A stretch of 63,728 nt of DNA, the filler included, from Klebsormidium nitens (lineage: Eukaryota > Plantae > Klebsormidiophyceae): the NCBI GenBank assembly GCA_000708835.1. It is 7 parts of 7 records of this genome, joined end to end, with 100 filler letters (N's around TTAATTAATTAA, not from the genome) between each part and the next. Parts side by side here need not be neighbours in the genome. Positions count along the whole stretch, not along the records: positions 39,215 to 50,004 come from DF238174.1; 6 more parts are not named here. One strand, 5' to 3'. A program made the position numbers and the translations under genes. The notes below the pieces were generated by a model. It worked only from the letters and a program-made list of their open reading frames with translations, did not search any database and was not told the origin of the DNA. This document shows positions 1-63,728 of this stretch, one piece after another (position 1 is the first letter of the stretch; each line of letters begins with the position of its first letter).

Positions 1-340
1 GCTCGCCCGAACCTGGCGCCCCGGCCTGACATCAGCACGGTCAATCAGCACCAGCAAGCAGGCTGTCACGAAGACAGCATAGGTATGTACGGGGTCGACT
101 CAGAGTCAGTGCCTTGAAAGCTGAATACCTACTCCGTGCATATTGCGGCTGGAACCATTGCTCGACGAGCTGTGTAAGCTTGTTAACTGTGTTTCTGCAA
201 ACGAGGTGATCAGGGTGAACGCTTGGCCGGGCACTGTGTTCAGATCTACCGAGGTACTAATTTGCTGTAAGAAGAGAAGGCCTTCGTTAAGGAAATCATT
301 CATGCTTCAACAGGTCAAGAACTTCACTGAGGATTGGAAA

Positions 341-1372
341 ATGAGAGGCCCCCTCAAGGGGAGGAATACTGCAGCAACGTCGAGCGCGGTGCAATCAGCC
401 ACTCAGGCTAGCGGTCCACCCTTCAAGTTCAATCTGATCCTCTTTCTTTGCTTCGTAATTCTCTGCGGGATCGCATTGTACCGTCCCCAATCTTGCTTCG
501 TGTCAATGGGGTCAAGCTCAAGTAAGCTCATTCTGCGGGGACCATATTCAAAGGTAACGTTGAAGCTGCCAATGTACAACACGGATGAGCTGCCACCACT
601 TTCAGCTTTTGAATGGGCCGAATGGGCGGATCTGAACACCACAAACTATGGCATCAATATCGTCATGAGAGGGCAGCGAGACAAGAAAAATGAAACGGGT
701 ATCTTGAGTGATCTGGAGGTGTTGAACAGAGAGTTTGGGGAGAAGAGGCAGTATCACCTGGATTCTTTCAACCTGACTCAAGACGACATTGTGCTGGACG
801 TGGGTGGCAATCTAGGCTGGTTTGCCGTTCTTTGCGGCAAGCTCTACCCTTATGCAAAGATATACACCTTCGAACCGGTGCCTTTCAACTTCGCCTTGCT
901 GCGGTGGAACCTGGCTAGAAACCAGGTCAGAAATGTGGTGGCTATTAACAGAGGGTTGTCATTGACTGGCCAGAATGTGACTATGTCATTTGTCACCAAT
1001 CATGAAGGAGGCAGCACGGTATTAAGGCGGCCAGACATAAAGGACTGGGGCAAGCTGATCCCAGTAGAAGTTGAGGTGCAGATGTGTACTTTTGATGATG
1101 TGCTTTCTAATTATGTACCTTCCGGGAAGCATGTAGCTGTGATGAAGATTGATTGTGAAGGTTGTGAGTATGACGTATTATACAACAGAGATCTTTCCAT
1201 GATCAGAAAGATTGTAGGGGAAGTTCATAAAGAGCCGTATTTCCCAACGAAGCCTGAGGAGCTCAACAAGATGGATTGCGTGCATCGGGCATTGGACGGT
1301 GAAAGAATGACTGAGAAAGGTAAAGGGAAGGCAATCATGTTCTCGTGTTCGAATCAAGAAGAAGCTGTGTAG
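341..1372 (+). CDS. FkbM-family (Methyltransf_21) SAM-dependent methyltransferase with N-terminal membrane anchor, intronless
   Basis: Continuous ORF. Motifs IVLDVGGNLG (SAM motif I), YTFEPVPFNF and VMKIDCEGCEYDVL are typical of FkbM. Hydrophobic segment LILFLCFVILCGIALY. The start is my choice: ATG 341; an in-frame ATG at 302 is possible. Confidence 0.85.
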   Translation: MRGPLKGRNTAATSSAVQSATQASGPPFKFNLILFLCFVILCGIALYRPQSCFVSMGSSSSKLILRGPYSKVTLKLPMYNTDELPPLSAFEWAEWADLNTTNYGINIVMRGQRDKKNETGILSDLEVLNREFGEKRQYHLDSFNLTQDDIVLDVGGNLGWFAVLCGKLYPYAKIYTFEPVPFNFALLRWNLARNQVRNVVAINRGLSLTGQNVTMSFVTNHEGGSTVLRRPDIKDWGKLIPVEVEVQMCTFDDVLSNYVPSGKHVAVMKIDCEGCEYDVLYNRDLSMIRKIVGEVHKEPYFPTKPEELNKMDCVHRALDGERMTEKGKGKAIMFSCSNQEEAV

Positions 1373-2547
1373 CCAGTGCATGGAAAATCCGCTGGTGCAT
1401 TAGGACTTATGGAAGCAACGGTCAACTTCGGAAGTGCCCTGAATAGGTCACCCTTTGCCTTTGACTTCATTGCCAGGCCCGCACTCCATCATTATTCGGG
1501 CCTGGCCACGTACACAGCATTTGCAGAACCAGCAATACAATCAACTGTGGAGTGGGTGTGGAGTGTTGCTTGCACTGTGCACCGTGTTTAGACTATAGGG
1601 CGCATAAGCTATGGAATTGATGATCCTATTACCTAATCTGATCGGCAGTCAGTTGTGGACCACTTGCAGAAGCCGAGAAAGCCAATAGTATTGCACCATG
1701 ACACTGAATCACGACTATATATGTCTTCTGGCACAAGTCCAAGACGTCAACCGCGATCAACGTGCATGCCCCGAATCCGAAGTCTGAGGCCCGACCAATC
1801 AGCTACACCGCATGCAGCTCGGCTATATAGCACGATCATGATTGCATTTTGACACAACAGTCATATTATCAAAGCTGTACGTTGCAAATTAGCTAGCCAA
1901 GCTTGGACTCATGTAGCAGACCGTCTAATATCAGCCGGCCTGCAGCGGTCGTCTTTCGACAAAGTTTGTCAATATAACGATGCCTTATGATTCGTGCAAT
2001 GTCAGCGATTGGCTCACAGGCTTGGGCCTGGCATGGTTCTCACGTACAATTCACTTTAAGGCATGTTGTCTGCATAGCCCCGAGTCTACTCAGGCTAGTC
2101 TATCATGCGGTTCCTCTGGGCATGTCCCAACTCTAGTTCAGATTGGATCGAACAAAGTCAGATGGAATCAAGCTTCTCTTTTACAGGCTGGCAACACCGC
2201 ACCAGCGACCGGCGCTTTGATCCAACTATGCAACGACGAAAACTCATCCCTTTGGAGAATTCTAAAGCCCGCAATCGAATCGGTGACATGAACGCGGCTG
2301 TCCCGAGTCCCTTCCAACCAGACTGGCTCCAAATTCGGGGAACTAATGTTGACTCTCTTCTTGTGTTCAATTCGTCATTTGATTCGGCCACAAAGAGCTC
2401 TTTCGTTAGTAGTCTCAACATCTCCGCACGCACTCGGAACTCTACCGAAAAGGCGGACTTTTAACAAGGTGCTCAGAGCACCTTCCGATTCGGTTATTCG
2501 CCTGGCGAAGCCTCTAGTTACCCCCTCTTTGGCGCACTTCCGGCACC

Positions 2548-5500
2548 TCAAAACGGAGTCTGACAGAGCGGACACGTGGACTTGTGGCTCGACGCAAACC
2601 ACTTGTAGAGGCACGCCGCGTGGAACTTGTGTTTGCACGTTTTGCACGGGAGACGTGGCAGCGCGTGGTTGGTCGTGTGGATCACTGAGTAGCAGATCGG
2701 GCACTCCTCCACGCCCTCGAACTCGCGCTCCACGTTTTGCTTCCATAAGAGCACGGCCGCCGATACTGCGCCGTTCTGGTGGCGCAGGAACGCCGAAATG
2801 GAGAGCAGCCACTTGCGCAGCCGGGACTCGCTCACGCCAATGCGCTTCGTGCACTCCACCTGTCACAAGGCGAGGATAAACGTAATATAACATCGTGATT
2901 CTGTGAGTACAAGCAATGATTAAAACGCTGTGCTGCCAGTAATCGGTCGGCCGTGTCGTCTTCAAAAAGATCCGCGCTCTTCTCTCTCGAAAACAACTCC
3001 CTTCTTTGGAACCAACGCAACGCACCAACACACCCCCGCAGAAAATCTAGGAAGCCTCTTAAGCTTACGAGCGTGCAGGAAGGGTACACGGCCGGCAGTT
3101 GGAAGACCATTTCTGCTTCTCGACAGACCACGCCTCTTCTGAGTAGAATAACATTTCCTCATTAACCGCCTCTCTGGAACCAAAGCATCGCAAGCGAGGA
3201 AACGTCCACGACCTCCCACAGCGAGCCCACAAAACGCCCAGAACAAAGCCGCGTTTTCAACTCGACGCGGCGCAGGGGGTACGACGCAGGGAGTCGTATG
3301 ACCTTCTCTGCTTCAGCAAACCTACGACTCTCATCATCGCAAGAACATTCCTCTTCTTTCGTATGTCACCGGGAACAAAAGTCGCAAATGCACGTTAGTC
3401 TACAGTAAACGCCAGGAACAAAAGCCGTTCTTACCTCGACAGGTCGCAGGGGGTACGCCGCAGGGAGCCGGATGACCATCTCGAGGCTGGACTCGTCCAT
3501 GGAGTAGGCCGCGATCACCTCCCGGGCGGCGCGGTTGGCGCGGATACTCAGGTTGTCCTGCGTTCCGACGGACTCCTGCACCGCACGGAATTCCGCCTCC
3601 AGCAGGGCGGAGCTGCACGCGCCGCTCGTGTACGCCTCGACGGCCGCGGCCACGCTACGCTCGCGCAGGTCCATGAACCTGCAAAAGGAGAATTGAAGAG
3701 GGTTCATGTTTTGGATCGTTCATTCACAGCACAGGCGTCATGCTCGGGAGCGACGCCTTCGTCGTCTTAGACGGGGGAGACGTCAATTGTAGTGGCAATT
3801 TGTCCTGCGGCGATTGAGCGACTACAAAGCCATGCGTGGCGGAATAAATGATGATACTAGCAAAGTGCCAACTGATCAATATAAGACAGAACAAAAAAGT
3901 CCATAATGACGCGTAGCTCACCAGAGCCTTGCGCAAGCCGGGAGCACTCGCAGCACGTCCATGTAGAGTGCGGCCGCCATGCCTGGGAGCGACGCTTTCG
4001 TGACGGGGAACCATTCGGACGCGGGGGTCTCGAGGCTAGCGGCCCGTTTCGGCGCCGCTTTCGCTTTCGGGGGGGTCAGGTCGAGCGGGATGTACTGGAA
4101 GAGCACTTCTAGCAGGTTGAGAGCAGCCCCCGTTTCTTGGACGTACCTGCGGAGGCACCACAATAAGAAGGATTCGAGGGCGATGCTTGATTCGCGGCGT
4201 CAGAACAGAAGGACAAACTTGTAAGCAAAATGAGGTTCTCAAGCAACGAGACTGAGGAATTCGACCGTATGGCCCGAGCTTCTGAAAGGTTGAAAGACTG
4301 CCGGGGGAGGTCACATCCCCAATCTTTGACGAGCCTCTGATCGTCCTATTGGAAATTTGAATTCGGCTCTCAGTCTCCCGAGCTCGCATTATGTGCAGAC
4401 GTTGGGACTCCTTGCACCAGCTTTTCGTAAGCCTGCCACAACTTCACTTCCTTTTAGGACTTCAAGGGGGCGCAGATCCAAGATTGTTTGCTCCTATTTC
4501 AGGTTTTGAAGTCCACTTAATACTCAAACCCGGAAACCCTGAACCCCTACAAGCCTGCAAGTTTCAAAAGAAACTCACTGCACCAGCTTTTCGTATCCGC
4601 GCCACATCTTCAATCTCTTTGAAACTTCAACGGGGCGCAAATCCGACATCTTTGCTCGTCCGTTTTGAAGAGCACTCAGGACACATAAGCCCTGGAATCT
4701 TGAAACCCTGAAACCTTGAGAGTCTGAGAAGAGACTCACTGCACCAGCTTCTCGTATGCAGGCGCGGTGGCCGGCAGGCTGCGCAGGCGCGCGAGAAGGA
4801 GCGACCATGCGAGCAGGTAGCGCGCGCGCAATGGGGCTAGGGGCGCCGCGAGCAGCAGGTCGCCCGCTCTGGTTTCCAGGATCGCGGCCATCTCCGGGCG
4901 GATTCCGGCGACCACCGCAGGGTGTTCGGCGGAAACGAGGGCTTCGTCCTCTGCTGAGGCGTCCTCGTCTGAAAAACAAAGAGGAGAAATCTTGTCATCT
5001 CTTAATGTGCAGTTAGTAATAGCCATGTGAGGGATCGATCACTCCGAACGTGTTTTGAAAGGGAGGGCGATTTTGTACACTGAAGTGGAATTGCTTGGCA
5101 TAGAGACGCCTGGTCAATCGCCAGTAAGGAGCCACCTTGGCAGCGTAGCGAAGACAGGGGTTCGGAATGCAACTCTGTGTGATGATTTAAAGGATTCAAA
5201 AGCGGTACAAGTGTAATCAGGGGAAGACTAGTAAAGCTCCCTGTTGCTCATTAAGGAGAAAACAAACTTGCCAAGGATCGGGAAACTGCCAATCTCTTAG
5301 AGAGGCTGCTCACCTTTCGCTGTTGAGACTGCGACGTCCAGCAGGGGGGTACGGGAAAGCAGGCTGTGGGCGGCCCGTTGCAGGGGGGGCGAGGGTCGGG
5401 GCGAAAAGAGGAGCGCCTGGAGGGAGGGGACGGCCCCCCGCCCGACGCCCACCTCGGCCCACGTGTCCATACTAGTTGCGGCTTCTGTGATGGCGCCTAC

Positions 5501-8500
5501 AGTTGCGTAGGAGGAAACCTGAGGAAAGGAGACGTCGTATAAGAGTTGATGGAGCCAGTCGATCATTATAAAGTGTGTTGTTCGCAGTCGTGCCCGCAGC
5601 CTGCAAAGAGGTCACGAGGAGCGGCTGTTGTCCAGTCTAAAAGCTCTACTCTTTCCCGCAATTTGATCTGCACTTCGGCATGACCAGAACAACATTCGAC
5701 TTCAAGCCGTAACTATTCCGCCTTCAACCTGCGCCTCGCTCCTAATGTACCGAAGCTTTTTAAAGATCTGTAAGTATGAGAAAGTGACAAAAGATCACTC
5801 ATCCAGGCCACGTTCCCTCAGAACGCACCTTGCTTCTTTCTTGCGCCAACCACTTCCCACGTGCAGGGCGCTGAAAAGAAAAGATACGTACGCAAAGCTC
5901 TTCGTTTTTCCCGAGTTAAAGCGATCAATTAAAATTCAACTTACCCGGGCCACGCTCCCCCAGAACGCGCCTTGCTTCTCCCGCGCACCAACCACCAGCT
6001 CCGCCGTTCGGTCGCCCCCCGCCTCCCGCGCCGCTGCCTCCTCCAACCCCGCGATGCACACCATCCGGAGCGCCCCCACGAGCGCCACGTGGCGCATTCT
6101 CAGCCACTCATCGCCGTCGATCCCCCCCACTGCGCCAATATCAACGGCCTTTGCAGAGGACCCCGGAAGGGGCAGCGCCAGCAGCAGCTCGAGTGTTTTC
6201 ACACTCAGCAGCGGGAGCCCGGAAAGATCGTCGTCGGCCGAGTGTAAACAATCCCGGACTTCCTCGAAGACTGCCGTTTGGCGCACACTCGTTTCGCCCT
6301 CGGTCTGCACCGCCTCGGCAATTGCTTCCGAAAGAGTCTCCGCATGTTCTTCCTGGGACGACACCATCTTTTCGAGCCACTTTTCGACGCGTCCGAGCAC
6401 GTCCCCCCACTCTACTTCCCCAAAGTGCGCCCAGCCATACGCTATGGCTGCCATCATGAGCTGCGCCAGCGCCGCTTCGACCCGGTCCGCCCACTCGTCC
6501 CCCGACGCATCCTGGCCGTCGATGTCGTCCGGGTCGCCCGGATCGACGGCCCCCAATCGTTTTGCCGCCGCTTCTCTGGCGACCGCCGCCATGGCCTCCC
6601 GCGAATGAAACTGCCTCCGCAGCAACTCCAGAAGCGTATCCGCCTGCTTTTCTGGGGGGGCCGCCCGTGCAGCGTTTTTGACCGCTTCCTCACCCCCCTC
6701 AGCATGCAGCGGGAAGCAGCTGACTGCGAGAAGGACCTTTTCGAGGGCAGCCTCCCCCTTGGGGCCTTCCTCGGGCGCGGTCAGGGGGAGCGCTTCTAGC
6801 GCTTGCTTCAGCCATATGCCAACGGTCTTGTTCACCGCCCCCTCCGAGTCCCCTGGGCGCTGTTCCCGCAGGTGTGGCATCACGATTGGGAGCACCTGCG
6901 TCAGCAGTTTCGTATGAGCACCCCCCCGTCCTCGTTTCCCCCCCCTGGTTCGGCGCCAGATAGCTCACGAAAAATGCGCGCACCTCATCCCCCCCCCAGG
7001 CGGCCCCCCCCACCAGCTCGCCCAGCAGCCGGCACAGCGCACGCAGCGCGTTCTCTGCGCTGACAGTATCCTGTTCCCCGCTGACGTCAGCGACGGCCGC
7101 CTTGACCAGCCCGTCGATGACGTGGTGCAGCAGAGCGAACTCCCGGTCGGTGGCGCTCCGACCGCACTCGACGAGGAAGCGCATCACGGCGCCGGGATTT
7201 TCGGCTCCCTCCGCCTCATGTGCAACGACTAACTCGATTGCCAACCACGCCCGGTTCTTCTCACCCCCCTCTTCGCCCTTTTCGGAGTCCGTCTCCGTTC
7301 CCGCCAGAAACACCTCCTCCAGTCCGATGCGCTGCACCAGCGCCCCCACAAACGCCGCAAACGCCCGCTCTACCTTCACACCTTCCTCAGATCCTCTCCG
7401 GTTCTTCCCCCCGGCCGGCAGCATCGCACGACTCCATCTCGGCCAGGAGCCCATCGGCGCCACTGAGAGATCAATCACCGCCCCACGCTCCTCCCTCCCA
7501 ACCGCTAACCTTTGCACCACCTCTGCTGCCCGCTCCGCCACCTGAACACACGTGGCAGGCTCTCCTTCCGCCACCTGGCGCCTTATCTCCTCCACTAACA
7601 AGTGCTGCACGGCGGCCCTTTGTTCCGCACCTAGTTGCACCACCACATCTTGCGTCAATGCACCCGCCAGCAACCTAGCTGCGGCCGCTAGCCTTTCGAC
7701 CGAACCCTCTAGACTCCCCGTTTCCTTCCCCCCCGTTTGCGTGACCTGCGTTTCGATTCCGCTCTCTGTTGCCCCATCCGTTGCACCCTCCCCGATTTCC
7801 ACGCCCCCTGCGGCTTTGCCTCCGAGCCAGCTCAGAGAAAAGAGCGTCGCTAGGATCTTTCCGCGCACTTCTTCCACCTCTTCTGGGACCTTTTTGGACA
7901 GTGCATACGCACCCCCGATATCCACCGCTGCAAGAGCCAAATCCGCTCCCTTTCCCCCCTGCCGCCCTTCGTCCATCCTTTGCAAAAGCCGCTCCAAAAC
8001 GCCCCTCAGCGCTGCCCCCGAAACGAACGGAACGCGGCCCCCCCCGGCACCCATCGCCTGCTTCAGAAACTCCTGACAGGGGGCTTCTTCCAGTGACGAA
8101 CTGCTCCCCACTACAAGAGCCGCCGCATCCACTCCAGCGGACTCCAAATTTAGCCGCCGTGCCGCCCCCTGTTCGCGGAGTTTCCCTAAAACAGCACCCA
8201 GTGTTTCCACATCCTCCAAGTGTTTCGCTACTGTATCCTCCTCGCTCCCCCCCGCCTTGACAGCCCAGCGCGTCAGTCTACCAAGGACCCCCTCCCACTC
8301 CGCTCGCAACCTTTCGTCCTTTAAAATCGCCAACAGGAACTCCAACCGTGTGCCGCCTTCAACCGTGCTTCGCTCCTCGCCACGCCCCCCGAGGCACCAC
8401 GGGATGAGCCGGGTCGTCACCAAGAACCGGACAGCCTCGAACTGCGACTTGGCAGTCTCCCCCTTGTCGGCAATACCTCCCAGGCTTTCCGTCCCATACA

Positions 8501-11500
8501 GGGTTACAAGCCGGGTCAATAGCCTAACCAGCGGGACTGCGTCGCTTGAACCCACCGCTAGTTCCCACACTCCGGCAACCAGGGGCTTCACCCCCGCATC
8601 CAGCGCATTGCTCTTTCTTTGCCCCATCGCCAGTGCCGGTCCTTTCTTCCCCAGAACGGGGGGCCGCTTCGCCAGCCTGGAAACCACCATGTAGAAATCC
8701 CCCACCCTTTTCACCACTGCATTGGGATCACCGCCCCCGGATTCTGACAACGTTGCCAGAATGCGCTTCGTGAGGTCCGCCCAGAACTCAGAAAGTGCAT
8801 CGTCAATCTTTTCCATCTGAATCACTGCCTCTCCCATTGCTTCCGCCAGATCCAGCATCCGCAGGCTGCCCCTTCCCATTGAGCCTGCCGTCGCTTCCCG
8901 TCCGTTCCGCTCATCTGCCACCCCCCCGGCCGCCGCTTGACCGCTCGGGCCTGCCCGTGCGTGAGACGACACCCGGTCCGCATCTTGGTCTCTGCTCACT
9001 TCCGCGCTTTTCGTGGGGGTCGCGGCGCCTGCTCTACTACCCCCCCCGGACTGCATGTACTCGTCCCAAGCCGTGTCCAACAGCACCGTTCTCACAATCT
9101 CGTGCCGGAAAGCAAGCGTTCCCTCTCTTCCGGGTTCCGCATACTTTTCGGCGTTTGTTAAAACGTAAACGAGACACTCCCGCCAAGCGCGCAGCAGGGC
9201 CTGCCACTCCACTTCCGCGACGCACGCCTCGCGCCCCCCCCAGAGCGCCCCAAAAAGCTCCCCCCAGAACTCGGGGCCAGTTCCCACCACACCATGGGGA
9301 AGCAGTGAGACTAACACCAACAGGCAGGGGTAAGAAACTTCTGCGGAACCGTAGCACGCGTGCCGGAGTAAACCCCACAGTCCCGGAAGCACCGCCTTGC
9401 GCACGTTGACAAACTCCCAACCCCCCGAGAAGAAACGCACGAAGCTGAGCAGCATGTCCCACATTGCGCGGTGCACCGCCGGCTCGCGCTCCGTCAGGCT
9501 CCCCAGAATCAGGGGGGCGACGGCCGAGAGGTTCTCCCGAATCTGCGCGCGCGCGCTCTCGCACAGCGCGCGGAGCGTCTGGTACGCGGCCCCGCGCACC
9601 ACGGGGCTCGCGTGCTTCAAACAGGGGGCGAAGAACCGGTGCCGCGCCGCGACCCCTCCCGCCAGTTCCACCACTTTCGCGGCCCCACTCGAGCCCTCGC
9701 CCGGATCTATGCCCCCACCTTTGCTCGCGTCTGCGTCTTTCTGCCCACTCTCGTTCTCATGGGCCTCCTCCTCGGAGGTTGTTTGTTGCTTCCCGTTCGC
9801 TTCTTCCTTTCCCCCCCTGGTTGTTTCCTCCCTGACATCACCCCCGCCGCCCGCCTGCCCCCCCAAGACCTGCAACAGTGTTGCCATCGCCAGCAGACCC
9901 GCCGACAGCTGGCGCTCCACCCAGTCAGCGGCCTCCTCGGGCGCGACGCTCTTGTCCACGGTTTGGGGGGTCACCCCAAGGGTCTCGTCCAGGTACTCGA
10001 ACATCTCCCCCTGGCAGAAGGCAAGCGCCTCGACCTGCTTCTTTTGGGCGGGAAACGCGGCCAGGAAGGAGGCGCGCGCAGCTTCCGCAACTTCGCGACT
10101 CGGGTCGAACTGGGATACCCACCAGGGGCCCATCAACACCCGCAGGTGGGGGGCGAGGCTTCGCCTGCGGGATGTGTGGAAAGATTCACTTACACTTTGG
10201 TAGGTCTAAGCAGAGTAGTTTGAATTCACGTACATTTTGGTATTTCTAAGCAGAGTAGTTTGGTCGCGGTGGTCTCAACTGGCACACCCAGCAGGGGCCC
10301 ATGAGCACACGCAGGTGAGGGGCTACGCTGCGTCGGCAGGGTGAGAGTGGAATGTATGTGATCTGTGAGACTTTGAAGTTGGAAGCTTAAATTTGGATCG
10401 AACTTGACATGCACCAAGGGCGCACAAGGACGCGCAGCTGGAGGGCGAGGCTCCGCAAGCGGAGTACGATTCAACTCGCCAATGTTTTGAACGAAGCCTG
10501 GTTTGTGGCCAAGAGAATTTACGAGAATCCGAAAGATACAAACGCAACTAAAAAGATGCTCACTCTCACAAAAAGAAAAGAAAAGAAAAGTACTACTGAT
10601 AAGATGCTCACTCCAAAAAAGGAACACAACACTTGTAGGAATGCTCACCCGACCCTGGAGGCCAGCTCCTTCATCGCGAGGTGCGCCTGCTCTCGCACCT
10701 GGCGGCTCGAGTCAGCCGCCAAGCGCCGGTAGATGAACACCCAGGACGGGAGCACTGCCACCAGCTCGCTGGGGGGCCGCTCGTGAAACATTGGCCCCAG
10801 GGCCGCGAGAGCTTTTAGCTTGGTTGTGGAGTCGCGCTTGGAGAGGCGCCGCAAGTGAGATGCGATTTCTCCATCAATGTCCTGTGAAGGAAGGATGCAG
10901 TGGCGGCTCAAAAACAGCCAAGAGGTGAATTGGATAGGCTTGCTTAAGTCTCAACATCATTGAACGTGAAGAGATGGAAATGGATGTGCAAGAAGGTGTG
11001 GTGTCAGACAAGGTGAGAGCCCCTTCAAGTATGGAGGTGGGGATGAGCGCTTTAACCTAATACTAGATTGCCAATGTTGATAATGAACAAGATCAGGTAA
11101 GGTGCAGCCCCTTCGGTACCCCTTTTCTTCGCCGCAGGCCAGTGAACACAGACTGAAGCCTCCTCCACGAGTTCACTGTATCCTTGGTTTAACAACATCC
11201 TTGTAGAATCAGAGGCACAGCGGGACACAGCAACTCATTCCCCGTACTGAAAGACTGATTTTTTGCATTCTCTCGACATTTTCAGATCTTCTGAGAGGCC
11301 CTGCCATTGAAGCTTTGAATCAATGGTACGGAACGAGCTCGCAAAGCTTACAAGTGAACACAGCGCTCGACTAAGCAGTGCAAGCAAGCACATATGTCGT
11401 ACACACCCTTGATCATGACCGCCCTCATGCGGATGTTACTTCATCCCTTCTTAGAAAGCAGATCGAGAGGTTGATGTGTTTGATACTGACTTTGAAATCT

Positions 11501-12309
11501 CCTCATCCTGATGCAAATGTTTCCCGCATCCTTTCAATTCAAAAGCGGAACGAGAAATTCATCTGCCTAAAGCTCACCGCTGAGATCTCCTCATCAGCTC
11601 CTTTTGTGGCCTCCGCGACCCGAGCGCTGCCGACAAAGCCCCCGAAGCCGAACCCAGCAGGTGGTGCATTGCCACCGGAGACAAGTGACGCAGCAAGGCT
11701 GTATGAACCAAGGTGCTGATCAGCATTCATCAACTCAAGACCTCATTCAGCTTTATGCAGGTGCAAGAATGCGAAGACGGGATAGAGCTCAATGGCAGCC
11801 CTGAAAGCGGTAAATTCAGGCTGAAGACGTAACAATGATTTGCCAGGTTCCTGTTTGCCGAAATTGATCAAACAGCATCTGAAGCTGCTCGGAATGCGCC
11901 ACGTCGTAAGGAAATGTTGCTCTTCAAACAATGTCGCTCAGATCCGATGGTGGTGGTGGTGGAAAAGTTGCTGTGACGCCTTTGATTGAATCTTTCTGAT
12001 CAATGATGGAGGAATCGCCCCCAAGCCAACTCTTTGTGGCAGTGACCGGAAAAACTTGTGACAACGGGGCAGGTTGCATGCACATCATCTGGTTTGAGAC
12101 CATGATACACCACAGATGCCAAGCACCTGGACTTGTTTTACGAAAGTCATCTACCACCAAACGAGCTCACACTCTCATCAATCGGTTACTGCAGGGAGAG
12201 CAGGATTGCCATCTCTTTGCAGCATTCACATCCAGCCAATCAGCATGGACAGTTCTTACCTGCTGCTCGACGGCCGGCTCTTTGACCGCTCCCCACGCTG
12301 CTTTCCCAT
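2548..12309 (-). CDS. LTN1: E3 ubiquitin ligase listerin (ribosome quality control), multi-exon, about 1920-1950 aa
   Basis: Exons 12309-12260, 11698-11578, 10881-10649, 10164-5945 (frame break near 6896-6983), 5518-5314, 4968-4740, 4146-3922, 3678-3435, 2859-2548. All introns are GT-AG and phase-consistent. N-terminus [20 protein letters not shown]...GFGGF; [16 protein letters not shown]; [11 protein letters not shown]; RWD-like [23 protein letters not shown]; C-terminal [13 protein letters not shown]...[29 protein letters not shown]. Confidence 0.95.
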
Positions 12310-12607
12310 TGTGGCAGCGCGTACTTGACACAAGAAGAGACCCCTTTCGGAACAAAATCCTTGCACGAGAGGTCGAACACAAAAAGCGAGATCCTCAACC
12401 TCTTGCTGAATAACAAGAAAAGCGAACCTACACTTCTCTATCGAGGTTGCCACCAGCAGAAGAAAAAATTGGCTAGGGATTAGTATGAGCCCGTCCTCCC
12501 ACTAGCCTCAGGATTCGGAAAAGCTAGACCAGTTGGGAACAACGGCGAGGTTAGAACTGTTAGTTTCAGGGTCTGAATCAGCAGAACAGTGTCCGGACTC
12601 CGTACTA

Positions 12608-12814
12608 CCGGACCAATTGTCCGGTTGGGCAACAATTAAATATTCTTAGACTTGCCCAAAAATCTGAATTGAAAATAAATTCCAATTAAGGTTCTGTAGA
12701 TCATTTTGCCCCGTAAAAAAAACAAAATGAATTCAAAAATGAAGCTGCCCAAAATCCCTGAGATACGAAATCAATTCTTGGGCAAAAATCTGCCCAACCG
12801 GACAATTGTTACGG
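12608..12814. mobile_element. MITE, Tc1/mariner-like, 207 bp
   Basis: Terminal inverted repeats CCGGACCAATTGTCCGGTTGGGCA and TGCCCAACCGGACAATTGTTACGG (22/24 match). TA flanks both ends (12606-7, 12815-6). AT-rich noncoding core. Confidence 0.8.
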
Positions 12815-12918
12815 TACGTAGCCTCATACCGGCACCTCTCGTGTGATCCGTATTAAACGGGCGTGTGACACAAGCTACCCGGGCACTTCAAACTAAATAC
12901 CTAACCGGAATAATCACC

Positions 12919-12972
12919 CGCTCCGCACCCCAACCCACCCTAACCACCATACCAACCCCACCCGTCCCCCGG
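12919..12972 (+). repeat. Dispersed repeat family, copy 1 (core GCTCCGCA..CC..ACCCACCCTAACCACCA...CCC.ACCCGTCCC)
   Basis: The same core occurs at about 20970-21020 (+) and 24085-24142 (-). Confidence 0.7.
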
Positions 12973-13364
12973 GTGCCTATCTTAGGTCGCACGAGAGTTA
13001 TCGGAGTAGTAGCCTCGGTTCTTGATGGCCGTAACGTTGACACTTCGGACGGTTCGAGGTGGTCGATACTAGCCGACCTTCCGATCGGACGGTTGTGGAA
13101 TCGCCTCACTTCTAGATTATGAACAGCTCACCACTTCGATTCTGAAGCCTATGAAGATCGAAGCTTGCCAGGTGTGCATGCTAGTGTGCATGCTAGCCAA
13201 GAGTCACCCCCTCGCGGACAGTGCCACTTCGTCATCCCCTGCTGTACGCGAGCCCGCGCGCGCGCGGAAGGCGTTTCGCGCGGCGGCCGGCGACCGAGAA
13301 GATATTTGGGTGGCGTTCAGGCGTCGACGGCGACGATGAAGACCACCAGTAGTTAGAGTCGTAG

Positions 13365-13464
13365 NNNNNNNNNNNNNNNNNNNNNNNNNNNNNNNNNNNN
13401 NNNNNNNNTTAATTAATTAANNNNNNNNNNNNNNNNNNNNNNNNNNNNNNNNNNNNNNNNNNNN
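13365..13464. other. Artificial contig spacer
   Basis: 44 N + TTAATTAATTAA (stops in all six frames) + 44 N. Identical spacers at 39115-39214, 50005-50104, 53365-53464, 56634-56733 and 62158-62257. Confidence 0.98.
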
Positions 13465-13507
13465 GAAGCTTCGCATGGTTTCCGCACATGTGAAGTAGAC
13501 AGGCAGC

Positions 13508-13531
13508 GTGTGACCCTGTCCAACCGTCACA
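13508..13531 (+). repeat. Short repeat terminus shared with the start of contig 6
   Basis: GTGTGACCCTGTCCAACCGTCACA matches 56734-56757 at 23/24. Both copies lie near contig starts, so this is probably the end of an LTR or other repeat. Confidence 0.5.
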
Positions 13532-14158
13532 GTGACGAGGGGGGTCAGGCCGCCATAGACAGCGCCCCTCACGACGGCGCTGCACACCTCAAAAGTGTGA
13601 GAGTAGAGAAGAGGCCCGCCATGGCAAGAGGCCACGCGGGGAGACGGAGAGAACACGCTGTCGGTGCTCGCTAACAACTCTCTCTCTCTACTCGCTGCTC
13701 GCAAACGCTCGCAATCGCTGGTGACAGGGGCTGTAAACAAACGATAGGGCGCTCAAAGCTGGAAAGCTGTGAACAACCTAGGAAATTTGTGACTTGAACA
13801 AATGCAAGCGATCTGCATTTGAGCCCCGGAGTCACTTGTCCGCGTCAGCTCAGCTTTGCTATAGCACAAATGCTAAGGGATCCCTTTGGTGCAAGCCAGG
13901 CTTAGCCAAATGGCGAGGGCTTGAAGGCCGTCGATCGTCGCATCGAACGGTTCTTATTTGCTCTTGGGGTCGCCGCGCGGCGCTTTCGGGAGCGTGGCGG
14001 CTGCCAGCCGGCGGCACGGCCGCTCCGCAATCATTGAATTTGTTCAGTGTGATCGAGGCGGCGCCACATCCTTGCATCCCTGAAGGCGCAATTTTGCAAG
14101 GGAGTACGTAATAATGTTCTTAGAGCGCTTTCAAGAAGCAATTTTCAGCTCATGCAAA

Positions 14159-17100
14159 ATGGAAGAAGAGAAAGCAGCTGCTCTATATGAGTCCCTCAGT
14201 CGACAGGGCCTAGGGGCCGCGCGGTTCAAGCAGGGGTTGGGGTTCGGCGGCGGGGGTGGATTCGATGCAGGCGGCCCGGATTCTCCTGCAGCTCCTATTG
14301 CATTCAAAAAAGCGGGGGCTGACTTCAGCTCTGAAATCGAAAATGCTGAGAAGCAGCGGAATGAGGATGATGCTGTGTGGTCAGCAAAAAGGAATGCACA
14401 TGAGAGCGCAAGAGTGGTGCGGAGCATTGCAGATAAGTTGAGCGGGAGGCGCAGCAGACGGGATGATGGTGAGAGAAAAAGGGGTCATGATAGTGACTCT
14501 GAGGAAGAAAGGGGTGTGAAGCGGTCTATTCGCAGGGGAAGGAGTCCTGATTCGGAGGGAGAAGATCACCGAAGGCGGCAGGATAGTGCGTCTCCTAGGA
14601 TATTCAGGAGTTCCCCTGAGGGCCCTGTTGAGAGAAAACATGAGAGTCGGAGGGAAAGGAGTCCCAGTCATGGAGGTAGCGATGAGGAGGACAGGGCCCG
14701 GGAGAGGCGCATTGCAGAGAGACGGAAGAAAGAAAGGAAAGAAGAAGGAAAGTCTGGCAGGTCTGGTGCTGATAAAAGAGAGAGTGACAGAGGTTCTCAT
14801 AGGGAAGGAAGGTCAGAAGACCGTCAGAGGAGGGGGGAGGAGAGACCTCAAAGAGTTGACACCAGAAGGAGGTCGAGGAGTCGGAGCAGGGAGAGGGAGA
14901 GGCGTGGTGTCAGTAACAGGGGCTCGGACGGGCGGAGGGATAGGAGGGAGGATGAGCGGCGAAACGAACGGTGCGGGTTTTGGCTCTTGTAAATTGTGCC
15001 GTAGGTTTGTAGTGTCCTTGCTCAATTCTTTGATGATGAGTGATGGTGGTCTGCAGGGACCTTTTTGCAGCAAGGTATCATGGCGTCCTGCTTACGCAAC
15101 CACAATCTGCAAGTACTGATTCAATACATGGTGGATGTGACAGTCAATCCGTCTTCCTGTTGTGAGGCCAAGTCACTTGAGGTCATTGTTGTAGTCCCAA
15201 CTAGTCTTGGAAGTTGTGTCACAGACCTTTCTTGAACCCTGTTCTCTTCTTTCCAAGTCCTTCGTATTTTCGCCCGTTTTTGCCTCATGCTGATCTCAGT
15301 TTCCTTTGGCAAACCCAAGATGATTTGGGGCTAATGCAATGTGCTCTGTGGCAACGTCTTGGCTCCCCCTTGATGCAGGAGTGATAGGGAAAGGAGGCGA
15401 GAGGAACCTCTGGAAAGATCCAGCGACAGGGACCATCGCAGGCACGCAGAGAGAAGCTCTAGACGGGAGCGAAGCCCCGGCAGAGGGAGGGACGCGGCCC
15501 GACAGGCTGTCAAAGTGAAGGCGAAGGATGATGTCATCGATTACGCGGAGGTCATCAGGGGCTACGAGAACATGGTACGTAGTTGCTACCGTTATGTTTC
15601 ATCTGTGCGAGGATATATTTTGGTTCTCATTTCCAAAGAATTGGCGCTCTGTGTTACATTTGATAAAATCCAGTCGCTTTCTGCCTGGGCGCTGTGACTT
15701 TCATTTCTAGGGCAGGTCCTTGGGGTCCTCTTTCCACTTGTGTGGCGATGCATCAGAGAGAGAGCAGAAACGGATGCTGTTGACACTCAGTGTCTCTGGC
15801 ACAGAATGTGATCGAGCAAACCTCAGCAAGACAAATCCAATGCAAAAGGCTCTTTTCCGTTGGGCACTGATGAATGGAAATGCAAACTGACAACCGCTTG
15901 TCAGAGTAGTTGCACGCGTACCTTGTCAACTTGCATGCATGCCGCGAAACCGGTTCTCCGCTGGATCTGTCCCGCTAAATTCCTGTCCTGCTGGAAAAAT
16001 CATCTCGTCTTCCACGTGCTTGTCACAAGCCCGGCATTGTCACAAGCCAGGCTTCTTCCGACTTGAATACGCCTGCTTTCAAATTACGCCTGCTTTCAAA
16101 TATACAAGGGACTGATCAAATGTGCGGAATATGTCGGACGACACCTCTACCGGCACTGCTGTGAACTCTCCCTTGATTCAGTGTCCAGTGTACATGAAAC
16201 ATGCGAGCCTTTTTCAGTTTGAAACGATAGAAAATCCAGGTTGGGAACCTCGAGCCGAACGCTTTAATGCGGACATTTTCGTGCAGGGTGCTGCAGAGAA
16301 GCTTAAGGCTCGGACCAAGTATGCGCTTTCTCAAACAGGTGAGTCAGGGTCCTTTATGTTACCGTTTCTGTTTGGCGCATCAATACGGCGGATTAAGTTG
16401 ACAAAAAACGTGAACGAATGTTAGGGTCTGGGAAGCCGCCAAAAAACGCAACACTTGCAGTAAGATGTTGCTAGCCTGCTTTTTGAAGGTCCCTTTCTGC
16501 TTGACTGTTTGGCGTGCTTCATAAACAGTGTCAGCAATTTTCTGCTTTTGCCAGCAATCAGATTGCAATGTGGGGCTGGTCATTCTACCAGTCTTTTACT
16601 TCACTGCCCCTCTCGAATATCTCTTAGCGTACTGGTTCACCGTATAAGTACAGTTCCCGATACAATCTTCGCTGATATTTCGACAGCGCATGATCACAGC
16701 CTTTCTTCTGGCTCTACTGAAAACCGCTGATACCCGGAAGCCCAAGACTTTAGCATTATTTCGGCCCTATTCTCAACAGAGAACTGCCATGATCTGGTTT
16801 TCCGACTGACCTTCCTTCAAACAAAGACTTCCGGCAGTCATGCTGCGTGAGCCCAAGCTGAAGCAACCGCTTCCTTACCAATTGCTAGAAATCGAAGCCA
16901 TTTCTACCCATCGCATGTCAGGCAATCCATTGTTAACAATCTTGCAGTACGGAAAGACTCTGCGAAGGGCGTATCGACGGAGTGGGAGCGCTTCGACTTC
17001 GATGCGGCGGCGCCGCTCGACGAGGACGCGCGGCAGGACATGTACGGAGGTACGTCGGCATGCCGTGGAAATGACGTCTCATTTTAGCTGATGTATGTCA

Positions 17101-18995
17101 CAGCAAATGCGTGTAATTGTACCAGTTCTTTAATAACGAGCCTCCCTTACCGTTGCAAGTCCATGCCAAAGCGTGTTCCGTCTACGCCACTTCCCGTTTC
17201 GCATTCACTGTCGACGACTCTTTGCCTAACACTAACTTCGTGCAAGAAGTTTGAATTCTTGAGATGTTTCAACCGGCGCTAATCTCGTCTCTTTGTTCCG
17301 CTGCTTCGACCTTCGAGCTCTTTATTGAATAGAAACCCTTGACTAGTGCTCTTAGACGCTTGAGTTCATCCCTATCAAACGCGGCATAAGATCTTGCTCG
17401 ATATGCATGTTTCTGCAAGATTTGCCTTCCTTTACCGCTGCTGGCACACATCTGGCAATTTCAGAATCTTTTGTCGAAGTTGAAATGCGATTGACTGCGT
17501 GTTTGTGCTTTGACGCAGATGACACCAAGGCGGGGGATGACGCAGCTCATCTCCTCAACACGGGCAGCACGTTCGGCATCGCGAAGGCGCAGGTGAGCGG
17601 CTTGAGAGCTTATCACAAAATGAACCCCCCAACAAATTGACGTCTGAAAGCCCTCCTCAAAAGTGCTTGCACCACGTAGGCGACAAACAGGACAACACTT
17701 TGACACCACGAAGGCACCGAATATGCCCTAGACGATTGAGTGACGCACATTGGCACGAGGCGGCCTCGCACAGTTTCAAGAGCGCGGAGTCGAGGCCTGC
17801 TAGAACGAATCATGGAACAATTGAGGAGCTACTGTACAGCCACCATACGTCGTTCGTCCCTTCTCAAAGCCCCTCACACTCTGTTTTTCTTGAGTGAATG
17901 TGCTAAGCTAAAGCTCGCGATTTAAGGGTAGCAGCTACTTAATCATCAGCAGCACGTCGTTCTCCCTGCCCAGATGCTCTACCTTACCGCTGACGTCACC
18001 ACTCATTGCTTATCCACAGGCCGTACGAGAAGCCGAGAAGCAGGCCCCCCACGACTCCCCCCATCTTCGGCCTGCCCGTCGACCGCTCAGGGGACGCTGC
18101 TCCGGGTACTAAAACGCCCCTTTTCCGCTGGGTTACCACTAAAACGCCCATTTTTTGATGACGTCACCACTCGTCACCCTTTCGCAGGCCGTCCGTGAGG
18201 CCGAGAAGCAGGCCGCCCACGACGCCGCCATCTTCGGGCTGCCCGTCGACCGCTCGGGGGATCCCGCTGTCCCGAGCACTAAGATGCCCGAAAAGGCCCC
18301 GGTGTTTGTGCCCGGGGATAGCGAGGAGGACGAGGAGGACCGCCCGGTGATTGTTGAAGAGGAGCCGCAGGCGGAGGCGCAGCAACCGGAAACGAAGGCC
18401 GAGGTAAGAGTCGTTTGCCGTTTCTGATTTCTCGTTTCTCTTTTCGTTTTCTCTTTGCGTTCTCCGTTTTCGTTCCGTTTTCCGTTCTCGTCGTCAATTT
18501 CGTCTCTGTGGTCGTCTTCGTCTTCAATTTCGTTTCTGCTTCGCTTGTTCCACGTATTGAGTGTGGGGTTGATATTAAGTGTAATCCGTTCTGCTTTCTG
18601 CTGTCGGCAGCCAAGCACGCAGCGGTCATCCCGCGGCCTCACTGGCTGCTGACGCATCACGATATGTCAGCCGAATTTGAGCAAGGAACAAAGCTTTGCT
18701 TGACTGCAAAGCCATCGTTTTCGCTTCGCGGGTTCAGTACATCACATATGGATCTTAGGCAAAACAGGCGTTGCTCGGTGCTGACATCACAAGCCGGGTG
18801 AATTGGGTATCTTTCTGTCCGTCTCAGTCAGTAGAGAAGCTGACACTACAACTTGCTTGAGCAACAGAGTGTTACAATCTATCTTTGCAGGCGCCAGTAA
18901 AGGCCGCTGTTCCGTCCTGGAAGGAGCGCGCTCTCAAGGCGCAGCAGGCAAGGAAGCAGGCGGCCGAGGCAGCGGAGGCCGCCGCCCCTAGTTAG
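14159..18995 (+). CDS. Conserved uncharacterised plant-type RS/RD-rich protein, 7 exons
   Basis: Exons 14159-14970, 15379-15574, 16287-16338, 16948-17049, 17519-17592, 18188-18403, 18891-18995, GT-AG and phase-consistent. MEEEKAAALYESLSRQGLGAARFKQGLGF, a long RS/RD tract, then IDYAEVIRGYENM-AAEKLKARTKYALSQT-KDSAKGVSTEWERFDFD...HDAAIFG. From memory this resembles a land-plant protein family of unknown function. Confidence 0.8.
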
Positions 18996-19481
18996 CCAGT
19001 CCAGGTAAGCGTGAATGTTTAGAGGAGATTGGACCGGTGACCTGATTTCTTTTCCCCTTTTCTAGCTTGGTGCTGTGAGGATCTTTTTGGAGTATTGGTT
19101 TCTAGTGGGGTTGCCTGTCGCCCGCTATACTTGCTCTCTGCTTGACTGACAAACGCTTCGGTCTCATTTGCAAGCATATCCTGCTTGACGCATATCCGCA
19201 CGCCCGTATTATCCACCACAGCATAAGCCATAGCCACTCAGTAATGCTGACCGTTGCCCCCGTTTCTATCTGAGCCACCTCGTCCAACATCGTCACGACC
19301 AGGTTGCGGGCGCTCCCCTCAGCCAGCTAGTTTTACACGTCCGCCAACTGCCGCCAAAAGCTACATTAAATACATCGGACGTTCAACTTACGGACTTCTC
19401 GAGACAGCCTTCTTCGGAGTGTGTGACTCTTCTTATCTAGCTGCGACTTCCCCCAACATCGTTTCTCCGTCCGCCTTCCAG

Positions 19482-20319
19482 ACCCCACCTGACGCCGAAG
19501 GGCACAACGCTGACAGTGGAGGCAAGGAAAGCACCCGTTGACTACGAGGAGCTGCGCAAGCAACAGGAGCATAGTATTGGTGCTTACATGTCCCCATCAG
19601 TCCTTCATTTCCTTGCTGCAATTGGGACCTACTTCAAAGCGAACAGGATGTACCGCGTTTACAAAGGTAAGCTCGGCGTCCTGTTTGATTGGCAGGCCCT
19701 GTGTAAAATGCCCGTCCAAAGGTTTTGGGGTGCCTCCTCTGACGGCTGGAGCACGCCTTTAGGTTCGGTGTTAAGTCAAACCTGGCGGGACGTTCAGAAA
19801 TTGCGCGGGGCTGAGCCAATTACGTTTGGCCTTTTCACCAGCACGGCAAGATAGGATGAATGGCGGAGCAGATGCGAGACGTGCGCCCCTTTGTTTTACA
19901 GCGGATTGTCAACGGCGAAAAAGCGGAAGAATTCTGGACAATTGGACCCTTCCAGCGCTTGCTCCTCATGACTCAAATGCAGATGTTGTAGCCCAGGCAC
20001 TGAAGGCTTCTTGCCCAAAACACTCAGGCCCTGTGTTCCCGGAGATGGATCAGAGGCATTTGACGTGTAACTTTTGCGCAGTTCCTTCTGAATGGTCCGA
20101 TGTGCCGAGCCTTGATTGTGTATCACGGCTTCGTTTCATGCAGGAGTGTCGAACAAGCGAGTGATTGGGAATATCTTCAAGAAAGCGCCGCAAAATCGTG
20201 AAGTGGGTGCGCTCGTAGTGGGAAAAGGCAGGCTGATCTTGTTCGTACAATGCCGTAGAACAACTCCCGGGCATCAGGATTTGCGAATGTATAGAGCTTG
20301 TACGATGTGCCGCTTGTGA
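19482..20319 (+). CDS. Possible small spliced gene, 5' end not found
   Basis: Acceptor CCTTCCAG at 19481, exon 19482-19666 with donor G|GTAAGC, acceptor TTCATGCAG at 20143, and an in-phase exon to TGA 20319. No recognisable domain. Confidence 0.3.
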
Positions 20320-20879
20320 TGGCTCAAATTCTTAAGGCTTTACTTGCTATGGTGGACTGCCTCCCCTTGAAGGAAGTTTGACGAGAGTATGACATGTGTT
20401 ACCCAGACCGGGCCTTTCATCTCTGATGTGCGGAAATGGCAGATTGGGAAAGCGAGCTTAATGCACATGTACGTACGCCAGAACGAGTCGTATTCCGCTT
20501 CCTCAGGATGGGAGCAGAAGGCCGAATGACCTGCAGGGTGGTAGTTGGGGCGGCAGTTGTCGCCCACAATGTCCCGCTCACAATGTCCCGCTGAAAGAGT
20601 TGGGTCCAAATTCGATGTCGCGAAAAATGAACGTGGTTGTGATTTGTATCGGGCTCAACCGTGTACATTGTCACGGCAATGTTACAGGAGATCTGCGCTT
20701 GATTCGCGTACTGCCATAGCTCGGCCACAAATGTTTTTGAATAGTATGTAGATATTTTCGATCATGTTTACGAACTCTTCGTTCCTGACGTGGTGGTCGC
20801 GGGGGAGGGGGCTTGAGGCCATTGGTCGGGGCGCAACCCCGGCTGCTTTTCCCATCTAATGTCAGCTAGGGCAAATTCC

Positions 20880-21020
20880 AAATTAAACTCAAGAAAGATA
20901 ATAAAATAGTAAGCCAAGATTTAATAGTAAGCTCCGACTAACACGAAAAGTCCTAACCCAAAAAATACACTCGCTCCGCATCCGTACCCACCCTAACCAC
21001 CAAAGTAACCCTACCCGTCC
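20880..21020 (+). repeat. Dispersed repeat family, copy 2
   Basis: About 140 bp similar to the reverse complement of 24085-24225 (AAGCCAAGAT..AATA.TAAGCTCCGA..AACAC.AAAA..CCT.ACC.AAAAA...GCTCCGCA). Confidence 0.7.
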
Positions 21021-21831
21021 CAGTGCGGCTACCTTTAACTGTTCTCTCGGGTTATTCTTTTTCTCGAGTTTGATGCAAGATCCCCCCTATTTTGACCCGG
21101 TTTGTATTACTTGTGATGCCATGGGCTTGAGGCGAGCGCTTCAACTGCCCCGGGGGGGGGGGCTTGTGCCAAGTTGTGGCCTGTGGGCCGCGTGGCCCTC
21201 GATCAGGCTGCGTGAGCTAGAAAGTGGCGCCGCGGCCCGACTTCAAAATGACGGTACGTACCCTAAACATCCCTGGGTGTGGGACCGTCGAGGGGGGATG
21301 ACGTGGCTCCCTGCCGGTCGCCTGGATTTAATGCCGAAATTCATGTGTGCTCATCATGAGCCTCATGGAGTGGCAACATTTCGTCAGAGTCGAGAAAGGT
21401 TGGAACTTGTCGGGTGGAGCATGCTGCATCCGACGCGATTCGCAACGTTGAACGTACCGTACGGCTGCCTCCAATGAATGATTTCCGCACAGGGGTGCTG
21501 CCCCGCGTCGCATTCTTCTCTTGAGTGCCACGCTGATTTGATCCTGGCCGCAAATTAGTTGCTGATGGGATCAAGGCGCGATCGGCTTCTCGAGCCTTCT
21601 CCATTTTAGGTGCAGTACCTCGCAATCTAGTGAGCTGGCAAGTGACAGTTGAGAACCTCTGCGCAGTTGTGAAAGTTGAAACTGTCAACGTCCTCCTGCA
21701 TTGAGTTTACCTCAGCAACCTGATCGACCATACCAAGCGAAAGCAAGATTACTCTACATTCCTAGACCGCATTGTTGATCACTTGCAAGCCGCATCAGTC
21801 AGCTGTCTCCTGCTTTGATCGTCCAGCTACC

Positions 21832-24800
21832 ATGGCCCGATCCCTCCCCCTCGTGTGCGTGGCCCTGACGCTCTCCCTTTTGGCGGCTGTGCCCTGCTCT
21901 GCGCAGACTAACCTCACCCAAACCCTCCTTAGCCTGCAGACTGACTCCACCTACAGCACCGTGGCCACCGCAATCGTTGCTGCCAACCTCACTGAGCCAA
22001 TCGTGTCTCTGTCGGACTCTAGCGGAGTCACTCTGCTGGCCCCGAACAATGAGGCCTTCAATGCCCTGGGCAACGCTACTGTGAGCTGCTTGCTGGCGCA
22101 GCCGGGACTGGTCCTGCTCTCCACAGTCCTCAGGTACCATGTGATCGCTGGCTTCTACAATTCCACTGCGATCGTGGCGGCTGCGCCCGTGGTAAGTCTC
22201 CTGCCAGATCATCAATTTGAAATCAATCAGTGCATCAATAAGAAACGCAGAGTTTTGGCTCTTCTTGAGAATGATCCTTCTACCAAGCTCCTTGATTGGC
22301 ATCTTATCAGTGAGTTCACATCAGAACAACGCGTGTGCCACTTGTAGAAACTTATGTATCCCAAAACTGTCATTTCTGAAGTACGCTAACTTTTAGTGAG
22401 CTCATAAATGAGCTCATTATTTGGCTGTTGCCAAATGAGGGGATCGTTCTTGAGCATGCTGGGTTCAGCTGGTTGTTCCTCAATGGAACTGATCAAACCT
22501 TCCCTCTTGCGTAAAAGTGAGACATCCCCAGGGCAGTCGGTTTCCCTTGTTGAATAGGGAGCGCTTGAACCGATCATGTTCGTCCTCTACCTCTTGTTTA
22601 TGATTTACCTCAAGGAAGAGTTGGTTCATTGTATGCATTCTATATGCAAAGCTGTTTCATGATTGAGATTGGCAAGGTACTCGTATATAGGTTGAGAGTG
22701 CTCTATTGTTCAACCAGGGGAACAAGCTGGCTTTCCTTCACTTTTGATATTTAGCCAGAGGCAATGCAACCTGTTGATGGCTTTTCCCTCTCGCAGAGTA
22801 GCTGAACATTCTATGCGCAAACATTCTACTGCCCTGTTGTACCTGGCTCAAACTGTCTGCCTGGCAGACAGGCAAAGCTTTGCGAGTTCCATTGCATGCT
22901 TGTTATGTTCACATCTAGCAAAGGCTGCTGTTCCTGAGGGCCGCTTGTCCTGAGCAGTTCTTTTCAGTGATAGAAGACAAGATAGAAAACAGCTACTTCC
23001 CCACCCTGTCAAAGTGGGGCTCACAGGCGTTTAACGAGAGCCCTGAATTTCGTCTGATCATGCTGTTGCAGAGCCTGCCTTCTGTCCTTGGGCCCGACCT
23101 CAACATCACAGTTTCTGGTTCCACAGTCCAAGGTACGTTGTGAGATTACTTACAAAGTAATCTGTATAGTACGGATCTGCGAGGTAATCTGCAAACTTAT
23201 CTGAGCAGGATGAAACATGAAATTATGATGCGATATCTTGCAGGAGATATTGTTGTGCAGGTGTCTCAGATTAGATGGGCACAGAGAAGCCGCTTGCATA
23301 TCATCTGTTTGAAACACCATTGTGAGGCTTTTAGTCTAGTCTTCCAATGGTTTTTTTGGCAGCAAGCCCATGATTCTTAGAGACAGGAAGGAGGTCGCTG
23401 CTGCGCTCAATCTTTTCTGTGGAAATTGCGTAAGTCCTCCAATTCTTAGCACAAAAAGCAACTTTCTCTTCTCTCTCGATTCATGTCAAACTCGCACGAG
23501 AACGGATTTCATCAAAGAGAACAAGCCATCAACCTTGCCTCGAAGACCCTTCTTCACAGCATGCAGGGCGCCCTTTCACAAGCAGATAACATAGAAGGGT
23601 CTCTGGGCAACAAGTACAACACTGCTCCAGAAGTCATTCGATCTAGAAACGGATTGCAGGCCACTTCTTCTGCCGCTTCCCAATGGTTGCAGGTCATCGC
23701 TTTCTGAGAACTTTTGTGCCCCACATTCTTACACAATGTGTCCTTCTTCATGTGACATTTTCTTCAGCAATTTACCTCATATCTTGGAAAGTAATTTGGA
23801 TGTAAAAGATGGTCGCAATAACACAACCGCTCAATCTTTGCAGTGAACACCGTGCCTGTGGTCGCACCGGATGTCATCCAGGCCATTCCCAGCGCCGTCG
23901 TTCACGGCATTAGCTCCGTGCTCATTCCCCCGGGGGGTCTCCAGGCTGTCCAGGCATACTGTGCTTCAGCTCCCACCACGCCCACACCTGTCGGAGCATC
24001 ATCAGGTAGAGCGTCAATCGTTTACTGGTGTGCTCTTTTTCTTGAAATTCAAGAAATAATTGTAAGCCGGGATAATATCAAGGTAACCACACCGGGACCG
24101 GTAGGGTTAGTTTGGTGGTTAGGGTGGGTACGGGTGCGGAGCAGGTGCTTTTTTCGGTCAGGGTTTTTAGTGTTGATCGGAGCTTATTATTGTTATCTTG
24201 GCTTGATATCATCGAGTTTCTGTTGTCTGTCTCTTGCAAGCGGCTCTTGGCTTACAACCGCAGCAGCGTCCGATTCAGTGGCACTTCTAAGATGCCGCCT
24301 TCCATGAAGCATTTACTCAAATCCCCTCTTGTTTACCAGGTTCCTGAAGTGGAGCTTTACACTTCGGACTCTAAATTCTCAGCGGATTTGAGTTTCACGA
24401 AGATCAACCGTTCTGCGGTTCTCTGCGGTAGAGAAGACGCTGTGAAGCTGCTTTCGAATATGATTCTGATAAGCTTCGGTTGTGCGGAATTTGGATATTG
24501 TAGGCTCTCGTATGATGTTGTACACTTTCGAAAGCTCTCCTCGATTTGACGGTCGGACAATCGGGCTTCCATGTGACGGTTGATCCATCTGGAGACTTCT
24601 CAGCTGCGCCTAAACCTTATTCTAGGAAAGTTGCAGCCCAACTCAGCAGTAAAAACGTCGACCGAAATGTCACTCGGGTGTTGCACTTATGTATATAGGA
24701 CTTGCCAGGATAAAAGAAGACATGCCATCCCATGTCGACCTCAACTGAATCCCATCACACCGGATTTTTCTGCAGGGCTTTTGTCGGGCTTCAACGGGCT

Positions 24801-24849
24801 CTTCGCTCTCGCCATGTTTGCGGTCTGCGCTCTCCAGGTACTGCTATAA
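21832..24849 (+). CDS. Fasciclin (FAS1) domain protein, FLA-like, with signal peptide and probable GPI signal
   Basis: Exons 21832-22191, 23072-23132, 23844-24005, 24776-24849, phase-consistent. H1 motif GVTLLAPNNEAF, LRYHVI, H2 motif VVHGISSVLIP, a Pro/Thr/Ala tract and a hydrophobic C-terminus. Confidence 0.9.
24085..24225 (-). repeat. Dispersed repeat family, copy 3, in the last intron of the fasciclin gene
   Basis: The reverse complement matches copies 1 and 2. Confidence 0.7.
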
Positions 24850-26166
24850 GGAGCTTCATCGGAGAGATTTTCACCTTTTGATTCCTTAGTTTCAGACGAA
24901 AGTATGACATCGATGGTGCCACATTGGCCGCCGTTGATTGCAACAGCAAGCTTGTGAAAATGTGTAACTTCGTTTAGAAAGGTTTTGCGGGGTCAATGCC
25001 GAACATTGGCCCAACACTCTTCTCTGTAGCTGCACAAAAGGCTCTTCGCTAGGCGGCTAATCCCGTTGATAATTGCAAAGTAATGAAGGCTGTGATTGCA
25101 TCTGCCCAGTTTTTATAGGCAAGTTGAAACTTACCTCTCCATGGATATCAGTACTCAGTTGTTGTCAAAGGTTTCTTGCTTAGCTTTTAGCGCGCAACTT
25201 ATCAAGGTGGATAGAAGATAGAAGCACATGAGTCTTGAACAAGCATTTACCGTTTCAGGGTGACAAGGTCTTCTGAAACCTGTGACTTATGTCAGTCATG
25301 TGACAGTGTCAGCTAGATGTGGCATGTACGTGAAAGACTGAGCAACCAAAATCGATGGTACTGTATACGTGCCCATGCGTTACATGGAGGATCGATCATA
25401 AAATAAGCATTGTGAGTTGATTGCATGCTCGCAAGGCGTTGACCATCTTCAAGAATGTTTGACTAACCGACTTGATTATTCGTGTTGCATGGCCTTGTCT
25501 GTGCTCATCATTACATCTTTCAGTGCATTCTCAAGCTTCGATCAGCCTCTCAATCCGAGACGACTGATGTAACTATGGAACAAGCAGTTTGAGGCGGTCA
25601 CGTACAGCCACAGAGCGTGTGCAACGGAACACTGAGATCCATGATCTGACCTCGACTCGCGTATATCGCGATTCTTTCCCATGACGGGTCGCCAAGCACT
25701 CCACCACAATGCGCTAAAAAGAATGTGACCGGCACATCGGACTAAAAATAACGCAACATAAAGCGTCGTAATATAACGTACAGATTGTAAAAGAAGCACG
25801 GAGAATCTTTGCGCCTGCCACTGAGTGGGGGCTGATTAAAAAACGTCAACGCGCAGATGATACAGCTCAGATGGGTGAACGGTACGCGTTAGAACGACTC
25901 TGGACACATTCTAATGTAACGTTTGTCATGTGGTTCTATCAGTGGCCGTGCATCAGCTAGAAGTCAAAACTCACGCTTAGCAGCGCATCCATGTCAATCG
26001 CCCGCAACAGAGGATTCATATCACGCTTGCAATAACTTAAGAGCACCGAGACAAGGTCCATTGCGTGTGTCCTACAGAGTCTTCATCTCATCCACCGATC
26101 CACCATGACGTCAAAACATCTTCGAAGCAATGAAAGAGTCTCTTTTCTCTCCTGTGTATACGCTGT

Positions 26167-29100
26167 CTATACAATTGCCGCTTTGCTGGACCTCGTGTCC
26201 AAGCTCCGCACGTGCCGCGGGTTGCTGTGCCCTGCGATCTCGAGCCCCGCCGTTGGACCTATGAGCTTCCCCGGTTCGGAGAACCCGCCCTTGCCTGAGC
26301 ATGTCCGAGAAAGCGACTGCGTTTGTCCGCTTCCCGTTCTTAAACCCGACGCGCTAAGCGGCCGCGTGGCCCCCGCCGCGACGCGCGCGCTCGGGTCGCT
26401 GACGTAGGGCTTGCGTGTGGCGGTTCCGGGCCGGTCGGATGTCGGGCGCTGGGCTTCGGTATCAGAATTTGAGGCCCTGCAGTCGAATGTTTCATTCAAT
26501 CAAACACGCAAGCAGAGTCTTCCTGAACTTGGATGTGGAACGTGCAAAAAACGAAGGAGGATGACGGCGCCTCAGCAAGAAGAAGCTGGGGAATCTCGCA
26601 TGAAAGTATTCAACGTCAAACGAGGGAATCAAAGGTGCTCAATCACAGACTGAGGTGCGTGAGAGTGACGTATCATCGACTGCCAAGTCTGAGGCGTCGT
26701 TTTGCACATTGAGAAGCAGGTTTTGCACCTGGAAGCCATACGAGTGGGCTACGTCCCGAGCTTTACGACCTTTTTTCCGGAAACACTTAGCTGATCAGCC
26801 TGCGACGGGGCACGGGTTTACTTTGGGGTTTATCGTTGGGTATGGATGCGGAGCGGGTGAATTGCGCTTAGCTTTTCAGGTTTGCGAAGAACCTTACTGT
26901 TGCTAAAGCTCAGTATGGCTGAATGAATGAAAGAAAGAAAGTTTTGAGGTCCTCACCTGTCGTCACCTTCCCTGATGCTCGGAGCAGGCACCCGCCCTCT
27001 CCTGGGCAGGTCTTCCGCGAAGCCGTCCCTGCTCATCGGACGGCTAGGATTCAGCGAATCAAACGATACCCTCCGGTTGATAGTGCCCGGGGGGCTCTCC
27101 CCGGCCGCTTCTCTCCGGGGCTGGCTGCCACGTGGCAGGCTCTCACCCATCCGATCACGCGCAGACAGGTTTCCTGTCCTTCGATCTCGTGAAGAAAGGG
27201 TCTCAGCCGTACGATCCCGGGAGAGGGAGAGGTTTGTGGATTGTTGGAGGGCGGCGGAGCGACCCAGGGAGGACACGTGCCGCGCGGGGGAGGGGGAGCG
27301 GGGGTTGGGGGACTTGACGGCCTTGACGTGGAGCTCGCCGTCCGGAAATACGGACACCTGCAGAGGCGCGGAATCCGGACAGTTAGTGAGATAACGCTTC
27401 TGACTAAGCTTGAAGTAGTCCAGTCAGCTACGAGCCTGAAAAAGGTTATGCTTCACTGTAAGTCGAATCGCAATCCCTTAAAGCCGGGGAAAGGAGTGCG
27501 AAAAATTTGCAGCCTTTCGACTTTCTTGCCTTCTGCTTGACCACCGACTCCCGGAGATAAGGGGATGGAAAATTCCACAAAGCGCCGTTTGCAGCGAGGT
27601 CATTGAAAGTAAGCTCCTTCGTCTGAGTGCGTCACATGCGCTCAACGAAGTAGGAGTTTGAACATGAAAAGGACTCTTCGCTTACCTCGTCCATGGATAG
27701 CTTATCGACAGAGTAAAGGACCTCGGGGTCCGCTCCTCGCTCTAGGACCTTCAAGAGACAGAGATGCTCGGCGTCAGCACGTTTTAGCGGATCCGCATTG
27801 ATGACGGACAAATACTCTTGGAAAACACGCTTGAAAACACTCTTAAGCGAGAACTCTCCCGAGGAAGCAGAAAGCTGGCGTATTACAGTACTGCGCTGGG
27901 GCAGCCATGGAAGGTACCGACTCATCGCTTCAGGGATATGATTACCCTATAAGTTGTGGAGATTGAATCTAAAATCCACGATCTTCAGAAGGCCATCCGT
28001 TGTACTTTGGAAGTTTCTGTGTGCACTTTAAGGGTCACGGGAAGAGGAGGAACGAGACGGTTGGCAAAGTTTCGGATAGGGACCAGAGAACTTACGTCGG
28101 ACTTGAGAGCGCGCACGAGCGAGTTGAAGCTGGACCCCCCCTTGATGAGCATCTTGTTCCGCTGAACAAAGTTCTGCATCGATAGACAAGCGCCGTGTTA
28201 ATCAAATGTTACATATTACCGTTGCAAAGCTACTCCATGGTGACAGGGAGAGCGGCTGTCAGAACGCTCTGAAATGTTCTTCAAATACCAGACGTAGCTG
28301 AAGGATACCGATCGCGCTTCTCTGAAAACTGCATGGCGCTTAGAGGAATAGGGAACGCTCGATGCTCTCGTCAAACGATTCACAGATCTCGTTCAAACTA
28401 TGTAAGAACACACCGTTCGGCATATCGACGAATCGACCCAACGGATCACACAGAGGGAAGACAAAACGTTCTCACCCCGCTGAGCATCTTGTCCTTCATC
28501 GCGCGCATCTCGTCCTCCTGCCGCCGCTTCCCGTCCGCGACCGCGGCCTGCTCGCGCTGCAGCCGTCCGATGAGCTTCATCAACGCGTCGCGCTCGCCGG
28601 ACAGCACCTCGCCCGCGCGCACCAGCTCGTCCGCGCGCGCGCGGCCCCAGTCGCCGGAGTCGATCACGCGCGCGAGGCGCTCGTTCTCCGCGCGCAGCCG
28701 CTTGTTCTCCTCTTCCAGCGTCTCCGCGCGCTCGTGGATCTGCTCCGCGCGCGCTTCGCTCACCATCTGGGTGACGTAAGAGCCAATAGGAGCCTCAGTC
28801 TAGATGAAAATTGGAAGACGTCGTAAATGGCTCTGTCCGCTGAGAATTGCCCTTGCTTTTCAGCTTGTTGTTAGATGCGAACCCAGAGCTGCCGTCCCTC
28901 TTTCAGACAACATGCTCGATAGCCTTGCCGTCAAATCCTCAGCTTTCTTGTCATACAAGGGTCGTCTGGAAGAGTTCACCGCCTTCACAGAAGCCCTCGG
29001 CTTGTGGATGGGTTCAAACTGAGGGACCTGCTCAAGCGTGCATGGATTCAAGTCAGCTGTTGATTACTTTCGAAACGTTGTATGTTCTCTGCAGACCCAA

Positions 29101-32100
29101 AGAAAAAAATTCCATCAAGGCGCTGGAGAGGGTCCCAAGCCTCCATACACTTGGTTTTCTTTAGCCTTGAAAATCTACCTCACCTGCATGTACGCTATCC
29201 ACCCCTGGAACGCCATCCCCAGCCGTCGATTCAGCATCCGCTTGATCACTTTTTGCGCCCCTTCTCGCCGCCGTTTCTGATCGTGCACCGCTTCCCAGAG
29301 CCCCAAAAACGCCGCCGCTAGTTTCCGCTTCTGCATCTTGCATATGATTCCCTTCATCCTAGTTTTCTGCGCGCGCTTCGCGGCCGCGTACTCGGCCCAC
29401 GTGGAGAAAGCGCGCGCCGCCCGCGCGTTCAGCAGCTTGCTGACGCACTTCGCGATCTTCTGTTGGCAGCTCTTGTGGTACTCGTGCTGCTCCTGCCACG
29501 TGGCGAACGCGCGCGCGAGGCGATACTTGAGCATCTTAAGAATGGCGCCCCTGCACAAGGTAGGAAAGGATGTAAAACATCGGGGGACTCCTCTTTATAT
29601 GCATTACCATTTATGGACTTTCGTCTTCGATGAAGATTTCCCATATGAGAAGCTACTTCGTTTAAGGAATTTTATTTCAGACGTTCCTGCTCTGCCCGTG
29701 CGACTAAATTTCCTATAGCCTTTGCCTTGGGCTCCATACCTGACGCTCACACAAATCTCCTGACCACGGATTCTACTCACTCAGCTTGTGCTGGACCATT
29801 CCTCTTACTTCGAGGACGAAAAAATTGCACCAGAATATCATTCACAAGTCTTCCTCTTTCTGGATTCTAGAACCCGCTTGAGAAAAACATCCAGAGGGAA
29901 AAGCGTCGGTGAGAACATGAGAAATTCGCGAGCGAGAATGGAGTCGTACCTTGCGGCGTCTTTCTTCTGCTTCAGCTCCGCCGTCGCCTGCCGCCACGCC
30001 TCGAACGCGCGCGCCATGCCACCTTTCGAGATGTGCACCATCACGCGCCGGATGCGCTCGCGCTGCGCGCGCCGCGCGTCCACGCCCTCCGCGAGCGCGT
30101 AGAACGCGCGCGCGAGCCGCCGCCTGAACATGGTGTTGACCGCGCGGCGACCAATCTGCTCGCGCCGCTTGTCCTCCAGGTCTTTCACCAGGCGCTTCTC
30201 GCGCAGCGCGTCGCCCTCCGCCTTCTGGCGCTCTTGCACCATCCCCAGCCACGCGTTCCTGACGTCAGCAAAGTAACGGGTTTAGCAAACGGTTACCGTT
30301 GCTTCTCGTTCTTAGACCTGGCACGGGACAGATACAGATTTGGCGGAAAGAGAATGCAAGCCTGTAAGTCAAAGTACATCAGGATAAAGCGCTACCGCGC
30401 CTTGAAGAGGAAGTTGCACGACGAATATAACCGTCTGTCGTTGGGTAAAGGTACTTTACAATCTCTCATGGTGACCCTGACGTGTGCAAATGCAGATTTT
30501 GCCGCCCCTGGGTCTCACTCCTCAAAACACCAGACCCAGGGTATCCTAACCACCTGGATAGGAATCAATCAGGCAATGGCAGTACCGGCTTCGTTCTCTC
30601 CCAACAACGTCGCTCTTTTTTGCTCTGGCCACCTAGCTTCTCTGATTGCCGCCTCACCAGACGTTTTGGAGCTTCCGTTTCGTGAGAACCGCCGTTACCG
30701 ACTGCCCGAGCCGCCCGATCTTGTTCTCGTGCTGCTGCTGCGCGCGCCAGTGGTCGAAGCAGCGCGCGAGCAGGCCCTTGCGGATGCGCGCGAGCGCCTT
30801 GCGCAGCAGCATCTTGCGCCCGCGCTCCTCGTCCACCGCAATCTGCCACGCGCGCAGAGCGGAGCGCAGGGTCTTGAGCTGGCCGCGCCGGATCTGCGGG
30901 GCAGGGAGAGGTCTGACTCGAGAGCATCGCGGATTGCTTCGCCGAAGCCTTTGGTTCGTCAATCCAGTTCAGAACGTCGACAACGCTAGAACACGCTGGT
31001 TCGTTTTTTTAAGAGCTGCTGTCCAACAGTCCCAACAGGATTCCAGACTGCTCAGGTTTAGACGAGAGAACTTCAAGCCAACATTATCAGCGAAGCTTTT
31101 TATCGATTCAGATAGATAAGCATGTTGCCCGCTCCGTAGATTGTAACCTGGGCTTCATAATGCGGAGGGTATCGTGCGCTGTCCTGTCACCCTTTCCGAT
31201 ACCCCATCGATCTGCTGGATCAGTTCTTCACGTTGATATCTGCTTCGCAATTCAAGCGGCACTCCTTGAGAGTAAGACACCACCTCAACCATGCAAGGCA
31301 TCATTCAAGGCCAAGGCTGACACCTCAGAAGCCCCGCTGGGTTCTCACAAGCGGCAAATGCGTCAGGATGTCAAGTATAGCTGTGATTACCCTTCAAATC
31401 GTGCAGAACAGATGTCTGGAGGTGAGTATGTCTTCGGCAAGCGAAGAACAAAAACTAGTCGCAACGGCATGATCTGTGCGAAAAAGGCTCTTTTCTGATC
31501 GACGAGCGCGGAGCCTGTTCTTTGGCCCAAGACAGGAGGACTAGGAAGTGAAAGAATAGAGGAGAACTCACAGGGTTGTGCAATAAGTACGGAGACCAGG
31601 CGGAAAAGTGCCCCTGCTGAAGGTGACTTCGTAACTTAGAACACGAGAATGTACAATGGGCCATCGGACTTTCTTATTGCTCACCTGCCGCTGCATCATT
31701 GCCTTGTTGCTCTCAATGGAAATTTGCACCTTCTTGGCGTCGAGGGCAAGCTGGTCTAGCTGCTGGTAGGCGACTTGCATGGGTAGATTCTCCTGGCCCA
31801 GGACGCCGCGAAGGCTCTGCAAGGCCAGAGGAACTGCTCAATTTCACGTTGAGGACTTTCAGAGCTTATTTATTTCGCTCGTGAAAGAAATATTAGGCCT
31901 TGATTCGAAAACGTGGCTGCTCGTGCAGCCGTCTTGTACAAGACTGAAAAACTTGCTCATTAAATTGACGTTCGCGTGCATATCTTCGGACCAGAAGATT
32001 TCATGGTAAATGGCCACGGATTGTGAAGGGACAATCTGTTTATCGGATACGATGTTGGCGACACCACTAACTGGAGCTCTCAGCACCAGCGAACGAGGTC

Positions 32101-33929
32101 GTCAGCTTAGAGCAACTTCGAGTTTCAGTCCAGCCAAGAGGGGTTCTGTCAAGAGTCTCGTGTTGTCATTCTGGCGCTCAAGTGGACCGTCCTTTCACCG
32201 GAACATCACGCAATCAAGCAGAGCTCTGCAGCAAAAGTGAGTTTGCTTATCTTAGCAGACAGTGCAGATTTGACCAAGTCGAAGCTCACCATCATTTGGC
32301 CTTTGTATTGCTTCGCCTTCTTGTTGCGCATCAGGCTGCTTGCGGTGCTGTGCTCACTGCGGGGAGTTGCGGCACTGCTTCCATCTCCATAAGCACCCCT
32401 CGCATCATTTTTTCGTGCTCCCAAAGACAGCCGCTTGAGCGCTTCAGGCTCAGGGGGGCCCCACTGTCGCCTCATGGACCCTGCAACAGCAACAAGAGTA
32501 GGAAAAAGTAAGCTTGCTCTGGTTCGAGTAGCTCTGGAGTAGAAGGGGACTAGAGTACAAGCGGAGGATCACAGTCTCTTGATATACGCTATTTCATATC
32601 ATGCTTATGCAACAGCTGTGAGCTCCACAGAGAACAAGCATCATTGTTTGCATTTTGTCACCGTAACCTAGCCTGGCCTGCAACAGAACCAATCACAAAA
32701 CTACAGCCTCTAACACCAGGATTAGATGAAGAACTGCAAAGAAGACAGCCATGTCATTTGCAGGACGGCAATCTCCTAGAGTTCGCCATTTTTGCCTTAC
32801 CTGAGCTAGTCCTCCGGTCCGGCAGTCCCTTGATGTCCCGATTTTCCACCACTCTCTTTACCCTTTCGTCATCAGAAGAGTCGCCCCTCTTTCCCCCACC
32901 TTGTCGCCCCTCCTTCGCTGCACTCATCCTCCGACTCCGTTCGCTACCTCTCAAAGAGCTCCTTTCCGATTCTGAGCCAGAGTCCCTTTCCACTCCCTTT
33001 CCACTCCCCGACCCTCTTTTCGGCGTATCCTTGCTTTTTCGAGCTCCCCTGCGACTGTCTTCGCTGTCAGAGCGCGCCTTGGGGTCTGGGGACATGCTTC
33101 GGTCACTGCCGGCGTCATCTCTTGTCAGGTCGGTTGCTGCCACAGACCCTGGGGAGCGTGGAGTCTCCCCTCCCTGCCTGGGACTCACACTTCGGCCTCT
33201 GCTTCTCTCACCCTTTGACCTTCACGACAGAGTGGCCAATATAAGCTTAAGCACAGTGGAGCAGGTCTTTACCTTGCTAGCATCAGACGATTGTTGAGCA
33301 CGAAAGCTGAAATAGGTTTGCAATCTAAGTTTACCTTATTTGAGCAACTAGAGATGCACCATTGTACTGGAACGACGCCCTTTGCAAAGCGCTCCGTAAG
33401 GCTGCAGTGGTTTTGTGACGCCCAACATTGGAGCCAACAGCTGGTAAATGCAAAGCAGACAGCATTGCCTCCCAATCAAGTGCTTGGTCCTATCATTCCC
33501 CATGGCTAAGCATCTTACCTTACCAGTAAAGTCTGCAAATGCATGTTTCCTATCTGCAAAAAGCAAGAATGCCATGCATGCTTTGCGGTGTGGCACCTCT
33601 TGGTAGCACCATCTTTTCAAAGCACTTGTGGTAATTTAGCAGACAGCTTACCCCCTGCTGCCCCGACTTCCAAGCGAGCCCCTTGAGCGCCTGCTGCCCC
33701 TGCTCCTCTCACTGATCGGTTCACTGGCCGCCCCATCTCTATCCGAATCATGAGACTCGCTGACTGACCGGTTGGACCGTCCCGTGCGAGAATCTGCCCT
33801 GCTCGATGGCCGGCTCTCATCGTCTGAGCCAGCCTTTCTTCGTGAGCTTCTGGCCCCTGGGGTAATGCTGACTTGGCTACTCTCCTCGTCTCCCATATCA
33901 GTGCCGTCGCTCTCTCTCTCGGACCCCAT
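26167..33929 (-). CDS. Sfi1-repeat (putative centrin-binding) coiled-coil protein, about 1055 aa, 12 exons
   Basis: Exons 33929-33652, 33219-32801, 32480-32290, 31816-31685, 30893-30658, 30258-29950, 29550-29184, 28766-28476, 28173-28096, 27841-27686, 27357-26957, 26476-26167, all GT-AG and phase-consistent. Repeats LARAFATW, AARAFSTW, LAAAFLGLW, LGMAFQGW, MARAFEAW, LARCFDHW. Ser/Arg-rich termini. Confidence 0.8.
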
Positions 33930-36042
33930 TGCGGGTACAATGCTGCTCTTTGCACGGCTTGCATGCCAAAGGTACCTCAACTTAAGACAACATGCATAGT
34001 GGTACCGCCCTTCAGGCTCGACAACAATAGGGGGCGCTTCTTGTGCTTGCCTCCGTACTTACTTCACAGAAAGCAGACAATCAATCTCATATGCACAATG
34101 TAAACAGGCTTGAGTCAGTGGACAGTCCTGCTGGCAAATCCACGATTCAATCGAGCTTGATTTGGAACGTAATGCTATTGTAGATGTTTGGCATACTGAC
34201 CGTGGTGCTGGTGACAACTTTGAGTTTCGCTTATTATCCACAGCGTAAAGAATCGGTGATCTGGTGCCTCGTATATAGATTCTTGTTGACTGCAAACGAC
34301 TTAGCGCTAGCACTGGATGCCCTGGCCCCTTCTGTTGGTGCCAGGCTTTGTTGAGAGCCCCAAATCGTCCAATTCAGAGATTCCCACGATACCACCTATT
34401 GCCAAATTGTATTGCTCAACAAGACTGGATTCACCTGTCCGAGAGGCAGACTGGGAGAGTACAAACAGGGCATGGGCATCAATCTCATGCTCAAACGCTA
34501 TACTCACGTGCCTTCATTTGAGTAGCTGGTTTGCGCCTGCACGAGCGCCGGCGTACCGGGTCAGTATGTGATACTGTGACCACGACCGTCGATCTGCATG
34601 AGGTGACGCATCGAGCTCGATCGATACCGTTCATGTGCGGTACGGCACCACAGGCAGTCGACCGCGACCTTGTGCAGGAAAAATATTCGTACCGCGTCCG
34701 CGACTCCTGCAGGGCTAATCACACATGGTCACTTCTTTTTATACACGCTCTAAGGCACCTGGGCCCATGTCAGAAACAAGCAATTTCGGAGTGATCGGAC
34801 TTCATCAAGAAATTAGGTACATGCAAGTTGGCCATCCTTGACAGTAACACGATCAACTCAGTAGAATCCTAGGTTCCAAACACTAATAATAGCTAGGCGC
34901 AATATATCGTACAGAAGCTCAATTGTTTCTTGGGTAATCCCCGAGCTCGAGCAAGCTGCGCAGTGCAACTCAATTTAGTCGATCTTAGTCACGTACTATA
35001 TAGACTTGAATTTAGATGTTTGAACGTCGGTTCGGAGCCGTGGTCGGCTAAGTCGACGATATATCCTCATCAAGGCGCTAGCTATCCTAATCAAGTGAAC
35101 TACTAGATGACCTATGGGGTATGGCTACGTACATAGGACTTGCAAGCAACGCATGACCCATTCGAGATTCAAGTGGCATGCAATCAATTCCCTTTAACAT
35201 CAAGCATGTTTGATAGAAGAGCACATGCATGTGTATGTACGTTTAAGTATTCTTAAGCGAATGTGCTACTTATGTCCAACTAGATAGCTCGGAGTCGCCG
35301 AGTCTAACACAGCAATTGCGATTAAGGGTCTGGCTCTGAATTTGATCTTTCACGAGCCTGATCCGATCATGTGAGTCCGCCAACTATGTGATCGTACCTA
35401 TGCCTTGGTCAGCAACCAATGACTGTATGACCAATGTGCCCCTAGGTCCGCTCATAAACATTACCGGGACTACTTTACAACGGATTTTGTGTGGATTTAC
35501 CTTGAGATCTGCCCAGTCCTCAAGGATTAGTAAGCGGATACTCTTTGATCTCTCAAGGCTTCCTATCCTACTACATTTCGTATGCCAATCTTTTGCTTGC
35601 AGCATGTTACTAATGTACTTCCGACAGTACCCAAGGAGTTCCGAAACGTGTGCCGTATCAATAAGAAGAGCGTGCTTTTGGTTATGTACCTAAGTAAGCA
35701 GTCCAGATTGTAACCCTTGCCTAGCCCGAAGGTCCTACTGACTTGCGCTAGACCCGCTTCTTTTGCGAGCGTGTGCCCAACTTCTATAATTCTTTATTCA
35801 CGTGCATCGCCCTATCAATGTAGATTGTTACGCAGAACGGTGCTCGTTACTCAACCCGCCAATCACTCCGACTTTTCCTCTCCTTCAGAATCGAAGTAGA
35901 AGTACTGTTCAATTCCAGAAACCTGCCTTGCCATCCACCCCTCCTCCCAATTCAGCTATTCCCGCTCAGTTATACTGTCACACGCGACATTATGTCAAAA
36001 CAAAAGAGCCACTCCAGAAACCGGAAAGCCCCCGTGCCCCGC

Positions 36043-38717
36043 TCATGCGGACCGTGCCTCCACTTCCCACCGCTTCACCAGCTCCTCCACCGGCACCTTT
36101 TCCACGTCGTCCCTCTGCCCCAAGTCCGTCGAAACGCGCGACAGCGTCACCATCCCCAACGCCATCGCCGCAGACACATACGGGTTCGCCGTCAAGAGCC
36201 GCGCCGGGAAGATCGACGCTGCAGCGATCACCGCGCCGGCATGCCCCTGGACCTGGCAGCTTCTGCCACGTGTCCCAAAGCGCTCGTGCGCGCGTATGAC
36301 GAGGCCGGTCTTGCAGTAGAGGGAGAAGTCCTCGCAGTTGTTGTGGAACAGGTCGTAGTCGCCGAAGCCCCTTTCGAGGAGGAAGTGGGCGCGCCGCAGG
36401 ACCTACCGAAAAGAGGGCATACGTCAGCTGCGGATCGTTCAGACTGCCAACAAGTGCTGGGCGAAAAGAGAGAGATTGCCACAAGAGCACATCAATGAAT
36501 TGCTGCGGGCCTGGAGTATTGATAAGCTCATGCAGGACGACAAAACCCTTGAACAATCGCAAACTCTACTACAAATCCGTTGACCACTCAAATCCGTTGA
36601 CCATAACGAACAGAAGCAGCTCAGCTCTGGCATGAAATGTAGAAAAGAAGGGGCTTCGCCTGCAAGTCGAGTAGCTCAGATGGACACCGCCTTAATGAGG
36701 AAAAGCTGCAGTTGATGAAACTCACCTCGTCAGCAGGATCGGACGCAGCCGTGGTGCACGTTCCCGAAAGCTTGAGCGCCTTGGTGACTTGCATGACGCC
36801 TGCACAGAAGCAGCGGGCACTCTGAGTGGATGCGAAACAAGCTATTGCTGCTTATATTGCTGAACCCTACCTTTCGTAACACATTGTAGAGCTTTCAAGA
36901 ATAAAAGTGAAAAGAATTATTCAGAAACAGGTCGCAAAACGTTGAATGCCTGGACACATAGTCAACCGCCGCAGGGAGCGTGTTCAGCAAGGGTACTCAG
37001 TATGGTGGTTATCTCATTGCTGCACAGCACGCCTGTGTCTGCCGAACCAAAGGAGCCGAAAAAAGCTTTTCTATTAGAGTAGTCATCGAAAGAGAAGCAA
37101 CAAGAACATCAGCTGATAAATGTTTCAGGTCCTCCAAAAACTCCAGACCGCCAGAACGGTCAAAAGACGATCTCAGCTATTTTGCTCACCATACTCAAAC
37201 CGGTAGAGTTGGCCGCCGTTCAGAAAGCACCCAAGGCAGCTCTTGGCAACCCCAATCTTCTCAGGGGTCGCCCCGTGCACTTCCATGCCCGTACACAAGC
37301 AGACAAGCGGTCCCCCTGGAAGGGAGTTCTCTGGCCGGAGAAAGCTGCCGGTGAAGAAGTTGTCAGCCCAGGTCCCGCGTGCAGAGTGTGAGGGCCCGGC
37401 AGAGGACGCCATACTCGACGTGAATAAGCTCAGGGTGGAGGCCGTGCTGGCGTCAAGATCATCCTTGGGTTCGCGGTTGAAGTGGATGACCATGTCATCG
37501 CCAATATAAACGCCTGCGAGGAAAAAATCTTGGAAGTGGGTAGAGGAAGGATTGGTGATTGATTGCTATTGCGAGTTGGTGTGAATTGGGCATGACTAGA
37601 ACTACTTGCTGAGTATTTAAATGCAGGGCTTTGAGTGTAAAAGATGGGCAATGCAACTGCACGCTGAACGGGGAATGCAAAAGTCAAGCCTGCAGGAACT
37701 ACTTTTGGTGAGGGGTTGAGAAGAACCAGACCGGCGGGTGTTTCAGATTAGAAGCGTCAGCTTGCAAAAACCATATCTGCAGACTTGTTAAGAGTGACTG
37801 GTTCTTCTCACTGTGCTCCCACCGCCCACGAAATATACACAGAAGTGAAGGGTTTGGATGGGGGGTGGCTATTCAAGCTGACCATATGACTCTGTGATGT
37901 GATAAAATCGGGCATGGTATGGCACTGACAGGACAGGAACGTCTGAGCACGATGCTGTGCTTGCTGAAAACACCTTCACAAATGTCAAGAGAGGCACTGC
38001 GCTTCTAGGTGCTATGTCAGAAATGACTGACAACTGAGTCAGACCAGTAGTTTGTAAGCCACAACCTGCTCAACGCTGTCAAAGTTCTGAGCCTTCAATC
38101 GAAATTGAACCAACGCAAAAGGAACAGGCGATGGAAGAAAGATAAGCTACGGGCAGCAGAGCGGACTGCCCTTGAAACAGGGTACTGTACAGAAAAGAAG
38201 CTTCTGTCCATGCATCAACAGTCAATTCCTATGTGAACACCACTGATCAACGAGGACGTTTGGCAATAGGGCTTCTGCTATTGGAGCTGTTCCATCCAGA
38301 AATAGCTGCAGAGTCGGTTGGATTGGGAGGGACGCTATATTGGCGTCTTCCACCAAATAAAGTCACCGTCCAACGCTGCTTGTAACCGCTGTTCAACACG
38401 ATGGCCTTACCAGCACATACGAGACAGTACGAGCAGCCAATTCGCAAACTCGAAGGTCGCTGCAATGCTGCAATTCTGTGACCAAGTTTAAAAAGATGCG
38501 AAACAAGAAGCAGTGGCTTCATCGTCACTCTCAGCTCAGTGGAAGCGGGGGAGGTTTCAACACTCTTATATGGTTCTTTTCCCCGGCTCCACTCACCATG
38601 ATGGGCGTATATCATGTTTCTCCAAGAGTAGATATGGTCCCCCACACGAAGCTGCGAGTAATCAATCTTGTTGGTCAGGAGCCCCGCCAAACCCTCCCTC
38701 ACACTGAGTGCTGCCAT
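36043..38717 (-). CDS. LRAT/NC-domain protein (plant-type permuted NlpC/P60 fold)
   Basis: Exons 38717-38597, 37513-37190, 36799-36726, 36402-36043, phase-consistent. Motifs GDHIYSWR, YAHHGVYIG, SCLGCFLNGGQLYRFEYG, GTCTTAASDP and GFGDYDLFHNNCEDFSLYCKTG. Confidence 0.92.
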
Positions 38718-41700
38718 CCTGCCCCTCGAAGAGACAATTGTGATGCTCTTGGGGAAGGGGGCCTTCTGCAAACGATGCCCCTCCACCCCTAGCGGCAATT
38801 GTGCTCTGCTGCAAGACTGGGTGCATAGATTTACCAGAAATTCACGGAGGTTTTTTTTTAATGGAAACGGCGCTTCTTCTTCTACTACATCACCCATCTG
38901 CCATTCTGGACAAGGACCCTGACCAGCCTTCGCTTCTGCAAAGTGGTCCCCTGGGCCCTACCACCACCCTTTTCCAATCAATAGGCCGTCTCCTTCGAGC
39001 TTTCAAAGTACCTGCACCCGTTTAGACTCATGAACAGGACACCTTCTCCAATTCCTTCAGCATGGAGGCTCAGGAGTCAGGGCTATAGCTGTAGTAAACC
39101 CTTGATAGCACAACNNNNNNNNNNNNNNNNNNNNNNNNNNNNNNNNNNNNNNNNNNNNTTAATTAATTAANNNNNNNNNNNNNNNNNNNNNNNNNNNNNN
39201 NNNNNNNNNNNNNNCCGAGTGCGAGGCGCGTGCACTTAAACCAACAAGAGGAGCCTGCTTCAACATTCTTGAGTATGCCATCCTAGTGCTTCATGTATAT
39301 ACAAATAAAGGATCCAGTTGGATAATATCGAATTAACCTCGTAACTTGGAAGTTCGCAGCATTCAGAATGCTGTATTTGTATCGTGTACCATACTTGCGT
39401 CTTCAAGTGTGAACACTATGTAGGCATGTGACACCTATGCAATATTGCATGGCGAGCGAAGAAGAGTGGTTTTGGTGTTGTAAGAAGTGTTGCGAAATGC
39501 GACTTGATGCTGCTCGATTACCCACTATACTCGTTAAGGACGAATATCATTCGACAATCACTCCTTCCAATGCTCCGGTGATTGCAAAGCATTGCACGCT
39601 AGCTTTCAAGCTGAAAATATTTACTTGCTACTCATCGTCGCCCACCGGGGCCCAAACAGCTTCGTAAGCATAGGAATATGGCACTCATTGATTGCATCTC
39701 ATATGTCCGCCCCCTCAACGTTGCAAATTTTAGCGGTTTTGAAGGAAGAACGTACAAATCCTCACGTGGTACACCACCCGATCGAGCGCTTGACTACGAA
39801 ATTCACGTTTGTTATTTGTTCCCCCTAGGAAACGTACATGTACTCTCTAGAATGTCTCGACGGAGAAAGCGCAGTGACTAGAAATGCACGTTTCACGTTA
39901 TGAAGCATAGCTGCTCTTTTGCAGGAGATTTCTTTAGAAGGCACATGAGGGTCCGTCAAAAAGCTAGGACAGTGACACGCTGCCAATCGTTAAATTCGAT
40001 CCATCGATCGGCCGGCCACTTTATTTGAAATTTTGCCATGGGTTGCTCATGAGTCAGAAGTTTAAATGCATTTTGGAATCTTCAACTGTCACACAAAGCT
40101 AACATGCCTCTAAGCTACGGATTCGTCTGTTCACAAGTTTGGCATGGATTGCTTGTGTGTTGGCCTACATACAGATCGAAAGCCGCAGACGTTCGTGCGA
40201 GTTGCCTTAAAGGGCCCGGCCAGGGTTTCCCACAGCCGGGACCTGGCCGGCCGGGAACGAAACCCGGCCGGTGCCGAGGGCACCCCGCCGGCCTCAGCCG
40301 GCTGAAAACTTCAGGCACTCGGCTCGCTTAGCCGGCCGATGATGCTTATTCCGACCGCTCAGCCGGCAGAACCGGGTGCGCGCCGGCAGGTGGCCGGCCG
40401 GGGCAAACCTCCGTGGGAAACCCTGGGCCCCGGCCTAGCGAGAAGGGCCCGGCATTCACCATTACCGCGCTGTGGTGGACCGTTCCCAACCAGCTCCAAG
40501 CAGAGCACTCCCTGGCCCTGTCCCTAGCAGCAAGTAGATTTTTTTTTTTTTTTTTTTTTTTTCAATAATCTGGCCTCAAGCAGTTCGTCAGATGGAAGCT
40601 GCTGACTGGCATACGCGATATCGCAGTTGAACATTACGACTCTAGCGACTCTGAGACAACCGGAGTCCGTGTACTCAATAATCGTGGATTCTGTGGTAAA
40701 TGACCATTTAATTTTGGTAGCGGGCCGGGCGTTTCCGTGTGCGTTGGGGTCTTGTCGCGGTGGTTGCTTCTCCCACTCCCTCCACACTGAGCCGGGAGGG
40801 GGGGAGAAGGTAGCGGGGCTTGCACCCACCCTATGCGGTGGGCGCCCCTGATGGACCGTTTCCGTTTGGTATTGATTGCGGCCGTGCCAAATCGTAGAAC
40901 ATTTCGACTTGGGGATGGAGCGGCAGATTCTCGGGGTGAGATGAGCTTGTGCGTATTTGGTGTTCTGCCGGCAGGCCTAGATTCCGGTTGAAGAATGGTC
41001 TTGGTGACTGAAGATGTTGCTCGTTTTTTCTTTAGTGGAGACAGATTGTCTTGGTTCAACCTTTCCTTTCGCTTATTTCTCATGATCAGTGACTTGCCAT
41101 AAAGTATTGCTGGAGATGTGGTGGTGGACGAATTGTCTGGAACGGTTGTTTGACACGCGGGTGTTTCATATCGGTGGCGTTTTCGTCGGGTTTCTGTGGT
41201 TAGATCAGGCACGGATGAGTGTCGCTTTAGGCCACTGAGATTTGTATTTGTGGATTCGCTGGGCATTGTGCTTTGTGTTTGTGGACGGTCGGGATGTATT
41301 TTGGTTGTNNNNNNNNNNNNNNNNNNNNTTGTACTCAATAATCGTGGATTCTGTGGTAAATGACCATTTAATTTTGGTAGCGGGCCGGGCGTTTCCGTGT
41401 GCGTTGGGGTCTTGTCACGGTGGTTGCTTCTCCCACTCCCTCCACAGCCGGGAGGGGGGGAGAAGGTAGCGGGGCTTGCACCCACCCTATGCGGTGGGCG
41501 CCCCTGATGGACCGTTTCCGTTTGGTATTGATTGCGGCCGTGCCAAATTGTAGAACATTTCGACTTGGGGATGGAGCGGCAGATTCTCGGGGTGAGATGA
41601 GCTTGTGCGTATTTGGTGTTTTGCCGGCAGGCCTAGATTCCGGTTGAATAATGGTCTTGGTGACTGAAGATGTTGCTCGTTTTTTCTTCAGTGGAGACAG

Positions 41701-41860
41701 ATTGTCTTGGTTCAACCTTTTCTTTCGCTTATTTCTCATGATCAGTGACTTGCCATAAAGTATTGCTGGAGATGTGGTGGTGGATGAATTGTCTGGAACG
41801 GTTGTTTGACACGCGGGTGTTTCATATCGGTGGCGTTTTCGTCGGGTTTCTGTGGTTAGA

Positions 41861-44800
41861 TCAGGCACGGATGAGTGTCGCTTTAGGCCACTGAGATTTG
41901 TATTTGTGGATTCGCTGGGCATTGTGCTTTGTGTTTGTGGACGGTCGGAATGTATTTTGGTTGTCGGGTGCAATCGTTGGCGAAGTCTTGTCTTCTCCTT
42001 CCGATGGGATTGTGGCTGGGATAGTCTTGGGAGTATCCGTGGCATCGGGGTTGCTCAGTCCAGCGGCTGCTTCTTGCGACGACATTGGAGGCTTGACTGT
42101 CTTCCTTTGCGTGATGAAAGCCGGTAATACTCGTTTCAATGTGGCGTTTTGGAGAGCCAAACGTCTGTAGCGTTTGCGAAATCGTTCATTTGCACGTTCT
42201 AGGATCGGAGCATCCATGTCATAATCATTGTGTTCGGTTTCAGCTTCGGTACTGTTACACGCTATGTTGTCAACCGGTGTCTCTGTGTGGGTGGTTGTGG
42301 TTGCATGAGTGAGAACAATACGAGGATCATTAGGGCTTGAAGTGCAAGGAGCTATATCAATGGCTTTGCGCTTTGGTTGAGCGGTGGATTTAGTAGGGCA
42401 GAAGGTTCTTGATTTGGCGCTGTCAGATGCCGCCCACCATGATTCGGCAAACTGCATGTAGTCGTCTTCGGTCATTTCATGAAGAGGTTTTTGATTCTGA
42501 AAGAGCTTCATGCGATCTTTAAAGAGCAAGTGTTTTTCCCTCATATCATCACATCTTAGTATCAAGATTTCTTTGAAAGCATGAACAAGACATTTGTGGA
42601 GTTTTTTTGCGATTCGAAGTGCAAGCGTTTCAGAATTGTCAAGCCGTTGTAGGAGCCATTTTTGTGCCGTGACAGAGATCTGTCCGGCTGAGATGTTTCG
42701 TCCGTCATTGAGCTGGGTCTCAAAGAAGCTCTGCCTGATAAAGTTGCTGATTGCGGACTGAGATGCTCGCACGCGATTTGTTTTGCATATTTTTATGCAA
42801 TCANNNNNNNNNNNNNNNNNNNNNNNNNNNNNNNNNNNNNNNNNNNNNNNNNNNNNNNNNNNNNNNNNNNNNNNNNNNNNNNNNNNNNNNNNNNNNNNNN
42901 NNNNNNNNNNNNNNNNNNNNNNNNNNNNNNNNNNNNNNNNNNNNNNNNNNNNNNNNNNNNNNNNNNNNNNNNNNNNNNNNNNNNNNNNNNNNNNNNNNNN
43001 NNNNNNNNNNNNNNNNNNNNNNNNNNNNNNNNNNNNNNNNNNNNNNNNNNNNNNNNNNNNNNNNNNNNNNNNNNNNNNNNNNNNNNNNNNNNNNNNNNNN
43101 NNNNNNNNNNNNNNNNNNNNNNNNNNNNNNNNNNNNNNNNNNNNNNNNNNNNNNNNNNNNNNNNNNNNNNNNNNNNNNNNNNNNNNNNNNNNNNNNNNNN
43201 NNNNNNNNNNNNNNNNNNNNNNNNNNNNNNNNNNNNNNNNNNNNNNNNNNNNNNNNNNNNNNNNNNNNNNNNNNNNNNNNNNNNNNNNNNNNNNNNNNNN
43301 NNNNNNNNNNNNNNNNNNNNNNNNNNNNNNNNNNNNNNNNNNNNNNNNNNNNNNNNNNNNNNNNNNNNNNNNNNNNNNNNNNNNNNNNNNNNNNNNNNNN
43401 NNNNNNNNNNNNNNNNNNNNNNNNNNNNNNNNNNNNNNNNNNNNNNNNNNNNNNNNNNNNNNNNNNNNNNNNNNNNNNNNNNNNNNNNNNNNNNNNNNNN
43501 NNNNNNNNNNNNNNNNNNNCTTCCTGATTACATGCGGTTCAATTTGTCTTTCTGTAAGTTTGTTGATTTGATCTACCAGTGGTTTGCGATCACAATAGAT
43601 AGTGAGGTCGCAGTCTCTTCTAACTAGCATCAAGGTTGCCAAAACTCCAAAGCCTTCTGCGCGTGCAATGGTCTGGTGTCCTGGTATTCTTGTGCTAATC
43701 TTTTTGTAGGCGTCATCTGCATCCAGTTCGGGGAAGTAGATTCCAAATCCTGCTCTTGTGTTTCCTTTGTTGGCACTGCCGTCCGGGTATGCTACGGAAG
43801 CAGTTATGGTGTGTTTGGGATATATGCCCCACATGTCATGTGCTTCTTCGTTATGGGAGGGCATTACATTAGCATGGGGGTAAAGAAGATTTTCAATGTA
43901 GATTTGTACTAGTACTTTCAGTAGCCTCATTTGGACAACGCTGACTGATGGGATGTTCAGGTCATGGTGTAGAGGTCTCGTAAATGGGCTAATCAGTTTT
44001 CTTTTGATCAAATCTAGCGCCGACGCCGTAGTGCGCCCCATCTGATTTTGCCAGGGCTCTTGCGGTTGACAGTATTGCAGGTTGTCCGCAATGCTTATTT
44101 CAAACAGTGGTGATATGTCATCTAGGGTAGTAAGTTTGGCTTTTGCCAGATTGTTGAACAGGCGGACTATGTGTGTACCGGTGAAGTTTTGGGAGTTGCT
44201 TAGTTCCAGGTGATACTTGTGGGCTATGGGTGCAAGTGTTTCACAAATCTTTCGGCTGTGAAGATTGATGCAGGTGTCAAATTGGATTGATAGGGACATG
44301 TTAACTTTTTGGAGATGTTCACGCACCCCGCGAAATAGTGGAGAGTATTTCGATTCGGGCCATGCCATTCGGCGACCGATGGAGGAAAAGGGTGGCATAC
44401 CCTCAAGCGCTTTATGTCTGATGTGGGAGTAGCTTATGCGTGAAGTTACTTGGCATGGTTGGTCCACGCTGAGAAGTGCGGATTGCATGAATTCTGCTCG
44501 GGTGCTCGCTTGTAGTGTTGGGATGTGGTAAAGTCCCTGGTGGACCAGAAGGTCAGTGGGAGTGGATTGTGCAATGCCTGCTAGGCACTTGACCGTCTTT
44601 GCAAGGATACTTTGGAAGTCGTCTAGGTCTGTCTTGTTGAACTTTACAAGGTACATCCGGTATCGCAGCTTGCTAGCGAGATCCGAGTTGACGTAGTTGA
44701 TGGCTTCATGTAGTGACATGCGTTCTTTTTGCCGACTAATATATTCGGCGCATGAATTTCGGAGTTTGGCTATCATTTCCTTGCGCTGTTGTTTGAAGTC

Positions 44801-47784
44801 AAGGCCCATGTTGATATAGTATCCCAGGTATTTGTATGATGTTTTTCCGTGGAGTCTCGGGACCACGCCCCAGCGACATTCTGGGACCGGTGGAGGGAGA
44901 CCTCCATCGTGATCCATATACTGATAGCCGCATTTGTCCGCATTCAATTCCATGCCATAGTAGGCAAGGAAGCGTTCAAGCATGTCGAACATCTCAGTGA
45001 CCTCCTTGTTGGAATTGGCTATGAGTGCCATGTCGTCGGCATAGCCGTTTACGGGTACTTTTATCTTGTGATCAAGTGGAGATTCCGGCGGGCTTTCCAT
45101 TTCATATCCTAAATCGTGTGAGCGGAGCCATTTGAAGAACATGTTTAGGACTAGGCAGAAGAGGGTAGGGCTGAGACAATCTCCTTCATGAACCCCATTT
45201 TGTTTGGCTTGCGGGCTGGAGATACCGGTGGGGCCACGGGCCGTGCACGTGAATTCATGTTGGGTATCCTTGATCAATGCGAGGAAGGGACCGTCAAGAC
45301 CAAGAGCAGTAAGTGCATCTGTGAATGCTTGATATAGGACGCTAGGGAAAGCACCTTTTATGTCTGAGTATACGATGTGGAGGGGTTTTTTGTTCAACTT
45401 GGCGTCCGCAATAATGTTCATGACTACTGCCGCTTTGTGTGCAGAATGGATACCTCTGCGGTTTGCTCCTTGGTTGGGGTCCAAGCCCGTAGTTTGCGTG
45501 AGCAATCGCTGGAGTCTGCTGTTAATTGAGCCTGTTACAACTTTGAATAGGCAACTAAGTAGACTGATCCCACGATAGTTTTTGAATTGGAGGGGGTCAC
45601 CCGACTTGTAGATGAAGATGAGAAATGCTTGTTTCATGGAAGCCGGCATCTGTTGTTGTTTTAGGATCGTGTTCAGGAACCTGAGCAGTATACCTTCTAT
45701 GTCAAAGTCTTTGAGATCTTCATTGAGGCACATGTACTTGAGGACATCGTATTGTATTCGATCTATCCCCGGAGAGGATCGACCCGTGCTTCGAAGGAAC
45801 TCTCTAAGATCCTCTCTTGTAATGGGGGCCATCAATTGGATATCTGTACTTCTGATCTTTTTACATTCCTCCTTCCATATCGAGGCGTCAAGCCAAGGAG
45901 GGATGGACCCTTCTGTGGATTTTGTTGGCATAGTATTTGGGCGGGTGGCTGCAGCTGTAGTGCCCCAGTATTCATTCACTGCGTGGCCGGTTATCATTTT
46001 TTGTGGTTGCTCTGGATCTTTCATCATGGCCGGTAGAGGAGAGCTGGCGTTCTTATGCATTAGATGATACGCACGTCGAGCTTTGGAGCCTATGCCTGTG
46101 GAAAAGGTTTCTTTCAGAATTTTCTCTTTTCCCGATTTCTTGGCGGATCTCAACTTCACATCATACTCTTTTTTCCATTTAAAGTGAAGTTGGCATGCGA
46201 CCGTCCAGTGTTGGATCCAGTCCCCCTCCGACCATCGAGACCCAGAAGTATCTCTTGGAAGCAAGGATGTTAATTCTGGGAGTGCTCCTCGCAAGCGGGG
46301 TTCGTTCTGGAAGTCCAAGTATGTGCTTCTTGCTTGTAGCCGTTCTGGTTTGTCCAGGCTGCGTCGACCGCGCACTCTTGCATCATATAAGTTTGTGAGG
46401 CTGGTTTTGTAGCGATGTAGCCATACCATGACATGATTGGCAAACCCCGTTTCAACTGTCTTGTATGTTTTGCGTCGTTGGTTGCTTCCTGAGTTCAGGG
46501 CTTCGCCGACTTTGTTCACAAAAAGATCAATCAAGTGCGTATGGATTTCTGCAAGGCGTTCCGATGGGAGAGGTTTCGTTGCGGTCTGGTTATATTCCGG
46601 ATCGTGTAATAGATGACGTGCTATTTCTGGAGGAAGGCATGAACGCCAGTTTTGCACATTCCGTTTGAGGATCTGCAGATGTTCCTTAGAGATCTTATCT
46701 AGTTTGATCAGTGGATTTAGCTTGAACAGCACATCCGGATATTCTACCCACCCGTCGCACAGCGAGCTTAGGCTGATTGGATGTATGACCGCTCGATGGT
46801 CAGAAAGTTTTATAGTGTCATACTGATCCCAGTCAATGATAATTGTATCCTCAAGATGGTCAGTGGGAAAGGATGTGAACATCTTGTCCAAGATGGACCT
46901 GAAGCGTTGGGAGCGCGGCTTGATGCAAAGGTGTATGCTGTTTGAGCATTGAGTTTTTGTTGTGCCATAGGGTCGAATAGGAATAGATTATCTTCTGCCA
47001 AATCTGCTATCAGACCGGTCAAGAATCGCGTGTCAGACTTTCTGGTAGTCTTTTGTGCAGGCTGTGGGCCATTCGCTAGTAGGGGTCGATAGATGTCACG
47101 CTCAGCATTCGTATAGCTGTTCCAGTCGCCAGCAAGGATCAAATGACTATTTGGACGGTCAATTAGTGATTTCATTGTATTAGCTACATGCACTGTTAAT
47201 GATTCCCAAAAGGCCGGCTTTTGCTCTTCTTTGGCTGGAGCATATACACCGATGATTTCAAGAGTAATGCTATTGTCATCTTTGGTCGGGATGATAAGTG
47301 ACCCTTGGATCACTCTCGCAGCAAATGATTGGACATTCAGTTTCACGGGTTGGTATGCAAGTCCTACACGTATAGCGATGCATACGCCCCACTCCTTTGC
47401 CGACTCCGCGATGGCATGCGAGCTATTTGAAATATCAATATAAGATACAAAGTGGAAGGTGTATCCATCAACTGTATAGGTTTTACCAACCTTATTTTTC
47501 CCAATGGATCGGCGAGTTTCAGTGAGTATTGCAACATGTACATCGTGTTTCTTGAGAAAGGCTGGAAGATCTGCCAACTTATTATCAATGCCCCGACAAT
47601 TCCAATTCATGACATTCAATTTATCGTGCATTTGTATATTAGGCTGCTCATTTACATTATGGCAGACATCATCTTCATTACTGCGGCATGCACCAGACGG
47701 TACGACTGGTCCTGGGTTGGGATGAATATCTCCACATAGTAGAAGGAGATCGGAGATGTTGTGAGCCCCTACCTTGTATTTCAT
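41861..47784 (-). pseudogene. LINE ORF2 (APE-RT-RNase H) interrupted by a 1-nt frameshift near 46920
   Basis: The APE frame reads to YTFAS. The C-terminal APE motifs (RSILDKMF...SDHRAV) and RT continue in the -1 frame. Frame continuity across the 716-N gap is unverified. Confidence 0.8.
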
Positions 47785-48092
47785 TATTGACGGGTTTGGT
47801 CTATAAAAGGTGCAGCCGTAGTCACAGGGCACTCTACAAAATCTTATATGGTGTGTAACAAATATATCATGTGGATATGGCATGTATCCGAGCAGACATG
47901 CCGGGACAGCAAGAAACTGCTCATTGGACAAGCAACCTACGTGAAGCTGCATTGAAGTCGAGACGGACCAATTTAGCAACGAGTGGTTGTAATCGGGGAG
48001 AAGAAGGAGATCAACGAGCACTGGGTCTTGCATCATCCAAACAGAGCCTAAAATACTACGGCCAGCCCTAGGTAAGTCATTCTCCGACAGAC

Positions 48093-49733
48093 CTACTCTA
48101 TTGCTAGTTGTACTGCATCCTGCCCACCACAACCGGTACAACAGCGTAACCATTGATTGCTTCTTTGAAGAATAAAGATACCAGGCTGCCATGCCACACG
48201 CGACAGGCTATAACTCAGTTGTTGAAGGTCAGGCGCTTCGGTTTCTTTTCCTCCGGTTCTTCCTGCATGTGTGAGTCGGACGTAAAAACAGTGGATGCAA
48301 AAAACTGAGTAGGGGCAAACAGCAGGGTAGGAGGTACAGGAGAACCTTTGTAGGCAGTCTTTTCGGTTCTCTCTTTGAAGCAGAATGGAAATTGTGATTC
48401 TCCTGCACCTCCTTTGCTTCGCAAATTGGCATGCCTGTTGCATGGTACGGGCAGCACAAGTGACTTTTGCTGCAGCAACTTTGCAGATTCGACAGAAGAA
48501 CGCCATTCTTACCACGATGTACTCTGGCAGGCCGCGGGACGTGCGCTTGAAGTGGTTCCTGGCCTGCATGATTGCGGCCAGGAGACGTCCGTTGTCCCTG
48601 ACCAGCACGTCAAAAGCAGACCGCTGGTCGAGGCTGGGGATCTGGGTCTTCAACACGTCGCTCTTCCAGAAGTAGGCCAGGTCTGCAACCAGCTTCTTCC
48701 CAGAGGGCAGATTAGCTGCACCAAGCCAGATTCGCGCGGCAACCGTCTCATCGTAGGTCTCAACGAGAAAGGCGCGCCCATTGGGCCCATTGAACTCCTC
48801 CACACTCACGTCGTCCTTGTCCGCTCCAGAAGCGGCGACTGCACCCAGAATGTCGCTTGCCCGGATGTGGTTGGGAAGGTTAATCCCGTCCACGACAAGC
48901 GCCATGGGGTCGTAGGTGGTGGGGCCCAGCTCCCCGCGCTTGGGGTGCAGAACCCACTTTTTGCCCCCGGGGAGAGTCTGCGAGGTTGAGAAGAGTAAAA
49001 GCGTGAGAGTTTTGGATCCTCTGTAAAGATTGCGATGAGCTAACTCGAGTGTAGGGACCTCTGCATTTGCATATCGTTGCCGCTTCTGAAACTTGTTCGG
49101 GACGTTCAAAAACACTTGCCAATTGTGCGGAAGACGTGCACTTGTGCTCACTAATTTGCGAAAAGCTTGAGCTCGAGCCTGTTTGTTCAGGGTCGACAAT
49201 TGCGGACCCCAGTAGCTTACCACGCTCACGCGCCCCTGAATGATCTTGAAGAAGGTGTTGTCATCCGTGACTGAAATTTGCAGCTTCTGTCCGCCCTTCT
49301 TGTCCGCCAGTAGCTCCACCCTGGCGCCTTCATCCCCACAGCACTTTATGACGCCCTCCTGCAGGGTGGCCACATGCTCGGGCGACAGAGGAACCCCGTT
49401 AGTGCCGTACACGCCCTGGGTGCTCCTCTTCGACCAGGCCTTCTCCTCATACCTGTGCTGGGGGGGGGCGATGTTGAGGCCGGCTTCGCGGATGATGTTG
49501 CTGCCATTAACGTTGTCCTGCATGGTGGAGACATTCAGGGCGCACTCAGATCTGGGATTTCTGTGGCAACAAAGTGGAGTAAGCAGCGTTAGGTACTCTG
49601 ATCCTTTCTTCATCCCTTTGGTGTCTAGAACACTTGCTATATCACGTCGAAAGAGGCATGGTTCCATCCTAATTCTTTTGTTGAATTCCGTCAACAATCT
49701 GAAGTTTGCGTTAGGGTTTGCACCAGCACTCAT
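48093..49733 (-). CDS. 546-codon ORF upstream of ORF2: LINE ORF1-like or a host gene, with two repeated RRM-like units
   Basis: Continuous ORF in the ORF1 position and orientation. GC-rich blocks 49530-49230 and 48977-48513 are bounded by phase-0 splice signals. Confidence 0.55.
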   Translation of the reverse strand: MSAGANPNANFRLLTEFNKRIRMEPCLFRRDIASVLDTKGMKKGSEYLTLLTPLCCHRNPRSECALNVSTMQDNVNGSNIIREAGLNIAPPQHRYEEKAWSKRSTQGVYGTNGVPLSPEHVATLQEGVIKCCGDEGARVELLADKKGGQKLQISVTDDNTFFKIIQGRVSVVSYWGPQLSTLNKQARAQAFRKLVSTSARLPHNWQVFLNVPNKFQKRQRYANAEVPTLELAHRNLYRGSKTLTLLLFSTSQTLPGGKKWVLHPKRGELGPTTYDPMALVVDGINLPNHIRASDILGAVAASGADKDDVSVEEFNGPNGRAFLVETYDETVAARIWLGAANLPSGKKLVADLAYFWKSDVLKTQIPSLDQRSAFDVLVRDNGRLLAAIMQARNHFKRTSRGLPEYIVVRMAFFCRICKVAAAKVTCAARTMQQACQFAKQRRCRRITISILLQRENRKDCLQRFSCTSYPAVCPYSVFCIHCFYVRLTHAGRTGGKETEAPDLQQLSYSLSRVAWQPGIFILQRSNQWLRCCTGCGGQDAVQLAIE

Positions 49734-50596
49734 GTTGGATGGGGCCTGCTTTGCTAGGCTGCCTTGGCAAGGACAATCAGCTTTGGCACTACTTTCTACA
49801 GTGGGTCTTCCTCTACCAGGTGCGGATTCCTCAATGCAGGACTTAAGTTGAACACAGCGGCATTTCTAGTTCAATACACGAGGACCATTTCAGGGTTATT
49901 TTACCTTTCCGAATTTTCACTTTCCGAATGGGAAATCCGAATTTCTGACTTTCCGAACGCAGATAATTGTTTATTTATTCGGAATCATCACGTTGGACTA
50001 CGGTNNNNNNNNNNNNNNNNNNNNNNNNNNNNNNNNNNNNNNNNNNNNTTAATTAATTAANNNNNNNNNNNNNNNNNNNNNNNNNNNNNNNNNNNNNNNN
50101 NNNNGATGGAGACGCGCCCTTGCCCGCATCAAGTTGCGGCCGCGCCGCGTACACAGTTTTAGAAAGAAGGCGAAGTTGGCCATTTTTGAAGTTGTGGAGG
50201 AGTTCAAGGACTTCGAAAAGGGCAAGGAGAGCTCAGAGAGCAAGCCCGCCGGTGTGAAACAAGAGGGAGAAGCCTATGGAGTCCCAAGACTTGGATAGAC
50301 ATCCAACGCGAGAGTGCCACGGGAGCCCGCCAAGTGGTATCGGGCAGTTGTGGGAGCAGCAACGAAAGTCGTGGGGGCCGAAGAGCCGAAGCACGGAGTG
50401 GAGAGACATCGCCCGAGAAGAGCGACGCAGTGCGCTACTCGAAGAGCGAGGGTGGCGAAAACAGAGGCGTTTAGATGACGCCAAAGGCGAAGATAACAAA
50501 TTGCAAGAGAAAGCGCGCCGAATAAGAGGCTTTGTGTAATTGGTTTGAGTGGGAGTGTCGACACACCCACCCAATCCACTCTCACCTACTCACCGA

Positions 50597-51560
50597 ATTG
50601 TTGAGATTGGGCTGGATTTGTGTGGGTTTCATTCGTCATCGTAGTGCCCGGCACACATGCTCATCCGTCTTGATGGCAACCATGCATCCTAAGAAGAACA
50701 CACGAAGCGCCTCACAAGCGGCTTCGTTCGCTCCACAACTTCTCTTAAATTGATGTATGACAATAGTGTTTCTCTTTACTATTGTCTCACGGACCTCTCT
50801 TTCTACTAGGCTCACTAGCCTAAGTCACACACTACTAGGCTCACTAGCCTAGATCACACGCACACTCTAACTGTGCCGTACGATCACTAATCCACGGCTC
50901 ACATTGACGGTTCCCCCAACCGCCTAACCGTTTACCTCGTCGAAACCCTAAGTCGGTCCGAACCCTAATCACAATAATTCGGCGGATCATAAGCACCCGA
51001 CTTCTGATCAGACTTTGGTGATTTAGGTCGGCGGCATTATAGTATAATTAGGGCTAACCGAACTCTGATCAGAATTGGGTGATTTAGGATAAGCCGCATT
51101 ATAGGGTGATTCGGGTTCGATCCGTGTAGCGTTTGAACTACTAAGCACCAACGTCCTTGTACAGCGGTTGGGCGCTTAATTTTACAAACCTCTCTTAAAA
51201 ACGTGTATCACGGAGTGGTTTCTTCCACTATAGGTCTTACAAGTTTCTCCCGTTTCACTAGGCCGGTAGCCTTCTAGGGTCACTAGCTTAAGTCACACAG
51301 TCGAACAGAGCTAAACTAAATTTACTAGCCTAGCTCACTGTCACGCTCAATCCGATTAGCCTTCGATATCCCCATCTACGGCTTACACTGACGGTCCTCT
51401 CAGTCGCCTAACCTTCAAACCGCTTAACGAGAGAAGGAAGCCGCTTGTGAAGCATTTCGTGTGTTCCTCTTAGGATGCATGGCTGCCATCAATGAATGAT
51501 GAGCTAGGGTGCTGGGCAACCGATAAATCCGGATGACGAGTGCTCAATTACACCAAGGCC
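50597..51560. mobile_element. Decayed LTR-like copies in opposite orientation, with internal direct repeats
   Basis: 50597 begins TGTTGAGATTGGGCTGGATTTG, the reverse complement of the LTR end at 55343-55365 (one mismatch). 50630-50730 is an imperfect inverted repeat of 51430-51545. 50800-50935 resembles 51270-51415. Confidence 0.55.
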
Positions 51561-51824
51561 CTTACCATGAGTTCCAACAAAATGGAACAATTTCTGTGAA
51601 TCGTGGACCAGAACTTGGACTCATATTGGCCGTGAATTAGTAAAGTTGGTCGCAACCCGTGATTGGCTAGCTTATTGCGAGTGCTAGCTATGACCTTATG
51701 ATCATTGGATTGTGGTGGATAATCATACCAATAGATGTTTGTGGGACTTGAGGGCGCTTTTCATGGTGAAAGCGCTTGGGTGAGGGTGCGCAAATCCCTC
51801 AAACATTTCAAGCATGGGCATCTG

Positions 51825-53364
51825 GTTTCAACGAGGTAAGGGCCCACGACAACGCATCCTAGATAAAGGGGGTTGATAAGGTTGTTGGGGAGTTGAGAAG
51901 GAAGAGCTTTGAGTGAGGCTTAAGCGTGGAGTTCTGACGCGCTGCCACTTGAGCAAAATTGGCGCCAGTGTAGCCCAAGTGGCAGCACGTTGATATTCAA
52001 TAAATGTGGAAACCGGTATCTCCGATGCACAACATCCCCCTCAGAGCTCGCCACGCTGGAACCCCAATAGCTGGCGCCCTCTCTTTGCTCTTAGGTTTCT
52101 TTACGCCTATTGCCAACCTTTATGGCGCTGTCTCCTTAAAATCATCTTCGCACTGGAAACTCGAACCCAGATCTGCCCGACCCACTCGGCCTTACGGTAA
52201 CGTCACTCCAACGTCATCCCAATTTCCATATTTTTGTTGCGTTAAGCGGTAAAGAATGCATTATCGCAAACAGGACGGCGGGGATCGACAATATTGTGAT
52301 TCCGCAACTTGGAGGTGTGAATTGGTCGGTATGGAGGGCCAAGTTCCGAGCCCTTTCTGTGTACAAAGAGTCGTATGTTGCCGTTGAGCAACCGAGATTT
52401 GCGGAAGGAAAGGAAAGCGTTAGGTCGAGCAAAGGCTTGGATGATTCTCCACACTCAAAATGCCTGTGTAAAGTTGTTCATTTCGAATTTTCGGCTGCCA
52501 AAGCTCAAAGAAACTCGAGGAATAATTTGAGAAGACGAGCAACGCAAGGCTTGTGCAACTTAGGAACAAGTTGACAAGCTTGACATTGATCCGGAAAAAG
52601 AGCATTGCAGAGTACGTAGGGGATTTCCGCGAGGTTAAGGTGGACGTGAAGACCGCGGGTCAAAACCGCTTTTGACGTAGGGTTGGCAGTCCATGCTCTG
52701 AATGGTTTGCCAAAAAGCATGTAACTCAGTTGAATTTTGAGGGTTGAGTGAAGAGAAAATGATGTAGGACACAAAGTAGCCACAACTCTTGCAGAAACAC
52801 CAAAATCTAGAGATGGAAGCGGAAATCGGAGCTCCGGAGGAGAAGGAGGAGAAGAGTATGGGGAACGCATTTGTTGCCAAGCGGGAACGATATGAGACCG
52901 TTACCAAGGAGTCGGGTGAGAAAGAAGGTTACATTGGAAGGGAGAAGGGTGACGCCGGTTCCCGGGGCGAGGACTTGCGATGCTTGCGGATGGAATATAA
53001 GGGCCACGTCTGGACCATTGCCGCAAGCGGAACGGGGAGTGCTCAAACTGTGGGGCGACGAACCACATAAGCTTGATGTGAAGAAAGTCCCAAGATGGCG
53101 CAAAGAGGGGCGGTGAGGACCGCTCGAATTGGAAGACGTGCGTGCTCGTTTGGCATTCACATCGTGGCGCATAAGAGGGGCGGGAGCCGGCGGTGTGTAG
53201 CTTGTTGAGTCGGGAAGCACCCAACACATTATGCCGGATAAGAGGCATTACGAGAGGCCTGCGAGTGCGGAGAAGATTGAGGGGCTTGAGGGAAAACCCT
53301 TGACGGCGATGGGAATTGGGAAACTTGTTTTGGAGTGCGAAACTCCAAATAGGACGAGCACGGT
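51825..53364 (+). mobile_element. Ty1/copia remnant: PBS, gag, zinc knuckle, protease (frameshifted)
   Basis: PBS-like GGTAAGGGCCCAC at 51835. Gag GGVNWSVWRAKFRAL at about 52313. Decayed knuckle RCLRMEYKGHVWTIA at about 52980. Protease VESGSTQHIMPDK...KPLTAMGIGKLVL at 53203-53335. Confidence 0.8.
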
Positions 53365-53639
53365 NNNNNNNNNNNNNNNNNNNNNNNNNNNNNNNNNNNN
53401 NNNNNNNNTTAATTAATTAANNNNNNNNNNNNNNNNNNNNNNNNNNNNNNNNNNNNNNNNNNNNGAATCTCAACAGACACCCTTGAACTTGGGGGGCTTC
53501 AATCCACGTTTCGCTAGACAACACTAGCGCCCCATCCCCCGGGGCCGCACCTGGAAGCTCAGATCCCCCTAAAGAACAAGAGGGTCGCGAAGAAGACGGT
53601 GCCGGACGTGAGGGGTCTGCTTATGGTGGGCTGCGTGGG

Positions 53640-54560
53640 GTGCAGGGGGGGGCAAGTGCAGAGGCTGCAGACGAATGGGGGATCCCAAGCAGAACCTATG
53701 AGTTTAGTGTCACTATTGAGGAGGAGGGGCGCGATGTGCCGCCGGATTTTGAGGAGAACTTGAGGGAATTTGTCGATGCTGATTGCAACCGGGCATACTG
53801 TGGGCAAGAGAGGGGGTCTACCGAGGAGAATCTGCACTGGTAGTGTGTCATGTCCACCAAGCTGGGCATATCTCTCAAAGGATTACACACGATGGTCAAA
53901 AAGGTTGTTCCGGCACTAGGGGGTGGAATAGCAAAGGGCGAAGATGAGGAATTCGCGAATCTCGGGACCGGGGAAAGCGCCCCGGTACGCCCACATGAAA
54001 GTCACGACAATGACGCACAAGTCTGAATTGCATGCCTTTGGTGGGTAGGTGGGGTATTGCTCCAAGGATACGGAGGAGCCGCATTTCAAGTGTGTACACA
54101 AGAGGGTATCCATCGAGTTGCTCCGGAGGGATCGTGACATCCACTTGGCACTTGGAGGTACGTATCCTCCAACTCCAAGAAGACAACCCCTTAGGCACGT
54201 TTCCTACAATTTCCGCTTTTTCTGAGGAATACTCAAAGCCATTGTACATAAGCCGACCTCGTATGCTCCTTTTCATTGCAGATATGAAGGGCCGGTATCC
54301 CCCTATGCCCGAAAACAAATGATTCTTGCGTATATTTTTTAGAAGACATGTTGCACTCGGACCAGGGATGGGTAAAGATAGTACGAGGGTCTGGAGCAGA
54401 TGCTCAAGACCGGGAAATTCTATTTGGGATATATGTGGCTGGAGGGTAGGTACAAATTGGAAGCGGAGCAAGTCGAGTCGCTCTTGAAAATCATGGTGAA
54501 GCCTAGGTCTGAGAAGGCAGAGAAGGACTGGATATATGCCACATTTTACAAAGATGATAG
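53640..54560 (+). mobile_element. Decayed HUH-endonuclease Rep without helicase (Replitron-like transposon)
   Basis: Motif I YEFSVTI (53697), motif II ERGSTEENLHW*CV (His 53835, TAG in place of Gln), motif III LHAFGG*VGYCSKD (Tyr 54055, after a frameshift), and downstream LEQMLKTGKFYLGYMW. No Walker A visible. Confidence 0.7.
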
Positions 54561-55342
54561 GCCAGGTGGTGCCTGGTAGATACGGCGTAGGTACTTGGTA
54601 AGAACCACGAATTGTTGTGTGCACTCTTGCACTGCTTAAAATGTACTCACGCACTTTATCTACCGGGACTATCCATGTACATTTTCTTTCGCCGCGGTAC
54701 ATACCATTGAAGTTTTGTCGCGCCATGAGGTACATGCCTCCTACGGTATGTATTTGTCAGAAAATGCAAGTCAGACACTTTTTTATGTGGACCCTTAGTG
54801 AAATGCTATTTGCGACATAACTCAGCATGTTATATGTATGTCAGACTGGCGTTACAAATGGTAGGGCAGAATCCGGGAAAATAGCGCCACTATATACGAC
54901 AAACCAGGCTATCAGTATACACCTAGACTTGGAGTGTGACTCTACGTGAGCGAGTCTAGCGTAGCACTGGGACTAAATAGCTTTAGCGCCGCTAGACTCC
55001 GAACACTCGATATGTATTCTATGAGGTTGATCATTCGATCATTCATTCCCAACAACGCCGTGTTTCAACATGATTCCTCATTAGAGTGTAAAGCATAACA
55101 CTACCTTACAACCATTACATCAATGAAGTAAGTAAGTATCACTGACTTACGGTCGACCAAAATATTCTCACTTTTTGAACCGTACGTATTACGTAAGTTT
55201 GAGTCGCCGTTACTCAAATCGCGAGTACTATTTGCGAATTTTGAAACGCCTTCCGACGATATCGCGGCGGGCCGAGTCGGAATGGATTCGGCCGTATCCC
55301 ACTCTAGGTAGCTTGTGCACGATGAGACACGCGGACGAGTTG

Positions 55343-55760
55343 ACAAATCCAACCCAATCTCAACATGTTATGGGCCCACTACCACGGAGACAAGATCAAA
55401 GTTCACACAGGACGAAGGTAGCCGTCTAGTGTAAGGGCTGAATCGTGCAAACGAGGATGACAGGCGCTGAAAATCTCAATCCCGCAATTGAGAGGAGTGA
55501 TTTGGTCAGTATGGAAGGCCAAGTTTTAGGCGTTTATGGAGTGCAAGGGCCTTTTCGTGGCCATTGAGCTACCAGAGTCCGCGCATAGGAGGAGAGCGTT
55601 GGGGCAAGCAAAGGCGTTGATATCTTGCATATTCAAATAATCAAGATGCCTTCGTGAAGCTGACCTTAGGTGAGCGCACTGCAACAAAAGTATGGCAGAA
55701 GTTAAAGCGGATCTTTGAGAAGACGAGCGATGCCGCAAGGGTAGCTGTATTGAAATCAAG
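55343..55760 (+). mobile_element. Second Ty1/copia remnant: LTR 3' end, PBS and gag fragment
   Basis: ...CCCAATCTCAACA (55365) is directly followed by TGTTATGGGCCCA. Gag GVIWSVWKAKF*AFMECKGL...KVWQKLKRIFEKTSDAAR is paralogous to 52310-52560. Confidence 0.8.
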
Positions 55761-56099
55761 CGCCTTTCAAGTAAGCACAACTACTAGGAATGATTAGACA
55801 CCACGTGATATTTTTCATAGCTAGGTCTCGAAATCAGCTAGCCTACCACGGGTTCCGACCCTACCTACTAATCCACGGCCTATATGAGTATAAATTTCGA
55901 TCCACCGTTCACCAATTTGGTTCCACTTTGAATGGAACCAATCCCGTATCAATTCCTCTGATCCGTCGATATCCTCCAGCCGCTGACTCAATCTAGTACA
56001 CTCGAGATTTGGACACTTTCAACCTATACCATCGATATTCGATTCAATGGTCACTTTGATTGGTCCAAGATGAACACGGAACACGCATCCATACGTCGA

Positions 56100-56480
56100 T
56101 GTTGGCGATATACTCGACTTCCAAGCCGAGAATCGTACCGCGATAATCGGACCTCACAGCTCAGTCGACCAGCTACGAATATACCCAAGATGTTTGATCT
56201 TATTTAGCCTAGTATTCCGTCTAAAGCCAACACTCCCCTCCGGTCTTGAGTATTCCAAGCCATTTCTATCTCTACCTCACATTCTGCAAACTTTTTGGGT
56301 GCCAACGCCTTGGTCAAAATGTCTTCCTTCATCGCGGTCCTCCGCCTCGCAATACGCAAACTCGACCTCCATTCTTGCCTTCCGCTCCCGCGCAGAGTGA
56401 TGTGTCACGTTGATGTGCTTCGCCACTGCAAAGTTGTTGGAAACACAGCGTTGTTGAAGGTGATATACAATCAATCATAT
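56100..56480 (-). mobile_element. Ty1/copia 3' end: RNase H tail, polypurine tract and a 133-bp LTR
   Basis: AKHINVTHHSARE...YCEAED and DILTKAL (copia RNase H end). PPT GGAGGGGAG abuts TGTTGGC at 56232. The LTR at 56100-56232 has 7-bp inverted termini TGTTGGC/GCCAACA. Confidence 0.8.
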
Positions 56481-57480
56481 TCACAGAATGTGTATGGAGT
56501 GTTTCGATTCACGGCCTATCTCTTGTTGAAATCATTCACTCATGCTTGTCACAAGCTAGGGTCTAACTGTTGAAACTCATGGTAGGGAATCGTGGTGTAG
56601 TTGAGATGCTCGTCATCGGGTCTTATCGTGTTGNNNNNNNNNNNNNNNNNNNNNNNNNNNNNNNNNNNNNNNNNNNNTTAATTAATTAANNNNNNNNNNN
56701 NNNNNNNNNNNNNNNNNNNNNNNNNNNNNNNNNGTGTGACCGTGTCCAACCGTCACACAAAGAAAAGACAGTCGCAAAAGTACTATTGATACTGAACGAC
56801 TTAAGCGAGTCAGCATATCTGAAAAACCACGCTTGTCCAACCGAGCTTATGGTGGAAAGAAATGTGACAAGTTACATATTATTCCCCGCTTTTAACAACC
56901 TAGAAGCATACAGATTATTGAGCGCGTCTCAACTTCCAGTACAATTCCGCTCTTGGCTTGAACGCTTTCTACATTACAGAGGTTGCATTCTCAGAATAGG
57001 TTGTAAAATTCATGAACATTTGGCGTCTTCATGTCAAAAGCTGTGGCAGTTTAGATGTTCCAAAATGGCAATATTGGAGGCAATGATTTTCGTGCTCGAT
57101 TTTCCTCTTTTGCGCGACCAGTGCCCCTTCACGAACTAAATGATGACGATTTTGCTGCAAACAAAAAACTAGAATTTCTCGCATCCAAAAATGCCACCAA
57201 ATCAGGGACCGTTAAAAAGGGAAAACAAAAGTTGATTCAAGCTGAATAACGATTTCATTCATCTTCGAACTTATCATTTATGAAAATTACCACTGAAAAC
57301 AAATCTATTCCTTTCAAACGAAAAAGGCTAACGTCAGGATCGAACCAAAACCATAAAAAGACACATATGGTACCACTTACAAATCAAGTGCCACTACAAT
57401 CCGTCTAATCATCACCGCTGATGCTCCAACAGTCACACCAGTCGAATTTTGTGCCACAAAGCGACATATTCACGGAAAGT

Positions 57481-57925
57481 TTCATGCGACATAGCATTGA
57501 CTCAGATGGCAATTGTCTCTTCCGGTCAATCTTTGTTGCACAATGCATGCCCGGGATTCAACATATTAAACTGCAACGGATATGCGTCTATCGGATAGCT
57601 GCAAATTGGGAAACATATTCATTATATGCAAACTTCTGCAATAAACCTGATCGCCCAGATGCTCCAGACGTGCAAAATGTTCATCCCTTCCCAATGTTCC
57701 CAAAACGCTGAAGCTTGCACGAATTATATGAGCCAAGATGGTATATGGGGCACTCAACTTGAGATCAATGTCATAGCATAACTACTTCAACTTCCGATTT
57801 TAATATGGAAGCTGGCCCACAAGAAGACCAATGGACATCATAAATTACAATATGCAAACGAATCGATCAGCAAATATGATACATATCATTCATTGTAATG
57901 GCAATCATTACGAAGCTCTTACTTA
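57481..57925 (+). pseudogene. OTU-like cysteine protease relic
   Basis: IDSDGNCLFRSI (Cys 57514), YMSQDGIWGTQLEINVIA*LLQLPILIW and IIHCNGNHYEAL (His 57906). These lie in three different frames with one stop. Confidence 0.8.
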
Positions 57926-59841
57926 TTCAAGTCATCCAGATATCAATGTGTCACGAACGCACGAACTTGATGTACAATAATTGGCCGGACGTTGTCTTAT
58001 CCAAATACTAAGTCAAGAACAAGCAACTCAATCAAAAATACTACCATATCTAAGATTTGCAGGAAACGTCTTTCATCAATAATCAACCTTAATGCATGTA
58101 AAATGGAAAAACAACGAGTTTCTATTGGTAACTCAAATGCCATGATGATCATATTAGAGCTTGGGCCAATCAGAATGCAAGCAATCACTTTTACGAATAC
58201 GAGCAGAACAACATTATGCATTGTCCTCTTTGACAGAGATAACGGCATTTTCAAACGCCTCGCTCCTGATGGATGCAACACTTTGACACGGCGGCCGCAG
58301 AAACGTCGCTGTAAACCGACATGAGGTCCAGAGAGAGCCTCACATTATCTTGTACTTTTCTTTATTTTGCGCATCTATATTCTGACACTAGAGTATGACG
58401 TTTCGGCAGCAGAAAAAGTAAAAGGATATAGCGCTTGAATATGAGTGTCAAAAAAAAAATGCTAAATCGCGGTGCGGTGTGAATGCTCGGTTTTGCAAGG
58501 TACAGGGGAGGCGCCGTGCCGCATAGGTTCTTGTTTCTGATTTATTTACACTCGGGATTGTGCCCTAGATAAGTCAGATACAAATTGGCCAGTTACTTCA
58601 ATAGCTTATGATTTTCTCTATATGTTTACAACTGTTACTCGACATATACAGGCGGCCGTGGGCACCGCACTTCCAATTCAGTGCGACACTGCTTTGTTTG
58701 CACGCGAGGAACACGCGGGTGAGGAATGACGGCAGGGTAGGCTGCGGGTAGCAATAGCGGTACCCCATGTGCACAATCGTCAGTGTTAAATTGTACTCAC
58801 GCTTGTCGTTTGTAGTGTGAATGGGGGCCCCTACAAAAAAGATTTTCGGGGCATCGGACCCAGAAAGCCGTGGAAAATCCAGCTCAAGCACTCTCAGACC
58901 TAAAAGCGGCCACTGAGTGGCCTTCGATGGATAAATTGCGCTTAATAGAGTGATCCATTCTGGAGCGCCACTTCGCCCCATTTCAAAACCGCCAGGGTAA
59001 AAGCACCGAGCTCGTTTTTCCAAGGAAAAAACCGAGCAGGCTAACTTAGGGTCTATACACACAGGGCATGTGAACTTTTGGGCTATTTGCCAAGAACCGA
59101 AGGTGTTGTTTTGCCCAAGTTTACTTTGTCACTTCGGAGGGTATCTTCCGCGCGCAAAACTGGTCCCGTGCGATGGTGAAATTGTCATCGCAAAATTTTA
59201 CTTCTTCACCACGCTCGATCTGGAGCGTGGTGACGATTTGGAACACCGCGGTGTTTTTGCTGACGTATGACCGTACGAGTCGGGGAATTGGAATTGAACA
59301 CCCGCGGTGTTTTCTTGGCGACGGCGGTACCACGACACCAGTGCTATACTGTCGCTCAAAACAAAAAACACCTTCTCTGTGTGAAAGGACCCTAAACTAG
59401 AACGGGACCCTTTTGGGTGAGTCCGCTAGGCATGCTATATGGGGCTTTGTCCGGGCTCATTTCGAAAGCAATCTTTAAAACTACTGAAGACCGTCATAAG
59501 TTGTAGAGTTAAAAATTGTGAACACTGTCAGCCGTCAAAGTAAAGTGGTAGACTTTATCTATAATCGAACGGGCTAGACTTACCGAAAGAACCCAACTAT
59601 TTGATCGACGGCCTGCGACAGAAGCGCCGAGAATCGCCGACTGTCGCAAACCGTCGATATAAGCCACGGACGGACAGGATAAATCGTAAAAATTGTAACC
59701 CAAAGTCAATAAATGTAAGTCCGGTTTAGCTTAGAAACACTCCTCTGCCTATGCGAGGCAGCTTTTTAAAGGTTTGTATGACTTACGATACTGAGTAGAA
59801 ACCGTCTTCAGCAATTTCCTGAGCATACATCATTCGACGCG

Positions 59842-61699
59842 ATGAACGAAGCGATCCGCCGCTCCCTCGAGAACCGAGAGCGGGCGAGGTCGTTGGCGGA
59901 GGAAGAGGCCCGCCAGCTTCGCAACGCGATCGCCGCGTCGATGAGGAACGAGCAATATCGTCGATGGCGGGAGGAGCGAGGCTCGAGGGACGACGGTGCG
60001 GGCCCCTCGACGCAGCAGCCTCGGAAGCGCGACGACCCGGATGATAGAGGGAATGTCCTCGCCAAGAAGCACCGCAGAGTGATGGAGGCGGGCTACGTCC
60101 TGAACACGTCAGACTTCGGGAACAAGCTGGATCAGGCCTCGCAGAGGGAGATCGCTTACAAGCAGCTGGACCTCCCTAGGTTGAACTCCGGTTTCGCGGT
60201 CCCCCTCGTGGCCGATCCTCAGGGGCTTTGCGCGCGGCGGGGTTACGATCTCCGGACGAACTACGGCCTGGTGCTGCAGCCATATCAGGTCAAGGCCGTG
60301 TGTCTCATCATGAGGCCGAACATCCGGGGCATGTTCTTGAACTACGGGATGGGCGCGGGCAAGACGTTGACGGCCGTCGCCTGCGCGGACAACCTCTTGC
60401 GGACGGACCCCACTTACTCGAGCATAGTCGTCATCTGTCCCGCCGGGGTCAGGGATCACTTCGAGAGGACCTTCTCGCTCGTGCCCCTGTACGGCAAGGG
60501 CGCCCCGGTGCGTCTCTTGAGCTGGCACGCATTCAGGGGCGTCGTCACCAAGGGCCAGATCATCGAGCTGTGTCTTGGGCTCCATCTTGATCATCGACGA
60601 GGTGCACAACGGCAGGGTCCAGGAGGGGCAGATGGCGTCCAAGGTCGTCCTCGCGTGCAGGGCGGCCCGCAAGGTCATACTGATGTCCGGGACCCCCATC
60701 GTGAACTATCCGAGCGACATCGGCGTCATAGTGAACATGATCCGGGGCCCCAACGCCATACCCAGGACTCGCGAGCAGTTCGACATGACTTTCGGCATCG
60801 GCGGGCTCGAGAAGAACTTCGACCTCCTGCGGCGGGGATTGGAGTGCGCGATGCTCCACCACAGCCGAGACCCGGGCGACCCCAGCTACCCCCGCCGAAT
60901 GAACGCGCCCGGGCACTTTTACGTGATGTCTCCGGCGCAGCGGGAGGCTCACGACCAGCAGCATCCTCCCGACGGCGACGACCACCGGGTCCTGGAGACG
61001 GACCAGTACTTCACGCGCATGAGACAGATCGCCAACGCGGTCTATCTGGACCCGGGGGGCCGACCCCTGCGGGGCGACGAGGACGAGCGCGCCGTCGAAG
61101 ACGCTCTCGAGAATAACAGGTTCGACGCGCCGAAGTTTCGCTCCGCCGTCCGCGCCTTCCTCAGGCGGGGGATGCCCCAGACCATGTTCTACACGCATTG
61201 GCGCCGGCACGGCGTAGACATTCTGGTCAAGCTCCTCCTAGATGCCGGAGCGCCGTTCGGAGTGTACGCAGGAGCGGGGAGGGCCGACGTGGTGCGTCGG
61301 TTCAACGCCCACGCGGGAGATCCCGAGCGGTATCGAGCGATCATCCTCACGGACGCCGGGAGCGAGGGCTTGAACCTGCTGGACACCCGGCAGGTCCACG
61401 TGATGGAGCCGCAATTCAATCGCAGTCGGGTGGAGCAGGTCATCGCGAGGGCCATCAGGAAGGACAGCCACGCCCGACTCCCCCCGGAGGAACGGACGGT
61501 CACCGTGCACGAGCACTTTTGCGTGATGCCCGGGTCCGTCGAGGACGACGCTCGGCTGGTCCCCAGGGTGCCGGGCTGGCTGACAGCCAACTCGGGGGAT
61601 TCGATCGTGCGTCAGATCGCCGAGACCAAGCGAGCGAGGAACGACCTCTTCGTGCGGGAGCTGGAGCGCATCGCCGGTCAGAACGAGGCAACGTGCTGA
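59842..61699 (+). CDS. Nucleocytovirus-type SF2 (D11/D6, SNF2-like) helicase, intronless, split by a 1-nt frameshift at about 60577
   Basis: Walker A MFLNYGMGAGKT, VVICPAGV, Walker B IIDEVHN, LMSGTPIVNYP, LTDAGSEGLNL and EPQFNRSRVEQVIARAIRKDSHARLPPEERTVTVH. Abrupt GC rise at about 59835. Confidence 0.8.
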
Positions 61700-61703
61700 G
61701 GCC

Positions 61704-62157
61704 TCAAGCGTTGTATAGGTTCTGCACCATGGCCAGGCTCGCGGCCGAGGGGGGCAGGGCGATGCGGCCGTCCGCGGGAGGAGGGACGGTCGAGGGACGG
61801 GCCGCCGCGGTCGTCGCGCTGGCGGCTTCCATGCCGAATAGCTGCGGTACGGTCGTGCGCACGGTCGGGGAGACGGCCGGCCCGAGCATGGGTGCCGCCT
61901 GCACCAGGTCCGCGTCAATAGTCGGGACCATCTGGGTTAGGGGAGGGGACACTGTCGTGGTGCCACCGGGAAGGGACGTGATGACGAGGGGACCCGAGGC
62001 GGGATCCAACGGCTCTTGCTGGTTGGTGACGAATCGCGAGTACGAGAGGTCCGACTGGCCGAACGGCCCACGCGTCTCGTCGGCGAAGTATTCCACCCCC
62101 GACCGGCTGCCGATGCACGAGAAGAAGACGGCGGCCACCAGCAGAGCCAGCAGCAGG
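61704..62157 (-). CDS. Small putative membrane protein with Pro/Thr-rich tail, 5'-truncated by the contig end
   Basis: The frame is open to the spacer: LLLALLVAAVFFSCIG...VEYFADE. The stop is 4 bp from the helicase stop, and GC is similarly high. Confidence 0.55.
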
Positions 62158-63477
62158 NNNNNNNNNNNNNNNNNNNNNNNNNNNNNNNNNNNNNNNNNNN
62201 NTTAATTAATTAANNNNNNNNNNNNNNNNNNNNNNNNNNNNNNNNNNNNNNNNNNNNAACGATCGGAGCCGATTGGAGGAGTGGATCCATTCGAAGATGG
62301 AGGGGAAGGAAGCGGAACGGAACAAAGCGGTGAGCGGAACGGAACGGAGATCGGAAGTGGAACTGGGACCAAAAGCGGAGTTGAAAGCGGATTTGGCAAC
62401 GGGATCGACATGTCGCTTATGAGGATCGGTCGAAGAGTTATGAGGTGCGTCCGGGTGCGTCCAAAGAACGTTTAGAAGCGGCCGAAACGTTTGAAAGCGG
62501 CCAAAGAGCGGACAGTGTCGTCCGAAGCTGACAGAAACGAGGAGCGGACTATAGAGAGGCAAATCTCCGAGACGGGTGTTTTGCAATCGATGGAAGAGGG
62601 TGCAGGTGCTTCGGACGGCGATAAATCTATTCTTGGGGGGGTACGATCGCGGGGCGTCAAAAGACGGGACGGGGAGAAGCCGGGAGGGTTGAAGCCGGGT
62701 AATCCGCGGGAGACCGGAAGGTGAATTGGAGAGACTAAAAGCTGATCGGGCAATTGCACACAATAAAACGGAGGGTTTGAGCCGGGTTTGGAAACTGACG
62801 GCGCTGAGGAAGTTCCAATGAAGCACGGAGGAGGGGGGAACGACCGCCGGGCGTTGCTTCAAAAAAGTGTTGCGATTGCAGGTCTGTTTACCCTCCAGCT
62901 GCAAGGGAGTGTACAGTAGAATTGAGGACGCAGCCTTCGGAGCTCATAGGCATATGGTGTGTAGTACAAGGTATTCCTTCATTCATCTCCTCAGACAATT
63001 TGATTCAATCAACATCTATTGTGATATGTCATGTTTGCTTCGCGAGTAAAGTGCGCATGCGTTGTGGCAGACTCATTTGATCAACTTTTGAACTCGATCG
63101 TTCAGGTCGTACTATAGAATCATGTTAGAAATGCTTGTGCCGGCTTGTGTCTGTCATACCTATTTGTGCAAACTTGATAGGTGCGCGCGAGTCATACATG
63201 TTTCATTCCTGTTCCGGATTAACATGCATCGACATGAATTTATTTACATACACACATTAGTATGATTCCGGGCTTTTGGCAAGGAGAAGGTCTCGATCGC
63301 CGAGCTGCGCTTGCGCATGGATTTAAATGTGGATGCCAGATTTCTTACAAGTGCAGCATTGTGAACGTACGTACAGCGTTTTGGATAGCTCGTCTGCAAT
63401 TACTCTATGGCCGGCAAACGGGGATGGTCATGTCCTGGGGCTCTTGGCCGGTTATTGTCCTTCCCCGCTAATCATTC

Positions 63478-63728
63478 TGCTGCCCGATCTTTGTTGCCCG
63501 ATCTTTGTTGCCCGATCGCGGCCGATCTTGTTGCCCGATCATCTTCGCTGCCCGGACACGACTTTGCTGCCCTGTGTTTGTTGCCCGGCCAGCGCCGTTC
63601 TTCTCGGGGCACCCGCCTTGCTTGGTCATTCTGCAAGTCCGGGCATGACAACCTGAATTTCTTTGCCCGGTCATGTGTCCGGGCAGGGATCTTGCATGTC
63701 CGGGCAGGACACCGGAAGCGCGGGCAGC
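63478..63728. repeat. Short tandem and inverted motif array (TGCCCG core)
   Basis: A 14-bp unit TGCCCGATCTTTGT occurs about three times from 63481, with further TGCCC(G) copies. The reverse-orientation CCGGGCA recurs from 63639. Confidence 0.6.

Follow-up and report, generated by a model that had tools for sequence, protein, structure and literature searches.

The locus analysed here raises a question in two parts: Is the short, leucine-rich peptide ending in NPGP that precedes the endonuclease of a LINE in Klebsormidium nitens a genuine 2A (StopGo) sequence, and which proteins would it separate? We consider it likely that the peptide is a true 2A/StopGo sequence, kept by selection in a family of APE-type LINEs (with ORF1, 2A, APE, RT and RNase H, to which relatives add zf-RVT and OTU domains), and that it would split ORF1p from ORF2p. 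Recoding is well supported by the comparison of family members; that skipping really takes place, and how well it would work with His instead of Glu, is inferred.

The element and its 2A-like peptide

The window, that is, the whole stretch of 63,728 nucleotides that was analysed, carries on its minus strand a nearly full-length non-LTR retrotransposon comprising ORF1, APE, RT, RNase H and a poly(A) tail (table 1); the 3' end is marked by this tail, while the 5' end falls outside the piece derived from DF238174.1. Translation of the minus strand over 47560-48192 gives a Met (47784-47782), a Leu-rich stretch and then G-D-I-H-P-N-P-G-P, preceded by Cys (C-G-D-I-H-P-N-P-G/P, the slash standing for the bond that is predicted to be skipped). 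The Asn codon of the motif occupies 47718-47716, and the predicted skip falls between Gly 47712-47710 and the last Pro, 47709-47707. The motif is in the frame of a 460-aa ORF (46810-48192) that carries the APE match (Exo_endo_phos, residues 195-359, 47116-47610), and the first conserved APE block, LNVMNWNCRG, begins about 30 residues past the G/P bond. The claim of the sequence-only reading that a 2A/StopGo-like peptide lies directly upstream of a LINE endonuclease was thus reproduced exactly in its peptide, its frame and its APE match.

Table 1. Features of the LINE copy, with positions counted along the window
Feature	Position	Strand	Basis or remark
ORF1, 546 aa, no Pfam match	48093..49733	-	ORF call; ~51% identity to ORF1 of L003/L004 and L009
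ORF1 residues ~276-356, confidently modelled part	48666..48908	-	structure model, pLDDT 73-85
Linker, from end of ORF1 homology to start of 2A homology	47802..48125	-	~278 nt (2 mod 3) longer than in L009
ORF2 frame, open upstream of 2A, 141 codons	47785..48207	-	overlaps ORF1 end; -1 frame to ORF1
2A/StopGo-like peptide: Met, Leu-rich stretch, GDIHPNPG/P	47707..47784	-	translation, conservation, codon variation, chance estimate
ORF2p past the predicted skip site: ~30-aa linker, then APE	46918..47706	-	Pfam, alignment
1-nt frameshift at APE C-terminal end, before RSILDK...SDHR block	46903..46915	-	relatives continuous here
Remainder of ORF2: RVT_1 44813-45586, RNase H 43547-43795, cut by N gap	43520..46891	-	Pfam
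716-N assembly gap within ORF2	42804..43519	.	
ORF2 C-terminal region, homologous only to pre-OTU part of relatives' C-terminal ORF	41861..42802	-	
3' region, 639-bp direct duplication (40670-41308 / 41330-41964, 98% identical)	40670..41964	-	flanks 20-N gap
Poly(A) tail, 24 nt, 3' end of element	40539..40562	-	

The peptide resembles 2A sequences of class A in its C-terminal NPG/P (NPGP at 47718-47707), in the G-D-I that precedes the x-x-NPGP core and in its hydrophobic, Leu-rich tract, with LLLL at positions -13 to -10; it departs from them in having His instead of Glu at -5 from the skipped bond (E14 of P2A). Class B 2A sequences have an invariant Trp at about -16 and a centre of EEGIE type (Rao et al. 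2025; PMC12338488), whereas the 19 residues before the G/P bond of the window peptide contain no Trp and their centre is GDIH, the Pro before Asn being the only feature in common (PMC12338488).

An NPGP following a leucine-rich stretch could in principle be a chance occurrence, given that about 0.14-0.2 occurrences of NPGP alone are expected in a piece and that a second, unrelated NPGP lies on the opposite strand at 40419. The complete pattern GD[VI]xxNPGP, however, occurs once in the six frames of the piece against only about 3e-5 expected (about 5e-4 for D[VI]xxNPGP), and 300 shuffles of the piece produced it not once. The conservation of the motif at the same position in all relatives covering the site, which is considered below, already refutes this reading, and we put its probability at practically nil.

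The order of domains is that of a LINE, APE followed by reverse transcriptase (Exo_endo_phos and RVT_1), which are contiguous in relatives and frameshifted in the window. [quoted passage not shown] The long ORF that encodes them (46891-41861) is interrupted by the gap of 716 N, and the OTU domain found in L001, L003, L005 and L008 is absent from the C-terminal region of ORF2 in the window copy. L005 is uninterrupted where the window has its 1-nt indel (~46903-46915). The 639-bp duplication around the 20-N gap is possibly an assembly artefact; TRF reported no tandem repeat, the period of this duplication exceeding 500. The observed/expected ratio of CpG is 0.8-0.97; like a search for the dinoflagellate spliced leader and one against Rfam, it gave no clue to the host. 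Since its ORF1 and ORF2 are offset in frame and the 1-nt indel breaks ORF2 at the end of APE, the window copy is probably inactive or mis-assembled.

Conservation of the motif and the His-Pro variant

Relatives were sought by a word-indexed search and by a full HMMER scan of 1.84 billion representatives with a 2A+APE profile, the latter giving 321 hits at E<=1e-3 and 47 at E<=1e-10, a small family. Two JGI metagenomes, one ENA assembly and Logan runs supplied almost all of its members; a related-locus search in metagenome contigs confirmed no relatives. Every one of the 23 family proteins that cover the site has the 2A motif, intact in 17 and with one to three residue differences in six (NPGQ, NPDP, NAGP, HPGP, PPHPEP), as would be expected of dead copies. 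G-D-(V/I) is invariant in relatives except for rare decayed copies, a Leu-rich tract comes before the motif in all of them, and the motif keeps its position even in relatives with only 40-50% identity in APE, in which the N-terminal flank is otherwise unalignable. Across seven loci there is synonymous variation in all nine codons of GDIHPNPGP and a single nonsynonymous change, so that selection acts on the 2A peptide and not on the RNA. The sequence-only reading had named motif conservation across family copies as a check, and a lack of NPGP conservation as part of the grounds for abandoning the idea; NPGP is intact in 17 of the 23 proteins, the rest being decayed, and the conservation bears the mark of selection on the peptide.

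The homologous site of family members is occupied either by the canonical GDVE[LVAC]NPGP or by GD[IV]HPNPGP, and L005 has the two in tandem, 43 aa apart, the first aligning with the canonical motif of L007 and the second being extra. Among the distinct peptides of all hits, Pro follows His in 25 of 27 and follows Glu in 3 of 43 (Fisher's test 1.6e-13, uncorrected for relatedness and obtained with a query profile that favoured His-Pro). On account of this tight pairing of His with the following Pro, the His-Pro form is a constrained, and probably functional, variant rather than a product of decay.

How active could such a variant be? On the earlier suspicion that the change from Glu to His may reduce activity, published results disagree. 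Crack-15_BF, a LINE 2A with this change, has very low activity in reticulocyte lysate, and Odon et al. saw little or no activity when Glu was replaced non-conservatively (PMC3708506). Conversely, the deep mutational scan of P2A and F2A found E14H to be the only substitution at D12, E14 or N16 under which P2A retains activity, its score being 0.85 (bioRxiv 10.64898/2026.09.24.754024), a result that applies to P2A and not to F2A. The residues that the same scan found intolerant (L6, L7, G11, D12, N16, P17, G18 and P19) are all present in the window peptide.

The results of Odon et al. (PMC3708506) lend some substance to another reading, according to which the His variant is an inactive relic of an ancestral 2A that now forms a hydrophobic, possibly signal-like N-terminal leader, comparable to the dual-targeting 2A-like signals of sea urchins. 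The window copy is itself defective, and a dual role as signal sequence is described for N-terminal 2A-like peptides (PMC4981915). A relic would be expected to drift, however, as the copies with NPGQ, NPDP or NAGP have done, whereas GD[IV]HPNPGP stays unchanged between lineages whose APE domains are only 40-50% identical, every codon having turned over synonymously. The pairing of His with Pro is tight, and the same octapeptide is conserved as the 2A-like motif of yadokariviruses (PMC10817634). We regard a relic as very improbable.

ORF1, ORF2 and their probable separation

Judged by its homologs, ORF1 is part of the LINE element, with about 51% identity to the upstream ORFs of L003/L004 and L009. 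The possibility that this ORF1 is common to all relatives was rejected: only L003/L004 and L009 share it, and the ORFs found upstream in L001, L005 and L007 bear at most a marginal similarity to it. Searches of ORF1 against Pfam and PDB sequences gave no match, and its AlphaFold model is poor overall (mean pLDDT 42); the single confident segment (residues ~276-356) is predicted to adopt a beta-alpha-beta-beta-alpha-beta fold, whose structural matches are mostly RRM domains with Z up to 5.2, which is weak. The model is suggestive, no more, of an ORF1p-type RNA-binding protein with an RRM-like domain.

The overlap of about 100 nt between the two ORFs, noted earlier from the sequence, stands: ORF2 is open from 48207 (first ATG at 48192) and the stop of ORF1 lies at 48093-48095, so that both frames are open over 48093-48207, an overlap of about 100-115 nt. 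As ORF2 is shifted by -1 with respect to ORF1, one could envisage that programmed -1 ribosomal frameshifting joins the two ORFs within this overlap and that the 2A then cuts the fusion; the ORFs of L006 stand in a -1 relation as well, and they overlap further. The overlap contains no X XXY YYZ slippery heptamer in any frame, however, the frame relation varies among relatives (0, +1 or -1), and the offset of the window is accounted for by its linker, which exceeds that of L009 by about 278 nt (2 mod 3). Because a slippery heptamer is absent and the other relatives have +1 or -1 relations with longer linkers, we read the offset as an indel and consider programmed frameshifting extremely improbable. 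The extra segment of the linker is open in the ORF2 frame and has no match in any locus compared (blastn, tblastx). A short likeness of VLVDLLLL to the leader of L009 had given rise to the idea that the 2A region had been duplicated internally to give this segment, which was discarded when blastn and tblastx found no significant repeat.

The frame relation is simpler in three other members of the family. L009 is the closest relative, its RT being 73% identical; here the homolog of ORF1 is in the same frame as the 2A and the APE, 48 codons apart, with one in-frame UGA at a place where the window ORF1 has an AGA codon for Arg. In L005 the second 2A is preceded by 610 open codons, and this upstream region aligns in one frame with L007 through the 2A into the APE (476 columns, E = 2e-47), the alignment spanning the single in-frame UGA of L007. 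Three diverged subfamilies therefore have the order ORF1-like-2A-APE-RT in a single frame, with no stop or one UGA. Because an ORF1-like protein is in frame with 2A-APE in L009, L005 and L007, the basic design of the family is probably one ORF1-2A-ORF2 polyprotein, a layout for which a StopGo site is needed. These three loci also fit the proposal of the sequence-only reading that the 2A could free ORF2p from a longer N-terminal fusion. Since the frames of ORF1 and ORF2 differ in L001, L003, L006 and L008, as they do in the window, the single-polyprotein design is on this comparison either not universal or often lost. The window, L006 and L007 have an in-frame Met 25-29 codons before the G/P bond, which could be an internal start yielding a short released leader.

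The mechanism of the 2A would then be as follows. During translation of ...LLLLCGDIHPNPG, the D/H/N core of the nascent chain and its Leu-rich helix, still within the exit tunnel, would block formation of the bond to the next Pro; the upstream chain would be released ending in Gly, and translation would resume at this Pro, which becomes the first residue of ORF2p, some 30 residues ahead of the endonuclease. The upstream chain would, in the basic design of the family, be the ORF1 protein, maybe RRM-like, and a single long ORF would thereby yield separate ORF1p and ORF2p, with the same N-terminus of ORF2p whatever the start codon or the upstream fusion. The window copy, if expressed, would start ORF2 at an in-frame AUG, the nearest being 25 codons before the G/P bond; in-frame Met codons also lie at -161, -148, -109, -108, -81 and -58 relative to that bond.

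ORF2 of the relatives runs on via zf-RVT to an OTU cysteine protease domain, which in L008 spans residues 1667-1778 (E = 4.6e-7) and is present also in L003, L005 and L001. Downstream of RNase H, Pfam shows only zf-RVT and OTU in L008, L003 and L005; no model of a restriction-like endonuclease, a feature of Dualen/RandI, was matched, this type of enzyme being poorly covered by Pfam. The 2A-plus-OTU architecture of the family is, like the tandem 2As and the His-Pro covariation, a side observation of some value.

The OTU domain bears on a further reading, which partly overlaps the main explanation: the peptide could be chiefly a translational brake, a Leu-rich stall helix of the 'reduction class' that keeps ORF2p scarce with little productive skipping. 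Its four Leu at -13 to -10 fit the pattern of 3-6 Leu tied to reduced protein abundance, 59% of the ORF2p 2A-like peptides tested fell into reduction classes, and deubiquitinases such as the C-terminal OTU of the relatives are speculated to counter degradation triggered by stalling (bioRxiv 10.64898/2026.06.17.732966); the very low skipping by the E-to-H variant Crack-15_BF (PMC3708506) agrees with this. Yet the in-frame ORF1-2A-ORF2 of L005, L007 and L009 makes sense only if its parts separate. The strict conservation of the final G-P and the canonical DVExNPGP of sister lineages likewise point to skipping, and E14H retains its score of 0.85 in P2A (bioRxiv 10.64898/2026.09.24.754024). A brake with little skipping is rather unlikely in our estimate, although it is the main rival of the separation of ORF1p from ORF2p that we favour, and compatible with it. 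A bolder extension of the explanation we favour, speculative and unlikely as a whole, is that GD[IV]HPNPGP, far from being a weakened 2A, constitutes a distinct StopGo subclass in which His requires the next Pro and which works together with the C-terminal OTU: the stall at the 2A would split ORF1p from ORF2p and set their ratio, the OTU would protect the products from ubiquitination by ribosome quality control, and the upstream UGA of two relatives could add a readthrough gate.

Relation to known 2A-bearing elements

The presence of a 2A at the N-terminus of ORF2 in APE-type LINEs is established for L1Tc/Ingi, Rex1, L2, CR1 and Crack, and the 2A of Ingi-1_AC from Aplysia is more than 97% active in vitro (PMC3708506). 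The combination of 2A with RNase H, which the sequence-only reading did not recognise from other elements, is in fact an old one, for the Ingi clade is listed with RNase H (PMC4640811) and Ingi/L1Tc are the founding 2A-bearing LINEs (PMC3708506). Peptides of the 2A type have since been predicted in Archaeplastida, TSAR and Haptista (PMC12338488), and several hundred 2A-bearing reverse-transcribing contigs, mostly non-LTR-like, have been reported (bioRxiv 10.64898/2026.09.24.754024). Moreover, 2A-like peptides of ORF2p are described "from algae to fish", including ORF2p-deubiquitinase fusions of Haematococcus lacustris and Symbiodinium and an ORF1p-2A-ORF2p fusion in Cordylochernes, in a screen of 2026 in which most retrotransposon 2A-like peptides lowered protein abundance rather than producing clean skipping (bioRxiv 10.64898/2026.06.17.732966). 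RNase H LINEs with 2A, E-to-H variants, algal ORF2p 2As and ORF1-2A-ORF2 fusions are thus already published, and the window is a further example, adding no new mechanism or host range to the papers of 2013-2026. What the family offers is natural material for working out the sequence rules of StopGo by comparison, with canonical and His-Pro cores that interchange at one homologous site and once stand in tandem; it also supports the view that LINEs rely on 2A to obtain both ORF1p and ORF2p from a single reading frame, and it carries a warning for annotation, the ORF2 start codons of such elements not being where gene callers place them.

Set beside these systems one by one, the window element shares with L1Tc/Ingi of trypanosomes and with Ingi-1_AC an N-terminal 2A directly upstream of APE in a LINE that also encodes RT and RNase H. 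These carry the canonical Glu, whereas the window peptide has His-Pro, and the relatives of the window, unlike L1Tc/Ingi, add zf-RVT and OTU together with a separate or fused ORF1. The 2As of Rex1, L2, CR1 and Crack (PMC3708506) share with that of the window the position near the N-terminus of ORF2, the Leu-rich upstream tract and the association with a single-ORF organisation. Crack-15_BF has the same E-to-H change and is almost inactive, whereas the window family keeps the His-Pro form strictly, across deep divergence and in alternation with the canonical one. The motif GDVHPNPGP of yadokariviruses has the identical His-Pro core octapeptide, conserved within its lineage (PMC10817634); it lies in the polyprotein of an RNA virus, not in a retrotransposon, and nothing indicates common descent with the 2A of the window. 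The ORF2p elements described from algae to fish resemble the window family in having the 2A before APE, in the co-occurrence of an OTU or other deubiquitinase and in the 2A between ORF1p and ORF2p; compared by their description, they have the deubiquitinase or PPR domain at the N-terminus, whereas the relatives of the window have OTU at the C-terminus, after RNase H and zf-RVT.

In-frame UGA and the ORF1 domain

Two diverged relatives of the window LINE, L007 and L009 (the latter being the closest of the loci considered), have one stop each in the frame running from ORF1 through the 2A peptide to ORF2, and it is UGA in both (see the table). An arginine codon of the window ORF1 aligns to the UGA of L009, and the single stop in these relatives may represent either a nonsense mutation or a readthrough gate. 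ORF1 has no match in Pfam and no sequence match in the PDB; its core (window 48666-48908, minus strand) is modelled as a ferredoxin-like domain of beta-alpha-beta-beta-alpha-beta topology, for which most structural matches are RRMs, with Z scores up to 5.2. In L007, an ORF of 1126 aa (6542-9922) lies upstream of the ORF combining 2A and APE; the metagenome gene caller overlooked it, calling short minus-strand genes across the same span.

Features located in the window element and its relatives
Feature	Locus	Coordinates	Detail
Sole stop in otherwise unbroken ORF1-2A-ORF2 frame	L007	9920-9922	UGA-C
Sole stop in otherwise unbroken ORF1-2A-ORF2 frame	L009	3522-3524	UGA-A
OTU-like cysteine protease/deubiquitinase domain, ORF2 end	L008	7165-7500	
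OTU-like cysteine protease/deubiquitinase domain, ORF2 end	L003	14315-14665	
OTU-like cysteine protease/deubiquitinase domain, ORF2 end	L005	7307-7693	
Direct duplication, 639 bp	window	40670-41308 and 41330-41964	98% identical; 20-N gap between copies

Variation around the 2A peptide

Among diverse metagenomic 2A-like peptides (profile matches P0038-P0177), proline follows histidine at the glutamate position of the core in 25 of 27 cases; after glutamate itself the residue is highly variable, proline occurring in 3 of 43. Both forms are found in L005 (1730-1920, a Logan contig of SRR23617307) as a tandem pair in one open frame, with a spacing of 43 residues and the canonical ...GDIERNPGP preceding ...GDIHPNPGP; the single canonical motif of L007 aligns with the first of these. 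The linker of the window element (47802-48125, minus strand) is about 278 nt longer than in L009, with the ORF2 frame open over the full length of the extra portion, which has no significant similarity among the fetched sequences and includes a short VLVDLLLL stretch resembling the 2A leader of L009.

The 3' region and the end of ORF2

The direct duplication in the window spans the end of ORF2 and the 3' UTR; it has the appearance of redundant contig ends that were brought together during scaffolding. The flank directly past the poly(A) tail (window 40200-40535) has an unusually high GC content, about 59%, and numerous GGCCGG-type repeats.

In L008, L003 and L005, ORF2 ends with RNase H, a weak zf-RVT match and the OTU-like domain, in that order; the window copy is devoid of the last. 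Adjoining the OTU ORF of L003 on its downstream side is an ORF of 535 aa (16035-17642) with weak PPR/TPR matches, which may be either part of the element or a host gene. A link between deubiquitinases on ORF2p and 2A stalling has been advanced, as speculation, in a 2026 preprint (bioRxiv 10.64898/2026.06.17.732966).
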